Source: an uncultured Bacteroidota bacterium (GTDB lineage Bacteria > Bacteroidota > Ignavibacteria > UBA10030 > UBA6906). Taken from it: DNA of 64,000 nt. Location: assembly GCA_963700635.1 (NCBI GenBank), contig CAVOYH010000004.1, forward strand, positions 256,001 to 320,000, read 5' to 3'. Under the pieces are notes generated by a model, which made no database searches, was not told the DNA's origin, and saw only the letters and a list, made by a program, of their open reading frames with translations. The translations under genes were made by a program, and so were the position numbers. Positions 1-64,000 of the stretch are shown one piece after another (position 1 is the first letter of the stretch; every line of letters starts with the position of its first letter).

Positions 1-1491
1 GACCAGCCGGCTCGGCCCCGCGATCTGCGACGGCACCGGCGGGTCGGGCGGATTCTCGTCAGAAGACTTTCCCTTATCCGGATCGGGAGGCTTACCCGGT
101 GGATTCGTGACAGGGAAGTTCTTGTTGTCCGTTTCGAAATACGCTTTCTCGATGATATGCTGCGGGGGAAAATGTGCGATCAGGAACGCGGGCTTCGAGG
201 AGTCGTCTTTCACCAGCACCTTCACCCCGCTGCCGCTTGTTTTCATGTTGCGGAATTCAAAATCGATCCGTACAAAATCATCCGGACGGATGACCGATAC
301 AACCGAGTTCAACGAGAGCGCATTGATGGGCGCGATCTGACCGATCTGCATCCCTGTATTCGTTTTCTTGACCTCCTGACCGGCGTCCAGCGAAATCGTC
401 TGGGCTGACCGGAGAGGAGACGCATCCGTAATCGCATCGGGCAGGGGCAGCAGGGTCCTGCGGATCGACGGCGTGCACCGGAGCGCGAGATCGTCTGCCG
501 TGTGCCAGACACACTCGAAGGGGGTCCGGGCCACATCCCCGGCAACCTCGACTCCGACCTCGCCATTGGACAGCCATACCGGCTGCTGCGCCAGCGTGGC
601 GAAGACGGAGTGCTCAATGGTCCTATTGTCGATACCCACAGCGTACTGTGGGAACGAGAGTGGCAACGTTCCGGTAAATCCCGGCGCCGGATGCGATAAA
701 GAAGCCCACAGCAGCGAATGATCTGCAGCCTGACCGGCAACGATCGCCTGGCGAATCCCACCCCGGGCCGGAGCCGCACATTCGATCTGAATGACGTCGA
801 AGGACGCCGGGCCGGTAAGGAAGGTCACTGCCGAGCGACCATACACCGAGGGCTGCACCGACCAGGGACCGTCACCCCGGCGCAGCGTGAGGATCGTGCG
901 CGAGCGTGTGGGTGCCTTCAAGAAGCTGCCGTCTGCATTGCCAGCAAGACGGATCCCGGCCAATGGCGACATGGTGCGCATGCCGGGTGCAACAAGTTCT
1001 GCGAGCGCGCGGCCATCACAGTCGAAGGACCAGCGTGGAGTGAACAGGGCAGAGAAGGATCCGTTGAGTTGGAGGGCGCTGGACTGACACGCGAACGCGC
1101 GGACATTGTCAAAGGCGCCTGTAAGGCGGAGAGGTTCAAGATCTGCTAGCCAGCGTTCGAAGCCCGCTTCACCGTCGCTTGAACCAAGAGCGAACTGCAT
1201 ACGGAGGGTGGAACCGAAAAGCGCAGGGGTGATAGTGGCATGTACGTCGGCCGGCAACTCCGTGCCGGGGAAGAGCGCTCCGGTAAGCAGGACGTGTACG
1301 ACGCCATCCTTCCGCTCGTACTCCAGGCGCGGGGCACCTGCAAACATCCGGACGTCAATGACCCAACGGTTCTTCGAACCCAGCCGGAAAGTGACACGAC
1401 CACGCTCGGCGCGTACTTCGTATCGATCAAGAAGAAGTGCGCTGGCATTCTTCAACCCGGGTGTAGTCACCACCGCAGCAGAACCCGCCAT
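1..1491 (-). CDS. Large hypothetical protein, 5' part only (runs off the left edge); start may lie further upstream (~1572-1650)
   Basis: Manual translation of the minus frame from ATG 1491 to base 1 is stop-free (497 codons): MAGSAAVVTTPGLKNASALLLDRYEV...VSVIRPDDFVRIDFEFRNMK...AFLIAHFPPQHIIEKAYFE...PPVPSQIAGPSRLV. The frame stays open upstream to ~1689. Not listed in the ORF track, presumably because it has no in-window stop. Confidence 0.85.
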   Translation of the reverse strand, partial: MAGSAAVVTTPGLKNASALLLDRYEVRAERGRVTFRLGSKNRWVIDVRMFAGAPRLEYERKDGVVHVLLTGALFPGTELPADVHATITPALFGSTLRMQFALGSSDGEAGFERWLADLEPLRLTGAFDNVRAFACQSSALQLNGSFSALFTPRWSFDCDGRALAELVAPGMRTMSPLAGIRLAGNADGSFLKAPTRSRTILTLRRGDGPWSVQPSVYGRSAVTFLTGPASFDVIQIECAAPARGGIRQAIVAGQAADHSLLWASLSHPAPGFTGTLPLSFPQYAVGIDNRTIEHSVFATLAQQPVWLSNGEVGVEVAGDVARTPFECVWHTADDLALRCTPSIRRTLLPLPDAITDASPLRSAQTISLDAGQEVKKTNTGMQIGQIAPINALSLNSVVSVIRPDDFVRIDFEFRNMKTSGSGVKVLVKDDSSKPAFLIAHFPPQHIIEKAYFETDNKNFPVTNPPGKPPDPDKGKSSDENPPDPPVPSQIAGPSRLV

Positions 1492-1606
1492 GCCAAGCCA
1501 GGCCCGACGCGGAGAGACTCGGTAGCGGACTTCAGCCCTGATGCGGAGCGAAGGGCCGGGATGTTTAGGCAGGAAGTGTTCACGCGCATCTCCCTCTACT
1601 GGTTGG

Positions 1607-2530
1607 TCAGGGTGTTTCGGAACAGGACCGGAGCAATTCCTGCAGCACATCGATCTGCAAGCCAACGGGCTTCTCGGCGAGCTTCACGATCAAAGGAACG
1701 GTCGGCTTCGGGGGCTGATAGGTGAACTCCCAAACTTCGCTTCGCCCTACCAATTGATCGAATGTGTACACAACGACCATCCACGCGTATCGGTGACCGA
1801 TCTGCAGGGCGCGTGCGTGGGGCGGATATTGGAGGACGGAGGTCCGGAGATTCTCTGCTTCGAACCATGCGAGATTCCGTTGCATCGCTGCCTGTGCGGG
1901 CTGACGACCGAGGATCTCCACGATCCGCAGGCGGTACTCCATCCGGACATCCGGACGCCCCGCACCACCCCAGATCCATGTGAAGACGGGCAAAGGCTCT
2001 TCCAGGAGTGATTCATTCACCGGGGTAAGTAGGATCGGAGCAACCGTATTCTCCACACGCTGGTCAGCACAGTCCGTTCCAAGGGAACCGCCCGCTGCTG
2101 CAGAGACAGCGCTTACGTCCACACAGATCGTGTAGTCGCCCGAAGGGAATTCTCCCGTACCGGTGACGGCATCACGGTACCGGCTGATGCGATACTGAGT
2201 CTGGACCGGCGAAAGCTGGTTTGCTGTTGCCGCCGTGAAGCTCTTCATTCCCGGTGGGAGCGAAAAGGCCGACGAGGTTGCCGTAAGGACTAGTCCATCG
2301 TTGCCGTTCACACGTACTGTCGAAATGATGCGGACAGTGAAGGTGGTGCGTGTGGGGTTGAGAAGATCAACTTCCCAGAGGTCGGAATAGCGCAGCTGAT
2401 TGGGGGGAGGCTGGCGCAACCGGACCGTCACGGTCTGCTGCGCCTGCAGGGTTCCGGTTGTGGCGGCGAAGATGACAATCTGAATGAGGTAGACCAGGTG
2501 CTGCCATCGACGCGACAGAGGTCGGGTCAT
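1607..2530 (-). CDS. Secreted hypothetical protein, TANFOR/DUF928-like Ig/FN3-type
   Basis: 307 aa. Signal peptide ending ...TLQA-Q. Motifs QPPPNQL, SGDYTICV, PILLTP..PVFTW, YRLRIVE, LQYP..AL..G.RYAW.V and SEVWEF resemble Bacteroidota TANFOR/DUF928-associated proteins. Confidence 0.7.
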   Translation of the reverse strand: MTRPLSRRWQHLVYLIQIVIFAATTGTLQAQQTVTVRLRQPPPNQLRYSDLWEVDLLNPTRTTFTVRIISTVRVNGNDGLVLTATSSAFSLPPGMKSFTAATANQLSPVQTQYRISRYRDAVTGTGEFPSGDYTICVDVSAVSAAAGGSLGTDCADQRVENTVAPILLTPVNESLLEEPLPVFTWIWGGAGRPDVRMEYRLRIVEILGRQPAQAAMQRNLAWFEAENLRTSVLQYPPHARALQIGHRYAWMVVVYTFDQLVGRSEVWEFTYQPPKPTVPLIVKLAEKPVGLQIDVLQELLRSCSETP

Positions 2531-2547
2531 AGTGGATCCTCCGCGTA

Positions 2548-2561
2548 AAGTAGTACTACTT
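2548..2561. promoter_or_regulatory. Perfect 14-bp palindrome AAGTAGTACTACTT, candidate operator
   Basis: Self-complementary. Lies 17 bp upstream of the 2530 start, with a minus-strand TTGACA at 2580-2585. Confidence 0.45.
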
Positions 2562-2959
2562 AAGGAACACTTTCACCAATGTCAAGTCCTCCCCATCACC
2601 CCCCTTATCGGGGTTAACTCAAGGTTTTCCGGAGACGATCGTCCGCGCCCTTTCCCTGACAGCGTGATACATCGGGATTTTATTAGCGTACACCATCACC
2701 TGGTGTTGCGGCTCTCGTTCCTCCATGGTACATTGAGCTAAGCTACCACCGCGCCCATGCCAGCCGGAATACGACGATGCCATCGAACGACCGACGCGCC
2801 GTTCAGAAAGGGACCTATGCATCCGGGTTTCCCGAACCGACCTCCATCGGAAACAATCGGGAGGCAGTGGAGGTGAAGCTGAGAATGCGAAACCGGCTAT
2901 GCTGGCGCTCCATGGGAATGCACATAGTGAGGATGACAGTGCGTATGGCGAATTCGTTC

Positions 2960-4750
2960 ATGCACAGGTGTCTGCTGGCACTCCTTCTTCCCAGCGCCGC
3001 CGCTTTTCTGCTTCCGCAGGCTCCTGCACAAACCGTGCAGTCTCCCTATCTCCTCAACCCCGGCCTGGCGATCGGATACGTTGACAGCTGCGCTCGCTTC
3101 TGGTTCACCGCATATGACTCTGTTCAGGGTGGATTCTTTATGAACATCGATCGTACGGGAAAGCTGATCAGTTCCTGGGGAACAGGGAAGAACACGCTGA
3201 ACCAATCGAGGGATGCGTACGGGTTCCTGCGAGCCTACATGCTCACCGGCAAACAGGAGTACCTTCTGTATGCGCGGCGTGCCCTGGACTTCCTTTATTC
3301 GTCGGGATGGGACAAATCCTCGGGCGGGTGGTATAACGAGATCGACCGATATGGGATACCCTCGAACCCCTCGGCGGAGAAGACTGCATATTATCAGCAC
3401 TATGCCATGCTCGGCATCGCAGCGTCTGTCGAGGTGACGGATGACAGTCTTGACCGGGCTGTTCTTGAACGGAGCCTGGTGCACACGGACGCCCATTTCT
3501 GGGATGCGCGGCCCGGTGTATTCGGGTACTTTGACCGGACCCGTGCCGACGGGACACAACCCTTGGGTAAGAGCTTCAATGCGACCGTCGATGCGGTGAC
3601 AACACACCTCCTCTCGCTCTATCTCATGACGGAGGACACGGTCTATCGGAGACGCCTGATGGACGTAGCGGACAACATGGTGAACCGGCTTGCGGCCTCG
3701 GCGGGCTCACAGGCCATCGGCTTTGTAGAGGGGTATGATACCGAATGGAACCCGGACCCCGCGAACACCATGACGATTATGGGCCATGTGCTGAAGACGG
3801 CCTGGTGTCTGGGGCGGTTGTATTCCCTGTTTCATGACCAGACGTATCTCGCTGCCGCTGAACAGCTCGTCCAATCCGTTCTCCAGAAAGGATATGATCA
3901 TCAAAATGGCGGGCCGTACAAAGACTATAACCGCATCACGGGGGCGATGCTCATGTGGGGCCAGCAGGACACTGCAAAGGCCTGGTGGCAGATGGAACAG
4001 GCGGTCACCGCCGGATTGATGCTCTACAGTCTTACCGGAAATCCGGCGTATCTGCAGATGGCAGACGAAACCCTTACCTTCTTCATGACCCATTTTGTCG
4101 ACCATGTATATGGCGAAGTGTATGAAAACAGGACGAAAGTGGGAGGCCAGATCTGGGATACGAACAAAGGGAGCAGCGGTAAGGCCGCTTACCATTCCGT
4201 GGAACTCGGCTACTACGTGTATCTGTACGGAAACCTTCTCCTGAAACGTTCTCCCGCAACCCTGTACTATGCGTTCCCCCCGGTGCAATATCCGCGGACC
4301 ATCACCCTGGCACCGATTGCTGCCGATCTCCGGATTGCCTCTGTTCTCCTCAACGGGCTGCCGTTCGGCGGTGTTGATCACTCAAACTGCACACTCTCGA
4401 TTCCACCTTTTATCGGCGGCGAGTTCGTCGTAACGTTCGAGCGTCCGCTCACAAGTGCGCAGGAATCGCAACTCGCTCAGCTTCCCGGGATGATCCACCT
4501 CGATCAGAATTACCCCAATCCTTTTAACCAGTCGACCGTCATCGGCTATCAGATATCGAAACCGGGCCATGTGCGTATCGCAGTGTACGATCTGCTCGGC
4601 AGGAAGGTGGCTGTGCTCGTGGACGAGCCAAAGACGGTGGGGAGGTATTCCGTTCATTACGACGGCGCCGCTCTGGCCTCGGGGGTGTACCTGTGTCGGT
4701 TGGAGGCGGCGGGAGCAGGGCTGAGCAGGCGGATGATTCTGACAAAGTGA
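2960..4750 (+). CDS. AGE-family (N-acylglucosamine/cellobiose 2-epimerase-like) protein with T9SS type-A CTD
   Basis: Signal peptide MHRCLLALLLPSAAAFLLPQAPA-Q. AGE motifs D..GGF, QSR..YGF, WD...GGW, GH.., WWQ.EQA, K..YH. C-terminal QNYPNPFN...SGVYL.RL...MIL.K. Start moved from 2777 to ATG 2960 (2945 also possible). Confidence 0.85.
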   Translation: MHRCLLALLLPSAAAFLLPQAPAQTVQSPYLLNPGLAIGYVDSCARFWFTAYDSVQGGFFMNIDRTGKLISSWGTGKNTLNQSRDAYGFLRAYMLTGKQEYLLYARRALDFLYSSGWDKSSGGWYNEIDRYGIPSNPSAEKTAYYQHYAMLGIAASVEVTDDSLDRAVLERSLVHTDAHFWDARPGVFGYFDRTRADGTQPLGKSFNATVDAVTTHLLSLYLMTEDTVYRRRLMDVADNMVNRLAASAGSQAIGFVEGYDTEWNPDPANTMTIMGHVLKTAWCLGRLYSLFHDQTYLAAAEQLVQSVLQKGYDHQNGGPYKDYNRITGAMLMWGQQDTAKAWWQMEQAVTAGLMLYSLTGNPAYLQMADETLTFFMTHFVDHVYGEVYENRTKVGGQIWDTNKGSSGKAAYHSVELGYYVYLYGNLLLKRSPATLYYAFPPVQYPRTITLAPIAADLRIASVLLNGLPFGGVDHSNCTLSIPPFIGGEFVVTFERPLTSAQESQLAQLPGMIHLDQNYPNPFNQSTVIGYQISKPGHVRIAVYDLLGRKVAVLVDEPKTVGRYSVHYDGAALASGVYLCRLEAAGAGLSRRMILTK

Positions 4751-4903
4751 GCCTCACGTCACACTGCGGGGCAATCGGGGAAGTCAGGTTTCGTACAACA
4801 CCGGAGCAGTGTTCTGTGTCCGATTGCATGAATGCTCCGGCCTATTCATGATAAGCCGGGCCATGGTTTGACAGTCCGAGGTAATCACAAGGGGTGAACC
4901 CGT

Positions 4904-5332
4904 ATGCCCAGAGTCCGACTTAATCTTCCGGAGCGCTATCTTTTTACAACAGAGATAACACTTCGAGTGTCCGACATCAATTACGGCGGACATCTCGGCA
5001 ATGACGCGGTGCTTGCGCTCGCGCAAGAAGCACGGATGCGTTTCCTGAGCTCCCGTGGCTGGTCGGAACAGAATGTAGCCGGCGTCGGGATCATCATGGT
5101 CGACGCAATTGTGGTGTACCGGTCAGAAGCGTTCTACGGTGATGTGTTGACGATAGATGTCGCCGTGGAAGATCTGCAGCAGTCGGGATGTGATTTTCTT
5201 TTTCGTATGGTGAACAAGGTTTCGGGGAAAGAGGTCGCTCGCGTGAAGACGGGCATTGCTTTTTTTGACTACACAAGCCGCCGTCTGTCCCCGATGCCCG
5301 AGGCATTCCGGGCCCGATGCAGCCAGGAGTGA
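4904..5332 (+). CDS. Acyl-CoA thioesterase (hotdog fold, 4HBT/YbgC-like)
   Basis: LRVSDINYGGHLGND...QEAR motif; 142 aa. Confidence 0.9.
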   Translation: MPRVRLNLPERYLFTTEITLRVSDINYGGHLGNDAVLALAQEARMRFLSSRGWSEQNVAGVGIIMVDAIVVYRSEAFYGDVLTIDVAVEDLQQSGCDFLFRMVNKVSGKEVARVKTGIAFFDYTSRRLSPMPEAFRARCSQE

Positions 5333-5363
5333 AATTCCTTCTTTAAAAAAGTGTGATGAAGCC

Positions 5364-5392
5364 TTGACAGCAATTCCCATCAATGGTATATT
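5364..5392 (+). promoter_or_regulatory. Sigma70-type promoter TTGACA-N17-TATATT with extended -10 TG
   Basis: TTGACA 5364-5369, 17-nt spacer, TATATT 5387-5392 preceded by TGg. Confidence 0.7.
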
Positions 5393-5503
5393 AAATCACT
5401 AACAACAGTACAAAGAAGGTTTTCGTGTCCCGATGGATCCCCAGACTCTGGAGATCCCGAGGGTTCTGAGGGTACCCCTGCACACTGCTCTTTTCAGAAC
5501 GAT

Positions 5504-5821
5504 ATGGAGAACATCCTGACAGCGCGCAAAGGATCTTTTGGTACAATCCTGCTCCTTTGCCTCCTCATCACCGTATCGGCATCTTCCCAGACGAACAGCC
5601 ACAACCTGTGGAAAAACCCGCAGTTTCCAGCGATTAAGAGCAAGGCCATCCCGGGTCAGCTCATTCATTTTCCCTCCCGCTGCTCGAAGGCAATTCTTCC
5701 CGCTCCATTATACCTCTTTCAGCCAACCCAGCACTATCTTGTGGCATATTTCCTCTACGGACTCGGACCCTACAAGGATGGTTTTATCCCCCGGGTTCCC
5801 CCCCCTTGTAGGAATCTATGA
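5504..5821 (+). CDS. Small ORF with signal-peptide-like N-terminus; possible remnant of a secreted protein
   Basis: MENILTARKGSFGTILLLCLLITVSASS-Q, downstream of a strong promoter; the remainder is not recognisable. Confidence 0.3.
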   Translation: MENILTARKGSFGTILLLCLLITVSASSQTNSHNLWKNPQFPAIKSKAIPGQLIHFPSRCSKAILPAPLYLFQPTQHYLVAYFLYGLGPYKDGFIPRVPPPCRNL

Positions 5822-5928
5822 ACGGATGGAGAAGGGGGATCTGTCCGATTTGTTTTTCTGCTTTTTCGAACAAAGGATATAGAGACATTCAGAATGCTCA
5901 ATTATTCATCAACTCCAGGGAGATATTC

Positions 5929-8900
5929 ATGAACTGCGTACAAACCCCGATTCGATTTGTCCAGTGGGCTGTCGTGCTGCTGATGCTGGCTGCCATTCCA
6001 TCGGCAGGCCTTTCCCAGTTCCTGCTTTCGCCCCAACCCGGCGACGTGTACAAGGAGTTCTCCCGGGTGATGGGTGGTGATGACTGGCGCGTGACCGACC
6101 CAAACATCAATCTCAGCGTCTATCCGGCAGCAGGCGATTTTCTCCCAAACCCCACGCTCTCCCTCTCTGTTAATGATCTGGCGGGAGCCATCCGTGCCGA
6201 GGCCGTCATCAATATCTGGAGCGGCCATATCGGAACGGTCGGAAAGAAGATCCGCTTCAACGGCAATTCCTGGATCGACATCCCCGAGTTCGGATCCGGC
6301 AATGGGATACCCGGCGGCAATGACGGATTCAACTACATAGGCGAATCAGACATGGTGATCGCTGTTCCTCTCGGACATCTTGTCCAGGGAAACAACACCT
6401 TTCAGGGAACGAATGCGGGGCAGACGGGCCCGTATGGTTTTGGCTGGGGACAGTTCGGCTGGTACAGTATCATCCTGCGGGTGTACTATGATGGAAGTAA
6501 ATCTCACTCAACCGGCTCTATTACTTCACCGACTTCCGGGGGGACGTTCGGTGAAAACCCCGTTGTAACGGCGAGTGTGAGCGGGGGAACCGACCGGGTA
6601 GACTTCCTCGCCTATTACGACGGCTACGATACCGATGGGGATGGCGTGTGGCAGGAATACCATCATGACTATGCACCAGCGGGGGGAGAATCCAACCCGA
6701 CGATCAAAAACCACGTCGGCACAGCAACCGGAGGTTCCTGGCAGGTGACGTGGAACACGCAATATGTCCCGGATCAGGGGGCCGGGAGTATCAAGATCCT
6801 TGCGCGTATCCGTAACGGAAACGGTGTCTGGTACGTCTCCCCTGAAGTTACAGGCCTGACGCTGCAACGATCTGGAAGTTATGTGAGGCTGTATAAACCA
6901 TTGGATACTCCCGAGCGGGCCTGGGCACGGGGTGATATCGGCGAAATTCGAATTCGTACAGACATCCCCGGCGGCGACAACGTCGCGAGTGCAACCGAAG
7001 CGCGGGGCTTTGTCCGTACGTGGAACGGCATTGATGGTGCACAGGAGCCGGGCGACTACAATTACAGAAGATTTAACAACTGGACCGACGGGGCGTACGG
7101 CGGAAACCACTCCTATTCATTCGATATCAGAACTCTTCCTCTCTCAGAATTACGTTCGGGCTCCAATGAATTCATTTTCTATTCCTCGAATCTTCTCCAC
7201 CACGGCATTGAAATCCTCTGGCCTGGTCCGGGGCTCATTGTCCGCTATGGTGGCGGGGCGTCTAACGTGGCGCCCAGCATCAGTGCCCATCCCTCGAACC
7301 AGTCTGTGGCCGTTGGCGGGACCGCGACCTTCAGCGTCGGAGCGACCGGCACGTCGCCGCTCTCCTATCAATGGCAGAAAAACAATTCGGATATCGGGGG
7401 CGCAACCGGTGCGAGTTACACAACACCGGCAGTTGTGGCCGGCGATAACGGGGCTACATTCCGGTGTGTCGTCACCAATCCCTATGGAGCCGCGACCAGC
7501 AATTCCGCAACGCTGACCGTCGGGACGACGACTGGCCCGTCAATCACCACGCAACCCGGTGACCAGACAGTGCAGGTCGGCCAGACGGCCACATTCTCTG
7601 TTGTGGCATCCGGAACTCCGCCGCTCTCCTATCAATGGCAGAAAAACAACGTGGATGTCGGTGGGGCGCTCAGTGCCTCCTACACGACTCCGGCGACCAC
7701 CATGGCTGACAGCGGGGCGCTCTTCCGTTGCGTGGTCACGAACACGTCCGGGAGCACGAACAGTAACGCCGCGCGTCTTACCGTTATTGGTTCGACATCA
7801 CCGGTGATCACCCGGAACCCGGTCGATCAACTCGTCGGTGTCGGGCAACCTGCTACGTTTACGGTCGGAGCATCCGGGGCCGGACAGCTCACATATCAAT
7901 GGCAAAAGAACAGCGCGGATATCAACGGGGCAACAGGCGTTTCGTACACGACGCCGGCTACCGCGCCTGCGGATAGCGGATCATTATACCGTTGTGTTGT
8001 CACCAACTCCTTCGGCAGTGCAAACAGCACCAATGGAATGCTGAAAGTCACGACCGGTTCAGTCTCTCTGCTTTCAAATTCCGGTTTTGAACAGGGGACG
8101 GATTCCTGGGCCTTTTTCACGAACGGTGCCGGCGTGTATAGTGTGGTACCCGCGGGGCCGAATAACCCTCATGCGGCACGTATCTCCATAAGCCAGGAAG
8201 GCAGCAACGTCCAGCTCTATCAGTCCGGTCTCACCCTCGAAGCGGGCGCGGAATATCTGTTTTTCTTCCGGGGGTACAGTTCGTCAGGACATGACGTCTC
8301 CGCGAGCGTCCAGAAACACGGGACGCCATTTTCCTCCTACGGTCTCCCGGGTCAGGTGTTTAACCTGGATACGGCATGGAAGGATTTGTCCACGCAGTTT
8401 ACTGCATCCGGATTCACCGGTGTGGCGACGGATGCGCGTGTGATGTTCTACCTGGCGCCGTATGATTCAGCGAGTGACAACTTCTATTTCGATGATATCG
8501 TCCTGACCAAGCTGAGCAGTGTTGCGCCGCCGGGTTTTACGTCCCATCCTGCCAACGTATTGGTGTCGCCGGGCATGACGACCATCTTTCGAGTAGTGGC
8601 TTCGGGAACACCTCCGTTTTCGTATCAGTGGCAGAAAAACAACGCTGATGTAGTCGGGGCGACGGGGCCAGACTATACAACACCGGTGGCCACGATTGGC
8701 GACAATGGGGCGGTCTTCAAGTGTATCGTGAAGAATCCTGTTGGTAATAGTACAAGTAACACGGCAATTCTGACTGTGTCGACGACCGGTGTCGAGGGTA
8801 CGCGCGAAATCCCGTCGTCGTTTGCATTGGATCAGAATTACCCCAATCCGTTTAATCCATCAACGACCATTCGCTACGCTCTGCCAGCCCGGTCGTTTGT

Positions 8901-9078
8901 CCTTCTTACGATTCATAACACTCTCGGGCAGCAGATCGCGACACTTGTCCAGAAGGAGCAGGACGGTGGCTTCCATGAAGTGCGCTTTGATGCGGAGGGG
9001 CTCACAAGCGGCGTCTATTTCTACAGGATGCAGGCAGGAAGTTTTGTGGAAACAAAGAAATTGTTGCTCCTGCAATAG
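5929..9078 (+). CDS. T9SS-secreted multidomain protein: unassigned N-terminal region, 3 Ig domains, CBM4/9-like domain, 4th Ig domain, CTD
   Basis: ATG 5929 after AGGGAG; signal peptide. Four repeats of P.I...P..Q.V..G..ATF.V.A.G..PL.YQWQKN...YTTP....D.G..F.C.V.N. LLSNSGFEQG CBM-like segment. QNYPNPFNPST CTD. Confidence 0.85.
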   Translation: MNCVQTPIRFVQWAVVLLMLAAIPSAGLSQFLLSPQPGDVYKEFSRVMGGDDWRVTDPNINLSVYPAAGDFLPNPTLSLSVNDLAGAIRAEAVINIWSGHIGTVGKKIRFNGNSWIDIPEFGSGNGIPGGNDGFNYIGESDMVIAVPLGHLVQGNNTFQGTNAGQTGPYGFGWGQFGWYSIILRVYYDGSKSHSTGSITSPTSGGTFGENPVVTASVSGGTDRVDFLAYYDGYDTDGDGVWQEYHHDYAPAGGESNPTIKNHVGTATGGSWQVTWNTQYVPDQGAGSIKILARIRNGNGVWYVSPEVTGLTLQRSGSYVRLYKPLDTPERAWARGDIGEIRIRTDIPGGDNVASATEARGFVRTWNGIDGAQEPGDYNYRRFNNWTDGAYGGNHSYSFDIRTLPLSELRSGSNEFIFYSSNLLHHGIEILWPGPGLIVRYGGGASNVAPSISAHPSNQSVAVGGTATFSVGATGTSPLSYQWQKNNSDIGGATGASYTTPAVVAGDNGATFRCVVTNPYGAATSNSATLTVGTTTGPSITTQPGDQTVQVGQTATFSVVASGTPPLSYQWQKNNVDVGGALSASYTTPATTMADSGALFRCVVTNTSGSTNSNAARLTVIGSTSPVITRNPVDQLVGVGQPATFTVGASGAGQLTYQWQKNSADINGATGVSYTTPATAPADSGSLYRCVVTNSFGSANSTNGMLKVTTGSVSLLSNSGFEQGTDSWAFFTNGAGVYSVVPAGPNNPHAARISISQEGSNVQLYQSGLTLEAGAEYLFFFRGYSSSGHDVSASVQKHGTPFSSYGLPGQVFNLDTAWKDLSTQFTASGFTGVATDARVMFYLAPYDSASDNFYFDDIVLTKLSSVAPPGFTSHPANVLVSPGMTTIFRVVASGTPPFSYQWQKNNADVVGATGPDYTTPVATIGDNGAVFKCIVKNPVGNSTSNTAILTVSTTGVEGTREIPSSFALDQNYPNPFNPSTTIRYALPARSFVLLTIHNTLGQQIATLVQKEQDGGFHEVRFDAEGLTSGVYFYRMQAGSFVETKKLLLLQ
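7270..8778 (+). repeat. Four intragenic ~250-bp Ig-domain repeats (~7270-7521, 7534-7788, 7801-8050, 8527-8778)
   Basis: Recurring nucleotide core TATCAATGGCAGAAAAAC (with variants) and matching protein repeats. Confidence 0.85.
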
Positions 9079-9103
9079 ATCCTTAAGGCCGTTGGCGACA
9101 GAT

Positions 9104-9134
9104 GGCCCGGTGCGTTTGCATCGGGCCTTTTTTT
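9104..9134 (+). terminator. Intrinsic terminator
   Basis: GGCCCGGTGC-gttt-GCATCGGGCC stem followed by T7. Confidence 0.8.
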
Positions 9135-9207
9135 AGTCCGATGCGGTAACCCTATGCTGTTCAGTCCAGACATGGGTGACGCTCTTCGACCGCCATTTCA
9201 TTTATAC

Positions 9208-9236
9208 TTGTAATCGGATAAGCTGCTTCGTATATT
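9208..9236 (+). promoter_or_regulatory. Sigma70-type promoter TTGTAA-N17-TATATT
   Basis: Same -10 and spacing as the other promoters in the window; upstream of 9450. Confidence 0.5.
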
Positions 9237-9449
9237 TTATTCACGAACCGGCCTTGCGCTCCCACTTCATGTTGTTACTCTCATCTTCGTCCCTCGAAGA
9301 TTATCAATTCTGCTGGTATCGTAACTGTCCTTTGTCCTGCGGCAATCTCTTGCCTACACTCGGAAGTACTTTCGCAATGATCCCGATCTGACCGGTGGGA
9401 TGGCCTGAGATTGTCGTCCGCCTTCCATCTATAACCTGCGGAGGTTTCA

Positions 9450-10850
9450 GTGGAACACAAATACACGTTTGTCATTGTTGCTCTCTGTTGTCTTCTTCTA
9501 GCGCCTGATGCGACGGCCCAGCCATGGTCGTACGACTTTGGGACATCAACTGGCAGCCATACATCGTCGGTAAGCACAACGTTTCTGCCTGCGGCCCCGT
9601 CAGGAACCTCGCGCGTGAGAATCGGCTCCGCGGGTGGGAGTTTTGCCATGGAAGACCAGGCGATTACGTTTGGTTTGTCGTCATATCTCCGCGGTGTTGC
9701 GTCCACATCGACGTCATACAACAAGTTTTCGATCTATGACTACGATGCCGGTTCTGCATTCACGTTGCGGTTTAGAATCAGATTTGGGGACTCGAACGGA
9801 GCGGCAGCCGTGTCATCGGGCGCGTGGTACCTCTTTGTGGGCGATGGCGCCACATTTGGTGACAACAATGTCTTTAGTGGTACACAGGTTTTCACGGGAC
9901 TGCAGTGGACATTCGGTGAATCAGGTGCAATCGCGACAACATACCGGAACAGCGGATCATGGAGCACGAGCGGATTGAGCGGAACGCCCTTTGAGCAGGG
10001 TGCGTCCTATATCGTTGAGATTTACGGGAATAACACAACAACAGCGCTGCCCTATCAGTACGGAGGTGCACAAAGCACTGGGGCGAATACGTTCGACCTC
10101 TGGGTAAACGGCAGTCTTGTGGGAGACGATCTCGCAAAAGCATTGCTAAGCAATGAAGCCAACATCGATTCCTGGATGTTCTACGGCGGATCAAGCGTGT
10201 CGAATGCAGCCAATGTGTTCATTGACGACATCATATACACAAACGGCGTTGCTGATACTCCGCTGCCAGTCCAGCTCTCGGCATTTGTTGCCCAGCAATC
10301 TGCCGAAGCCGTGGTGCTTACCTGGTCCACCATCACCGAGGTAAACAACTACGGGTTCTACGTCGAAAGAAGAAAAGAGGGGGAGACGGCCTTTGGCGCA
10401 GTCGCAATCGGGTTTGTGTCCGGGCATGGGACAACTCTTGAACGGAAGAGTTACCGTTTTGAAGACAGAGATGTTCCGCCGGGCGTATGGTACTACCGGT
10501 TGCGCCAGGTTGACCTCGATGGCAGGGAGCATCTGTCCGACGCAATCCGCGTTCAGGCCTTGACCGGCACTGACGAAGTCACCCCCGCACACTTCATGCT
10601 TTCGCAGAATTATCCCAACCCTTTTAATCCCTCCACATCGATCAGTTATCACCTTCCGTCACAGACGCGGGTTACACTGACGGTGCAGGATCTCTTAGGC
10701 CGCGTGGTGGCCACGCTTGTGGACGGAATCGAACCTGCGGGGAGCAGAGTGGTCAGATTCGACGCGGCGGGGCTGTCCAGCGGTATCTACACCTATCGAC
10801 TTCAAGCGGGCGAGCAAACGTCTTCCATGCGAATGATTCTCCTGAAGTAG
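9450..10850 (+). CDS. T9SS-secreted protein: beta-rich (lectin/LamG-like) N-domain, 'LPVxL' Ig-like domain, CTD
   Basis: GTG start after GGAGG; signal peptide; PLPVQLSAF...W.T..E.NNYGF.VER...YYRLRQVD.DG; QNYPNPFNPST. Confidence 0.8.
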   Translation: MEHKYTFVIVALCCLLLAPDATAQPWSYDFGTSTGSHTSSVSTTFLPAAPSGTSRVRIGSAGGSFAMEDQAITFGLSSYLRGVASTSTSYNKFSIYDYDAGSAFTLRFRIRFGDSNGAAAVSSGAWYLFVGDGATFGDNNVFSGTQVFTGLQWTFGESGAIATTYRNSGSWSTSGLSGTPFEQGASYIVEIYGNNTTTALPYQYGGAQSTGANTFDLWVNGSLVGDDLAKALLSNEANIDSWMFYGGSSVSNAANVFIDDIIYTNGVADTPLPVQLSAFVAQQSAEAVVLTWSTITEVNNYGFYVERRKEGETAFGAVAIGFVSGHGTTLERKSYRFEDRDVPPGVWYYRLRQVDLDGREHLSDAIRVQALTGTDEVTPAHFMLSQNYPNPFNPSTSISYHLPSQTRVTLTVQDLLGRVVATLVDGIEPAGSRVVRFDAAGLSSGIYTYRLQAGEQTSSMRMILLK

Positions 10851-11003
10851 TCAGTACCGGCAGCCCGTTGTTGTGTTTGCGCTTTCATGCCGTGCTCATG
10901 GTCGGATTCTGTATCGGCGGAATTGACGGGTGGCTCTGCGTGAGCAGGGTATCGTGAACAGGGTGACTGTCAGGCCATATTTCTGGAATCTTTTATCGGA
11001 TCG

Positions 11004-12542
11004 ATGCCAATGCGACGATTTATTCTAGTCTTCCTCATGCTGGCGGGGCTTCAAGCGTACGGCGAAGAGCTTGTCAAAGTCGTCGCGTACAACACGCTGA
11101 ATTACCGGACTACTGACCAAACCCGTGATCAGTACTTCAGGACGGTCTTGCGGTATGTCCACCCTGACGTACTGGTCATTTGTGAAGTGTCAAACCAGGC
11201 CGCGGTCAGTCAATTCTACGACAATGTGCTCAATCTGACCTACCCGGGTGAATATTCCGCAGGAGTCTTCATTGACGGCTACGATACTGACCGAGCAGCA
11301 TTCCATAAATCAGGGATGTTTGATTTTGTCTCCAATACCCCCATCCAGACGGCCCTCCGGGATATCAACGAGTTCACATTCGTCCATGTTGCGTCCGCCG
11401 AAACACTGCGGGTGTATGCAGTACACCTGAAGGCCAGTGATACCGCCACGGATCGGGACAAGAGAGCCGCCGAGGTCGATAACCTGCGCATGGTGACGAA
11501 TCAGCTGCCGGCGGGAAAGAACTTCATGGTGCTGGGTGATTTTAACATCTATGGTTCGACCGAGCCGGCCTATCAGAAACTCCTTCAGGATAATCCGACA
11601 GATGACGGACACGTCGTCGATGCCTTGACGCTCACGGGCACCTGGAACAATGCGGCCTATGCTCAGTATCATACCCAGTCCCCACGCGTACGATCGTTCG
11701 GAGGGGGTGCCACGGGAGGGATGGATGATCGGTTTGACATGATCCTGTTCTCGAATGCGCTTAATGGAAGCGGGAGAGTGTCCTACGTTCCGGGATCATT
11801 AACACCCATCGGGAACGACGGACTTCACTACAACGATTCCATCAACCGGTTGCCGAACTACGCTGTCCCGGACAGTGTGGCCAATGCCATTCATTACGCA
11901 AGCGACCATCTCCCAATTGCTGCAGTGTTCTCCTTTCCTGGTGAACACCTCCCCGTGCAGCTTGTGAACTTCGCGGCTTCGCCAATACCCTCAGGCATAG
12001 TAAGACTCCAGTGGTCAACAGTGAGCGAAATCAACAACTATGGCTTTGAAGTCCAGCGAAAGGGGGTTGGGGACACCGGGTTCAGCACGATTCCCGGTAG
12101 CTTCGTCCCGGGTCACGGAACAACGCAGACCGCCCATCACTATTCGTATACGGATCTGGTTCCTCCGCCTGGTACAAGCTGGTACCGACTACGGCAGATC
12201 GATCTGAATGGGGCAGAAGCGTTCACCGGCTCTGTTCGGGTAGAGGTCCTGACTACCGTAGCTGGAGGAGGCATCATCGGTGAATACAATCTTGCACAGA
12301 ACTATCCGAACCCGTTTAATCCGAACACCACGATACAATACGATTTACCCAATGCCGGATATGTCACGCTCAAGGTCTATGATTGTCTGGGACAGGAAGT
12401 GGCCTCTTTAACGAGTGAGGAGAAGCCAGCAGGGAGGCATTCGGTTCAGTTTAATGCAGCGGACATTGCCACCGGTGTGTATTTATACAGACTTCAAGCG
12501 GGTAACTTCACACAGTCAAGGAGACTGGTGGTGGTCAGGTAA
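11004..12542 (+). CDS. Endonuclease/exonuclease/phosphatase (EEP) family protein with T9SS CTD
   Basis: YN, PD....E, HLKAS, GDFN, RFD.I and SDH.P EEP motifs; LPVQL Ig domain; QNYPNPFNP CTD. Confidence 0.9.
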   Translation: MPMRRFILVFLMLAGLQAYGEELVKVVAYNTLNYRTTDQTRDQYFRTVLRYVHPDVLVICEVSNQAAVSQFYDNVLNLTYPGEYSAGVFIDGYDTDRAAFHKSGMFDFVSNTPIQTALRDINEFTFVHVASAETLRVYAVHLKASDTATDRDKRAAEVDNLRMVTNQLPAGKNFMVLGDFNIYGSTEPAYQKLLQDNPTDDGHVVDALTLTGTWNNAAYAQYHTQSPRVRSFGGGATGGMDDRFDMILFSNALNGSGRVSYVPGSLTPIGNDGLHYNDSINRLPNYAVPDSVANAIHYASDHLPIAAVFSFPGEHLPVQLVNFAASPIPSGIVRLQWSTVSEINNYGFEVQRKGVGDTGFSTIPGSFVPGHGTTQTAHHYSYTDLVPPPGTSWYRLRQIDLNGAEAFTGSVRVEVLTTVAGGGIIGEYNLAQNYPNPFNPNTTIQYDLPNAGYVTLKVYDCLGQEVASLTSEEKPAGRHSVQFNAADIATGVYLYRLQAGNFTQSRRLVVVR

Positions 12543-12577
12543 AAAGACTCACATTGCGCGTGAAACCCGGAACGCCG

Positions 12578-14560
12578 CTACCTGCACGCCGGTCGTGTCG
12601 CCTCCAGGATAAAGTCGACGATGGGCCCGGGATCCGCAAGACTGTGCGGATGATGTCCGACACCGGGTTTCCGGATAACGGTAATCCGCCCACCGGCAGC
12701 GAGGACCCGCCTTTCAAAAGGATCAGTATTCTCCTCCGGCGGCACGACAAGATCCGCGTCACCACATACGTGGATCATCGGAAACCCCCCTTGTGCCAAC
12801 TGGTCCGCCAGATCGATCGGGCTTCCCGTAAATGCCAGGGCCTCTTCCTCCGTCCGGAGACCGAAATTCTGCTTCAAGCGCTCCCACTCGACCGGGTTCC
12901 CGTTACTTTTTCCCTTCCCGCCGGGCCAGCTACGTACGTCGAGAACGGGTGCGTCGGCATACACGCATGCCACCCGTTCCGGATATACTGAAGCCCACCG
13001 GTACATGTAAATCCCGCCCCGGCTGAGCCCCTCGAGCGTAACTTTTGTGCACAACCCGGCACCAACGAGCATCCTGTAGAACCGGTCCCAGATCCCGATA
13101 GCCTCCGGATTCCCGTAGAGTTCCGCCACGTCACAGAAGGCTACATGGAACCCATTCTTCAGGAGGGCAACCTCCGTTTGTGGCTCATGCTCCCAAAACC
13201 TCGAACGCCAGATCCACGGCCGTCCATCTGCCGGAATGTGGGGCCGGACAATTCTTGCCGTGCGCCCCTCAAAAAGGAATTCGCAACAATCATATCCATG
13301 GAAATCACTGTGTATGCCGATGATACCCGCCCGTTCGAGAATGTCGGATTGGGGAAGTGTGCTTCCGGGAAAAGGCTCCGGGAGATTTCCACCTGCCTCT
13401 TTGTCCTTGAGGAATGATCGGAAGCCTGCCACTCGGTGGACCGTGATCAAGTTGGAATCGTGGCAGTCGTGTGCGCCGCCCATTCCATCATCAAATGCAG
13501 TTCGCGAGATTGCAACAAGATCATCCCCTTCAAAGAACCAATCGATGTACTGGAACCCTGTGCGTTTTACATCCTTACTTTCAAGGATGACGTCATGAAT
13601 CTGCCAGGATCGGAGGTCGGACGAAGAGACCAGAACCGCCGTGTTCCGGGTGCGTTCGACGTGGTTGAGGCCCCTGTAGCGGGGGAGGGGGTAGTTGGTC
13701 AGAGACCAATACCGTCCGGACCGCTCATCGTAGCGGACTGTAAATTTCTTGCAGGCGCCGGGGAGAGCGATCGTCGGCATTTCCGGATCCGGCGTGACCG
13801 TCGTGCCGTCGTCCGAAACGGCAAGAACGCAGGCAATATTATCTGTTTCCGTGTGGCACCTGAGAATATTAACGAGCCGTTTCTCTGGCGTAAGCAGGAT
13901 ATTCCCTTCCAGCCACGTGGATCCGGGCAGCCCCGTACGCGGGTGGGGGAGTTCATTGGAAAACGTCCAGACGGTTCTGTTCAGGAGGTCCGCGTCGGCG
14001 GGCGCAGACATCACGAAGCTTCGAAAGCTCCCCCACGGAAGGTTCGGTTCATACCGTTCCATGGCACGCCATACCCGGCCATTGTGCAGAAGCATGGGAA
14101 CCGGCGCACAATGGTACCGGGACAGACTGTCTCCCGGAATGAGCAAGCCGCTAGCCGCGTCCGATGGTTCAGTCCAGCGTATACCACGATCAGTCGATTT
14201 GCGAATGACCGCGTTACCATGTGGTCCATGGACGCCAATCAAGTACACCGCATTCTTTAGAACATGGAGCGACGACCACCGTTGTCCTGACAGCACGCTG
14301 ATTTGCTCCCAATGAGCGCCCTTGTCGGCAGAACGGTACACATATGTTTCGAACCCTCTTTCACCTACAGTGCCGAATCTGTCATGGGTGGCCAGATAGG
14401 TCCCGTCCGGTAGAAGGGTAATGGACGGGGACCCAAGATACACACCGGAGCTTGCAGGTGAGTGGGCGATAACGGTGCCCGGAACGAGGGATAGGTTCTG
14501 TGCGATGGTAGCGGCATAGAGGACGGGCACACAGAAGAGCAGCATGAGTTTTTGGAGCAT
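12578..14560 (-). CDS. Sialidase-like BNR beta-propeller fused to an alpha/beta-hydrolase (esterase)
   Basis: Signal MLQKLMLLFCVPVLYAATIA-Q (start moved from 14890 to 14560). Asp-box repeats SADKGAHW, STDRGIRW, SDDGTT, SSDLRSW. C-domain with GLSRGG, GDAD..VP, GHHPH. Confidence 0.8.
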   Translation of the reverse strand: MLQKLMLLFCVPVLYAATIAQNLSLVPGTVIAHSPASSGVYLGSPSITLLPDGTYLATHDRFGTVGERGFETYVYRSADKGAHWEQISVLSGQRWSSLHVLKNAVYLIGVHGPHGNAVIRKSTDRGIRWTEPSDAASGLLIPGDSLSRYHCAPVPMLLHNGRVWRAMERYEPNLPWGSFRSFVMSAPADADLLNRTVWTFSNELPHPRTGLPGSTWLEGNILLTPEKRLVNILRCHTETDNIACVLAVSDDGTTVTPDPEMPTIALPGACKKFTVRYDERSGRYWSLTNYPLPRYRGLNHVERTRNTAVLVSSSDLRSWQIHDVILESKDVKRTGFQYIDWFFEGDDLVAISRTAFDDGMGGAHDCHDSNLITVHRVAGFRSFLKDKEAGGNLPEPFPGSTLPQSDILERAGIIGIHSDFHGYDCCEFLFEGRTARIVRPHIPADGRPWIWRSRFWEHEPQTEVALLKNGFHVAFCDVAELYGNPEAIGIWDRFYRMLVGAGLCTKVTLEGLSRGGIYMYRWASVYPERVACVYADAPVLDVRSWPGGKGKSNGNPVEWERLKQNFGLRTEEEALAFTGSPIDLADQLAQGGFPMIHVCGDADLVVPPEENTDPFERRVLAAGGRITVIRKPGVGHHPHSLADPGPIVDFILEATRPACR

Positions 14561-14956
14561 ATCGATTGCCCTGTCCGGGGATTTGTGGGGGAAAAATGAC
14601 ATGCCGGTCAATCTGCGCGCATGCGCTATGCAATTCCGGAGATGGCCTCGCGCGCGATTGCGGTGTGATATTGCATGAATATAGCAAAAATTCCGGGAGA
14701 GTAAAACGAGGATCGTTTCCGGAAGGTGAACGGCACACAGATGGCCAAATGTACGCATCCGGGAATGGGGTTTGCCCTCGATTTCCGGGTGAAAGGGGAC
14801 TCTCTGAGATGGCATCCCGCATGATATATAATAAGAGCTGAGCTTTGAGGGGTCCGGTCTGTTGAGTCTCTCCCTGATTGTTCTGCTCATTCATGTGGCC
14901 TCGATTCGTGTGAGGCGTGCTTACAAGTATGAAATTCATTATTGTGGGAAGAAGCC

Positions 14957-15139
14957 ATGACATCTCCGGATTACGTACACATTCTCAAACTCGACAAAAT
15001 AGCATTGAAGTCAAAAACACGGGTGGATTTTCTTGAGGCCGTGAAGACGCGTTTCCAGTTTGCCAGGAATCTTGGCGTGGAGGAGAACTTCCCCTATTTT
15101 GTTGACCAGGCGTGGCTGATCTTCGGGGATGGCGAATAA
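14957..15139 (+). CDS. 60-aa hypothetical microprotein, copy A
   Basis: 49/60 residues identical to 15859-16047, with many synonymous third-position differences; shared upstream GGGAAGAAGC.ATG. Confidence 0.8.
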   Translation: MTSPDYVHILKLDKIALKSKTRVDFLEAVKTRFQFARNLGVEENFPYFVDQAWLIFGDGE

Positions 15140-15159
15140 TCCGGATGCGGAGTGACAGT

Positions 15160-15768
15160 ATGGAACGTAAGGAAGAATTCCGTTTGACTACGATCCCGGA
15201 CGGATTCTATTGGTTTAACGAACCGGCGCGGTACAAGTTTGGAAACGGTTTGGAAATATGTTCGGGTGAGGGAACTGATTTCTGGCAAAACACTCACTAT
15301 GGTTTTCAGAAGGATGATGGACATTGTCTTCTGACGACACACCGCGGCGACTTCACTCTCACGTGCCATGTGGAATCTCGTCCACGGGAACAATACGATC
15401 AGTGCGGCCTGATGGTTCGTCTTGATCGGGAGAATTGGATTAAGGTATCAACGGAATATGAGAATCAAGAAATCAGCCGGCTTGGTTCGGTGGTGACCAA
15501 TCTCGGATATTCCGATTGGGCTACCCAGGATATCCCTTCGACACACACGGCAATGTGGTACCGCATCAGCAAGAGCGGAAGAGATTGTTTGCTCGAGAGT
15601 TCTTCTGACGGCAAAATCTGGATGCAGCTTCGTATGACACACCTGCATAAGGCGTCAGAACAGTACGACATCGGCGTCTATGCATGCAGCCCGAAGGGGA
15701 AGGATTTCTGGTGCAGATTCACGTCGCTGGAAATCTCCAAGAGTGCGTGGGCGCGCACAGCGGGTTAG
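15160..15768 (+). CDS. DUF1349 domain protein (concanavalin-like)
   Basis: W.NEP, TDFWQ.T.YGF..D.GH, YDQCGL, WIK.S.E, LGSVVT..GYSDW, G.YACSP motifs; ATG 15160. Confidence 0.9.
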   Translation: MERKEEFRLTTIPDGFYWFNEPARYKFGNGLEICSGEGTDFWQNTHYGFQKDDGHCLLTTHRGDFTLTCHVESRPREQYDQCGLMVRLDRENWIKVSTEYENQEISRLGSVVTNLGYSDWATQDIPSTHTAMWYRISKSGRDCLLESSSDGKIWMQLRMTHLHKASEQYDIGVYACSPKGKDFWCRFTSLEISKSAWARTAG

Positions 15769-15858
15769 AATCTCTCTGATTGCTATTGAGCACCTATATT
15801 ACATCTATAGTGTAGTGGGTACGGGTGGCTTTGAGGCGCAGTAAACGGGGAAGAAGCG

Positions 15859-16047
15859 ATGGCATCACCGGACTATATACAAATCCTAAAACTCGACAAG
15901 ATTGCCATGAAGTCCAAAACACGGCTGGATTTTCTCGAGGCGGTAAAAGCACGTCTACAATTTGCCAAAAATCTCGGAGTGGAAGAAAACTTCCCCTATT
16001 TTGTCGAGCAGGCGTGGCAAATTTTTGGCGACGGCAAACCATCATAA
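15859..16047 (+). CDS. 62-aa hypothetical microprotein, copy B
   Basis: Paralog of 14957-15139. Confidence 0.8.
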   Translation: MASPDYIQILKLDKIAMKSKTRLDFLEAVKARLQFAKNLGVEENFPYFVEQAWQIFGDGKPS

Positions 16048-16072
16048 AGACACACTACAACCCTTTTTCTGT

Positions 16073-16102
16073 AAAGGCCCCTCCTGTCCAGGAGGGGCCT
16101 TT
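16073..16102. terminator. Hairpin between convergent genes (likely bidirectional terminator)
   Basis: AAAGGCCCCTCCT-gtcc-AGGAGGGGCCTTT, perfect 13-bp stem. Confidence 0.75.
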
Positions 16103-16134
16103 GCGTTCTACCGGGACGGCTGATCACATTTCGT

Positions 16135-19005
16135 TCAGCGAAGCAGCACCAGCTTGCGCACTTCCGTGAATGTTCCTGCTACGATCCTGTACAGGTAGAT
16201 CCCCGATGCAAGCTCCAGGGGTTCGAATCTGGCTTCATGCAAACCCGCATCCTTCGGGCCATCAACCAGCGTGGCAACTGCCTGCCCCGCGATGGAGTAG
16301 ATCGTGAGTGTGACGTGTGCCGGCCGGGCCAGCGTAAACCGGATAGTCGTGGATGGGTTGAACGGGTTGGGATAATTCTGGCTGAGGAAGAAGCTTTTCG
16401 CGAGATGGTCATCCCCTTCTACAACCTGAACCGACGAAATGCTGAAAGCCGTACTGTTCGAAAAAAGAGTCGTGTCCTCGCGAATCTGCACGCGGATCGC
16501 ATATCCGGAGTCAGCCACGAGACCCGTCGCAGGCACCTTCCAGACATAACGGCCTGTATTTTCGACGCTGTCGGCAAGCCTTGTGACCACTGAACCGTTG
16601 CGCAACAGATGGACATTTACCCTTTCCCCGGTATTTGACTCCCAGCGGACGACGACGGTAGATCCGAACCCGATGGTATTTCCGTCGTTCGGAAAAAGTA
16701 CACTCACATACGGCATTGACATGGTGAAATTCGCCGGGCCAGACCATGCGGTCATACCCGATTCATTCCAGAGCCGGACCCTCCAGAAATACTGCGTCCC
16801 TGCGACTCCGTTAGTCCAGGAGAACGATGAACTGCGGAGAGTCGAGTCATTGAGAACAAGGGCCGTGAACAACGAATCAGTGGCGATGTGCAACTGGGAG
16901 CCCGTGATCCGGCCGTAGGAACTCCATTGCAGGGTGACGGGCTGTGTCTGGTTGACCTTCGCCCCTGGCAGTGGTAGCACGAGCGTCGGGAGGCCGGGAG
17001 CCGTTACTTCTGCCGGGATGCCCACGACAAACTCTCCGAACTGTGTCGTCGTTGCGGTAATACTCTCCCCGGTGGGGCTGAACGACGTACCAAGAGGAAT
17101 AAATGTACCGCTCCCCTCCGTCGGGCGGTAATAAACGACCGTCTGGTCCTTCCGGGTGGACGAAGCGAGTGTCGTGCTGTCGAATGTCACTGTCGCAGTG
17201 AACGCAGTCATCCCTATCTGCCGGATTACCCACCGTTGTCCCTGCAAGAACGGGGCGACACCCGCAAAATCCGGATTTACAGGAGATCCTGCATACCGTC
17301 TGACTGTCACGCTGTTGTAGCCGCTGGTGATCTGCGAGAAATTGAGAGCCACACCTGTCTGCACGCTGTCCCCCTTACGAAACGAGTAGGTGACGCCAGG
17401 CACAACATCATACATGGGCACGACAGCAGCCGGGAGGAGAAGAGAGCTGAACACATACTTGAATGCACGATAACTCACTGCGGGATCAAGGAACCGCATC
17501 TCAATGGCAATGGATTTGTCGGGGCGGACCTCCGTGAGACACTGGGGTCCTACGCCCGTGAGAAGCGAAGAACCCCACCCAATCAGCGTGTTGCCGTTTG
17601 GGAGCCGCTGCACCGAACCGCGGGTGGGTGCAAAAATGTCCGGCGTGTGACGGTATTCCCACACCATCGTTGCGGTTTTGCTGACCTGATCCACTGCATA
17701 CTCCACTGCACGCGAGACTTTTTCTGGATGAAGATTCCCGTTGTCGAACAGAAGAAAATTGCCGTTCGGCAGACGTTCAAGGCAGTGTTGATACGTGAAA
17801 TAGGTCGGCGCGTTTGCCGCGTTCTCTCCGATAAAAGTGAAGTCGTTCTTCTTGCCCCCCATGCGCCAGAGAATATCCCCCGTCATCCTGTTGATCTTGA
17901 CGATGTCGCATGTGTTCCTGAAACAGGCAAGGATGTTGCCGTCACCATCCATGTCGTAAGCATTAACATGAATGTAGTCGAATGCTGAAGCGGTGACCGG
18001 CATGTAGGTATCGGCAATCGGGATGTAATCCCAGCTGCGCCACTGGAAGACCACCTGCCGGTTCAGGTCCAGTTCCTGGAGTATGGATCCGACCACAATG
18101 GCGTTCGGGTTGCCATTTGCCACCAGCGTGCTCATGTCCACGTACTGGATGTCGTATGCATGCAGCAGGATGTGGCCGTTGGCGAGCATGCGGAAATCAT
18201 GGCTGTCCGCATCGTAGCCATTTCCTGCCCGCACACTGTCCACATCTGTGAGAGTCGAGTCAACGATCCGGTGTACCGTTCTGCTCCCACCTGCGTAACC
18301 CCACTGGGAGAAGCCCTCGGCATAGGAAAGGAGCCCGTTCGGTTGTTGCTTAAAATCGTATGTGTGTCCGTGTGTTTCTTTGTGTCTGACAATCTGGCCG
18401 GCATTGTCAACGACAAAGACGTATTCTCCGAGGCCCGCGCCGACCTCTGTCGTCGAGAGGAGAAAATACCCCGGGGCAGGGCTGTTGACCGTATCCACCT
18501 GAATACGCGGGAGGTCGGTCGGGAGGGAATCAAGTCCCGCGATCTTTGCACTTGCGGGAGCGCTGCCGGACGTTCTTGTGATGACCTCCCCGTTGTCCGT
18601 AACGATATAAAGATCCGAGAGGGGAGTGCGCTGTGGCGTCGTGGTGAAGGAAAATCGCAAAGGAGCAAGTGTTTGTCCGGAGGATCCGTTCACTGTCCCG
18701 GCAAAAACCACGTCCACCCGTTCGTTCTCCCGGAATGGGGCCTGCGGGGTGAAGATCATGGTCTGGCCATCATCGGACAGTGTTGCGGTTACGGCGAGGA
18801 CACCCGATTGTTCCCCCCGGATTTCTATGACGTCAGACGAAACGGCGGAGCGAGCGATCTGAGCGTCAGCCCGGAGAATTATGTTGGATTCCCGCGAGAC
18901 GAGAGCCGATCCGGGCTTTGGCGAGAGATAAATGATGTTCTGGGTGGCTGCCTGCTGTGAAAAAAGGAACAGCAGAGCGGGGAGTAACCATCTTCCGGTC
19001 TTCAT
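16135..19005 (-). CDS. Aryl-sulfate sulfotransferase (ASST-like) with N-terminal Big_5-like Ig domain, extra C-terminal domains and T9SS CTD
   Basis: DSHDF, FQWRSWD, DYIHVN, TYQH, FDNG, SRAVEY, GSVQRLPNGNTLIGWG; QNYPNPFNPST. Confidence 0.85.
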   Translation of the reverse strand: MKTGRWLLPALLFLFSQQAATQNIIYLSPKPGSALVSRESNIILRADAQIARSAVSSDVIEIRGEQSGVLAVTATLSDDGQTMIFTPQAPFRENERVDVVFAGTVNGSSGQTLAPLRFSFTTTPQRTPLSDLYIVTDNGEVITRTSGSAPASAKIAGLDSLPTDLPRIQVDTVNSPAPGYFLLSTTEVGAGLGEYVFVVDNAGQIVRHKETHGHTYDFKQQPNGLLSYAEGFSQWGYAGGSRTVHRIVDSTLTDVDSVRAGNGYDADSHDFRMLANGHILLHAYDIQYVDMSTLVANGNPNAIVVGSILQELDLNRQVVFQWRSWDYIPIADTYMPVTASAFDYIHVNAYDMDGDGNILACFRNTCDIVKINRMTGDILWRMGGKKNDFTFIGENAANAPTYFTYQHCLERLPNGNFLLFDNGNLHPEKVSRAVEYAVDQVSKTATMVWEYRHTPDIFAPTRGSVQRLPNGNTLIGWGSSLLTGVGPQCLTEVRPDKSIAIEMRFLDPAVSYRAFKYVFSSLLLPAAVVPMYDVVPGVTYSFRKGDSVQTGVALNFSQITSGYNSVTVRRYAGSPVNPDFAGVAPFLQGQRWVIRQIGMTAFTATVTFDSTTLASSTRKDQTVVYYRPTEGSGTFIPLGTSFSPTGESITATTTQFGEFVVGIPAEVTAPGLPTLVLPLPGAKVNQTQPVTLQWSSYGRITGSQLHIATDSLFTALVLNDSTLRSSSFSWTNGVAGTQYFWRVRLWNESGMTAWSGPANFTMSMPYVSVLFPNDGNTIGFGSTVVVRWESNTGERVNVHLLRNGSVVTRLADSVENTGRYVWKVPATGLVADSGYAIRVQIREDTTLFSNSTAFSISSVQVVEGDDHLAKSFFLSQNYPNPFNPSTTIRFTLARPAHVTLTIYSIAGQAVATLVDGPKDAGLHEARFEPLELASGIYLYRIVAGTFTEVRKLVLLR

Positions 19006-19072
19006 AAATTCTTCCTTTGCTTATTGCTCACTCTGAGCAGGTTCCATGACACGATGTGTCCTGTTTCCGCAT

Positions 19073-21565
19073 TCATCGCAGGAGAAGCATTTTTATGCTC
19101 TCCATGAAAGGTGTATGGCCGTCGGCTCCCGTCGGGACGGCAGTAACGCGGCAGATGTAGATGCCGGTCGCCATTGATGCGCCGTCCCAGACATACCGGT
19201 GATATCCCGGCGGGAGCGCCGCCCGGACCAGCACCGCCACTTCTCTCCCGAGTGCGTCGTACACAGACACCGAGATCATGCTGGCAACGGGGAGGCCGAC
19301 CGTTATCGAAGTGCTCGGATTAAACGGGTTTGGATAGTTCTGGCCCAAGAGAAATTCTGATGGGACAGGATCATTCACTGCCGGGATATTCAGGAGTGGA
19401 TCTTTACCTTCTCCGTGCAGAGGGATAGCATACACGCCGGCGCTGGTATGGAGCGAAAGTGTGTCCTCATAGATTTGAATTGCCAGCGGAAGGAAGCGCA
19501 CGGAGAGAAGCAGACTATCGTCCTCCCGGACCACGACCGGGGCATCAACGTTAACTGTGAACGCGCTTCCGCTGACAATCATTCTATCAATCGTTATCGG
19601 GATACCAGACGGATTATGGATCGTCACGGCTCTGACAGCCGAGTCTCCGATGGCAAGAACGCCAAAATCAAGGTCGGGGGCTGAGATGACCAGCGTCGGA
19701 ACCGCCGACATCCCCCGTAATATAACTCTTCGTATGATCCCCTGTAACGAGTCTTCTGATCGTATTTCCAGTGTATCGATCATGCTGCCCAGGGAGTCCG
19801 GACTAAACCGCAGGGGGAGAACGAACGTACCGAGCGCCGGAAGGAGGACAGGCCCCGTTGTATCGGCAGCAAATTGGGTGCTGCGCGTGGGGAAGGATGT
19901 CAGCGTGACGTCATGGGTGGTTGGGTTAGAGATTACCACATGTGTCCGCGCCGTGTCATCGGGCGTACACACGCCGAACAGTACCGTGTCGCGTTGAGGA
20001 ACAAATGCAGTCGTTTGCCAGGGTGCGCTGAAGATACGGTATGTGAACTCAAGCTCGCGCATGTCAAGCTCATACACGACTGTTCCGTTTGGCGTCACCT
20101 CTGCGGCGATGGGATTGGCGGACCCCCAGCCGATCAGGGTGTTGCCGTTGGGGAGCCGCTGCGTACTTCCCATTGCCCACCCCAGAACGGCCTGGTTGGC
20201 ATTGTACTCCCACACCTTGGTTGCGACCCGGGTTGTTTCATCGATCGCATACTCCACCGCCCGGGAATAACCCCGGAAGGTGCCGTTGTCATGGATGGTG
20301 ATGTTACCGTTCGGCAGGTGATAGGCCGTGTGCTGGTGGTCAATCCAGCCTGCATTGTCATGGATGGTAAACTGGTTGTTCTTCCCTCCCAGCCGCCACA
20401 TGATCTCGCCTGTCGAGCGGCTGATTTTTGTGACCTCATCAATGTTCCGGGAAGAGATCATGATGTTGCCGTTCACATCGATATCAATCGAGTTCCCGTG
20501 CACGTAGTCGATTTCCCATGCGGTAAGGTCCTCCTGTGTGGCATCGGTGATCTTCAGGTGATCCCAGCTCCGCCATTCGAACACCACGTTCTTGTCGCGG
20601 TCGATCTCCTGAATGATAAGTCCCCACACAAGCGCCGTCGGGTGGCCTCCGGGAACGACCGTGTCCATGCCGACTGTCTCCGCATCATAACTCATGACGT
20701 ACGCATGTCCGTCGGGCAATACCCGCAGTTCATGTTCGTTTGTTGAATATCCATTACCGCAATAAAACGAATCGGCCATGTGGTATGCGCTGTCGAGCCC
20801 GTAGAAGACCTGCGCGTATTCGTCAAAATACGTCAGGAGTCCATTGGGTTGGACCTTAAAATCCCAGGCGAAGGCCTTCCGGTAGAATGCGGGGGATCCG
20901 TCACGATAGAGAATCATCATGTATTGCGGCGTTGAGTCCGGTCCCCATGAGAAGTTGCCGAGGAACAATGGATCTCCCGTCGGAGTGTTATTGCGGAGAA
21001 CGCGGATCGGGGGAAAATCCGGAGGCAGTTCGCCTGTGGCGTTACCCGGATACGCCCGGTCGTTTGCTCCGATACTCTGCCGTGGTGCCCGGTGTGACTG
21101 TAGTGCACTGCTGCCCGGCCGCGGAGCATGGCGGGCCTTTCGGATTTCCCTTGTCGAGGTTACAAATGTATAGGAAAGCCCGGAGATCACGTGACCGGTC
21201 GTTGTTCGTAAGCCCCCGCCGATATGCACATGAACCGTCTCGGCCTGCATAAATGCTGGATCGGGAATGCACACGACCGTCACGCCATCATCGGAGAGTT
21301 TTGTGGTAACACGATGGACACCGCTTTTTGAGCCCAGCGCCGACACGCGCAGTTCGCCGAGGCTGGCGGCAGCGATGGGCGCTCCCTGACGGAAAGCGAT
21401 CGTCGTGCCTGGATTAACCCGGGTTGCGCCCGGGAGCGGAGAAACATAATCAAACGAGGGGATTCTCGCAGAGTCCGGAAGGACGTCAGGGGGGAAGAAC
21501 AGGGGAAGACAGAGCACCATACAGGCGGAAACCGGACGTACGATGTTCACTGATCGAACAGCCAT
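19073..21565 (-). CDS. Aryl-sulfate sulfotransferase (ASST-like) paralog with two ASH/choice-of-anchor-D-like Ig domains and T9SS CTD
   Basis: NEHEL, FEWRSWD, DYVHGN, DHQH, HDNG, GSTQRLPNGNTLIGWG; two (L/D)FG.....D.A....I.NP repeats; CTD. Confidence 0.85.
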   Translation of the reverse strand: MAVRSVNIVRPVSACMVLCLPLFFPPDVLPDSARIPSFDYVSPLPGATRVNPGTTIAFRQGAPIAAASLGELRVSALGSKSGVHRVTTKLSDDGVTVVCIPDPAFMQAETVHVHIGGGLRTTTGHVISGLSYTFVTSTREIRKARHAPRPGSSALQSHRAPRQSIGANDRAYPGNATGELPPDFPPIRVLRNNTPTGDPLFLGNFSWGPDSTPQYMMILYRDGSPAFYRKAFAWDFKVQPNGLLTYFDEYAQVFYGLDSAYHMADSFYCGNGYSTNEHELRVLPDGHAYVMSYDAETVGMDTVVPGGHPTALVWGLIIQEIDRDKNVVFEWRSWDHLKITDATQEDLTAWEIDYVHGNSIDIDVNGNIMISSRNIDEVTKISRSTGEIMWRLGGKNNQFTIHDNAGWIDHQHTAYHLPNGNITIHDNGTFRGYSRAVEYAIDETTRVATKVWEYNANQAVLGWAMGSTQRLPNGNTLIGWGSANPIAAEVTPNGTVVYELDMRELEFTYRIFSAPWQTTAFVPQRDTVLFGVCTPDDTARTHVVISNPTTHDVTLTSFPTRSTQFAADTTGPVLLPALGTFVLPLRFSPDSLGSMIDTLEIRSEDSLQGIIRRVILRGMSAVPTLVISAPDLDFGVLAIGDSAVRAVTIHNPSGIPITIDRMIVSGSAFTVNVDAPVVVREDDSLLLSVRFLPLAIQIYEDTLSLHTSAGVYAIPLHGEGKDPLLNIPAVNDPVPSEFLLGQNYPNPFNPSTSITVGLPVASMISVSVYDALGREVAVLVRAALPPGYHRYVWDGASMATGIYICRVTAVPTGADGHTPFMESIKMLLLR

Positions 21566-21817
21566 GGTCAGAACAGCTTTCGGCTAAGAGTATGATAAAG
21601 TTTGCGGCCGTAGGTCGCATGGAATCTCCCCCTCCCCCGCTTCGAATATACCAAAACTTGCGCTGGTATACGGCCGTGATATGCCAATCAACGTACAAAA
21701 AAAAGGTGCCATCGAATATGGGGATGCCCGTTGCTTTTCGGGGCAAAACAAAATACCTTATATTGGCCATAAACCCACAGTATTAGCATGATTGACGTCG
21801 TTGGGGGGGAACAGAAA

Positions 21818-22054
21818 ATGGTATCTCAGCGCTTTGTCGTGTTTGTTGTCTTGATAGCCGCCGTGTCCGTGGTCCCGCAGATGCTCACTGGCCAGACATC
21901 CTGGCTGAGGTCTCCGGACTATCTGCTTCCCGAATCGGGGTTGGTTGAGCCGTCGCTTCTCTACAACAGCTCCGGCCTTCAGAGTGGAGTGTATTTCTAT
22001 CGCCTGCAGACTGGAAACTTCATTTCAATAAAACGGATGATGATTCTGAGATGA
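21818..22054 (+). pseudogene. Internally deleted T9SS cargo gene remnant (signal peptide fused to the last ~28 aa of a CTD)
   Basis: MVSQRFVVFVVLIAAVSVVPQMLTG-QTSW...EPSLLYN joined directly to SSGLQSGVYFYRLQTGNFISIKRMMILR; the QNYPNPF half of the CTD is missing. Confidence 0.7.
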
Positions 22055-22072
22055 TACGAAAGATCTCGGCAC

Positions 22073-22979
22073 GTGCTTAGAAACCTGGAAGTCCTTCTTA
22101 ACACACGGCTCTTCGTGCTGGGCGGTACCGAGTTTACGGCGTGGACCGTGCTCTATGTGGCCCTCCTCGTCATCGTGTTGATCCTCATCTCTCGATGGCT
22201 CAAACGGTGGCTGGTCCACAAGATTCTCGCGCGGAGAGAGATTGACATAGGTGTGCGCCAGGCGTTCGCAGCGATCATCCAGTATCTCTTTCGTGCTTAT
22301 CGGCGTTCTTGTTATCCTGGGCACTGCGGGGATTGATCTCACCACGTTGAACGTCCTTGCAGGAGCCGTCGGTATTGGTGTCGGATTCGGGCTGCAAACC
22401 ATAACGAACAACTTCATCAGTGGGCTGATCATCCTGTTTGAACGCCCGGTGAAGGTGGGTGACAGGATTCAGGTGGGGGATGTGACCGGCGATGTTGTCC
22501 GGATCGGCGCCCGGGCAACGACGATCAGAACCAACGATAATATTGAGATCATTGTTCCGAATGCTGATTTTATCTCCTCTCAGGTGATCAACTGGAGTCA
22601 TTCGGACAGGGAGGTGCGATTGCACATTCCCGTGGGCGTTTCGTACTCTTCCAACCCGGAGGAAGTGCGCGATATTCTCCTCGAGGTTGCCGCGTCGCAT
22701 CATGGGGTCCTCACGCATCCACCGCCTGATGTAGTTTTTATGGAGTTTGGTGACAGTTCATTGAACTTCGATCTGAGAGTATGGACGAGCGACTACATTA
22801 CCAAACCAAAAATCCTCCGCAGCGACCTGAATTTTGCGATCCGGAAGGAATTTCGGTCACGGGGAGTCGAAATCCCATTCCCACAGCGTGACATTCACGT
22901 AAGGTCGGGAGGGCTTGTTCTCCATAAGGAGAGCAGAAGGACGCTCCCGATTTACACTACTAGAAAGAAATCTCCATGA
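22073..22979 (+). CDS. mscS: Small-conductance mechanosensitive channel MscS (frameshifted at ~22290)
   Basis: ORFs 22073-22336 and 22251-22979 join if one T is removed from CTCTTTCGTG; GIGVGFGLQ...NFISGLIILFERP..VGD, IIVPN, IPFPQRD. Confidence 0.85.
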
Positions 22980-24952
22980 GAAACGTAACGGGAAAGTGGT
23001 TTTCCTGCCGGGTGTTGCTGTACACAACTTTCGCGATGGTGTTCTTTCACGCGAACAGTGTTCTCGCGCAAACCGACTCGCTGGCGATGCAGCGTCCCCC
23101 TCAGGGTGCGCCGGTATTGATGGAGGGTGACACACTGTTTTTTGTCCGGGCAAGCCTCGGACCTTTTACGCCTGAGGTGAGGGCAGCCGCGATCAATGAG
23201 AAGCTCAGTTTGATTGTCAAACAGGGGAAAGGTGATTCCCTTGTTGTTGTGGAGACAGGCGCGGGGTCAAATATCATGTCAGACAGCGTCGTGATCATGG
23301 CAGTCACTGATGACGATGCCGTTCTGGCGGGTTTGCCGCGCGCGGAAGTTGCCGCAGGGTACGCTGCCATCCTGGGGAAGCATATACGCGGCGACATTGA
23401 CCGGTACAGCTCAAAATCTCTCCTTGTCGGCAGCGGAATTACCGTCGGCCTCCTCCTGATCCTTGTACTCGCTTTCTGGGGGATGCGCAAGGTGTTTCCC
23501 CTTCTGTACGCCAAACTGGAGTTGTGGGAGGGGAGCGTCATCAGACCGATCCGGTTCCGGTCGCAGGAGATTCTGAGTGCCGAGAGCATATCGGCCTTCT
23601 TTATCGTGCTGGTCAAGGGTGTTCGACTCGCTATCACGCTCGCCCTCATCTATTTCTTCATAACGTATACACTTTCACTCTTTCCCTGGACGCAGCGCTG
23701 GAATGTCAAGCCTGTGCTCATCGGGATCTTTCTCAGCATCCTTACCACCACGGCGGCGTTTGTCCTGTTGAAGGCGATAAACTCCTTCTTCGGGATGTTG
23801 ATCGGAAAGATTGGTGGTTGGAAGGGGACCGTCATAAAGTCGGTCAAGCTAAAAACGGTCGAGGTCCTTTCGGAGGAACGGATCGCCGAGATTGTTGAAG
23901 GCGGGTTCAAAATTCTCAAACTGTTCTGCTTCGCTGTGCTCGGCTACTTTTACGTGACGATCCTGTTCAGTTTTTTTGCGTTCACGCAAACATGGGCCGG
24001 GATCTTGTTCGGGTATATCGTCAACCCGCTGTGGGACGTGATCACGTCCTTCGTGAACTATTTACCAAATCTCTTCTTCATTCTCGTTATCGTCTATGTC
24101 ACCCGGTACGTCCTGAAATTTGTGAAACTCATTTTTGACGAGATTGCCAGGGGCACGCTTGCCCTGCCGGGGTTCTATGGTGAATGGGCAGATCCGACGT
24201 ATAAAATCGTCCGATTCCTGATTCTCGCATTTTCCGTCATTGTGATCTTTCCCTATCTTCCGGGATCGGATTCCCCGATCTTTCAAGGCGTGTCGGTATT
24301 CCTGGGCGTGTTGTTTTCGCTCGGCTCGACGTCGGCCATCGCGAATGTCGTGGCAGGCATCGTGCTCACATACATGCGCCCCTTCAGGATCGGTGACCGG
24401 GTAAAAATCGCCGATACGATCGGTGACATAAGGGAGAAGAACCTCCTGGTGACACGGGTCCGGACAATCAAGAATGTGGATATTACGATTCCGAATGCGA
24501 TGGTTCTCAGCAGCCACATCATCAACTTCAGCTCGTCCGCCAAGAATCCGGGACTTATTCTCCACACCGGGGTCACCATCGGGTACGATGTGCCATGGAA
24601 GACGGTACACGAGCTGCTCATTGCCGCGGCCGATGCAACGAGCAATATCCAGAAAGAACCCAAGCCGTACGTGCTGCAGACGAGCCTTGATGACTTTTAT
24701 GTGAGTTATGAGCTAAACGCATACACAAACGAACCAAACACGATGGCGAGAATTTACTCCGAATTGCACCAGAACATCCAGAACAAGTTCAATGAAGCCG
24801 GAGTGGAAATCCTGTCGCCGCATTACGCGGCAGTGAGAGATGGAAATCAGGTGACAATACCGGAACAGTATCTTCCGAAGTCGTATCAGGCGCCTGCGTT
24901 TCGTCTCTTCCCGCTCGGCGATACGGGGAACAAACCACCCCGGCCGGATTAA
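22976..24952 (+). CDS. Large MscS-family channel with periplasmic N-domain and duplicated TM module
   Basis: SLGSTSAIANVVAG...RPF.IGDRVKI, TIPN, EAGVEILSPHY; start overlaps the upstream stop (ATGA). Confidence 0.9.
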   Translation: MRNVTGKWFSCRVLLYTTFAMVFFHANSVLAQTDSLAMQRPPQGAPVLMEGDTLFFVRASLGPFTPEVRAAAINEKLSLIVKQGKGDSLVVVETGAGSNIMSDSVVIMAVTDDDAVLAGLPRAEVAAGYAAILGKHIRGDIDRYSSKSLLVGSGITVGLLLILVLAFWGMRKVFPLLYAKLELWEGSVIRPIRFRSQEILSAESISAFFIVLVKGVRLAITLALIYFFITYTLSLFPWTQRWNVKPVLIGIFLSILTTTAAFVLLKAINSFFGMLIGKIGGWKGTVIKSVKLKTVEVLSEERIAEIVEGGFKILKLFCFAVLGYFYVTILFSFFAFTQTWAGILFGYIVNPLWDVITSFVNYLPNLFFILVIVYVTRYVLKFVKLIFDEIARGTLALPGFYGEWADPTYKIVRFLILAFSVIVIFPYLPGSDSPIFQGVSVFLGVLFSLGSTSAIANVVAGIVLTYMRPFRIGDRVKIADTIGDIREKNLLVTRVRTIKNVDITIPNAMVLSSHIINFSSSAKNPGLILHTGVTIGYDVPWKTVHELLIAAADATSNIQKEPKPYVLQTSLDDFYVSYELNAYTNEPNTMARIYSELHQNIQNKFNEAGVEILSPHYAAVRDGNQVTIPEQYLPKSYQAPAFRLFPLGDTGNKPPRPD

Positions 24953-24982
24953 ACGCAGCGAGCCCAGAACGGAAGTCCTGCA

Positions 24983-26224
24983 TTGACAATCTTTCAGACG
25001 ATCGCCCTGCTGCTGACATTTGCCGCGCTGGCGGGCTATTGTAACCACAAATTTCTGCGGCTCCCCCGGACGATCGGGCTGATGGTCATCGCGCTGTCGT
25101 TGTCGCTGGTGATGGTCATTCTCGGCGCGTTCGGTGTCATCGACCTGGCAGGCGCCACAACATTCGTTCAGGCAATAGATTTCAGCGAGACCCTTTTGCA
25201 CGGGATGCTGGCGTTTCTCCTTTTTGCCGGAGCGCTGCACGTAGATTTGAACGAACTCAGGACTCAGGCGCTGCCGGTTACGGTGCTTGCGACCGTGGGA
25301 GTGATGATCGCCACGTTTATCACGGGATCCTTACTCTGGATCGTTGCGCAGTGGATGGGTATCGGACTTCCGTTTGTCTATGCGCTCCTGTTCGGCGCGC
25401 TGATATCTCCCACGGATCCGATTGCCGTGCTGGGAATTCTGAAGCGTGTGGGTGCTCCGAAAAGTCTCGAGACGAAGATTACCGGCGAATCACTCTTTAA
25501 TGATGGCGTGGGTGTGGTGATATTCCTTACAATTCTGGGGGTCGCGCTTGGCCGTCAGGAGCCGGACATCGGTCAGATTGCAGGATTTTTGCTCAAGGAA
25601 GCTGCCGGAGGAGCCCTGCTTGGTCTGCTCCTCGGCTGGGTGTTCTACCGGCTGCTCAAATCTGTGGACCTTTACCAGGTTGAGGTGCTGCTGACGCTTT
25701 CGCTGGCAGCAGGAGGATATTCCCTGGCTGAAGCCATCCATGTCTCGGCGCCTATTGCCATTGTCGTGGCCGGCCTCTTTATCGGCAACCATGGACGCGC
25801 CTTTGCCATGTCCGAGACAACGCGTGAGCATCTTGACACATTCTGGGAACTGGTGGATGAAATCCTGAATGCCGTTCTTTTTGTCATCATCGGACTGGAA
25901 TTCCTGGCTGTCAGGCTGGATGCCGCCTATCTGATCATCGCACTGTCTGCAATTCTTATCGTGCTGCTTGCCCGGTATGTCAGTGTTGCAGGACTCGTGT
26001 CGGTCATGCGTTTCAGGCACACGTTCAGCAAAGGGGTTACGGAAATATTGACCTGGGGCGGTTTGCGGGGGGGTATCTCCATTGCCCTCGCCCTCTCGAT
26101 ACCGATGGTGCCTGAACGCCAGGTTATCCTTGCGGCGACGTATGTTGTTGTGATTTTTTCAGTCCTCGTGCAGGGGCTGACCATCGGAAGAGTCATTGCT
26201 TCGCGCAATGCTCCTTCAGCGTAA
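24983..26224 (+). CDS. Na+/H+ antiporter, CPA1 (NhaP-like)
   Basis: LLFAGALH, FGALISPTDPIAV, GESLFNDG, WGGLRGGISIALAL; TTG start. Confidence 0.92.
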   Translation: MTIFQTIALLLTFAALAGYCNHKFLRLPRTIGLMVIALSLSLVMVILGAFGVIDLAGATTFVQAIDFSETLLHGMLAFLLFAGALHVDLNELRTQALPVTVLATVGVMIATFITGSLLWIVAQWMGIGLPFVYALLFGALISPTDPIAVLGILKRVGAPKSLETKITGESLFNDGVGVVIFLTILGVALGRQEPDIGQIAGFLLKEAAGGALLGLLLGWVFYRLLKSVDLYQVEVLLTLSLAAGGYSLAEAIHVSAPIAIVVAGLFIGNHGRAFAMSETTREHLDTFWELVDEILNAVLFVIIGLEFLAVRLDAAYLIIALSAILIVLLARYVSVAGLVSVMRFRHTFSKGVTEILTWGGLRGGISIALALSIPMVPERQVILAATYVVVIFSVLVQGLTIGRVIASRNAPSA

Positions 26225-26275
26225 TACAAAGAATGTACACCATATGCCCTTGAACCTCACCCATTGGAGACACCC

Positions 26276-27325
26276 ATGATCAAACCAGCTCACAGATTCC
26301 TTCTTCCTGCCGTTCTGCTCGTCGTGATGATCTTCAGTTCCGTCCATGGACGCGCCCAGGATGACCCGGTGTACGATGAACTCAAAAGCACATTCAAGAA
26401 GAAGTACCTGAGCATCGGCATTCTTTTTCAGGGAGTTGCCGATTTTCAGCTGGAGAGGAGTTTTTCGGGAAACAACGGTTTTAATGTTTCCAACGCGAGG
26501 GTCACTTTCTCAGGGGAACTCGACAACGGCTTCGGGTATCTGCTCAAAACAAACATCATCAAATCTCCTGCGGTTGTTGACGCGAAAATGTATTACACTA
26601 TCACACCCCACCTCAGTGTCGACGTGGGCTTGTTCAAGCCACCGTTCAGCAGGGAATACCTGACAGGCGCCGGTGCTATCGACTTTGTCAACCGGTCTCA
26701 GGTTGTGAGCGCGCTCGCCGGGCGGCGACAAATCGGGGTGCAGCTGCGGGGGACAGGATCCGACAAGGTTGTTTCGTGCGGAGTGGGGATGTTTAATGGT
26801 AATGGATTCGACGGAAACAACAATGATAACAATGAATTCATGTACGTTGCCCGTCTTGCCATATCACCCCGCGTGCCGGGTCAAAGCGAGGGTAACAGCA
26901 GCCTGGAGATTGCCGCAAACGGGGCATTCAGCAACGACAATGGCGCAACAATCGGCTCGGGAGCCATTCCGTTGTTCGACGGACAGCGGTTTGTGTACGG
27001 TGGAGATTTCCGGTGGAGAAGCTACGACTTCCTGTTGAGCGGGGAAGCAATCGGCGCCCGGCTGAAACAACGGGGCGGCAGCACGCATAATCCGTTCGGA
27101 TATCACTGCACGGCCGGGTATATGGTGAGTGGTTCTTCACAGGTTCTCCTCCGGTGGGAGAGTTTTCGCGCGGATGGACTGGCCGCGGACAGCCACCTCC
27201 TTGTATTCGGATACAATCTCTGGCCGACGAGTGTAACCGAATTGCAGGTGAACTATGTCATACCCACGTCACACGGAAATGCGAAGAACCATCAGATCCT
27301 TGTGAATGCACAACTTGAGTTTTGA
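26276..27325 (+). CDS. Outer-membrane porin (OprO/OprP-like)
   Basis: Signal peptide; NAR....G.L, G.FK.PFSRE, RQIG.Q, GMFNG.G; C-terminal F. Confidence 0.75.
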   Translation: MIKPAHRFLLPAVLLVVMIFSSVHGRAQDDPVYDELKSTFKKKYLSIGILFQGVADFQLERSFSGNNGFNVSNARVTFSGELDNGFGYLLKTNIIKSPAVVDAKMYYTITPHLSVDVGLFKPPFSREYLTGAGAIDFVNRSQVVSALAGRRQIGVQLRGTGSDKVVSCGVGMFNGNGFDGNNNDNNEFMYVARLAISPRVPGQSEGNSSLEIAANGAFSNDNGATIGSGAIPLFDGQRFVYGGDFRWRSYDFLLSGEAIGARLKQRGGSTHNPFGYHCTAGYMVSGSSQVLLRWESFRADGLAADSHLLVFGYNLWPTSVTELQVNYVIPTSHGNAKNHQILVNAQLEF

Positions 27326-27334
27326 GAGAGGTCG

Positions 27335-28237
27335 ATGACGGTGGAACAATCTCTGGAACATATCTTTATCGATCCCACGCTGGGAAAGATCGTCGCTGTT
27401 GCGATTGGTATTGCCATCATCCTGACGATCGCCAAGATTCTCAAGCGTACGCTGACGCGGTACATCAAGGAGTCGGATACCCGCTACAGGGTACGGAAAG
27501 TCCTCACCTTCCTTTCCTATCTCGCCATTCTTGTGTTTCTGACCGTGCTTTTCAGCGACCAGCTGGGAGGGCTCACGGTGGCATTCGGTGTGGCAGGTGC
27601 GGGAATAGCATTTGCTCTGCAGGAGGTGATCGCAAGCTTCGCCGGATGGGTTGCAATTTCGTTCGGCGGGTTCTATAAGATCGGCGATCGTGTTCAACTG
27701 GGCGGCATCAAGGGGGATGTGATTGACATCGGTGTGCTCCGCTCAACCGTCATGGAAGTCGGGGAGTGGGTGAAGGGCGACCTGTACAACGGACGTGTCG
27801 TACGGATCGCCAACAGTTTCGTATTCAAGGAACCGGTGTTTAATTACTCGGGTGATTTTCCATTCTTATGGGATGAAATTGTCATTCCGGTAAAATACGG
27901 ATCGGACTATCGTGCTGCCCGGGCCGTGCTTGAGCGTGTGGCTCAGGAAATCACCGGCGACTTTGCCAGGGAGGCCCAGATCTCGTGGAAGACAATGGTT
28001 GATAAGTTTATGATCGAAGATGCCCGCGTGGAACCGTCGGTCACCCTGGTCGCCAATGACAACTGGATGGAATTCACCGTCCGGTACGTTGTGGACTATA
28101 AGAATCGCCGTACGACGAAGGACGTTCTCTTTCAGAGAATTCTGGAAGAGATTGACCGGGCGAAGGGAAAGATCGCTCTTGCATCCGCGACGTTTGAGGT
28201 TGTGGGCATCCCACCGGTAAAGATCAAAAGAACATAG
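27335..28237 (+). CDS. MscS-family mechanosensitive channel
   Basis: GVAGAGIAFALQE....AGW, IGDRV..GGIKGDVIDI, GR.V.I.NS.VF..PV.NYS..FP..WDE. Confidence 0.9.
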   Translation: MTVEQSLEHIFIDPTLGKIVAVAIGIAIILTIAKILKRTLTRYIKESDTRYRVRKVLTFLSYLAILVFLTVLFSDQLGGLTVAFGVAGAGIAFALQEVIASFAGWVAISFGGFYKIGDRVQLGGIKGDVIDIGVLRSTVMEVGEWVKGDLYNGRVVRIANSFVFKEPVFNYSGDFPFLWDEIVIPVKYGSDYRAARAVLERVAQEITGDFAREAQISWKTMVDKFMIEDARVEPSVTLVANDNWMEFTVRYVVDYKNRRTTKDVLFQRILEEIDRAKGKIALASATFEVVGIPPVKIKRT

Positions 28238-28287
28238 ACGCTTTCACGATAATTGAACTGTTTCGTTTCACATGAACGGGTGCGACC

Positions 28288-29142
28288 ATGCTAAATTATC
28301 AAATCAAGAATATCCTTGTCCCGACTGATTTTTCCGTCAGTGCCAGCTACGCGATGCAGCATGCGGAGCTGATTGCAAAACGGACCAAGGCCAGGATCAC
28401 ACTTGTGCACGTGATCGAACCGGTGAATGACGGGGTTGGGACCAGCGGCATGCTGGGTGTCGCAAAACAGATGGAAGAGAAGTTGCAGAAAGAAAGAAAA
28501 CGGAAACTCGCGCGGGTCGCGCACGCGGCAAAAAAACGATCGGCCGTAATCGTGGACAGTGTCGTCGTGGTGGGTCGTATCACAGCGATGCTCTCAAAGG
28601 CGATCACGGAAATGAACGCTGACCTTGTCGTCATGGGAACGCATGGTGTAAGCGGGTTTGTAGAAAACCTCCTGGGGAGCAACACGTACCGGGTCGCTTC
28701 ACTGACAAAAGTCCCGTTATTAAGTGTGCATAAGAAGATAGGCCCTGCCGGATACAAACATATCGTGTATCCCGTCCGTGACTACGCGCGTGTCCTCAAG
28801 AAGCTGGATCACACGATTCTGTTCGCCCGTCTTTTCAAGGCAAGGGTCCATATCATCGGACTTCTCAAACCCGGCCAGAAGGAGCACGAGAATGAAATGC
28901 GATCGCAGTGCACGTCGGTTCAGAAACGGTTTGCCGAGAATAAGATTACGGCGGAAATAACCTACACCTCCGACAGCTTCTTCCCGGAGGCGGCCATCCG
29001 GTTTGCCCACACGCATCCAGCTTCTCTGGTCGTAACGGTACAGGATGCAGACTTCCATCTCGTTGAGCTGTTCCAGGGAACATTTACAAAAAGAGTGCTT
29101 CATAAGATCCTTGCTCCGGTGCTCACCGTCCCGGGCAACTGA
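28288..29142 (+). CDS. Universal stress protein (tandem USP)
   Basis: ILVPTDFS, ADLVVMGTHG.SG....LGS.T; second degenerate USP domain. Confidence 0.92.
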   Translation: MLNYQIKNILVPTDFSVSASYAMQHAELIAKRTKARITLVHVIEPVNDGVGTSGMLGVAKQMEEKLQKERKRKLARVAHAAKKRSAVIVDSVVVVGRITAMLSKAITEMNADLVVMGTHGVSGFVENLLGSNTYRVASLTKVPLLSVHKKIGPAGYKHIVYPVRDYARVLKKLDHTILFARLFKARVHIIGLLKPGQKEHENEMRSQCTSVQKRFAENKITAEITYTSDSFFPEAAIRFAHTHPASLVVTVQDADFHLVELFQGTFTKRVLHKILAPVLTVPGN

Positions 29143-29191
29143 CCGAGCAGTCAGCTGTTGCCCGTTTCGATTACATCCAGGAGTTTTCTCT

Positions 29192-31465
29192 ATGGGGAAA
29201 TTTACTACAGAGGTTCATCTCAGCCGAGAGATGAAACTGCTGGATGTGACGATGATCGGCGTTGGCGCGATGATCGGTGCAGGCATCTTTGTTCTTACCG
29301 GAATTGCTGCCGGCGTCGCAGGACCGGCGCTGATCATCGCGTTCACTCTTAATGGTATTGTCGCGCTTCTGACGGCAATGTCGTACGCTGAACTCGGATC
29401 ATGTTATCATGACGCAGGCGGGGGGTACCTCTGGGTCAAGGAAGGCCTGCCCAAGTGGAATGGGTTTCTCTCCGGATGGATGAGCTGGTTCGCACATGCG
29501 GTCGCGTGCAGTCTGTATGCGCTCGGTTTCGGGGCATACTTTGAACATGTCCTCAAGGAGTTTGGCGTTTTTATTCCACACTGGGGTTTTCTGTCGCCGC
29601 AGAAACTGCTTGCTGTGGGAATTGCCATTGTCTTTGCGTACATCAATTTCCGCGGAGCTTCGGAAACAGGGAAGATAGGGAACATGGTGACGATGGCAAA
29701 GATCGTCATCCTTGCGATATTTATCGGATTTGGTCTCGAGCTGCTGCTCCGGCGCGGGGACGCGTCAGCTGCCTTCACGCCGTTCATGCCGAACGGTTGG
29801 GGAGGCGTCTTCAAGGCGATGGGTCTTACGTTTATCGCATTTCAGGGGTTCGAAGTCATCTCGCAATGCTCGGAGGAAGTCAGAAATCCCAAGAAAAACA
29901 TCCCGCGAGCAGTATTCCTCTCGCTCGTGATCGTGGTGCCAATCTATCTGCTCGTCGCCGTCACCTCGCTGGCTGCAGTCAGGCCAGAGGGTATGACGGC
30001 GTGGGACTATCTGGCGCAGCAGAAGGAAACCGCGCTTGTCGGTGTGGCGGAGACGTTCTTTGTGGGTGGAGGCGTGATGCTGCTGATCGGCGGGATCATT
30101 TCCACGATGTCCGCGCTGAACGCAACCGTGTACTCCTCCTCACGTGTGGCCTTCGCGCTGGGGCGGGACAGGAATTTTCCCGCTCTTTTCAGCAAGGTGC
30201 ACTCGAAAAAGTTCACTCCGCATTTTGCAATACTTGGTTCCATTGTCATTGTGGTGCTGATGTGTGTGTCGTTGCAGATTGAAGATGTTGCCTCGGCAGC
30301 CGATATCATGTTTTTGCTCCTCTTCCTGCAGGTGAACATTACCCTCATCCGCCTCCGGAAAAAGCGTCCCGACCTTGACAGAGGATTTGTTACTCCGCTT
30401 TTCCCCTATCTGACCATTGTCGGAATTGCGTTCCTGTTGTTTCTTGCCGTGTACATGGTCAACTACAGCCCGCTCGGCTGGCTGGTGACGGCAGGGTGGA
30501 TCGGCATTGGACTTGTTATCTATCGCACCTACGCATCGAAGAGGGAAATTGAGTATGTGAAAAAAGTGAAGGCCCTGGAACGCCTCGAACGGAAAGAGTT
30601 CACGATCCTTGTCCCGCTCTCGAACCCCGCGACAGCCAGAGGCCTGGTTGCCATCGCTATTGCGATCGCCAAGAAGCACAACGCCGAAATCCTGCTTCTT
30701 CACGTCATTGAAGTCGACCAGGGTGTGCCTCTCCGGGCTGGTATAGACAGAGGGGAACACGTGTTTCCGCTCCTTGAGGAAGGAAGAACCACGGTGGAAA
30801 AAATGGGGATTCCCGCACGCTCGATCGTTCAGGTCTCCCACAGAATCTCGCAAGGTATCCTTGAAACGGCAATCGAAGAGGACGTAAATTTTATTATTCT
30901 CGGACGCGAGAAACACCCGACTTTCCTGGATCGGATCAATGCAAGCGTCATTGATACTGTGCTTGACCAGGCGCCCTGCGAAGTTGCCATCCTGCACGGT
31001 GAGCTGGACCCGGAGAGCGTCAAAACGGTCCTGATCCCGTTCGGTGAGAACGTCCATACGCAGTTGGCGTTTGAAATAGCACCGGCGATTATTGCCCATT
31101 TTAAGAGTGCTGCCCAGGTGGCGGTGGTCTTTGAACCCGACACACCCTCGGAGCGACAGGCGGAACTCCTCACAAAGGTCGAAGGACGTATCACGGCAAG
31201 CGGCATCGCGGCGGATCTCAACGTCATACAGAACAAAGGGATACTGGAGGGTGTTGTCCAGGAGGGAAAAAAGACGGATCTCACCATCATGGGTGGGAGG
31301 TCGGGAGATTTCCTTGGATTGTTGTTGGGCCAATCGTTGACCCAGGAGATCACCGAACATTCAGATTCTCCCGTTCTCTGGGTAAACGAATACGAGGAAC
31401 AATCATCATTCTGGAAGGCGCTTTTCAGGCCCGTCGCAAAGGAGGCAGAGGAACATCATGGATAA
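29192..31465 (+). CDS. APC-family amino-acid permease fused to two C-terminal USP domains
   Basis: IGVGAMIGAGIFVL, YAELGS...AGGGY, FIAFQGFE, SSR..FA..RD; ILVPLSNP USP domain. ATG 29192 after CAGGAG. Confidence 0.9.
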   Translation: MGKFTTEVHLSREMKLLDVTMIGVGAMIGAGIFVLTGIAAGVAGPALIIAFTLNGIVALLTAMSYAELGSCYHDAGGGYLWVKEGLPKWNGFLSGWMSWFAHAVACSLYALGFGAYFEHVLKEFGVFIPHWGFLSPQKLLAVGIAIVFAYINFRGASETGKIGNMVTMAKIVILAIFIGFGLELLLRRGDASAAFTPFMPNGWGGVFKAMGLTFIAFQGFEVISQCSEEVRNPKKNIPRAVFLSLVIVVPIYLLVAVTSLAAVRPEGMTAWDYLAQQKETALVGVAETFFVGGGVMLLIGGIISTMSALNATVYSSSRVAFALGRDRNFPALFSKVHSKKFTPHFAILGSIVIVVLMCVSLQIEDVASAADIMFLLLFLQVNITLIRLRKKRPDLDRGFVTPLFPYLTIVGIAFLLFLAVYMVNYSPLGWLVTAGWIGIGLVIYRTYASKREIEYVKKVKALERLERKEFTILVPLSNPATARGLVAIAIAIAKKHNAEILLLHVIEVDQGVPLRAGIDRGEHVFPLLEEGRTTVEKMGIPARSIVQVSHRISQGILETAIEEDVNFIILGREKHPTFLDRINASVIDTVLDQAPCEVAILHGELDPESVKTVLIPFGENVHTQLAFEIAPAIIAHFKSAAQVAVVFEPDTPSERQAELLTKVEGRITASGIAADLNVIQNKGILEGVVQEGKKTDLTIMGGRSGDFLGLLLGQSLTQEITEHSDSPVLWVNEYEEQSSFWKALFRPVAKEAEEHHG

Positions 31466-32111
31466 CCCACTCGAAAAAGCTCTGTATGGAGTTTCTGAAA
31501 AATTTATTGCCTACCTCCCGAACCTGGTCGCCGGCATCGTGCTTATTGCCATCGGTTGGCTTCTCGGATGGCTCGTCAAACGAATCGTCGTGCAGGTGCT
31601 CCTGGTCCTGAGATTCGATCGGCTGCTCCGCCGGTTTCGATGGGGGTCCGGATTGGGCAAAGCCGATGTACGATACGCTATTGCCGAGTTTTTCGGCAAC
31701 GGGGTCTTTCTGATCGTGTTCATGATCCTGCTCAATGCCTCCCTCGAGGCGCTGCAGTTGACGGTGATCTCTGATGTCCTGACGGAGGGTGTCCTCTTTG
31801 TGCCGAAGCTGCTTGTTGCGATGTTTATCCTCGGACTCGGATGGTTTCTGGCGGGCTGGATTGCGGGAACGATTCAGCGGGCACTCACGAAGGAGGATAT
31901 TCCCAGGGCTACGCTCATTGCGCGGTTCACGAAAGTTGTCATCATGATCTTTTTTTCGGCGATGGCTCTTACCGAGCTGGATATTGCCCGCGAAATCGTC
32001 GTAATAGGATTTAGCGTAACGATCGTCACACTTGGCGTCCTGGCGGTCGTGATGACCTCAATCGGAGGAAGACGGTTTGTCGCCACGATCCTGGAGACCC
32101 TGGAGGAGTAA
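31458..32111 (+). CDS. Conserved TM-helix repeat membrane protein (CmpX/MscS-associated)
   Basis: Two 'Y/F.P.L..A..I...GW..A' helix repeats; coupled to the upstream gene. Confidence 0.8.
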   Translation: MDNPLEKALYGVSEKFIAYLPNLVAGIVLIAIGWLLGWLVKRIVVQVLLVLRFDRLLRRFRWGSGLGKADVRYAIAEFFGNGVFLIVFMILLNASLEALQLTVISDVLTEGVLFVPKLLVAMFILGLGWFLAGWIAGTIQRALTKEDIPRATLIARFTKVVIMIFFSAMALTELDIAREIVVIGFSVTIVTLGVLAVVMTSIGGRRFVATILETLEE

Positions 32112-32151
32112 ACCCCGGGGAGGAGATATGGCGGGAGGTGATGAGGCGGGG

Positions 32152-33150
32152 TTATTCGCCAGAACAGAGTTTGTTGAGCTTTAAGAGGTTAGCCCGCTCT
32201 CCGAGTGCGATGATCCGATCACCGGGTTCCAGCACCGCCGAGGATGTCGGGTTGTAGACAAACGTGCCATCAGACTTGTTCACCGTAATAACCATGATGT
32301 TGAAGTCCTGCCTGATGGAAGACCCTGCCAGAGTCTTGTGTGCGAGGGAAGAATGGCCCATCACCTGAAACTCTTCAATATTCAGATCCACCTTTTTGTC
32401 CCGGGCAACGATATCGATAAACTCGATGACGCCCGGTCGCACCAGCAGCTCGGCCATTTTTGATCCGGCAGTTTCATAAGGCTTGACCACGCGGTTGGCG
32501 CCGGCCTTGAGGAGCTTCGGTTCGGTTTCCTCCTCCACCGCCCGCGCAACCACGAAGATCTTCGGATTCAGCGATTTGGCGGAGAGCGTCGCAAACACAT
32601 TGTCGGCGTCAGAATCGAGCACGGCAACCAGCCCGCGTGCTTTCTCAATCCGTGCTTCTTCAAGCACATCATCACTCGTGGCATCTCCCAGGACGAACAC
32701 ATAATCCAATTCCCGGATAAGATCAATCTTGGCGGGGTCCTTTTCGATCACAACAAAAGGGGCTGCATTCTCGACGAGATTCTCACAAATGTATTTTCCC
32801 ATCTTTCCGTACCCACAGACAATGAAGTGATCGTGAAGATCAATCAACTTCTTGCTCATGCGCCGCCTCCAAAAAAGTTGGGTTTCGAACAAAACCTGTA
32901 CGGCCTTGCCCCCGGTGTAGGCAATAGAGCCGAACCCCAGAACTATAAGAATGATCGTGAAGGACCTCCCCGCCGGCGAAAGCCGGTGCACCTCCTGAAA
33001 TCCGGTCGTGGTGACGGAGATGACCGTCATGTAAATCGCGTCGAGGAAATCCCACCCTTCAATGAGCATATACCCGACCGGACCGATGAACATCGTCAGG
33101 ACAAGAAGAGTTATGCCAATTCTGAGTTGGTGTCGCGGGCTGTCAATCAA
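32152..33150 (-). CDS. RCK-gated potassium channel protein (2TM pore, TrkA-N, TrkA-C)
   Basis: DAIYMTVISVTTTGF pore; HFIVCGYGKMG Rossmann; GDAT; TrkA-C tail. The true start may be ATG 33157 if the A6 run carries one extra base. Confidence 0.88.
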   Translation of the reverse strand: MIDSPRHQLRIGITLLVLTMFIGPVGYMLIEGWDFLDAIYMTVISVTTTGFQEVHRLSPAGRSFTIILIVLGFGSIAYTGGKAVQVLFETQLFWRRRMSKKLIDLHDHFIVCGYGKMGKYICENLVENAAPFVVIEKDPAKIDLIRELDYVFVLGDATSDDVLEEARIEKARGLVAVLDSDADNVFATLSAKSLNPKIFVVARAVEEETEPKLLKAGANRVVKPYETAGSKMAELLVRPGVIEFIDIVARDKKVDLNIEEFQVMGHSSLAHKTLAGSSIRQDFNIMVITVNKSDGTFVYNPTSSAVLEPGDRIIALGERANLLKLNKLCSGE

Positions 33151-33374
33151 AAAACATGGCCGATTCGGTGATGAGTGACGCGGTGCTGCGGACCCCGCCT
33201 AACCTGCTGGCACTGTCCGGTGATACAATAATATACGAATTAGGATGACAAAATGGCTACTCTTCACTACATTGTCTTACAGAACCTCTGTGCCACAGTC
33301 GCCCCTTGACCGCAAATCCTCTTTTCATTTTGGCTGCTGGAGCGGAATGAAGGACATCACCAGGAGAATACGGG

Positions 33375-34691
33375 ATGATCAATTCGATCGGAATACGAAA
33401 AGAGACGAAGGATAAGACACAACGCCGTGTCCCACTTGCCCCCGGTCACGTCCGGGAGCTCATCCGCAGACACGGGATGACGATATTTGTTGAACCGTGG
33501 ACCCAGAGGGTCTTTAGCGACAGGGAATACAAGAATGCCGGCGCCATCCTGACGTCCGATCTCAGCAAAAGCAACATCGTTTTCGGGGTCAAGGAAATCG
33601 ATCCGGTCTTCATGGAAGAAAAAATGCCGTACTGTTTCTTCTCGCATACGATCAAGGGTCAGCCGTACAACATGGCAATGCTGCGGCATATATTGGCCCA
33701 CAAGAATACGCTTTTTGACTACGAGCTGGTGAGGGGCGAAGACAGGAAGCGTCTCATTTTTTTCGGCGACTTTGCAGGATATGCGGGCATGATCGATTCA
33801 TTCTGGGCTCTGGGTCGCCGGCTTATCTGGGAAGGAATTGACAATCCTTTTGCGCGGATCAAGTATGCCTCGAAATTTGACGGGTTGCGGGAGGCGCGGG
33901 AAGCCCTGAGGGAGACCGGCGAACGGATCTGGAAGAACGGTCTGCCAGAACAGATTGTGCCGTTTATTTGTGCATTCACCGGGTACGGTCGGGTATCCAG
34001 TGCGGCTCAGGAACTCTATGACCTGCTTCCCACAGTGGAGATTGAAGCCGAGAAGCTTCTGGCATTTGTGCGTGCGGGCCGGTTCTCGGACAGGGTTCTG
34101 TACAAGGTGCAGTTTCAGAAACCCGATATGTTCCATCACAAAAAGCCCGGAACCCGGTTCAACGTGGAACACTTTCAGAAACATCCTGAGTCGTACATAA
34201 ATCGGTTTGAGCAATACGTCCCCCATCTGACCATGATCATCAACGGTATCTACTGGGAACCACGATTCCCGCGATTACTCACCAAGAAGTTCATGAAGGC
34301 GTTGTACAGGAGTGAGAAACGACCCCGCCTGAGAGTTATCGGCGACATTACATGCGATATTGACGGCTCCATAGAATTGACCGTCAAGGAGACAGATGCC
34401 AGGAACCCGGTGTACGTGTATGAGCCGTCGTCAGGTAACGTGAGAGATGGGTGGGAGGGAAAGGGACCGGTTATTCTTGCGGTGGACAAACTCCCTGCGG
34501 AGCTCCCCCGGGAGGCCTCGGAATCGTTCGGCAACGCGCTGACTCCGTTTGTCCCTGAACTTGCTGCAGCAAAGTATTCGGGGCCGTTCGGCGAAGTCAA
34601 AATCCCGGAGGAGTTTAAGAAGGCGATGATCGTTCACCGCGGAGTGTTACGCCCGCGGTTTTCACATTTAAAAAAAGTTATCATTGAATAG
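33375..34691 (+). CDS. Lysine-2-oxoglutarate reductase (LKR) domain protein, AlaDH/PNT fold
   Basis: GIRKE.K...RR.PL.P, GVKEI, FFSHTIKGQ.YNM, DYE, FFG.FAG.AG, NGIYW..RFP, DITCD..GSIE, AVD.LP.ELP.EAS..F. Confidence 0.88.
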   Translation: MINSIGIRKETKDKTQRRVPLAPGHVRELIRRHGMTIFVEPWTQRVFSDREYKNAGAILTSDLSKSNIVFGVKEIDPVFMEEKMPYCFFSHTIKGQPYNMAMLRHILAHKNTLFDYELVRGEDRKRLIFFGDFAGYAGMIDSFWALGRRLIWEGIDNPFARIKYASKFDGLREAREALRETGERIWKNGLPEQIVPFICAFTGYGRVSSAAQELYDLLPTVEIEAEKLLAFVRAGRFSDRVLYKVQFQKPDMFHHKKPGTRFNVEHFQKHPESYINRFEQYVPHLTMIINGIYWEPRFPRLLTKKFMKALYRSEKRPRLRVIGDITCDIDGSIELTVKETDARNPVYVYEPSSGNVRDGWEGKGPVILAVDKLPAELPREASESFGNALTPFVPELAAAKYSGPFGEVKIPEEFKKAMIVHRGVLRPRFSHLKKVIIE

Positions 34692-34700
34692 GATTCGATC

Positions 34701-36050
34701 ATGAAACAGGTTCTCGTTTTAGGCGCTGGGCAGAGTACTTCATACCTGATCGCGCATCTGCTCGACCGCGCACAGGAACATGACTGGTTCGTCACAGTCT
34801 GTGATTCAAACGGTGCGCTTGCGCGGGAGCGCGTTGCCGGACACCCGCGGGGCCAGGCAATCTCTTTTGACATTAATGATTCGGCTGCGCGCACGGCGCT
34901 CATGACAAAGGCCCAGGTCGTCGTGAACATGCTGACCCGGCCCTACCAGTATCAGATAGCGTCGGACTGCATTAACAACGGCGCACACATGTTGAGCGCT
35001 TCGTATGAGGATCCCAAAGTGAGCGCACTTGAGGCCGATGCCCACAAGAAGAACGTGCTGATTCTCAACGAGATGGGGCTCGATCCGGGCATCGACCACA
35101 TGACTGCCATGTCGTTGATTCAGAAGGTGCGCTCCAATGGCGGCGTTGTGGCTAGCCTGCGCTCCTATGGAGGTGGTCTGCCGGCGCCCGAAGCCATCAC
35201 CAATCCCCTGCGCTATGCCATCACATGGAATCCGCGGAATGTGCTCATGGCGGGTGAGGATGGCGCACTCTACAAGGAAGATGGAAAACTCAAACTTCTT
35301 CCATTCCATCAGGTGTTTCAGAGAACCTGGTCGGTCGACATTGACGGACTGGGTACGTTCGAGGCCTACCCGAATCGGGACTCTCTCGCCTACAAAGCTG
35401 ATCTTGGGCTGGGAAAAGAAAGTACGATCATCAGGGGGACGCTCCGGTATCCCGGCTGGTGTGAGACGTGGCAGCAGGTCGTCCACCTCGGGCTCGCCAA
35501 TGAAGCCTTGCACATCGCCGAGCTCAAGAATATGACCTACCGTGAGCTGACGGAAATGTGCCTCCCTCCGTCGGGAGGGAAGTCAAAACTCGAACATCAG
35601 GTCGCAAATTACCTGGGCATCAGCCCGACCGGCCGGATCATGGAAAATCTCCGGTATCTTGGTTTGTTCTCCAAAGAGAAAATCGGCAGTAATGTCGATA
35701 CGGTTGCTGATGCAATGATCCATCTCATACGCGAAAAGCTGCAGATGCCTGAGGGGGCCCGTGACATTGTTATTCTCATGCATGAACTTGATGTAACGTA
35801 TCCTGAGGATGGGGGGAGAGCGGAGAAAATCACTGCCACGATGATCGAGTATGGCGAACCCGGTGGCTTCACCGCAATTGCAAAAACCGTTGGAATGCCG
35901 ATTGCGATTGCTGCGGAACTCTTGATGACAGACCGGTTATCTATCACGGGCTGCCTGATCCCTACGCATCCGGCGGTGTATGAACCTGTGCTTCAACTTT
36001 TGCAGCAGAACGGACTGGAATCGAAAGTGAGCGTCACCCCTGCCGCCTGA
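34701..36050 (+). CDS. Saccharopine dehydrogenase (SDH)
   Basis: VLGAG, ASY, NEMGLDPGIDHM, SYGGGLP, NPL.Y..TWNP, EAYPNRDS, RGTLRYPG, A.AKTVG.P. Confidence 0.92.
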   Translation: MKQVLVLGAGQSTSYLIAHLLDRAQEHDWFVTVCDSNGALARERVAGHPRGQAISFDINDSAARTALMTKAQVVVNMLTRPYQYQIASDCINNGAHMLSASYEDPKVSALEADAHKKNVLILNEMGLDPGIDHMTAMSLIQKVRSNGGVVASLRSYGGGLPAPEAITNPLRYAITWNPRNVLMAGEDGALYKEDGKLKLLPFHQVFQRTWSVDIDGLGTFEAYPNRDSLAYKADLGLGKESTIIRGTLRYPGWCETWQQVVHLGLANEALHIAELKNMTYRELTEMCLPPSGGKSKLEHQVANYLGISPTGRIMENLRYLGLFSKEKIGSNVDTVADAMIHLIREKLQMPEGARDIVILMHELDVTYPEDGGRAEKITATMIEYGEPGGFTAIAKTVGMPIAIAAELLMTDRLSITGCLIPTHPAVYEPVLQLLQQNGLESKVSVTPAA

Positions 36051-36060
36051 ATCGCGCTTC

Positions 36061-36267
36061 GTGCCGATCGCACTCACACCCGGGAAGAATGCAGCGGTAG
36101 CAGAGTTGCTCCAGAGGGCTGGCGTCCCCCTCTCCGAAGTTCATCTCGTGCAGAAGAATGGAGAATCAGTCGGGTTTGACAGCATCGTGACGCCCGGTGA
36201 CCGGTTGAGCATATATCCGGCGTTTGTGAGATTGAACGTCAGAGGACTCCAGCGCCTGCGGCGATAA
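36061..36267 (+). CDS. Stand-alone ubiquitin-like (Ub-Mut7C / ThiS-MoaD-like) protein or remnant
   Basis: V.ELL...GVP.SEV.L...NGESV.FD.....GDR.SIYP.F.......LR matches the Ub-like domain that precedes Mut7-C RNases; no C-terminal GG. Confidence 0.6.
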   Translation: MPIALTPGKNAAVAELLQRAGVPLSEVHLVQKNGESVGFDSIVTPGDRLSIYPAFVRLNVRGLQRLRR

Positions 36268-36280
36268 CCCTTCGGATCCC

Positions 36281-37345
36281 TTACACAGACACTTTTCGCG
36301 AGAGTGCAAAATCAACAATCATGCGAAGCGTGTGTGCAAATGACAAACCGGCCTTTTCCGCAGACTCCATAAATGAAACACCCTCCGTGAGATCCGGGTT
36401 GGGATTCACTTCCAGAACAAAGGGCCGGTTTTTCGCGTCCAGTCGAATGTCAAGCCGGGCGTAGTCGCGGCATTCAGTGATACGGTAGGCCAGCAGGGAA
36501 ATCTCCTCCACCTTTTTCTGTACCCGGGCCGACAGTTTGGCCGGGCAGATCGCGTGAAGGCGGTGATAGGCTTCGTCAAGCGGATTCCACTTGGCGGCAT
36601 AGCTGATGATGGAGGGATGATCGTCGGGGAGTTCCGAAAAATCAAATTCGATAATGGGCAGCACCTGAGGCGGAGAATTTCCCAGCACCGACACGTGCAG
36701 CTCGCGGCCCTCTATGAACTCTTCGACGATGATGGGAGGAGAGTACTCGGCGAACGCGAATTCCAGGCGGCGGGCGAGACTCGCATAATCATACACGACG
36801 GATCCCTTGTCGATGCCTGAGCTGGCATCTTCGCGGGCGGGTTTTACGATGAGCGGATACCGGAGTCCGTGACGTTTCGGCGCGACCGGCTCATGGAGAA
36901 TGCGATACCGCGGCGTGGGCACATTGTTGGCAAGCAGGAGCTGTTTTGCGAGCCCCTTGCGCTGACATAATGTGAGGGCGAATGGAGGTGCTCCTGTGTA
37001 CGCCACACGCGAAAGATCGTACAGCCCCGCAATCATCCCCTCGAGTCCCGGCACACCATGGAAAAACTCCACCAGGTTAAACACAACATCGGGGGGATCC
37101 TGCTGAAGTAACTGTTGAAGCGCAGAGAGGTTTTCATCGATGTTTACCGCGCGCGCTGAGACCCCTTCACTGTTCAGGGCATCAACAATGGCATCGATCT
37201 CCTCCGCAACAGTCGAGACGTTTATTGCATACTCCGGCGTAAAACCGAGAGAAGCAGGATCAATCTCCTTGAGCTTTTCGAATTCATCCTCTCCGACGTG
37301 ATTGTAGAGGACGACGACCCTGGGCTTGTGTTGTGTGTCTGTCAT
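36281..37345 (-). CDS. D-Ala-D-Ala-ligase-like ATP-grasp enzyme
   Basis: DVVFNLVE, YTG, PLIVKP..EDAS.GI, EEFIEGRE, Y.AKW, CRDYAR.D.R, LEVNPNPDL; lacks the N-terminal GG.S.E of canonical Ddl. Confidence 0.85.
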   Translation of the reverse strand: MTDTQHKPRVVVLYNHVGEDEFEKLKEIDPASLGFTPEYAINVSTVAEEIDAIVDALNSEGVSARAVNIDENLSALQQLLQQDPPDVVFNLVEFFHGVPGLEGMIAGLYDLSRVAYTGAPPFALTLCQRKGLAKQLLLANNVPTPRYRILHEPVAPKRHGLRYPLIVKPAREDASSGIDKGSVVYDYASLARRLEFAFAEYSPPIIVEEFIEGRELHVSVLGNSPPQVLPIIEFDFSELPDDHPSIISYAAKWNPLDEAYHRLHAICPAKLSARVQKKVEEISLLAYRITECRDYARLDIRLDAKNRPFVLEVNPNPDLTEGVSFMESAEKAGLSFAHTLRMIVDFALSRKVSV

Positions 37346-37432
37346 GGGCGATGTGGGATGGAGTAAATCATCATGAGAAAACAGGCCCGGAATCTCCGGG
37401 CCTGTGGGCAACGAGAACGGCATACTGCGAGA

Positions 37433-37978
37433 TCAGAGCTTATAGGACACTCCGATCTTGAGGAATCCGATGTCGTAGCCGAGTTCGGCAGTCGCGGCAA
37501 ATTTTGGTGAAAAATAATATCGGCCCCCTACGTAGATGCCAAAACCGAAATAACTCCCGCCGGCATTGTACGGGTGAAGTTTCTCGTTTTCGCCGGAGAA
37601 CTTTGCGCTGACGACGTGATACCCGAGCGTGAGACCACCGTAAAGGTCAATGTTCTTCACGTCTTTGAGAACCTCGCCGAAATGATACGAACCCCGGGCG
37701 CCGATGAAGATATATGAGTACGACCACTTGTCGCTGACGAACGAATAGGATGAAGTCGAATACGACACGACGCCACCAATCGAGATTTTTGGTTGTATCG
37801 CATGGTCAAACGAGAGAAACACAGGGGGCATGCCCGAGCTGCCATACGCGCCAGGATACCCGAGCCCCAGCCCGGCAGTGATAACACTTTCCCCCATTTT
37901 GGCCTGTGCAGAAGAAACGGAAACCGACAGCGTGGAAACGACGATAATCGCCGTAACGAGCACCAGTATCTTTTTCAT
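37433..37978 (-). CDS. Outer-membrane beta-barrel protein (OmpA/OmpW-like)
   Basis: Signal peptide; alternating beta strands; GGRYYF...AELGY...GVSYKL. Confidence 0.8.
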   Translation of the reverse strand: MKKILVLVTAIIVVSTLSVSVSSAQAKMGESVITAGLGLGYPGAYGSSGMPPVFLSFDHAIQPKISIGGVVSYSTSSYSFVSDKWSYSYIFIGARGSYHFGEVLKDVKNIDLYGGLTLGYHVVSAKFSGENEKLHPYNAGGSYFGFGIYVGGRYYFSPKFAATAELGYDIGFLKIGVSYKL

Positions 37979-38117
37979 TGACCATGCTCCCGGAGAAGTG
38001 AGTCGGTGTGGAACTGTGGTTTTCTATGCTGTCAAATATAGAGCTTTTTGTTCTTATCCACAAATACATTGATCGGCCTGTTTGTGTCGCGAACACTCCA
38101 TGCCAGTCGCTGCTTCG

Positions 38118-38146
38118 TTGACAATCCTCCGGGTGCGGTGTATATT
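38118..38146 (+). promoter_or_regulatory. Sigma70-type promoter TTGACA-N17-TATATT
   Basis: TTGACA 38118-38123, TATATT 38141-38146; upstream of GH78. Confidence 0.7.
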
Positions 38147-38232
38147 GTGTCCGCATATCATCCCCAAATCCATTCAGACCGAGCACTCTTGCCTATGAAA
38201 CACGACATGATGAACCAGCCAAAGGACAGATT

Positions 38233-41200
38233 ATGCCGGGAAAGACATGCGTACTGCTGTTGCTCCTGTGCTCTGCTCGCCATTACTCCCTGTGTGGCGA
38301 GGAGGTGCAGACCGTGAACACAACTCATTCATTTCGGATTTCGCAGACGCGCTGCGAGGGGCGATTCGACCCCGCGGGAATTGACGCAGCGGCTCCCCGC
38401 CTTAGCTGGACAATGGAATCCGGGGAACGGAATCAGTACCAGACTGCATATCAGATCCTCGTGGCTAGCTCGCAGGAGCTCCTGCAACGGGACAACGGTG
38501 ACCGGTGGAATTCCGGGAAGGTTGAATCAGGTCAGTCGATTCAGGTTGCGTATCAGGGCGAACCTCTGAGATCGGGACATGCATGCTACTGGAAGGTGCG
38601 GGTTTGGAACCGGGAGGGGAAACCCTCGGAGTGGAGCCCGGTCGCCACATGGACGATGGGTCTTCTGAGCCAGGATGATTGGAAGGGGAAGTGGATCGGA
38701 CTTGATGGAGTGGACACGACGTATCACCTCAGCGGCACTGACTGGATCTGGTATCCCGGTGGGCATCCGGACCAGGCGAGTCCGACAGGGACACGTTACT
38801 TCCGTCGTGTGTTTGATCTTCCGGCGAAGAGCACCGTCAAGAGCGCCATTCTGCATGTCACGGCAGATGACGAGGGAGAGTTCTTTTTGAACGGTTCATT
38901 CGTGTGTTCAACGAAGAATCACCGTGTTCTCACGGAAGTCAACGTCACAAAGTTCCTCGGTGATGAAAAAAATCTCCTCGCCGCATCCGTCCTTAACGCG
39001 GGGGCCGAACCGAATCCGGCGGGCCTGGTTGGTGTGCTTGAGATACGGTTTGTCAACGGAACCTCACTACGTGTTCGAACCGATTCTCTCTGGAAGACAG
39101 CCGATACGGCTGTCCCGGGATGGCAGACTATTACGTATGATGACTCTCAATGGGTTCAGGCACAGATGCTGGGACCCGTCGGGATCTCTCCCTGGGGCAA
39201 GAAGAGCACGCCGGTTGATCGTCGGCTTGCTGCCCGCTGGTTGAGAAAGGAGTTTACGCTTGCGAAGCCCATCCGCAGGGCGACGGTGTACCTGAGCGGA
39301 CTCGGTTTGTCGGAACTGTACGTGAATGGCAGCAAGATCAGTGATCACGTCCTCTCCCCGGCATTGAGCGAATATCCCAAACGGGTTTTTTATGTCACGC
39401 ACGACGTTTCCGCGGCACTTACATCCGGCAGGAACGCGCTCGGTGTTGTTCTTGGCAACGGACGGTATTTTGCCCCGCGCCTGGTGGAGCCGACCATCAC
39501 CCAAACGTATGGCTACCCGAAGCTGCTTTTTCAGCTTCACCTGGAATTTGAGGATGGGACGGAGGGGGAGATTCTCAGCGACGAGACGTGGAGGCTGAGT
39601 GCCGACGGGCCGATTGTGGCAAATAATGAATACGACGGGGAAGAATACGATGCCACAAAGGAATTTGACGGGTGGACCGTAAGTGGATTTGATGATTCGC
39701 ACTGGGAAGTCCCGCAGGTGGTGGAGGCTCCGGGAGGTCTGTTGCGGGCTCAGATGATCAACCCGATCCGTGTCGTGGAAACGTTAAAGCCGGTGTCAGT
39801 CACCGAACGGAGTCCGGGCGTGTTTATCGTCGATATGGGTCAGAACATGGTCGGATGGTGTCGTCTCCGTGTGCATGGCGCTCGCGGAACGCAGGTATCG
39901 CTCAGGCACGCGGAGACCCTCGGACCAGACGGAGGACTCTATTTGGATAACCTGCGGGGGGCAAAGGTAACCGACCTGTACACACTAAGCGGTGGAGAGG
40001 ACGAGGTGTACGAACCCCGTTTTACCTATCACGGTTTTCGGTTTGTGGAGGTTCAGGGGTATCCCGGTCGGTTGACCCCGGAAAAAATTGACGGTCGAGT
40101 TGTCAATGACGATGTGGAAACGGTTGGTGAATTCAGTTGTTCCAATCCCGTCATTAACAGAACATACCAAAGCATCTTCTGGGGCGTACGCGGAAACTAC
40201 CGGAGTATTCCCACCGATTGTCCGCAGCGGGACGAGCGGCAGGGGTGGCTGGGGGATCGCTCCGCAGAAGCGCGCGGTGAGACATACATGTTCGATGTGT
40301 CAGCGCTTTATGCCAAATGGGTCCAGGATATGGCGGACGCGCAACTGCCTAACGGCAGTGTGAGCGACGTGTGTCCTTCGTATTGGCCGTTGTACAGCGA
40401 AAACGTCACCTGGCCGAGCAGTACGGTCATCATACCCGGTACACTGCTCGACCAATACGCCGACAGTGTATTAATCGGCCAGCACTACACAAGTATGGTG
40501 CAGTGGATCGACTTCATGAGCGGGTTTATCAAAGACGGATTCCTGGAGAAGGACAGATATGGCGACTGGTGTGTGCCACCGGAGAGCCCGGAGCTGATCC
40601 ACTCCAAGGATCCCAAGCGCCAGACCGCTCCCGGAATCCTGGCAACAACGTACTTCTATTATGATGTGGTTCTGATGGCCCGATATGCCTCGCTCTTGGG
40701 AAAAGGAGATGATGCGCAACGGTTTGTTTCCCTTGCGGGACGCTTAAAAGAGGGGTTGAATCAGCGCTATTTCGACGAGGCCAGAGGATACTATGACAAT
40801 GGATCACAGACTTCATGTGTTTTGCCGCTTGCCTTTGACATGGTGCCCGCGGACCAGCGTGACAGGGTGTTCGCGCGTTTGATTCAGAAGATCACGGAAG
40901 AATCCAGGGGCCATATCGGGACGGGTTTGGTGGGCGGACAATGGTTGAACCGGGTGTTGACCGATTTCGGCCGGACTGATATTGTCTACGGATTTGCCAC
41001 ACACACCACCTACCCGAGCTGGGGGTACATGATGGAAAAGGGAGCGACGACGGTCTGGGAATTGTGGAATGGGGACAGCGCTGATCCGGCCATGAACTCC
41101 GGAAATCACGTGATGCTCGTGGGAGACCTTGTGATCTGGCTCTACGAGAATCTCGCCGGACTGAAAGGGGATCCTCACAATCCGGGGTTCAAGCATCTGA

Positions 41201-41511
41201 TCATGTGTCCGACGCCTGTCGCCGGGCTGGATTTTGTCCGGGCCACCCACAAGTCACCGCACGGTCTCATCAAGAGTGAATGGAAAATCAGTGCAGGTCG
41301 TTTTGAATGGGATGTCCGCGTGCCGGTTAATACCACCGCGACAGTTTCTGTTCCGGCGTTGACAGTAGAAGAAGTGACAGAGAGTGGCAAGCCGGTGCAA
41401 CAGGCAGAAGGGGTAGCGTATCTGCGGATGGAAGGGGCCGCAGCGGTGTTTGAGGTACAATCGGGTGAATATCATTTCTCGTCGGCGATTAGTCCGGTGA
41501 TGTGGGGATGA
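38233..41511 (+). CDS. Alpha-L-rhamnosidase, GH78
   Basis: P.LSW, W.SGKV.S, GLG..E..VNG, DMGQN.VGW, PRFTYHGFR, PTDCPQRDER.GW.GD, GDW, GATT.WE.W, MNS.NH. Confidence 0.95.
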   Translation: MPGKTCVLLLLLCSARHYSLCGEEVQTVNTTHSFRISQTRCEGRFDPAGIDAAAPRLSWTMESGERNQYQTAYQILVASSQELLQRDNGDRWNSGKVESGQSIQVAYQGEPLRSGHACYWKVRVWNREGKPSEWSPVATWTMGLLSQDDWKGKWIGLDGVDTTYHLSGTDWIWYPGGHPDQASPTGTRYFRRVFDLPAKSTVKSAILHVTADDEGEFFLNGSFVCSTKNHRVLTEVNVTKFLGDEKNLLAASVLNAGAEPNPAGLVGVLEIRFVNGTSLRVRTDSLWKTADTAVPGWQTITYDDSQWVQAQMLGPVGISPWGKKSTPVDRRLAARWLRKEFTLAKPIRRATVYLSGLGLSELYVNGSKISDHVLSPALSEYPKRVFYVTHDVSAALTSGRNALGVVLGNGRYFAPRLVEPTITQTYGYPKLLFQLHLEFEDGTEGEILSDETWRLSADGPIVANNEYDGEEYDATKEFDGWTVSGFDDSHWEVPQVVEAPGGLLRAQMINPIRVVETLKPVSVTERSPGVFIVDMGQNMVGWCRLRVHGARGTQVSLRHAETLGPDGGLYLDNLRGAKVTDLYTLSGGEDEVYEPRFTYHGFRFVEVQGYPGRLTPEKIDGRVVNDDVETVGEFSCSNPVINRTYQSIFWGVRGNYRSIPTDCPQRDERQGWLGDRSAEARGETYMFDVSALYAKWVQDMADAQLPNGSVSDVCPSYWPLYSENVTWPSSTVIIPGTLLDQYADSVLIGQHYTSMVQWIDFMSGFIKDGFLEKDRYGDWCVPPESPELIHSKDPKRQTAPGILATTYFYYDVVLMARYASLLGKGDDAQRFVSLAGRLKEGLNQRYFDEARGYYDNGSQTSCVLPLAFDMVPADQRDRVFARLIQKITEESRGHIGTGLVGGQWLNRVLTDFGRTDIVYGFATHTTYPSWGYMMEKGATTVWELWNGDSADPAMNSGNHVMLVGDLVIWLYENLAGLKGDPHNPGFKHLIMCPTPVAGLDFVRATHKSPHGLIKSEWKISAGRFEWDVRVPVNTTATVSVPALTVEEVTESGKPVQQAEGVAYLRMEGAAAVFEVQSGEYHFSSAISPVMWG

Positions 41512-41829
41512 GTGATTGACGTGAGCAGATCCATGGGAAAGTTGACAAGGCAAAGTTGTTGACGCTATTGAGTATTGACTTGGCAGAAATGCGGCTGATC
41601 TTTGTGTCAATCGTCCACCCATTTTCCCTCGTATGAAGTTTCAGGGATGTCTTTTCCCGCTTCAAGGGCCGGTTTGCCTGAACTGTAACCCCTCTCTGCA
41701 CAGCCCCCGCCCCCCGGCGAAAATACCGTATTTGCGGTATTGTCGGGCCTTCCCTCTAGGTTGTATATTGCATATTCGAACGGAAACCGCCGCAACAGTT
41801 TGTGCCACCTGAGGGGAGGAGAAATAGGC

Positions 41830-42396
41830 ATGAACGCCCGACGAATAGTGCTCTGTGGTGCTCTGGTCGTATCCCTCCAGGCAGCATCCTTAGGCCGGGT
41901 GCCCCCGGCCGACCACCCCGAGAGGTTTCAGCCGCCGTCCCGGACAATCGAATTAAAATCCCCTCTTCTGGCTTTCGGAATGTCGTTTCTTATACCGGGC
42001 CTTGGCCAGTACTACAACGGACACTATTTCAAAGGCGCGATTCAGACCGGAGTTTTCGCCGCGGGGATCATCGTGATGCTGACGATGGGGACGGAAACGC
42101 ACTACAGCTCGGGCGCCTACACCGACTACAGCCGTTACGGCACGTTCACGTATTACCGGCCATCTTCGGAAAATGAACTCTCGACGATGTTCTACGTCGG
42201 GGCCGGCGTCGCCGCTGCTTCGTGGTTGTGGTCGATCATCGACGCCCCGCTGTCGACAAGCTCGATCAACGAGCGTCGGAGAGAACAGCAGAGGTACGGG
42301 CATATGTACGAGCTCGGAGGCGAGCGCTACGCGCTGGGCATGGACGTGGTGCCGGTGCGGGAGGGGATCGCCGTGCAGCTGGTGATGCACTTCTGA
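41830..42396 (+). CDS. Hypothetical membrane protein (DUF5683/TM2-like)
   Basis: KSP.LA...S..IPGLGQ.YNG...KG and W.WSIIDA motifs; ATG 41830 after GGGGAGGAG. Confidence 0.7.
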   Translation: MNARRIVLCGALVVSLQAASLGRVPPADHPERFQPPSRTIELKSPLLAFGMSFLIPGLGQYYNGHYFKGAIQTGVFAAGIIVMLTMGTETHYSSGAYTDYSRYGTFTYYRPSSENELSTMFYVGAGVAAASWLWSIIDAPLSTSSINERRREQQRYGHMYELGGERYALGMDVVPVREGIAVQLVMHF

Positions 42397-42531
42397 CCTG
42401 ACATCGGAAAAACTGCACCTCCGGTCCGATCGTCCGCCGGAGCGAAGGGGTACCTGAAGCGGCAATCTTTGGCACAGGGGAGTTTCCTGCCTGAAAATGA
42501 TCTCTTCGCACACTCTCACCGGGAGTCTGAT

Positions 42532-43083
42532 ATGAACGCACGCTCGCGCCGGTTTCTCTCCACCGCCGTCCTTGGGTTCGTCATCGCTACTCTTGCGGCC
42601 GCTCAGACCAGCTCGTCGTTCAGAATGCTGAGCGGCGGAGTTGCCGTCACGGGAGGCTCGGCGGCATCATCTTCTTTCCGCCTGCTGGTCTCAGCCGGAA
42701 CGGCGATCGCGTCAGGCCGGGCCACCAGCACAAACTTCCGGCTGAACGGTGGCGTGGTCCTGACCGATGTTCCCGGTGGCGACGGCTCGCCTCCGCAGAC
42801 CCCGACGTCGGTGCAACTACTCCAGAATTACCCGAACCCGTTCAATCCGGCCACCACAATCTCGTACGAGCTCCCGCGCAGGTCCACAGTCCGTATCACG
42901 GTCACCAATGCTCTCGGTGAAACTGTACGGACGATTGACGAAGGAGAACGGGAGGCAGGAACTCACCGTGTGCTGTGGGACGGGCGCAATGATTCCGGGA
43001 TTCAGGCCCCGAGCGGGGCCTACTACTACCAGCTGTCCGCGGGCGATACAAGGTACGCACGAAAGATGATACTGATTCGATGA
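42532..43083 (+). CDS. Small T9SS protein: short Ser/Gly-rich beta segment plus FlgD-like CTD
   Basis: Signal ...LAAA-Q; three S..FR(M/L) repeats; QNYPNPFNP...WDGRND.G...SGAYYY.L...KM.LIR. Confidence 0.8.
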   Translation: MNARSRRFLSTAVLGFVIATLAAAQTSSSFRMLSGGVAVTGGSAASSSFRLLVSAGTAIASGRATSTNFRLNGGVVLTDVPGGDGSPPQTPTSVQLLQNYPNPFNPATTISYELPRRSTVRITVTNALGETVRTIDEGEREAGTHRVLWDGRNDSGIQAPSGAYYYQLSAGDTRYARKMILIR

Positions 43084-43140
43084 TCCCCCGGCCCGCCGGG
43101 GACACAACATGCTGTGGACCAGTTTTCAGCAGGAGCTCCC

Positions 43141-43665
43141 ATGAAGACACTCTTTTCACTTCTCTGCACCCTCTGCCTCGTGATGGCGCCCCGGGTGTTC
43201 GCGCAGCAGGTCCCGCAATGCATCTTTTATCACGGCACACTTACGACCGCCGCGGGGTCCGCGGTATCGACGCCGAAGACCATGGTGTTCACCATCTGGT
43301 CCCAGGCGTCCGGCGGCTCAATGTTGTGGCAGGAATCGCACACCGGAGTGACGGTGAGCCAGGGGCACTTCAGCGTCATGCTTGGAGGCGCGGGAAACGC
43401 CATCCCAGCTTCCGTGTTCTCTGATACGCTGCGTTACCTGCAGGTTGTCATCGAGGGGGAGACACTCACGCCGCGGCAGCGCATCGGCAGTGTCCCGTTC
43501 GCGTACAGATCGGCTTCTGCGCCCGACATGACTCTCCCCTTTTCCGGGAGCGCTTCCAGCGTAGGGAGCGTGTTCCGCGTTGAGAACACGAACACGGACA
43601 ACCGTTTCATCATCGGCGTCAGATCCATCGGGCGGCCGAATAGGGGAAGGGGAGTATTCTCATGA
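43141..43665 (+). CDS. N-terminal domain of a fibre-like secreted protein, apparently truncated
   Basis: ATG after CAGGAG; signal; VP..I.Y.G.L...G, F.I.....GG..LW.E.H..V.V..G.FSV.LG, YL.V.I.GE.L.PRQ.I.SVPFA..A; ends after one GV.S....G.GV repeat. Confidence 0.7.
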   Translation: MKTLFSLLCTLCLVMAPRVFAQQVPQCIFYHGTLTTAAGSAVSTPKTMVFTIWSQASGGSMLWQESHTGVTVSQGHFSVMLGGAGNAIPASVFSDTLRYLQVVIEGETLTPRQRIGSVPFAYRSASAPDMTLPFSGSASSVGSVFRVENTNTDNRFIIGVRSIGRPNRGRGVFS

Positions 43666-44183
43666 AAAACATGTATCGATTGCTGCTATTGCTCTGCCTT
43701 TGTGGCCTGTGCCTCGCCTCGTGTGACGATCTGCTTGTGACAGATCAAACCGGCGGAGAGTGGGCCATCTTCAGGCTTGCTGACCCTTCTGTGACCAGCG
43801 ACCAGGTCCGTGATGTGCCGCTTTCAGACATGAAGCTGGCAGATGTCCCGTTCATATCGGCCCGGGAGCTAGAATCGTATCACTGGAAGACACATATGTT
43901 CGAGTGTACACCGGAGGCCGACAGCCTCTTAGACTCTCTGGGGCGGTACGGCGGGTCGACACGCGGGGTTCCCTTTGTCGTGACTGTCGACAGGCAACCG
44001 ATCTACTTGGGGAGTTTCTGGTGGGGATACTCATCCATGGTGCCCTGGTGTCCATTCGTGGAAATTGCCTGGCCACAATCGAGAAGGATTCAGTTGCCTT
44101 CTCTCTATCAGGGAAAAGACCCGCGTTCCGACCCCCGGATCTATTCGGCGCTCAAGAATGCCGGGGTGTTGACTGACGAGTAA
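43662..44183 (+). CDS. Hypothetical lipoprotein
   Basis: Lipobox LAS-C; GVPFVV.V....IY.G.FW...SS; DPR.D..I..AL...G.L. Confidence 0.75.
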   Translation: MKNMYRLLLLLCLCGLCLASCDDLLVTDQTGGEWAIFRLADPSVTSDQVRDVPLSDMKLADVPFISARELESYHWKTHMFECTPEADSLLDSLGRYGGSTRGVPFVVTVDRQPIYLGSFWWGYSSMVPWCPFVEIAWPQSRRIQLPSLYQGKDPRSDPRIYSALKNAGVLTDE

Positions 44184-44249
44184 CCCTCCGACAGCGGATG
44201 AGCCTGGCATCGCGGACGCCGTTGAATGAAAGGGTAGAAGGAGAATACA

Positions 44250-44609
44250 TTGGAGAAAGTAAACCTGGCGGAAAAGTTCTCGCTTTTCACAACACACTGG
44301 GATCCTAAGATCGTGGGTGGGCTCAATGGCCAACATGTGAAGTTGGTGAAGTTTCAGGGCGAGTTTGTGTGGCATCACCATGAAGCGGAGGATGAATTGT
44401 TCTTTGTTGTGCGCGGGACGTTCAGGATGGAGTTCCGCGATCGTGTTGTGCCGTTGAGCGAGGGGGAATTCATCATCGTGCCGCGTGGCGTGGATCATCG
44501 TCCGGTCGCGGAGCAGGAGGTGCATGTGTTGCTGTTTGAACCGGCGTCCACGGTTAACACAGGATCCGCGCCAGGCGGGAAGACCGTGAGGAACCCTGAG
44601 TGGCTCTGA
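44250..44609 (+). CDS. Cupin domain protein
   Basis: GEFVWH.HE.EDELF, GEF..VP.GV.H.P; TTG start after AGGAG. Confidence 0.92.
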   Translation: MEKVNLAEKFSLFTTHWDPKIVGGLNGQHVKLVKFQGEFVWHHHEAEDELFFVVRGTFRMEFRDRVVPLSEGEFIIVPRGVDHRPVAEQEVHVLLFEPASTVNTGSAPGGKTVRNPEWL

Positions 44610-44739
44610 CCCATCCGGGGATTCTTCCTCAAACAAACACCGGATTATCAAGGACCTTTTGTCCCGGGAGGACTGAAATGCGGGTCAATCTGTATCGGCA
44701 CCGCCACCCTTCTGGCGCGCCATCACCCGGGAGGAAAAC

Positions 44740-45513
44740 TTGCAGCACATGATGCATCGGATGGGTTGGGTTGTTCGAAACGCCTCGAACCTCCTCCGGG
44801 GTTACAATATCTATGTCAATCGGGAGAAACTACGTTTGATTGATCGGGCGTTCAGATCGATGGATCCTGCTCCACGATCGTTTGTCGATCTTGGTGGTGT
44901 GTGGAGGGTCAACGCGGCATACACACGATATACCCTCAGGGGATTCAGTATCGACAGGGGTGTCATTGTCGACACCGATTACCCGGAATCTGTGCGGAGA
45001 ATGCTGCGCAGATTTCCCCAGCTCACGGTGCTTCAGGGTGACTTTACCGCTCCGGCACTTATTGAGCGAATAGAGCCAGTGGACCTGGTGTACTGTTTTG
45101 ATGTGCTCCTTCACCAGGCAAACCCAGACTGGGATCAGGTGCTCAGTGCCTATGCCGGTGCTACGAGCTGTTTTGTCATCTTCAACCAGCAGTATATCAG
45201 GAGCGCACACACCATCCGGTTGACAGATCTCCCCCTGGAAGAGTACCTGGCGATTGCACCTGCCGGAAGGGAGCTGATGTATCGGAAAGTGTATGCGCAC
45301 AAAAAAGAGATCCATCCAATCCACGGCAAGCCATGGGGTGACATACACAACATCTTTCAATGGGGTATTACGGATGGGGATCTCCGCGCCCTCATGGCCG
45401 ATCTGGGGTTTACGGAGACGTACTACTGCAATCATGGCAGATTCTCGAACTTGCCCGCATTTGAGAATCACGCCTTCATTTTTGACGCGAGATCACAAGA
45501 CGGGCCTGACTGA
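44740..45513 (+). CDS. Putative class I SAM-dependent methyltransferase-like protein
   Basis: VDLGG.W motif I-like, GDF, DLVYCFDVLLH. Confidence 0.6.
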   Translation: MQHMMHRMGWVVRNASNLLRGYNIYVNREKLRLIDRAFRSMDPAPRSFVDLGGVWRVNAAYTRYTLRGFSIDRGVIVDTDYPESVRRMLRRFPQLTVLQGDFTAPALIERIEPVDLVYCFDVLLHQANPDWDQVLSAYAGATSCFVIFNQQYIRSAHTIRLTDLPLEEYLAIAPAGRELMYRKVYAHKKEIHPIHGKPWGDIHNIFQWGITDGDLRALMADLGFTETYYCNHGRFSNLPAFENHAFIFDARSQDGPD

Positions 45514-45921
45514 CGGCTCGCCCTGATGCCGCTCGCCGGGACGCGGCGTATGTGCCGAAAAAGACCGGAAAAAGAGCACAAATCTTGCCTCACCGTAGGG
45601 GTATTGCCCCGGTCATTCGTTTATATCAGGTACAGGTCACTCGAATCGCAAGCCCGCGGGCATGGTCTAGTCCGCTGCCGGTTGATGAGAATCCTTCAAT
45701 GGGGGAGGTTTCCATGGACAAATCATTTCTCTTTGTCCTCTCTCGTTCACATACAATGGTGAACAACTGATGCTGGAGCAACATGATCAGCAGCACCAGC
45801 GGGAACGTAAAATTGTATTAACACGGCAGTAGTTTCGCATCAATGATGCCTTCGTGCTCTGATGTGGGCACCGAGCCTGTTACAGGGTGGTTGGCCGACT
45901 ACCACTCGTGATGAGGTCCTG

Positions 45922-46539
45922 ATGATACACAGAAGATGTGCCGGAATACTCCTGGGAATTCTTATCCTGTTTTCACCGTTTGTCCGGGCTCAGGTGAATG
46001 TCTCCTCTGTGACCATCCGCTCAGGCGTGATCCGGACAATGTGGCACGATCATGGCTCAGTCTCCGTCCCACTCTGGGCTTTCTATCCCGAGATTCAGAT
46101 TGGAGGGATGTTGTTTCTTCCTTATCTTCGATGGGGTGCCTCCTGGGGATACTGGTCCGATGGTATTGACCGACCACTTCCTGTCATGGATATGGTCACG
46201 TATTCGCAGAGTAGTCATGTTGTCGCAATGCGTATGGAATTCCACCCGCGTGAACTGGACCAACATGTGCCGATTCCGATCAGCGTATTTGTTGGAGCTG
46301 CGGAACACTTCGTGCGGCAAGAATACATCGGAGGAGCTGACCTCGCGGGAAACGGTGGCCAGAATTCTTCTGACCGCGCACTGGTTGGGTTTGCCGGCGT
46401 GGGTGTGTCCTTTCGAGTGCTGCCCTCCCTGAGTCTGGAAGGAGAAGTACGGCAATTTATCCCGTTTGGCGAGAGTGAAGACCAGCGCGCGCACAAGGAC
46501 CGCCGGGTTTTTTCGATTGGCGGCACTCTGAACTTCTGA
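45922..46539 (+). CDS. Outer-membrane beta-barrel-like protein
   Basis: Signal ...VRA-Q; beta-strand pattern; C-terminal F; ATG 45922 after GAGG. Confidence 0.65.
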   Translation: MIHRRCAGILLGILILFSPFVRAQVNVSSVTIRSGVIRTMWHDHGSVSVPLWAFYPEIQIGGMLFLPYLRWGASWGYWSDGIDRPLPVMDMVTYSQSSHVVAMRMEFHPRELDQHVPIPISVFVGAAEHFVRQEYIGGADLAGNGGQNSSDRALVGFAGVGVSFRVLPSLSLEGEVRQFIPFGESEDQRAHKDRRVFSIGGTLNF

Positions 46540-46605
46540 CCTTCTGGAGAAGTCGGTGAAGATGGCAGTGCATCCACCTGATTTAGTATTGACTACATCG
46601 TGAGA

Positions 46606-46866
46606 ATGAAGCAGACCGCAGCCGAAATTCACCAATCCCTGGTGGCGATCACACGAAAAGATGTGCCTTCCGTTCGTATCCTTCGCCGTTCGTGGTCCAA
46701 TCGACTAAAGGATATACCCGGCCCTTCCGTCATTAGCCTGGCCCCCCGAGTTAGCCGGGAGGCACGCAACAAGCTGCAAACAGGACTCAAGAACCCCCGG
46801 CATCCGATCGCCGGTGAACGTGCGGAGTTATATTGTTTTAGCACATGCAAGAGAGTGCTACAATGA
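46606..46866 (+). pseudogene. Internally deleted DNA alkylation repair (AlkD-like) gene remnant
   Basis: N-terminal VPSVR.LRR.WS.RLK..PG.SVI.LA fused directly to the family's typical C-terminal LAPRV.RE.RNKL.TGLKNP; the catalytic core is absent. Confidence 0.6.
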
Positions 46867-47267
46867 AATGGCGATTTGTCATTGCCTGGATTCCCGGTAT
46901 CCCCATAGCTATTGCGAATGGCTTTCTGCGCGAAATGGTGTACACTCAAATGATGAACGGACTTCATGCCCACCAACTCTCGGCGGCAAGTTTTATCGTC
47001 CTCTTTGGCGCGTACGTGTGGCTCATTCTCCTATGGTTGAAGCCCGAATCAGGCCCGGAAGCGGTGCGGATCGGCCTCCTCTGGCTTGTCCTGACTGTGG
47101 TGTTTGAGTTCGGTTTTGGCCACTATGTGATGGGACACCCGTGGCAACACCTCTTCCATGACTACAATATCGCCGCAGGCCGACTGTGGGTTATAGTGTT
47201 ATTCTGGATTGCCGCCTCGCCGTGGATCCTCAACAGATTGCTGAAGCGGCGGACACACGCAGAGTGA
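46863..47267 (+). CDS. Conserved hypothetical membrane protein
   Basis: IAI.NG.LRE, AHQLS, IG..WL.LT..FEF.FGH, DYN...GRLW; four TM segments. Confidence 0.85.
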   Translation: MKWRFVIAWIPGIPIAIANGFLREMVYTQMMNGLHAHQLSAASFIVLFGAYVWLILLWLKPESGPEAVRIGLLWLVLTVVFEFGFGHYVMGHPWQHLFHDYNIAAGRLWVIVLFWIAASPWILNRLLKRRTHAE

Positions 47268-47338
47268 ACGGCGCGAAGAACACGAACCTGCCACACCGGG
47301 CACATTGAGGGTATGGCAGAGTTGAAAAACAAAAAGTG

Positions 47339-48749
47339 TTATCCGGCAAGTTCTGCCTCGATCCGCTCGAGCGACTTCCCCTTGGTTTCGGGAACACGCA
47401 GGGCAACAAAAACGAACCCGCCTGCACAGATTGCTGCATACAGCCAGAATGTTCCTGAAGCCCCGAGCAGGGTATTCAGAAGCGGAAATGTGTATGTGAG
47501 AATAAAGCATGCTATCCAGAGGGCCGCAACCGCTGTAGAGACCGCAGCGCCGCGGATCCGGTTGGGGAAGATTTCAGAGATAAGCACCCACGTCACAGGA
47601 GCCAGGGAGAGCGCATAACTGGCAATAGCCAGGAGCACAAACGTCACGATCACCGGACCTGTCCAGTGAAAGAAGTAGGCCAGGCCGATAAGTGTATGGA
47701 ACGATGTGATCCCGGCGCAACCAATCAGGAGCAAGGCCCGCCGGCCAAAACGGTCCACAGTGCCCAGTGCGATGAGTGTTGATACAAGATTCACGATGCC
47801 CGTGATCACGATGGTAAAGAGGATCGAACTTACCCCGTACCCCGCCTCCAGAAAAATCTCTTCCGCGTAGTTAAAGATGACATTGATCCCGCTCCATTGT
47901 TGCAGTACCGCAAGGGCGACGCCGATCAACAGGATCCTCCGGACACCCGGTTTCGAAAAGATCTCGAAAATGTACCTGCCCGATGTCTTCTTTCCGGATC
48001 GTCTCCTGAATCGACATTACTTCGCCATTTGCGTAGTCTGTGCCCCCTATTCTGGCGAGGATTCTGTGCGCGCGCTCCGTCGCGCCGTTCTTTACCAGCC
48101 AGCGCGGACTTTCCGGGATAATGAGGGATCCGACAAAAAACGCCGCTGACGGGAGTGCCACCACGGTAAACATCCAGCGCCATCCCTCTTGTCCGTTCCA
48201 TGAAGCACGAATAAATTCTGTGGAGGCACCCTCCGGCACCGGTTCTGCAATAAGCCAATTGATGATCTGAGCCGCGAGTATGCCGATGACGATCGTAAAT
48301 TGATTGAGAGAAACAAGTCTGCCGCGGATATGGGCGGGAGCAATTTCTGCGATATACATGGGCGAGAGAGCGCTTGCCATGCCAATGGCAACCCCGCCGA
48401 GGATCCTCCACACGATAAAACTGCTGAAGGTGCCGGCCCAGCCTGTCAGGACGGATGAAGCGGCAAAGAGCACGGCCGCAAGAAGGAGCAGGCGTTTGCG
48501 TCCGAACCGGTCGCTGAGCCCGCCGGTGAAGACTGCGCCTGCCAGGCAGCCGAGCAGCGCGCAGCTGTTCGCCCACCCTCTTTCGCTTTCATGGTTGAGG
48601 TGAAAAAATGGTTCAAAAAAGGGTTTGGCGCCCCCGATGACCACCCAATCGTACCCGAACAACAACCCTCCCAAAGCAGCCACAAGCGACACCAGCCAGA
48701 CATAGCGCATATTCAACGCGTGTACACCAGCGGGTTCAACTGCTCTCAT
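47339..48749 (-). CDS. Sugar porter family MFS transporter (frameshifted at ~47952)
   Basis: GGLLFGYD, SDRFGRK, YIAE.AP..IRG.L, PESPRWL, QQWSGIN, D.FGRR, SEIFP..IRG, PETKGK.LE. ORFs 47871-48749 and 47339-47929 join by removing one base from the AAA run. Confidence 0.88.
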
Positions 48750-48861
48750 GGGGGACCTGTCCTTCTTTTAGTCATTACAGGCATCTGTGGAACAGAAGAT
48801 AGAGAAACAAATCCCCATTTGCACCGGGACCCGGCGGATAGTTGCGGGGAAGACGGGAGAC

Positions 48862-48900
48862 TTGACAATGTATCAATATATTTCTATATTGGTCGAAATA
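48862..48900 (+). promoter_or_regulatory. Promoter TTGACA-N17-TATATT overlapped by inverted repeat TATTTC-N10-GAAATA (probable autoregulatory operator)
   Basis: -35 at 48862-48867, -10 at 48885-48890; arms at 48879-48884 and 48895-48900. Confidence 0.65.
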
Positions 48901-48917
48901 GTTATATGGAGGTTATT

Positions 48918-49502
48918 ATGGTGCCCGAGGCATATCTTTCGGACCTCGTACAGTTTTTTAAGGTGCTCGGTGAGCCGCAACGGCTCAGGATCGTGGGGTT
49001 GTTGTCGCAACGCCCGCACACGGTGGAAGACCTTGCGCGAACCCTCCGGCTCAGCGGTTCGACCGTGTCGCATCACCTTTCACGTCTTTCCGATGCCGGA
49101 CTCGTTACCGCACGGGCGGAGAGTTACTACAACGTCTACACGCTCAGGACAGAAGTATTGACGACAATGGCGCGGACCATCCTCAAGCAGACCCAACAGC
49201 CCAGACCGGCTGATGCCGGTATGCTGGATGCCTTCGAGCGTAAGGTCGTCGAAACCTTCACCACGCCGGATGGGAAGATCAAGGCCTTTCCCGCACAGGA
49301 GAAAAAGTACCTTGTCCTGGTACGGTATGTCTTGAAGGCATTTGACCCGGGGGTAAAATATACCGAAAAACGGGTTAACCAGATTTTGTCCAGGTACAAT
49401 GATGATACGGCACGCCTGCGCCGGTCCCTCGTAGAGTTCCGGTTTATGGCAAGGGAGGGAGGGGGAGGGAAGTACTGGCGGATCGATGAGCAGGCGGGTT
49501 AA
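48918..49502 (+). CDS. ArsR/SmtB HTH regulator fused to DUF2087
   Basis: FK.L....RL.IVGLL, TVSHHL..L..AGLV; P.QEKK..L, YTEK.VN, D.A.LRR.LV....M.R; ATG 48918 after GGAGG. Confidence 0.9.
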   Translation: MVPEAYLSDLVQFFKVLGEPQRLRIVGLLSQRPHTVEDLARTLRLSGSTVSHHLSRLSDAGLVTARAESYYNVYTLRTEVLTTMARTILKQTQQPRPADAGMLDAFERKVVETFTTPDGKIKAFPAQEKKYLVLVRYVLKAFDPGVKYTEKRVNQILSRYNDDTARLRRSLVEFRFMAREGGGGKYWRIDEQAG

Positions 49503-49533
49503 ACCACTTGGGTCGTCTTGTTGTCCAATATGA

Positions 49534-49569
49534 AAGCCGGTATTGTGTGGGCAACCGGCTTCTTTTTTT
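49534..49569 (+). terminator. Probable intrinsic terminator
   Basis: AAGCCGGT...ACCGGCTT stem followed by a T-run. Confidence 0.6.
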
Positions 49570-49590
49570 CACATTTGAAAGAGAGGCACC

Positions 49591-49980
49591 ATGATACACA
49601 GGACACTTTTCCCGACACGCCGGCTGGTATTCACGCTTCTTGTGCTTGTGATGGCATCAATCGGCTCGACGGTACGGGCACAGCCAATGAGGATCTCGGC
49701 AGAGGAACGGACTAAAAACCTGACGGAACAGCTCGCGCTGGATACCGAGCAGGCGGCGAAAGTGCTGGTCATTCTCAAAAAGTCGGAAGAGGACATGAAG
49801 AAACTCTTCGAAAGTGCTGAGGGTGATCGCGAATCCATGCGGGCCACCATGCGAACAGGCAGGGAAAAAACGAACAAGGCCATTGAAGGTGTTCTCACTG
49901 CTGAACAGAAGAAAAAGTTTGAAGAGATCAGCAAGCAGGGTAATCGTCCCCCTCAGGGAAACCGCCCCGGAGGCCGCTGA
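49591..49980 (+). CDS. Periplasmic helical protein, Spy/CpxP-like (LTxxQ)
   Basis: Signal peptide; L.LD.EQ and VLTAEQKKKF motifs; Met/Arg-rich. Confidence 0.75.
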   Translation: MIHRTLFPTRRLVFTLLVLVMASIGSTVRAQPMRISAEERTKNLTEQLALDTEQAAKVLVILKKSEEDMKKLFESAEGDRESMRATMRTGREKTNKAIEGVLTAEQKKKFEEISKQGNRPPQGNRPGGR

Positions 49981-50089
49981 TTCCGGATTGGTGCGCTGAG
50001 GCGCCAGGGAGCAGAGCAGGGCCGAAAAGTCCCCTCTGGCGCTTCAGCAAACGATACACAAGTGGTCGCAGTAGGCGATTCCGCACCGG

Positions 50090-50779
50090 TCAGAATCGAA
50101 CCGACACTCCGATCTGAAGCACCAGAAGGTCGGTTCTTGATTTGAGGATATCGTACACAACACGGCCGTTCACATTACGGACCGAACCTTCCTTCAGATA
50201 TTCAGCCTCTCCGCCAAACACATACCGTGCTCCGAGGTCCACAAACACGTCGCTGATACTCCCGTCTGCGGGGCTGTATACCAGAATCATCAATCCCGCC
50301 CCGCCGCCATAGCTGAATGTGCCATCCGACAGGTTGTTGCTGCTGGCAACTTCCTGGCCGGGAACATTGATGTTCTCGATTTTTGTCTCTGTGAAGAGGT
50401 AGTTAAACCCGATCATCCCCTGGAGGTAGGGACGCACCTTGCCGGTGTTCGGCTGGAGCCGGAGCAGCGCATGGCCGAGAAAAAAGTTGTTTGTGGTGGA
50501 AACATTCACAAATACGTCGGGGATGGTTGTGCTGAATGCTTCCCGCCGATCGGCTGACCCGTAATTCATGAAGCCGACTTCGAGTCCAAGCATGATTGGC
50601 GTGCCCTCCGGTGCAAACCCGGCGTTCCCCGTTATGCCGAACCCGACGTTATCAACGTTTTTCTTGAATTCGCCCTGGGGCACCCCGACCAGGAAATCCA
50701 GCCCTCCCTGCCAGGATTGCGCCGCGGCGGCGGACGTCAGGAGCATGATGGCGGACAGAACCTGAACCAGGTGACGCAT
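50090..50779 (-). CDS. Outer-membrane beta-barrel protein
   Basis: Signal ...AAAA-Q; P.GEF, RPY..G..GF.Y..T, ..R Y..GG.AEYL; ends GVSVRF. Confidence 0.8.
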   Translation of the reverse strand: MRHLVQVLSAIMLLTSAAAAQSWQGGLDFLVGVPQGEFKKNVDNVGFGITGNAGFAPEGTPIMLGLEVGFMNYGSADRREAFSTTIPDVFVNVSTTNNFFLGHALLRLQPNTGKVRPYLQGMIGFNYLFTETKIENINVPGQEVASSNNLSDGTFSYGGGAGLMILVYSPADGSISDVFVDLGARYVFGGEAEYLKEGSVRNVNGRVVYDILKSRTDLLVLQIGVSVRF

Positions 50780-50870
50780 GATGGAATCTCCTCTCTGGAT
50801 GTATTTTCGATGTACGTGAAAATTGCCACACAAGTTGCATCTCGCGCAGATTTTCGAGAAACTACGCGCC

Positions 50871-51428
50871 ATGTCGAATCTCGAGATACTTCTCCTCGCC
50901 CTGGCATTGTCGATTGACGCATTCGCCGTATCACTTTCTGTGGCCGCGACAGGCAGGATTCAGGATGGGCGCGCGACGTTCCGTCTGTCGTTCCATTTTG
51001 GGTTGTTCCAGTTTATGATGCCGGTGCTCGGATGGACTGCAGGCCTCAGCCTCGCGCCCTTCGTCGTGCCATTTGATCACTGGATAGCGTTTGTGCTCCT
51101 GTTATACGTGGCGGCCCGGATGATCCGTGCGTCTTTTGTTTCAACACACGCAGAAATATCGGGCGATCCGTCACGCGGTCTCACCCTGATGGCACTGGCT
51201 GTCGTGACGAGTATTGATGCCCTGGCTGCAGGGCTCAGTCTGGCCATACTGGGCACCGACATCTGGTGGCCGAGCCTGGTGATCGGCATGGTGACGGGAG
51301 CAGTATCTCTTCTTGCCATCCGGCTGGGCCGCCGTCTGAATACTATCATTGGAAAACGTGCCGATCTTGTGGGGGGGCTCTTGCTCGTCTTCCTCGCCTT
51401 CCACGTACTACTCTCGCACGTACCGTAA
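50871..51428 (+). CDS. mntP: Manganese efflux pump MntP
   Basis: ALALS.DAFAVS, FG.FQ..MP..GW, DHWIAF.LL, TSIDAL..G.SL. Confidence 0.9.
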   Translation: MSNLEILLLALALSIDAFAVSLSVAATGRIQDGRATFRLSFHFGLFQFMMPVLGWTAGLSLAPFVVPFDHWIAFVLLLYVAARMIRASFVSTHAEISGDPSRGLTLMALAVVTSIDALAAGLSLAILGTDIWWPSLVIGMVTGAVSLLAIRLGRRLNTIIGKRADLVGGLLLVFLAFHVLLSHVP

Positions 51429-51450
51429 TCGTCTGGTCTGACTGGAGTCC

Positions 51451-53868
51451 TCACATTTGACGACTCATTTTTTTACCGTAGCGTTCCATGGCGACTGCCA
51501 GTATCCCGAACTGATCGGTGAGGAGCCCCTCGTAACCGCACGGCCAACCATCCCAGCTCCGCCCGTCGATGCCCGATTTGGCACCCCCGAACAGCTCGGC
51601 ATTGGCGAAACCCGTACAGATCCGCAGAAGGACTTCATCAGCTTCTGCGATCATGCCCACCCGGTACATCGCTGTGACGACATGGCGGGTTTGCGCCGTG
51701 GTCAAACCGCCGTTCCCATAATACCCGAACGGAAACCCGTGCTGGATTTCCGACAGGTCATGATCAGGGATGGGCCAGAGACTCGCCGGCATTCCCCACT
51801 GATAGGGCAGCTGAAGACGGTTTGCCTCTTCCCATATGCGCCGCATCATCTCCCGCCCGGGATCCACATCGACGACGCCGCTTGCCACTGCCGCTCCGTT
51901 GATTGTGATAAACGCATGGTCATGCAACTGGTTATTTTTGCATCGCCATCCTGCCAGCCAGCCCGTGGCGGGGTTAAAAAACGCCGGCAGGTAATTCGTT
52001 TTCAGGCGGTCAGCCCATGCATCAAGACCTTCCGCCATATCCGCATGATGCAGCGGTGGAAGCACGCGAGCCAGTTTCTTCAACGCTGCGTACAACAACG
52101 CATTCGAGAAGGTGCATTTCCAGCCGAATGAAATAACGTCGTAGAAGCATGTTGCCCACTGATACTCTCCGCTCCTACCGAGCCGGTAGTTGCTCTCCAC
52201 GATGCCATCGTCGTCCACATCCCTTTTTTTCATTGCGACCAGCTGCGCATTCAGCTGAGGTCCAAAACGAGAGAGCCATTCTTCGGTTCCGCTGTGTTCC
52301 AGAAAATCGGCGATGCCGAGCAGGCCGGCGGTGCCGGTCATGATGTATTCATCCTCGGCCAGGTGAGGAGCGCCGGTTCCCAGCAAGCCCCCGCTCGCGT
52401 AGCCCGGTCCGCCATCAAGCCACCGCTCGATGGAATCACGGAGCAGATCAACAGCCGAGAGGCCGGTGACAAGCTGGCCGATCCGCGTCGCCAATGCCGA
52501 CCAGTTGTCCATGCAGAGCGGACAATGCATGGAATTCCCGTTGTTGCTCAATGTTCCTGTGTCAGGGCGGTAGGAAAGTGATGTGACAGTGCATCGCTGG
52601 ACGGCGCGCACGATATCGTGCGGTGTACCGGCAGAGAGCGGGGGACCAAACTGGCGAACGGCAAATGTGAATGTGGCCTCGTGTTTCCCTGAGAGAAGGA
52701 GATAATCACCTTCCGGCTGGGGGATTTCGCCGAGTTTTGCCTGGTGCAGGGCAAGGTCGGCGGGACGAATGGCGTCTGATCGCCAGAGTGATGTGTTGGC
52801 GGTGGACTGGATCTCAAAACTGCCGAACCCCGGTGCATGGAAGATGACCGGAAGTGCCATGGTCCCGGACTCTCCGTTTCGCGTAATCGGGCCGAGTGCG
52901 GTGGTCGCCGACGCACGGGCATCAAGGCCGATCGTCCAGGCGCTGCTGTCCCATGCCCGGATTTCCGTGTCGCCGGTGCGCGAGAGGTGAAGGAGAAGCC
53001 GGTCCTCGAAAACCTCCCACCGGGCAATGTAGTGCTGACCGTGAACCTCGGTTTGCACGTCATAGGTGATACAATTTCCCTTTACCTTTGTTGTCCCCTG
53101 TACCGCATAGCGGATTGAGGATGCCATTGTCGGACCGGTTCCCACCGGGTGCAAGAAAAATCCCTGCACAGATACTCCGGGGCTCATGCGGAGGAGATTG
53201 GTTCCCGTCCGGCCCTCTCCTTCATCATCGATACTGAGGTGTGATAACCCTGCGCGGCGGAGACAGAATCCCACATCCAGGTAGCGGGTGCGGTATCGGA
53301 CTTCGCCGTTGGCATGGCTCACGCGCACACCGGGTAGTGTCGGGGAAAGATCGATGGCATCGACGTGGAGTGCACGCTCACCTCGGAGTTGAGGCGCGTC
53401 AGGTGGGTCACCGTCGAGGACCATGCCACCCGCGCAGAGGTTCCAGGAAGGCCACCACGGGTCCGAAACACATTCGCGGATCTCAAAAAGCGCGGCACTT
53501 GTTTCGATGCCGTTCAGGTTTATCCAGTGAATCTGATCGCCTTCCGGCCTGGGCAGATTCGTCTCATGAAGGTGCACACCCCATCGTGTACCGTCCCAGA
53601 TCAGGATGCGCAGGGCTTTTACCCAGTCATGTTCCACATGGCTGCCGCACTTATGATAACCGAGGGAGCGGCGGAGTCCGAGTCGCCTCAATCGGGCTGG
53701 TGCATGGAGCTGAAGGGTACGGCTGTGAATAATCCGGTGTGCGGGTGCCGTTGATTCGTTTTTCAGGGGAGTCGTCCAGACGGCCCTGCATGTAGAAACT
53801 CCGGGGCGTATTCCCAGGTCGCCTGCAGGGGGTTCAAGCCCCTGGAGGCGGAAGAGATCGTGTTTCAA
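51451..53868 (-). CDS. Hypothetical protein with C-terminal six-hairpin (alpha/alpha)6 glycosidase-like domain
   Basis: 805 aa, TTG start after GAGG. D.D.DGIVE, ..D....G.......NAL.Y.AL..LA, F.NP.TG....W and YG.NGG motifs are typical of six-hairpin glycosidases. No signal peptide. Confidence 0.65.
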   Translation of the reverse strand: MKHDLFRLQGLEPPAGDLGIRPGVSTCRAVWTTPLKNESTAPAHRIIHSRTLQLHAPARLRRLGLRRSLGYHKCGSHVEHDWVKALRILIWDGTRWGVHLHETNLPRPEGDQIHWINLNGIETSAALFEIRECVSDPWWPSWNLCAGGMVLDGDPPDAPQLRGERALHVDAIDLSPTLPGVRVSHANGEVRYRTRYLDVGFCLRRAGLSHLSIDDEGEGRTGTNLLRMSPGVSVQGFFLHPVGTGPTMASSIRYAVQGTTKVKGNCITYDVQTEVHGQHYIARWEVFEDRLLLHLSRTGDTEIRAWDSSAWTIGLDARASATTALGPITRNGESGTMALPVIFHAPGFGSFEIQSTANTSLWRSDAIRPADLALHQAKLGEIPQPEGDYLLLSGKHEATFTFAVRQFGPPLSAGTPHDIVRAVQRCTVTSLSYRPDTGTLSNNGNSMHCPLCMDNWSALATRIGQLVTGLSAVDLLRDSIERWLDGGPGYASGGLLGTGAPHLAEDEYIMTGTAGLLGIADFLEHSGTEEWLSRFGPQLNAQLVAMKKRDVDDDGIVESNYRLGRSGEYQWATCFYDVISFGWKCTFSNALLYAALKKLARVLPPLHHADMAEGLDAWADRLKTNYLPAFFNPATGWLAGWRCKNNQLHDHAFITINGAAVASGVVDVDPGREMMRRIWEEANRLQLPYQWGMPASLWPIPDHDLSEIQHGFPFGYYGNGGLTTAQTRHVVTAMYRVGMIAEADEVLLRICTGFANAELFGGAKSGIDGRSWDGWPCGYEGLLTDQFGILAVAMERYGKKMSRQM

Positions 53869-53974
53869 ATATGGTCCTCAGTTTATAGAGTGAAATGGAC
53901 TCATTATACCTTGATCGGCACCAAGAAGCAACGTCGGGAGATGGGGATTTTCCCGCCCCGGAGAAGAAAACCCC

Positions 53975-54003
53975 TTGCACAAGCCGTAGTGATGTACTAT
54001 ATT
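53975..54003 (+). promoter_or_regulatory. Sigma70-type promoter TTGCAC-N17-TATATT
   Basis: Upstream of the Yip1 gene; same -10 and spacing as the other promoters. Confidence 0.55.
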
Positions 54004-54176
54004 AGCACGACTTGCCGATAGTTCCTTTCCTACGTCTCTTCCGGGGCCTTCCATGCGTGCCAGCATTGTGGTGATTGCCTTAAGGCGTATGACCCACTCG
54101 ATCCACGCAGATGGTTTTTGTTTCTTCAGGGGACTAAAATCTTCCACCAGTACCACACATCTCTTCAGGAGGTAGT

Positions 54177-54770
54177 ATGAATCTTGTTGATCGCGCGAAG
54201 AACATCATCATGACGCCAAAGACAGAGTGGGCTGCCATTGCGGCGGAACAGCCTAACGCCGGTGCGATCATGACGGGGTATGTGATCCCGCTGGCTCTTA
54301 TACCCGCAGTGGCGATGGTCATCGGACACGGTTTCATCGGCGGGACCATGTTCTCATCCGTCACCTGGGGCATAGGGATGGGGGCGGTGTCATTCGTATC
54401 CACCGTGATCGGCGTGTATCTGACCGCTCTGGTGATGAACTTTCTCGCTCCTAATTTCGGGTCGGAGAAAAATTTCGGCCGCGCCATGCAGACAGTAGCG
54501 TATGCGTATACGCCCGCCTGGATTGCCGGAATCCTGAACATACTTCCTGTGATCGGATGGCTCGGGTCTTTACTCGGGTTGTACGGCCTGTACCTGATGT
54601 ATCTCGGGCTTCCACATACCATGAAGACGCCGGCAGACAAGGTAGTTCTTTATCTCGTCGTCACCATCATTGTCCTCGTGATTATTTATGCGATCCTGGG
54701 TGCCATCATGACCGCCATCATGTTCGCCATTCTGGGATTTGGTGCCATGGGGATGATGCAGTCGATGTAA
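54177..54770 (+). CDS. Yip1 family membrane protein
   Basis: RAKNI...PK.EW..I..E, LAP.FG, AY..TP.W.AG, LY..YL.Y.GLP..MK.P..K; RBS AGGAGG. Confidence 0.9.
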   Translation: MNLVDRAKNIIMTPKTEWAAIAAEQPNAGAIMTGYVIPLALIPAVAMVIGHGFIGGTMFSSVTWGIGMGAVSFVSTVIGVYLTALVMNFLAPNFGSEKNFGRAMQTVAYAYTPAWIAGILNILPVIGWLGSLLGLYGLYLMYLGLPHTMKTPADKVVLYLVVTIIVLVIIYAILGAIMTAIMFAILGFGAMGMMQSM

Positions 54771-54802
54771 TTGATGATTGTCGGACGTAGTGTTTGATCG
54801 TG

Positions 54803-54838
54803 CGGGGCCTCCCGAGGGAGGCCCCGTTCCTTTTTTTT
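54803..54838 (+). terminator. Intrinsic terminator
   Basis: CGGGGCCTCCC-ga-GGGAGGCCCCG followed by a T8 run. Confidence 0.8.
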
Positions 54839-54870
54839 GCTTGTCAGCCCTCTTTTTTATACATTGGGCC

Positions 54871-55412
54871 ATGAAAATCTACACGAAAACGGGTGATAAA
54901 GGCGATACTTCTCTCTTTGGCGGGCAGCGTGTCCCTAAAGACGCTTTACGGATCGAAGCCTACGGGACGGTCGACGAGCTGAACTCCGTTCTGGGCATCG
55001 TTCGTGCCGAAGGTCCCGCCCGTGAACTGGATGCGGTGCTCGGGACCATACAGGATCACCTGTTTGTCCTGGGGGCTGATCTGGCGACGCCGCGCTCCCT
55101 CGAGAAGAAGGGCAGCCGGCGGATCGGAGCAAAAGAGACGGAGTATATTGAACACCAGATTGATCGTTTTGACGCAGAGCTTCAACCTCTCAACTCTTTT
55201 ATCCTTCCCGGGGCTCGCCCGGCGCTGCCCGTATCCACTTTGCACGAACCGTCTGCCGGCGCGCCGAACGTGTTATTGTCCGGCTCTCACGTCAAGAAGA
55301 TATCGGCGATGATTGTATGGTGTATTTGAACCGGCTCTCCGACCTGTTATTTGTTCTTGCCCGCTTTTCCAACCATAATGCTAACGTCCCCGAGGTACAG
55401 TGGAAATCTTGA
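54871..55412 (+). CDS. Cob(I)alamin adenosyltransferase, PduO/MMAB type (frameshifted at ~55210)
   Basis: KIYTKTGDKG.T.L, EAYGTVDELNS, FILPG. Adding one G to GGGG restores GSPGAA.IH.ARTVCRRAER...YLNRLSDLLFVLAR...W, ending at TGA 55410-55412. Confidence 0.88.
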
Positions 55413-55432
55413 ACGCAACCCGGCTATTCCGG

Positions 55433-57769
55433 ATGCGTATGAGAAGGTATATGTTGATCGGCCTGCCCGGTACTTTGATCACCCTCATCCTGATGTGCTG
55501 GCCCGCGACCGCACCCGCGGAATCCGGATTTTCGGGCTCGAATGCCTACGCCATTTTGAAGGTCCTTGCCCAGGACATCGGTCCCCGTCCGATGGGCTCT
55601 CCCGCTGAACAACGCGCTCTGGCCTTTGCCGTAAGCACGTTCGCCGCGTACGGCTGCGACACCGCCTACATCATGCCGATGCGTTCCCCCGGAGGGGTGA
55701 ATACAACAAGCGGTGTAGCGATCGGCATTCTGCGCGGGGCAACAGAGCGGAGTATTGTCATCGGAGGCCATATTGACTCCTCGGGTCCCGATATCCCCGG
55801 GGCCAATGATGACGGATCCGGCTCAGCATGTGTTATGGAGCTTGCACGCGTCCTCGCGAAGCGGGAGCTCCAGTCCACGATTGTATTTGTCTGTTTCGGG
55901 GGGGAAGAAGAAGGCCTTCTCGGCAGCAAATATTTTGTTGACAACTTCCAGAAGATCGATAGTGTGGTCTTGATGCTTCAGATTGACATGGCCGACGGCT
56001 CATCGTTCCTGGAACTGGATCCGGATGCGCCGGATCAGGTCAGCGCGCCGCGCTGGCTCGTGGAAGCGGCGGTCCATGAATACTATTCAACGCTCGGGTA
56101 TTCGGATCTCCGGTATCTGACAAACGGCTCGACGCTGAATGCCTCGACGCCGGGCGCAACGGGTTCGGATCACATTCCATTTCTTGAAAAGGGAATTCCC
56201 GCCCTCGACTTCACGTCCGATATCGCGTATCCGATTCACACGCCGCTGGACAACCTTGCAGCGTTCGACAGTGCAGGGCTTGCCCGTTCGGGGAATCTTG
56301 TTCTTAAACTGGTGGAACGTTTTGATAAGGGGGTCCCATCCCGGAGCACCGAGAAATACTATCTGCTGCAGTGGGATGAGAACCTGTTCTTTATCACCCA
56401 TCAGATGCTGCTCGTGTTCGTCGGACTGGCGTTCGCCATTTCCATTATGGCGTTTGTGTCACTCCGGCGCCGCCGGCTGCAGGACCGCACGGCGGAACCG
56501 CGCTATTCCGGATTGAAGCTCGCACTTTTTGTTGTAATTGTGCAGGTGTTCGTCTGGGTTCCTGAAACTCTGATAGGACTGCTCAAAGGGTATCGCTTCC
56601 CCTGGGTGAACGGTTTTGGGTGGTACGCACTGTTTGCCCTCTTTACGGCACTCGCGGGTATCTGGATTGTTCTCCGTCTCGCTTCCCGGTGGCGCCTGGG
56701 GAGTGATCCGTTTCCGTACTTTGTCAGGTTCTTTATTCTTATGGTCGGCGGCGTGTTCGGTACCGTGCTGATTAATCCTGAAATCGGGTTGTACGCAGCC
56801 TGGCCATTATTCTGGATCTCTCTCGCCGTCCTTCTGCGTCCGGTATGGGTGAAGGGTCTGTTGTTTCTGCTGGCGGCATATCTTCCTCTCCGCCTGGTGT
56901 TCATCGAACCCCTGGTTCTCATTCAGCGAGGGTTTGCTGCGTCCTTGTATGATGGCGTGATTCGCGATGGATTGACGGATCTGTTTTTTGTGGCAGTGTT
57001 TGCTCTTCTTTCGGTGCCGTTCGTCTACGGTCTTGCTTCGCTCTACAGATCTTCCGGGCAGGATCTTTTCCTTCTGAAGCGGTTCAGGGGAGTCCGCACT
57101 GTCGGTCCTGTTGTGGCAGGTATTGTCGTACTGGGTGCTTACCTTCTCACGTTGCCGGTCTACGATGGTTTCTGGATGCAGAATGTGCGCGTTGAAGAAC
57201 GTTATGTGATGGGCGAAGATTCAAGCACAGTAACACTCAAGGGGTCTGAAGGCGTCGACGAAATCTCCGTGTTTGTCAATGGAAATGAACAGGCGATTGA
57301 ACCCGGGACGAGCATATACAAAAAGAACTTCACACCACCGTCCGCATCAGCGTGGTTAGCGTATGACCAGACCACCGCGGTCCTTCCCGATTCAGCGCGC
57401 CCCGATTCTCTGGTTCGTGTCGACCGCGTGATCGATCTGGACAGCCGTGTGCGGCCGCTGAGCATCCAGGTCCGTTATCAATCCGATCAACCCATGACTG
57501 TAACATCGCCCTGGGCCTTTGGCAGCCGTCGGAGGGGCGCAGGGAAGTCGGACCGTACTGCCACACTCAGCTGGTACGCATTTCCCGAGATGCCGCTCCG
57601 GATTCCGGTCCGCCTGCAGGTGCGCCGTGGACAGAGCGTAACGGAATCAGTTGAGGCGACATATGACACGCTTGTCGCGCCTGTACGGGCCACGGCTCCG
57701 CTGAGTATTGTCCGGAGTCGCTTGACCATCGCCCGTCATGACACGCTCCGGGTTCCCGGTGGAGAGTGA
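55433..57769 (+). CDS. M28 family peptidase with multi-pass membrane domain
   Basis: GPRP.GS, GHIDS, GANDDGSG, GEEEGL.GS, DM, SDH..F, HT..D; followed by multiple TM helices. Confidence 0.88.
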   Translation: MRMRRYMLIGLPGTLITLILMCWPATAPAESGFSGSNAYAILKVLAQDIGPRPMGSPAEQRALAFAVSTFAAYGCDTAYIMPMRSPGGVNTTSGVAIGILRGATERSIVIGGHIDSSGPDIPGANDDGSGSACVMELARVLAKRELQSTIVFVCFGGEEEGLLGSKYFVDNFQKIDSVVLMLQIDMADGSSFLELDPDAPDQVSAPRWLVEAAVHEYYSTLGYSDLRYLTNGSTLNASTPGATGSDHIPFLEKGIPALDFTSDIAYPIHTPLDNLAAFDSAGLARSGNLVLKLVERFDKGVPSRSTEKYYLLQWDENLFFITHQMLLVFVGLAFAISIMAFVSLRRRRLQDRTAEPRYSGLKLALFVVIVQVFVWVPETLIGLLKGYRFPWVNGFGWYALFALFTALAGIWIVLRLASRWRLGSDPFPYFVRFFILMVGGVFGTVLINPEIGLYAAWPLFWISLAVLLRPVWVKGLLFLLAAYLPLRLVFIEPLVLIQRGFAASLYDGVIRDGLTDLFFVAVFALLSVPFVYGLASLYRSSGQDLFLLKRFRGVRTVGPVVAGIVVLGAYLLTLPVYDGFWMQNVRVEERYVMGEDSSTVTLKGSEGVDEISVFVNGNEQAIEPGTSIYKKNFTPPSASAWLAYDQTTAVLPDSARPDSLVRVDRVIDLDSRVRPLSIQVRYQSDQPMTVTSPWAFGSRRRGAGKSDRTATLSWYAFPEMPLRIPVRLQVRRGQSVTESVEATYDTLVAPVRATAPLSIVRSRLTIARHDTLRVPGGE

Positions 57770-57770
57770 T

Positions 57771-58565
57771 GTGTATGCTGTAAACCCCCGACGACCCCCG
57801 GATAACGGCGCAATCCTCGTCGTCGAAGGGCTGCGCAAATCCTACGACACGCTCGTTGCAGTCGACGGGATCACCTTCTCTGTGTCACGTCAGGAGATCT
57901 TTGGTATCCTTGGCCCGAATGGTGCGGGCAAGACGACCACGCTCGAAATGATTGAGACTCTTCGTCCGATGGACGAAGGCAACATCACGCTCAACGGCAT
58001 TGATGTCCGGCGTTCGCCGCAAGAGATCAAACAGATAATCGGTGTCCAGCTCCAGTCGTCCTCCTTCTTTGACCGTCTCTCGTTGGAGGAATTGCTCATC
58101 CTGTTCGGCGAATTCTACGGCAGGAGCGTGAACGCGTCGGGGCTTCTTGACAAGGTAGATCTTGAAGAAAAGGCAAAGGCGTATCCGGTACATCTATCGG
58201 GCGGACAAAAACAGCGGTTTTCCGTGGCTCTCGCTCTGGTAAACGATCCCATGATGCTGTTCCTTGATGAGCCGACAACGGGGCTGGATCCCCAGGCGCG
58301 CCGGCATCTCTGGGGTGTCATCCGGGGGATCCGGGACGAAGGAAAAACAATAGTGTTGACCACGCACTCGATGGAGGAGGCGGAGGAGCTCTGTGACCGC
58401 GTTGCCATTATGGACCGGGGGCGGCTTGTTGCCATGGATACCCCGCAGGCTCTGGTCCACCGGCTGATCAAGACCGGGTTCACCCGCGAACGGACTCACG
58501 CCATGGCCAATCTGGAGGATGTGTTCCTGTCACTGACGGGTCATTCACTCCGGGATGAAACATGA
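57771..58565 (+). CDS. ABC transporter ATP-binding protein
   Basis: GPNGAGKTT, LSGGQKQR, FLDEPT, TTH; GTG 57771 after GGAGAG. Confidence 0.93.
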   Translation: MYAVNPRRPPDNGAILVVEGLRKSYDTLVAVDGITFSVSRQEIFGILGPNGAGKTTTLEMIETLRPMDEGNITLNGIDVRRSPQEIKQIIGVQLQSSSFFDRLSLEELLILFGEFYGRSVNASGLLDKVDLEEKAKAYPVHLSGGQKQRFSVALALVNDPMMLFLDEPTTGLDPQARRHLWGVIRGIRDEGKTIVLTTHSMEEAEELCDRVAIMDRGRLVAMDTPQALVHRLIKTGFTRERTHAMANLEDVFLSLTGHSLRDET

Positions 58566-59632
58566 AAAAGACCTGGAAATTGACTCTCGCATCGCTGAAA
58601 ATGTACCTCCGGCAGCGGGAGGTGCTGCTCTGGGCATTCTTCTTTCCGCTTTTGTTGCTGAGCGTGTTCGGGTTTATCAGGTTCGACGGCATCGGCACGC
58701 TCACACTTGGCGTGGTAAACGAGGCAGGGGAACGGGGGCAACCTTTCGTTGATCGACTCCGTGCAATGCAGACCCTGGAACTTTCCGAAGGAACGGGTGC
58801 ATACGAACGGGAGCAATTAGTGAAGGGCGAGCGGGATCTGGTCCTGGTCCTGCCGGAAGGCTGGCCGGATATTGACGGCGGGCGTGTTCTGCTCCTTGCC
58901 GACCGCGAAGCAAAACCGCGCGAGACTCAACTCGGCGCACTTGTGATCCAGCGTGTTCTTGACGAACAGTTGTTTGAGAAGGTGGCCGTTCCTGCCCGGC
59001 TCGTCGTTGACGTACAGCCCGTTGCGACACGTAATCTTACGTATGTAGATTTCCTGCTTCCGGGCATCCTGTCGATGTCGATCATGCAGCTTGGCGTTTT
59101 TGGAGTGGCATTCGGATTTGTGTCACTGAAGCGGCGCGGAGTGCTGTTCCGGCTGAAAGCGACCCCCCTGCGGCCCGCGGATTTTATTGCCGCACAGGTA
59201 ACGAGCAGGATGGTTGTGCTGATTGCACAGATGGTCGTGATGGTGGGATTCGGTGTGCTGGTGCTAAACCTGCATTTTGTCGGGAATGCGTTGCTCCTGC
59301 TGGTGATCGGGGTTCTGGGAGCGGCGATATTTCTGTCTGTGGGTTTTGCCATCGCGGGCATTGCGCGCACAGAAGACCAGGTTCCGCCCCTCGCCAACGT
59401 CGTTTCGTTGCCGATGATAATTCTGTCGGGCGTATTTTTCAGCCGGTCGCATCTGCCGGATTTTGTACGGGTCGTTACCGAGTATCTTCCCCTGACATAT
59501 CTTGCCGATGGATTACGGAGTGTCGCAATCGACGGCGCAGGTGTGTTCGACATCCTGCCCCAGCTTGCCGGTCTGGGAGTCTGGGTACCCGTGAGTATTA
59601 CGCTGGCAGTCTGGCTGTTCAGATGGGAATAG
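58562..59632 (+). CDS. ABC-2 type transporter permease
   Basis: YVDFLLPGIL.M, RL.ATPL, LSG.FF, LPLTY..D.LR; coupled by ATGA. Confidence 0.9.
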   Translation: MKKTWKLTLASLKMYLRQREVLLWAFFFPLLLLSVFGFIRFDGIGTLTLGVVNEAGERGQPFVDRLRAMQTLELSEGTGAYEREQLVKGERDLVLVLPEGWPDIDGGRVLLLADREAKPRETQLGALVIQRVLDEQLFEKVAVPARLVVDVQPVATRNLTYVDFLLPGILSMSIMQLGVFGVAFGFVSLKRRGVLFRLKATPLRPADFIAAQVTSRMVVLIAQMVVMVGFGVLVLNLHFVGNALLLLVIGVLGAAIFLSVGFAIAGIARTEDQVPPLANVVSLPMIILSGVFFSRSHLPDFVRVVTEYLPLTYLADGLRSVAIDGAGVFDILPQLAGLGVWVPVSITLAVWLFRWE

Positions 59633-59700
59633 GAATGGGGGGCTGAACATCCCCCGGATCATAATGTGTGGTAATCCGCAAACGTAAAAAAGGAGGCACA

Positions 59701-61020
59701 GTGAAAACCCTGCAAGTAATACTCTTCCTGATGCTGGTGGGCGCACTGGCATTCGGACAGGTGAATATTCGTTTCGAGCAGTACGATCTGCCCAATGGCC
59801 TGCACGTCATCCTGCACCAGGATCGATCTGCGCCGATCGTCTCTCAGGTCGTCGCCTATCATGTCGGGTCGAAGAACGAACTACCGGATCGCACGGGGTT
59901 CGCGCACTTTTTTGAACATCTGATGTTTGAGGGATCACCCAATATCCCCCGGGGCGAATTCTTCAAGATGGTGCAGAATGCCGGAGGAAATCTTAACGCG
60001 TTTACCAGTTTCGACCAGACCGTCTATTTTATTACGGTCCCTTCAAACCAGATCGAGCTGGCGATGTGGATGGAATCCGAACGGATGCTGCAACTCAAGG
60101 TGGATTCGATTGGCGTCGAAACGCAACGGGGTGTCGTCAAGGAAGAACGGAAGCAGTCCCTGGAGAACCGTCCCTATGGGACCATCCTGGAAAAGACCAT
60201 GGCCAGCTCCTTCACGGTGCATCCGTACCGGTGGACACCGATCGGTTCCGTCCAGTACATCGATCAGGCATCGATTGATGAGTTCTACCGCTTCTATAGG
60301 TCGTTCTATGTTCCGGACAATGCCTGTTTGGTTATCGCGGGGGATATTGACCTTCCGCAGACCAAAGCCCTGGTCGCCAAGTACTATGGTGACATTCCCC
60401 GGGGTGCCGGCGATATCTTCCGTCCGAAGGAAGTTGAACCGCCGCAAACTGCCGAGGTGCGTGACACGGTGTATGACAATATCCAGCTTCCGGCAGTTAT
60501 CCTGGCCTATCATATGCCCGCCCAGGGAACAGATGAATCCTATGCGCTGAGTATGCTGACGACGCTCCTCTCGGGAGGTGAGAGTTCACGACTCACCAAG
60601 CGCCTTGTGGACAAGGAAAAACTGGCGCTTGCCGTGCAGTCGATACCACTCAGCCTTGAAGATCCAGGTTTGTTCCTTGCGTTTGCCGTGGCAAATTTCG
60701 GGCGGACTCTCCCCGAAGTGGAGAAGGTGATGCAGGAAGAAATCGAACGGGTCCAGAAGGAACTCATCAGTGAAAAGGAATTCCAGAAGATCCGGAACCA
60801 GCGGGAAACGGAGTTTATCCAGAAGAACTCCACCGTACAGGGCAAAGCGCTTGAGCTGGCGAACTATCACATCTTCTTTGGAGACGCAAACCTGATCAAC
60901 GCGGATCTTGACCGGTTTATGAAGGTCACCCGCCAGGATATCCAGCATGCCGCACAGAAATATCTTCGTGACGAAAGCCGGGCTGTACTCTATTATCTTC
61001 CCAAAGTGCAAGGACAGTAA
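59701..61020 (+). CDS. M16 (pitrilysin) zinc peptidase, catalytic subunit
   Basis: L.NGL.V, GFAHFFEHLMF (HxxEH), NAFTS.D.T, KEER; GTG after AGGAGG. Confidence 0.93.
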   Translation: MKTLQVILFLMLVGALAFGQVNIRFEQYDLPNGLHVILHQDRSAPIVSQVVAYHVGSKNELPDRTGFAHFFEHLMFEGSPNIPRGEFFKMVQNAGGNLNAFTSFDQTVYFITVPSNQIELAMWMESERMLQLKVDSIGVETQRGVVKEERKQSLENRPYGTILEKTMASSFTVHPYRWTPIGSVQYIDQASIDEFYRFYRSFYVPDNACLVIAGDIDLPQTKALVAKYYGDIPRGAGDIFRPKEVEPPQTAEVRDTVYDNIQLPAVILAYHMPAQGTDESYALSMLTTLLSGGESSRLTKRLVDKEKLALAVQSIPLSLEDPGLFLAFAVANFGRTLPEVEKVMQEEIERVQKELISEKEFQKIRNQRETEFIQKNSTVQGKALELANYHIFFGDANLINADLDRFMKVTRQDIQHAAQKYLRDESRAVLYYLPKVQGQ

Positions 61021-61026
61021 GGAACC

Positions 61027-63117
61027 ATGACCATGAGAAGGACCATTATGTTGCTGCTTGCCGCCCTTGTTGTTCTGACGGGGCAGCTTTTTGCCCAGCT
61101 GGACCGGAGTATCGTCCCCCCTCCGGGACCTGCGCCGGCGGCATCGTTTCCCGATTACGACATTGTGACTACATCCAACGGGATCCGCGTGATTATCGTG
61201 CAGAACGCGGAACTCCCCACCGTTACCATCCGGCTTCTTATAGACCGCGCGCCGATTCTCGAAAAAGAAACTGTCGGCGGCATTGATGTGACCGGCCAGT
61301 TGATGAGGGCCGGGACGACGAAGCGGACAAAGGACCAGCTGGATGAGGAGATCGATGGGATTGGAGCAAGTATCTCCGCTTCCGGCACGTCGCTCTCAGC
61401 GTTTGGTTTGTCACGGCACACGGAAAAACTCTTTTCGCTTCTTGCCGATATCACCCTCCGGCCGTCGTTTCCGAAGGACGAGCTGGAAAAGCTCATCATG
61501 CAAAACCAGTCGAATCTGAAGGCACGCAAATCGGAACCCGATGCCATTGCCGACCTTCTCCGCAGAAAGATCCTCTATGGTGAGGCCCATCCGTATGGGG
61601 AGGTGGAGACAGAGCAATCGGTGGGGCGTGTGACACAGGCCCGATGCAAGGAACTCTACGATACATATTTTAAGCCTGACGCGGCGATTATCGCCGTGGT
61701 GGGTGATGTGGAGAAGAAGAAAGTACTTTCACTTATCGAGAAGTATTTTGGTGCGTGGAAGAAGGGGAAACTTCCGGTTTCCGTATACGCGGCGGTCTCG
61801 CCGCTGCCTGAACGTTCGATTGCACTCGTGGATAGGGCCAGTTCCGTGCAGTCGGTCATCCGTGTCGCCCAGAGTGTTCCTCTCCAGCGCACATCTCCCG
61901 ATGTCACGGCGGTGACCCTCATGAATAAGGTGCTCGGCGGCGGGGCATTCCGTCTGTTTGCGAACCTGCGTGAAAAGCATTCCTACACCTATGGCGCGTA
62001 CAGCGCAATGGGGCCCGATGAACTGATCGGGGCATTCACGGCATCCACCTCCGTCCGGAACAGCGTTACCGACAGCGCCCTCACCCAGATCTTCTTTGAG
62101 ATTAACCGCATCCGGAACGAAGAAGTCGATCCGTTGGAACTGGACCGCGCCAAGAACTCGCTCAGCGGAAGTTTCGTCCAGAGTCTGGAAACGGCGACCA
62201 ACGTGGCCAACTACGCCATCGAAATCGAACGGTATGATCTTCCGAAGGATTATTACCGGACGTATCTACAGAGAATATCGGCGCTGACGTCGAAAGACGT
62301 ACAGCGCGTCGCCCGGCAGTATCTGACCCCGGAGAAGATGCTTGTCGCCGTGGTGGGATCGGGTAAGGACGTCAAGGATAAACTCGCGCATTTTGGCCCG
62401 GTCACGATGTTCGACGAGGAAGGCAAGAAGGTCGTCGAAAAGCCGGCGTCGGCGATTTCGATGACGGCCGATGAAGTGTTTGCGAAATTCCTTGAACGGA
62501 CCGGGGGCAAGGAACAGTTCAAGACGTTGAGAGACAGGACTATGGAAATGAGCGGCAAAATCCAGAATATGGACGTGAAGGTGAAGACCAGCCAGAAGGC
62601 CCCGTCAAAATTCTACCAGGAAACAGCGATGATGGGAATGGTGCAGAAGTCGGGGTTCGATGGCACCAGAGGATGGTCTTCCAGCCCGATGGGCACGCAG
62701 GATCTGGAAGGGGATCAACTCGAGGCCATGAGGATTGAGGGGGTCATGGACTTCTACGGCCAGTACAAGAGTCTCGGTCTCAAGGCAGCGGTGACCGGGA
62801 TGAAGGACATCAAGGAGCGGGAGTGTTATGAAGTGACGTTCTCGGCTGATTCGGGAAGTCCCATGGTTCATTATTTTGGCACAAAAGACTTCCTCAAAGT
62901 CCGTGAGGTGACCGTCCGAACCACCCCGCGCGGACCGATCGAACAGGTTACGGATTTTGCCGACTACAAAGACTTCAGCGGCTATCTGATTCCAACCAAA
63001 TATGAACAGACTGTGATGGGTCAGTCGTTTGTGATGTCACTCGACAAATGTGAGATCAACACCGGCGTTGCAGACGCTATTTTTGTCAAGCCGGAACCCG
63101 CACAGCAGAAGAAGTAG
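61027..63117 (+). CDS. M16 peptidase non-catalytic partner subunit with C-terminal LolA-like domain
   Basis: No HxxEH; RLF.NLREK..YTYGA; C-terminal 'TA.EV..K.....GG......L' outer-membrane-sorting-like domain. Confidence 0.85.
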   Translation: MTMRRTIMLLLAALVVLTGQLFAQLDRSIVPPPGPAPAASFPDYDIVTTSNGIRVIIVQNAELPTVTIRLLIDRAPILEKETVGGIDVTGQLMRAGTTKRTKDQLDEEIDGIGASISASGTSLSAFGLSRHTEKLFSLLADITLRPSFPKDELEKLIMQNQSNLKARKSEPDAIADLLRRKILYGEAHPYGEVETEQSVGRVTQARCKELYDTYFKPDAAIIAVVGDVEKKKVLSLIEKYFGAWKKGKLPVSVYAAVSPLPERSIALVDRASSVQSVIRVAQSVPLQRTSPDVTAVTLMNKVLGGGAFRLFANLREKHSYTYGAYSAMGPDELIGAFTASTSVRNSVTDSALTQIFFEINRIRNEEVDPLELDRAKNSLSGSFVQSLETATNVANYAIEIERYDLPKDYYRTYLQRISALTSKDVQRVARQYLTPEKMLVAVVGSGKDVKDKLAHFGPVTMFDEEGKKVVEKPASAISMTADEVFAKFLERTGGKEQFKTLRDRTMEMSGKIQNMDVKVKTSQKAPSKFYQETAMMGMVQKSGFDGTRGWSSSPMGTQDLEGDQLEAMRIEGVMDFYGQYKSLGLKAAVTGMKDIKERECYEVTFSADSGSPMVHYFGTKDFLKVREVTVRTTPRGPIEQVTDFADYKDFSGYLIPTKYEQTVMGQSFVMSLDKCEINTGVADAIFVKPEPAQQKK

Positions 63118-63207
63118 GCCGCATAGACATACAGCGATGGATCGTCGGAGAGAGAAGAGGCATTGAGCTTCTTCTCTCTTCGCTTTTTTGCGGTGTCTGG
63201 CAGGTAC

Positions 63208-64000
63208 TTATTCCGCCCTCCTGCTTCTGGAGCCGCGTGTGGCGTGGGCAAGCCAGTAGTACACCCTCCGCGGAAGCCAGCGGGCGGCCAGCGCGACAAG
63301 TTTATAACGGAGTCCAGGGATGGAAACGACCCTCCCTTTCTCAAGGTCCCGTATCGACGTGGCCACGACCTCTTCGGCAGTCATAAAATGCCGGAAAAAA
63401 TCCCCCGAGGTGTCAATGCCGAGTCGTTCATGGAAGTCAGATCGGGTGTAACCGGGGCAGAGCGATTGAACACGAATTCCCGAGCCTGACAGTTCAAGGT
63501 GGAGCGATTCGGTGAAACTCGTAATATAGGCCTTTGTTGCGCAGTAGGTTGCGCTTTTCGGCCCGACGAGAAAACCGGCGATGGACGAAACGTTGATGAT
63601 GGTGCCGTTCTTGCGGTTGCGCATGCCTGGCAAGACCGCGTGGGTCAGCCGGATTGTGGCGAGAACATGGGTCCGGACCATCTCCTCCTGCGCTTCAATG
63701 CTCTCCTGCGTGAAGCTCTTCTTCAAGCCGTAGCCGGCGTTATTCACGAGCACCACGAGGTCCGGAATGCTCTGCATGCGCTGCTCCAGAGCCTTCACCT
63801 CTTCCAGCCGGGAGAATTCCGCAAGAGCATATTCCGCGCGGATCCCGTAGCGCGCCTGCAGGCTCCGGGAGAGTTGTTCGAGTTTTTCCTTTCTGCGTCC
63901 GTGCAGGAGCAACGCGTACCCCCGGGAGGCGAAATGATGCGCAAAAGCTTCTCCAATACCGGATGAAGCCCCGGTAATGCACGCAGTTCCTGGTTGTTGC
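63208..64000 (-). CDS. Short-chain dehydrogenase/reductase (start lies beyond the right edge)
   Basis: Frame is open to the window end: TACITGASSGIG, LVNNAG, NVSS, YCATK (YxxxK), CPG.T. Confidence 0.93.
   Translation of the reverse strand, partial: QQPGTACITGASSGIGEAFAHHFASRGYALLLHGRRKEKLEQLSRSLQARYGIRAEYALAEFSRLEEVKALEQRMQSIPDLVVLVNNAGYGLKKSFTQESIEAQEEMVRTHVLATIRLTHAVLPGMRNRKNGTIINVSSIAGFLVGPKSATYCATKAYITSFTESLHLELSGSGIRVQSLCPGYTRSDFHERLGIDTSGDFFRHFMTAEEVVATSIRDLEKGRVVSIPGLRYKLVALAARWLPRRVYYWLAHATRGSRSRRAE

Follow-up and report, generated by a model that had tools for sequence, protein, structure and literature searches.

Why should a bacterial genome carry two related genes of only about sixty codons on either side of a gene for a DUF1349 protein, and do the three genes belong together? 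The question arises at positions 14957–16047 of the stretch of DNA analysed here (the window; 64,000 nt from an uncultured bacterium of the Bacteroidota), where three genes follow one another on the + strand: copy A (14957–15139; 60 aa, ATG start, TAA stop), a DUF1349 gene of the concanavalin-A-like type (15160–15768, +; 202 aa, PF07081) and copy B (15859–16047, +; 62 aa, ATG start, TAA stop), the latter consisting of the 60 residues typical of the family plus Pro-Ser. Downstream, an arylsulfotransferase-like gene (16135–19005, − strand) is convergent with copy B, and a GC-rich hairpin (16073–16102, no strand assigned) lies between the two. A search of the genome returned A and B as the sole family members, without a third copy. 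An earlier sequence-only reading had described two paralogues bracketing a DUF1349 gene, and its coordinates, the 49/60 identity, the common leader and the hairpin were all reproduced. With a probability of roughly 55 %, we consider the small genes to belong to a stand-alone protein family that was ancestrally under sigma-54 control and is possibly stress-induced, the window showing a local duplication with the DUF1349 gene as a passenger.

Copies A and B are protein-coding paralogues, and their family is under strong purifying selection. The two products align without gaps at 49 of 60 identical and 55 of 60 positive positions (BLASTP, E 3e-39), and at the DNA level they form a repeat of 196 nt with 79 % identity (14946–15141 versus 15848–16043, spacing 902). 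This repeat includes the leader that had been noticed before both start codons and was located at both copies as GGGAAGAAGC (14946–14955 and 15848–15857, ten bases 5′ of the ATG). The copies differ at 38 bases in 180 nt, distributed over codon positions 1, 2 and 3 as 7, 2 and 29, and the Nei–Gojobori method gives a dN of 0.082, a dS of about 2.0 (saturated) and an omega of about 0.04. Eleven residues have changed, as compared to a mean of 25.5 and a minimum of 17 when 38 substitutions were placed at random (5000 placements). An omega this far from 1, together with saturated synonymous sites and 29 of 38 differences in third positions, bears out the proposal of an old duplication conserved at the protein level. 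Family-wide, the median omega is 0.18 (1888 pairs).

As the family is unannotated and all of its named members carry the label ‘hypothetical protein’, it might be argued that the reading frames are untranslated and that the repeat is conserved as an RNA or DNA element and is open by chance. The third-position excess (29/38) and the omega of 0.04 render this explanation extremely improbable. Moreover, the length is exactly 60 aa in 86 of the 90 complete members (88 from the 96 related loci described below plus A and B), with TGA, TAA and TAG all used as stops; the family alignment yielded a confident protein model; Rfam returned nothing at E ≤ 1 for window positions 14700–16300 or for positions 4800–5400 of a related locus (L011), and RNAalifold predicted 0 pairs in 19 upstream regions. 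Antisense ORFs overlap both copies and are by-products of the coding constraint on A and B. Stop-codon read-through into a conserved block on the 3′ side of family genes was discarded as a candidate, since indels in this block disrupt the frame and the window copies do not have it.

A word-indexed search revealed 76 clusters (at 90 % identity) of proteins of about 60 aa with 63–100 % identity, and 25 loci from genome contigs together with 71 from metagenome contigs make up the 96 related loci used throughout, which are kin to one another, so that counts over them are not independent. Eleven columns are invariant (M1, Y6, L10, L12, D13, A16, A36, F45, V49, A52 and W53), and a further 19 are at least 90 % conserved. 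Neither A nor B matched any family in Pfam or NCBIfam at E ≤ 1 or anything in PADLOC; the best PHROGs match had an E-value of 0.16, nothing fell below E 0.28 among PDB sequences, and the ESM Atlas provided no usable match for the family. The blank outcome of these sequence searches and of the fold searches agrees with the initial view of an undescribed small-protein family. A HMMER profile search over 1.84 billion representatives of all lengths returned ten proteins at E ≤ 0.001, six of which are family members of 44–90 aa, the other four being weak matches to long repeat or low-complexity proteins; the peptide is thus no piece of some longer known protein, and this possible objection to the initial view falls away.

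AlphaFold2 (74-row alignment) predicts, with high confidence (pLDDT 91.8, pTM 0.79), a compact four-helix unit with helices at residues 6–9, 12–18, 22–39 and 42–56. A Foldseek comparison of this model with PDB and BFVD gave nothing at E ≤ 0.001, and VIA-align reached a top Z of 5.1 (2.6–4.0 Å over 56–62 residues), which is far under the level that this tool regards as meaningful for helical bundles. The likeness to generic PDB helical bundles, such as the C-terminal domain of AFV1 ORF140, the helical domain of PNPase or designed mini-proteins, consists in three to four short helices; the Z-scores, however, are far below the meaningful level, and no row stands out. The family has no hydrophobic stretch (maximum 15-residue Kyte–Doolittle mean of 0.5), cysteine is rare (5 of 63 distinct 60-aa members), and the family is cytoplasmic as judged by its sequence. 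The pI has a family median of 9.46, with 5.7 for A and 8.0 for B, so that copy A is acidic, unlike most family members. Most members being basic, a nucleic acid or an acidic partner is a conceivable binding target; no Pfam match and no clear fold match to a nucleic-acid-binding family was obtained, the one pointer in this direction being the basic family pI.

Two of the long proteins (P0081 and P0083, each >1000 aa) raise the possibility that the peptide corresponds to a single helical repeat unit, standing on its own, of the kind found in long, secreted, LysM-tailed repeat proteins, with which it would act on the cell envelope. Eight stretches were matched in each of them (summed E 1.9e-15 and 2.1e-6), one of the two contains LysM domains, and hhalign aligns 43 columns around the pattern K-x-R-L-x-[FW]-A..[LI]-G....F-P, with an E-value of 2.7e-4 for one comparison. 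The likeness to these repeats of 71–75 residues, which themselves lie outside any Pfam family, thus amounts to a weak profile match of about 43 residues with a K-R-L-[FW]-A / G / F-P pattern. However, the hhalign probability is 41 % only (identity 23 %), and summing over repeats of biased composition has inflated the E-values. The 60-aa proteins, moreover, have neither a signal peptide nor a hydrophobic stretch, and LysM genes do not recur among the neighbours, all of which makes a repeat-unit origin improbable.

The family is lineage-restricted and behaves as a stand-alone gene in changing neighbourhoods, often with two unlinked copies per genome. Among 277 genomes of the order, 17 carry it; these all come from one GTDB family (f1), where 16 of 67 other genomes are positive, as is one of five other genomes of the genus; it is absent from all 209 genomes in eight other GTDB families of the order. 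A class-wide sample of 301 genomes contained it in the present genome and one other only, and the named records that carry it are titled as Ignavibacteria, Ignavibacteriota or Bacteroidota MAGs. Two or three matches were seen in nine of the 17 genomes and one in the other eight, and a contig scan found two family loci in 9 of 16 assemblies. A second copy was found nearby at none of the 96 related loci, meaning that paralogues are never adjacent outside the window. Pfam searches of 138 neighbouring ORFs (95 aa or longer, lying no more than 2.6 kb from one of the 25 genome loci) uncovered no recurrent adjacent family. In a genome of the same genus (G477), for example, a single copy has a beta-lactamase-fold gene on one side and a GDSL lipase gene on the other, with no DUF1349 gene, while a genome of the same family (G206) has a near-identical second copy within a duplicated segment (dS 0.05). 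A 116-aa gene that follows the small gene in G206 was considered as a heat-shock neighbour and rejected, as its CS/Hsp20 matches are sub-threshold (E 0.0055 and 0.017) and this CS/Hsp20-like neighbour is restricted to 5 loci of one subclade.

Such a distribution could also be produced by a selfish or mobile cassette, composed of the upstream block, the 60-aa gene and the 3′ element, that spreads within the bacterial family. The patchy occurrence within genus and family, the variable neighbourhoods with often several unlinked copies per genome, the conservation, in some of the loci, of the sequence flanking the ORF at either end and the duplicated segment in G206 would all be in keeping with this. 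Against it, no transposase, integrase or recombinase family is present among the 138 neighbouring ORFs; 2.9 million viral contigs gave 64 pattern matches but no relative among them, and PHROGs offered no match below E 0.16. Copies in different genomes are saturated at synonymous sites, which argues against recent spread, and one paralogue is in loose synteny with the Mla operon (an MlaD gene within 5 kb at 5 of 25 loci, at variable distance and orientation). A spreading cassette is accordingly an unlikely explanation, and its corollary, namely that the conservation reflects propagation rather than a host function, appears just as unlikely.

For the middle gene, the assignment is clear: its product (15160–15768) is a full-length DUF1349 member that matches PF07081 at positions 1–178 of 179 with an E-value of 1.2e-62 and 211.3 bits, above the Pfam gathering threshold of 32.4. 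It has 1869 homologues at E ≤ 1e-20, some of which are named DUF1349 or Ree1-like; the best one other than itself is 74 % identical, and the few named close homologues come from Anaerolineae and Latescibacteria MAGs. Resemblance to this family, some members of which are named ‘regulation of enolase protein 1’, is restricted to the bracketed gene, both small proteins being without detectable relation to it. The term ‘DUF1349’ was absent from the titles and abstracts of the papers that matched. The GC content is 47–51 % across 14700–16050 versus 55–60 % in the flanks, and small family genes have about 45–49 % GC in other genomes too.

The sequence-only reading had gone further and suggested a possible A:B heterodimer, or else a role of the two small proteins in regulating or partnering the DUF1349 protein, so that the three genes would make up one functional cassette. 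The tight packing on the same strand, with 20 nt from the stop of A to the start of the DUF1349 gene, no terminator-like site between these two and none before 16073, fits well with this idea, as do the purifying selection on both copies and the presence of at least two paralogues in 9 of 17 genomes. However, the adjacency is not kept elsewhere: the DUF1349 protein of the window found no homologue at any of the 96 related loci (tblastn, E ≤ 0.01), and no DUF1349 is present among the 138 neighbouring ORFs. An adjacent DUF1349 gene would have been visible, because the flanks of the 88 complete loci extend at least 900 nt upstream in 59 and at least 900 nt downstream in 52 cases. Likewise, neither a genome of the same genus (G065) nor G206 gave any match to this DUF1349 protein, and the same-genus genome G477 has its one copy in another context without such a gene. 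As no DUF1349 gene was found at the related loci, in G065 and G206 or around the G477 copy, the A–DUF1349–B bracket is a feature of this genome alone and not a conserved partnership. An obligate A:B heterodimer is likewise unlikely, because 8 of the 17 family-bearing genomes show a single match, and the paralogues are not adjacent anywhere outside the window. On these grounds, the proposed partnership found no support, and a three-gene functional unit is quite improbable.

The hairpin itself was confirmed as a strong structure at the end of the gene set. Its 14-nt arms are 100 % complementary, with a folding energy of −33 kcal/mol (z −5.5 versus 200 shuffles). The T-tail on the + strand consists of TTTGCGTT only, and a scan for consensus terminators shows just the inner 5 pairs. 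It is likely a two-way intrinsic terminator, serving both convergent genes. The DUF1349 gene would probably be co-transcribed with copy A, in a set that ends at this hairpin.

If the DUF1349 gene is a passenger, how did the pair arise? Maximum-likelihood analysis of 72 distinct coding sequences pairs A with B as sister copies (UFBoot 96), and their group adjoins a clade with the G477 copy (support 92). This sisterhood rests on an alignment of 180 nt, and shared residues or composition could produce it. Copy B has relatives with 90 % identity in other genomes, while the nearest relative of copy A is B itself (83 % over 59 positions), followed by others at 80 %; A has therefore diverged faster than B. 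The proportion of synonymous differences (pS) is 0.70 between A and B and 0.47–0.74 between either copy and members elsewhere. Judged from these comparisons, the duplication is old, and the order of events, with 39 synonymous sites only, is not secure. A comparison with an empty site gave no result, as synteny of the flanking genes is not kept in G065 or G206: the upstream one is matched there over its C-terminal 260 residues alone and at another place, and the downstream one matches many paralogues with a T9SS tail. For this reason, the state before insertion cannot be reconstructed. The arrangement in the window may have come about by local duplication, within this lineage, of a module composed of promoter, leader and gene. 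The DUF1349 gene fills the interval from the stop of A to the upstream block of B, which begins at the DUF1349 stop codon. It occupies precisely the gap between the modules, has no match in either of the relatives searched, and would appear to be a passenger rather than a partner.

These modules include upstream sequence that is conserved across the family. The block before copy A (14860–14956, +) is homologous to the conserved upstream region of the family (GAGTCTCTCC..GATTG) and ends in the purine-rich leader. The block before copy B (15766–15858, +) likewise carries this conserved region, here with a decayed −24/−12-like element ahead of the same leader. The most conserved non-coding stretch before family genes reads ..ATTGCTATTGGGCAC-CAATG-TTGC.., and since synonymous sites between the loci are saturated, the retention of non-coding sequence implies constraint. 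Because RNAalifold found no pairs and Rfam was blank, this conservation points to a signal in the DNA and not to a folded RNA. The sigma-54 −24/−12 consensus is TGGCACG-N4-TTGCW. Ten fixed positions were scored at sites whose GC lies 48–62 nt from the ATG; of 71 distinct upstream regions, 22 have a score of 8/10 or higher (null: 1 % of random placements) and 16 a score of 9/10 or higher (null: 0.2 %). The GG/GC core is intact in 22 of the 71 regions and diverged in the other 49, so that the family at large carries a sigma-54-type element at a fixed position in 22/71 cases. The genome of the window also encodes sigma-54 itself (rpoN; PF04552, Sigma54_DBD, E 3.7e-56, in a 499-aa frame). The ancestral promoter of the family would accordingly be of sigma-54 type, with TGGCAC-N5-TTGC about 55 nt before the ATG.

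The two window copies depart from this pattern, neither having GG at −24 and GC at −12 with ten bases between. Before copy B, the element GAGCACCTATATTAC (15788–15802) has AG/AC in place of GG/GC, as in a related locus (L049). For copy A, no −24/−12 element scored above chance, the best within 200 nt being 7/11 at a distance of 182 nt. If the family depends on sigma-54, the window copies no longer do so, since both cores are lost, and A and B would now be transcribed in another way. Scans for other promoter types stayed at chance level: the Bacteroidetes-type −7 motif TAnnTTTG occurs 15 times in the window (15.1 expected) and not on the + strand before A or B, and the sigma-70 consensus gave 3 sites versus 2.2 expected, one of them 125 nt before A (14804–14832) and not above chance. 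Genome-wide, the strict sigma-54 motif is not enriched (4 versus 4.2 expected in the present genome; 21 versus 16 in the control for G206). Among the 138 neighbouring ORFs, there is no Sigma54_activat gene, and no consistent palindrome is common to the 18 regions inspected upstream of small genes.

A lead to the possible role of the family comes from other genes with the same promoter layout. The present genome has seven intergenic GGCA[CT]-N5-TTGC sites, two of which precede dnaK and hsp20 (the latter identified by PF00011, E 1.9e-20), at 51 and 57 nt from the respective ATG. A survey of dnaK covered 30 loci, of which four gave no start and were dropped; in GTDB family f1, the dnaK site scores at least 8/10 in 9 of 10 genomes (null 2.7 %), and elsewhere it is present in 3/3 genomes of f30, 1/1 of f3, 1/3 of f5 and 0/8 of f29. 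Orthologues of hsp20 were found in three of five further f1 genomes, and all three have the site at 9–10/10. Further upstream, the dnaK and hsp20 promoters possess repeated GCCAATATGGC-like palindromes, which were not consistently found upstream of the small genes. The literature, as far as it could be consulted in part, yielded no paper on sigma-54 in Ignavibacteria and none on the control of dnaK by sigma-54 and an enhancer-binding protein in such bacteria. Small proteins of proteobacterial sigma-54 stress regulons are known, for example, from the phage-shock genes and ibpB of E. coli. The parallel lies in a short protein behind a −24/−12 type of promoter, which is shared here with dnaK and hsp20; the 60-aa family, however, has no sequence or fold similarity to these proteins, and the window copies are without the promoter core.

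Summed up, the protein is most likely a regulated and possibly stress-induced small binding protein. The regulated, possibly stress-induced role is suggested because the promoter layout matches that before dnaK and hsp20, and the protein, given the family median pI of 9.5, would act by contacting another macromolecule and not as an enzyme. A bolder version of this reading, which we put forward tentatively and regard as possible but doubtful, would see the 60-aa family as one product, specific to this lineage, of a hitherto undescribed heat-shock or stress regulon run by sigma-54 in this Ignavibacteria family, with a predicted fold absent from the PDB, and the duplicated pair as having escaped this control and captured a foreign DUF1349 gene. 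In such a regulon, dnaK and hsp20 would be driven by −24/−12 promoters with palindromic GCCAATATGGC-like upstream sites, and the small protein would act as a new stress-induced modulator.

On its own, the finding adds one more lineage-restricted family to the many small hypothetical proteins, and the DUF1349 partnership, which was the most striking element of the initial reading, is to be dropped. For annotation, its value lies in a 60-codon gene that is shown to be real by selection and by 96 relatives, and that gene callers label as ‘hypothetical’ at best. Heat-shock genes are usually controlled by a sigma-32-type factor or a repressor. The finding would gain in weight if the promoter lead is true: the heat-shock response of this bacterial family would then run via sigma-54 and an enhancer-binding activator, and the small protein would belong to it as a new component.

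The surroundings of the small gene, which encodes the 60-aa helical protein family, differ from locus to locus. One paralogue lineage has an MlaE-MlaF-MlaD operon no more than 5 kb away at 5 of the 25 genome loci (L005, L006, L013, L021, and L023); since distance and orientation vary among these five, the two appear to be loosely syntenic rather than joined in one operon. In the same-family genome G206, a segment of approximately 2 kb has been duplicated, with its two sites situated 2.6 Mb apart on opposite strands (L011 at C8:23614 and L012 at C8:2672374). It comprises the small gene (dS of 0.05 between the two copies), a DUF4440 gene, and a 116-aa gene with sub-threshold CS/Hsp20 matches.

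Of 67 distinct downstream regions, 13 that were chosen by a simple pattern (L011, L012, L014, L016, L020, L050, L053, L055, L059, L064, L067, L079, and L087) carry a conserved block of approximately 55 nt, TGATCCAGGAGAAGGAGACTAACGCGCTCTCCGCTTCCCCC.TTGTCAATTGTCC, directly 3' of the small-gene stop codon. The block contains a short GGAGAG/CTCTCC hairpin that is not accompanied by a T-run, and an Rfam search with L011 returned no match. Both window copies, A and B, lack it. Elsewhere in the genome that holds the window (G000), further DUF1349-like (ConA-like) domains occur as weak matches within very large ORFs of 467–1293 aa (C1:123468-124898, C1:137240-139864, and C5:295597-295950); these are unrelated to the A-DUF1349-B cassette. 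The 60-aa family also shows a weak profile match to the repeat of two long proteins, P0081 (1083 aa) and P0083 (1066 aa), which are built from 10–12 helical repeats of 71–90 residues each, centred on ..AKERLDWATSIGAKTQFP.PY.., for which no Pfam family was matched; P0083 ends in LysM domains.

The window gene at 12578-14890 (reverse strand) is a 770-aa ORF whose true start probably lies around 110 codons downstream, at the signal-peptide-like MLQKLMLLFCVPVLYAATIAQ. Because its homologues in G206 and in the same-genus genome G065 cover only the last ~260 residues (83 % and 65 % identity, respectively), in frames of 356–380 aa, the gene appears to be a BNR-like part fused to an alpha/beta-hydrolase part; the Pfam matches to both parts are under the cut-offs.

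Across this GTDB family, dnaK and hsp20 (in G000 at C1:217608, L140/L142, and C6:122543, L141, respectively) have sigma-54-type -24/-12 elements 49–65 nt ahead of their start codons, in a comparison that also took in L142-L149, L152, L155, L166, and L172-L174. Scored against ten fixed positions, the dnaK element matches at least eight in 9 of 10 genomes, and that of hsp20 matches nine in G000 and nine to ten in all three further orthologues. Repeated palindromes resembling GCCAATATGGC lie 5' of these elements. Together, this layout looks like a sigma-54-driven heat-shock regulon, of which a full-text literature search found no account.
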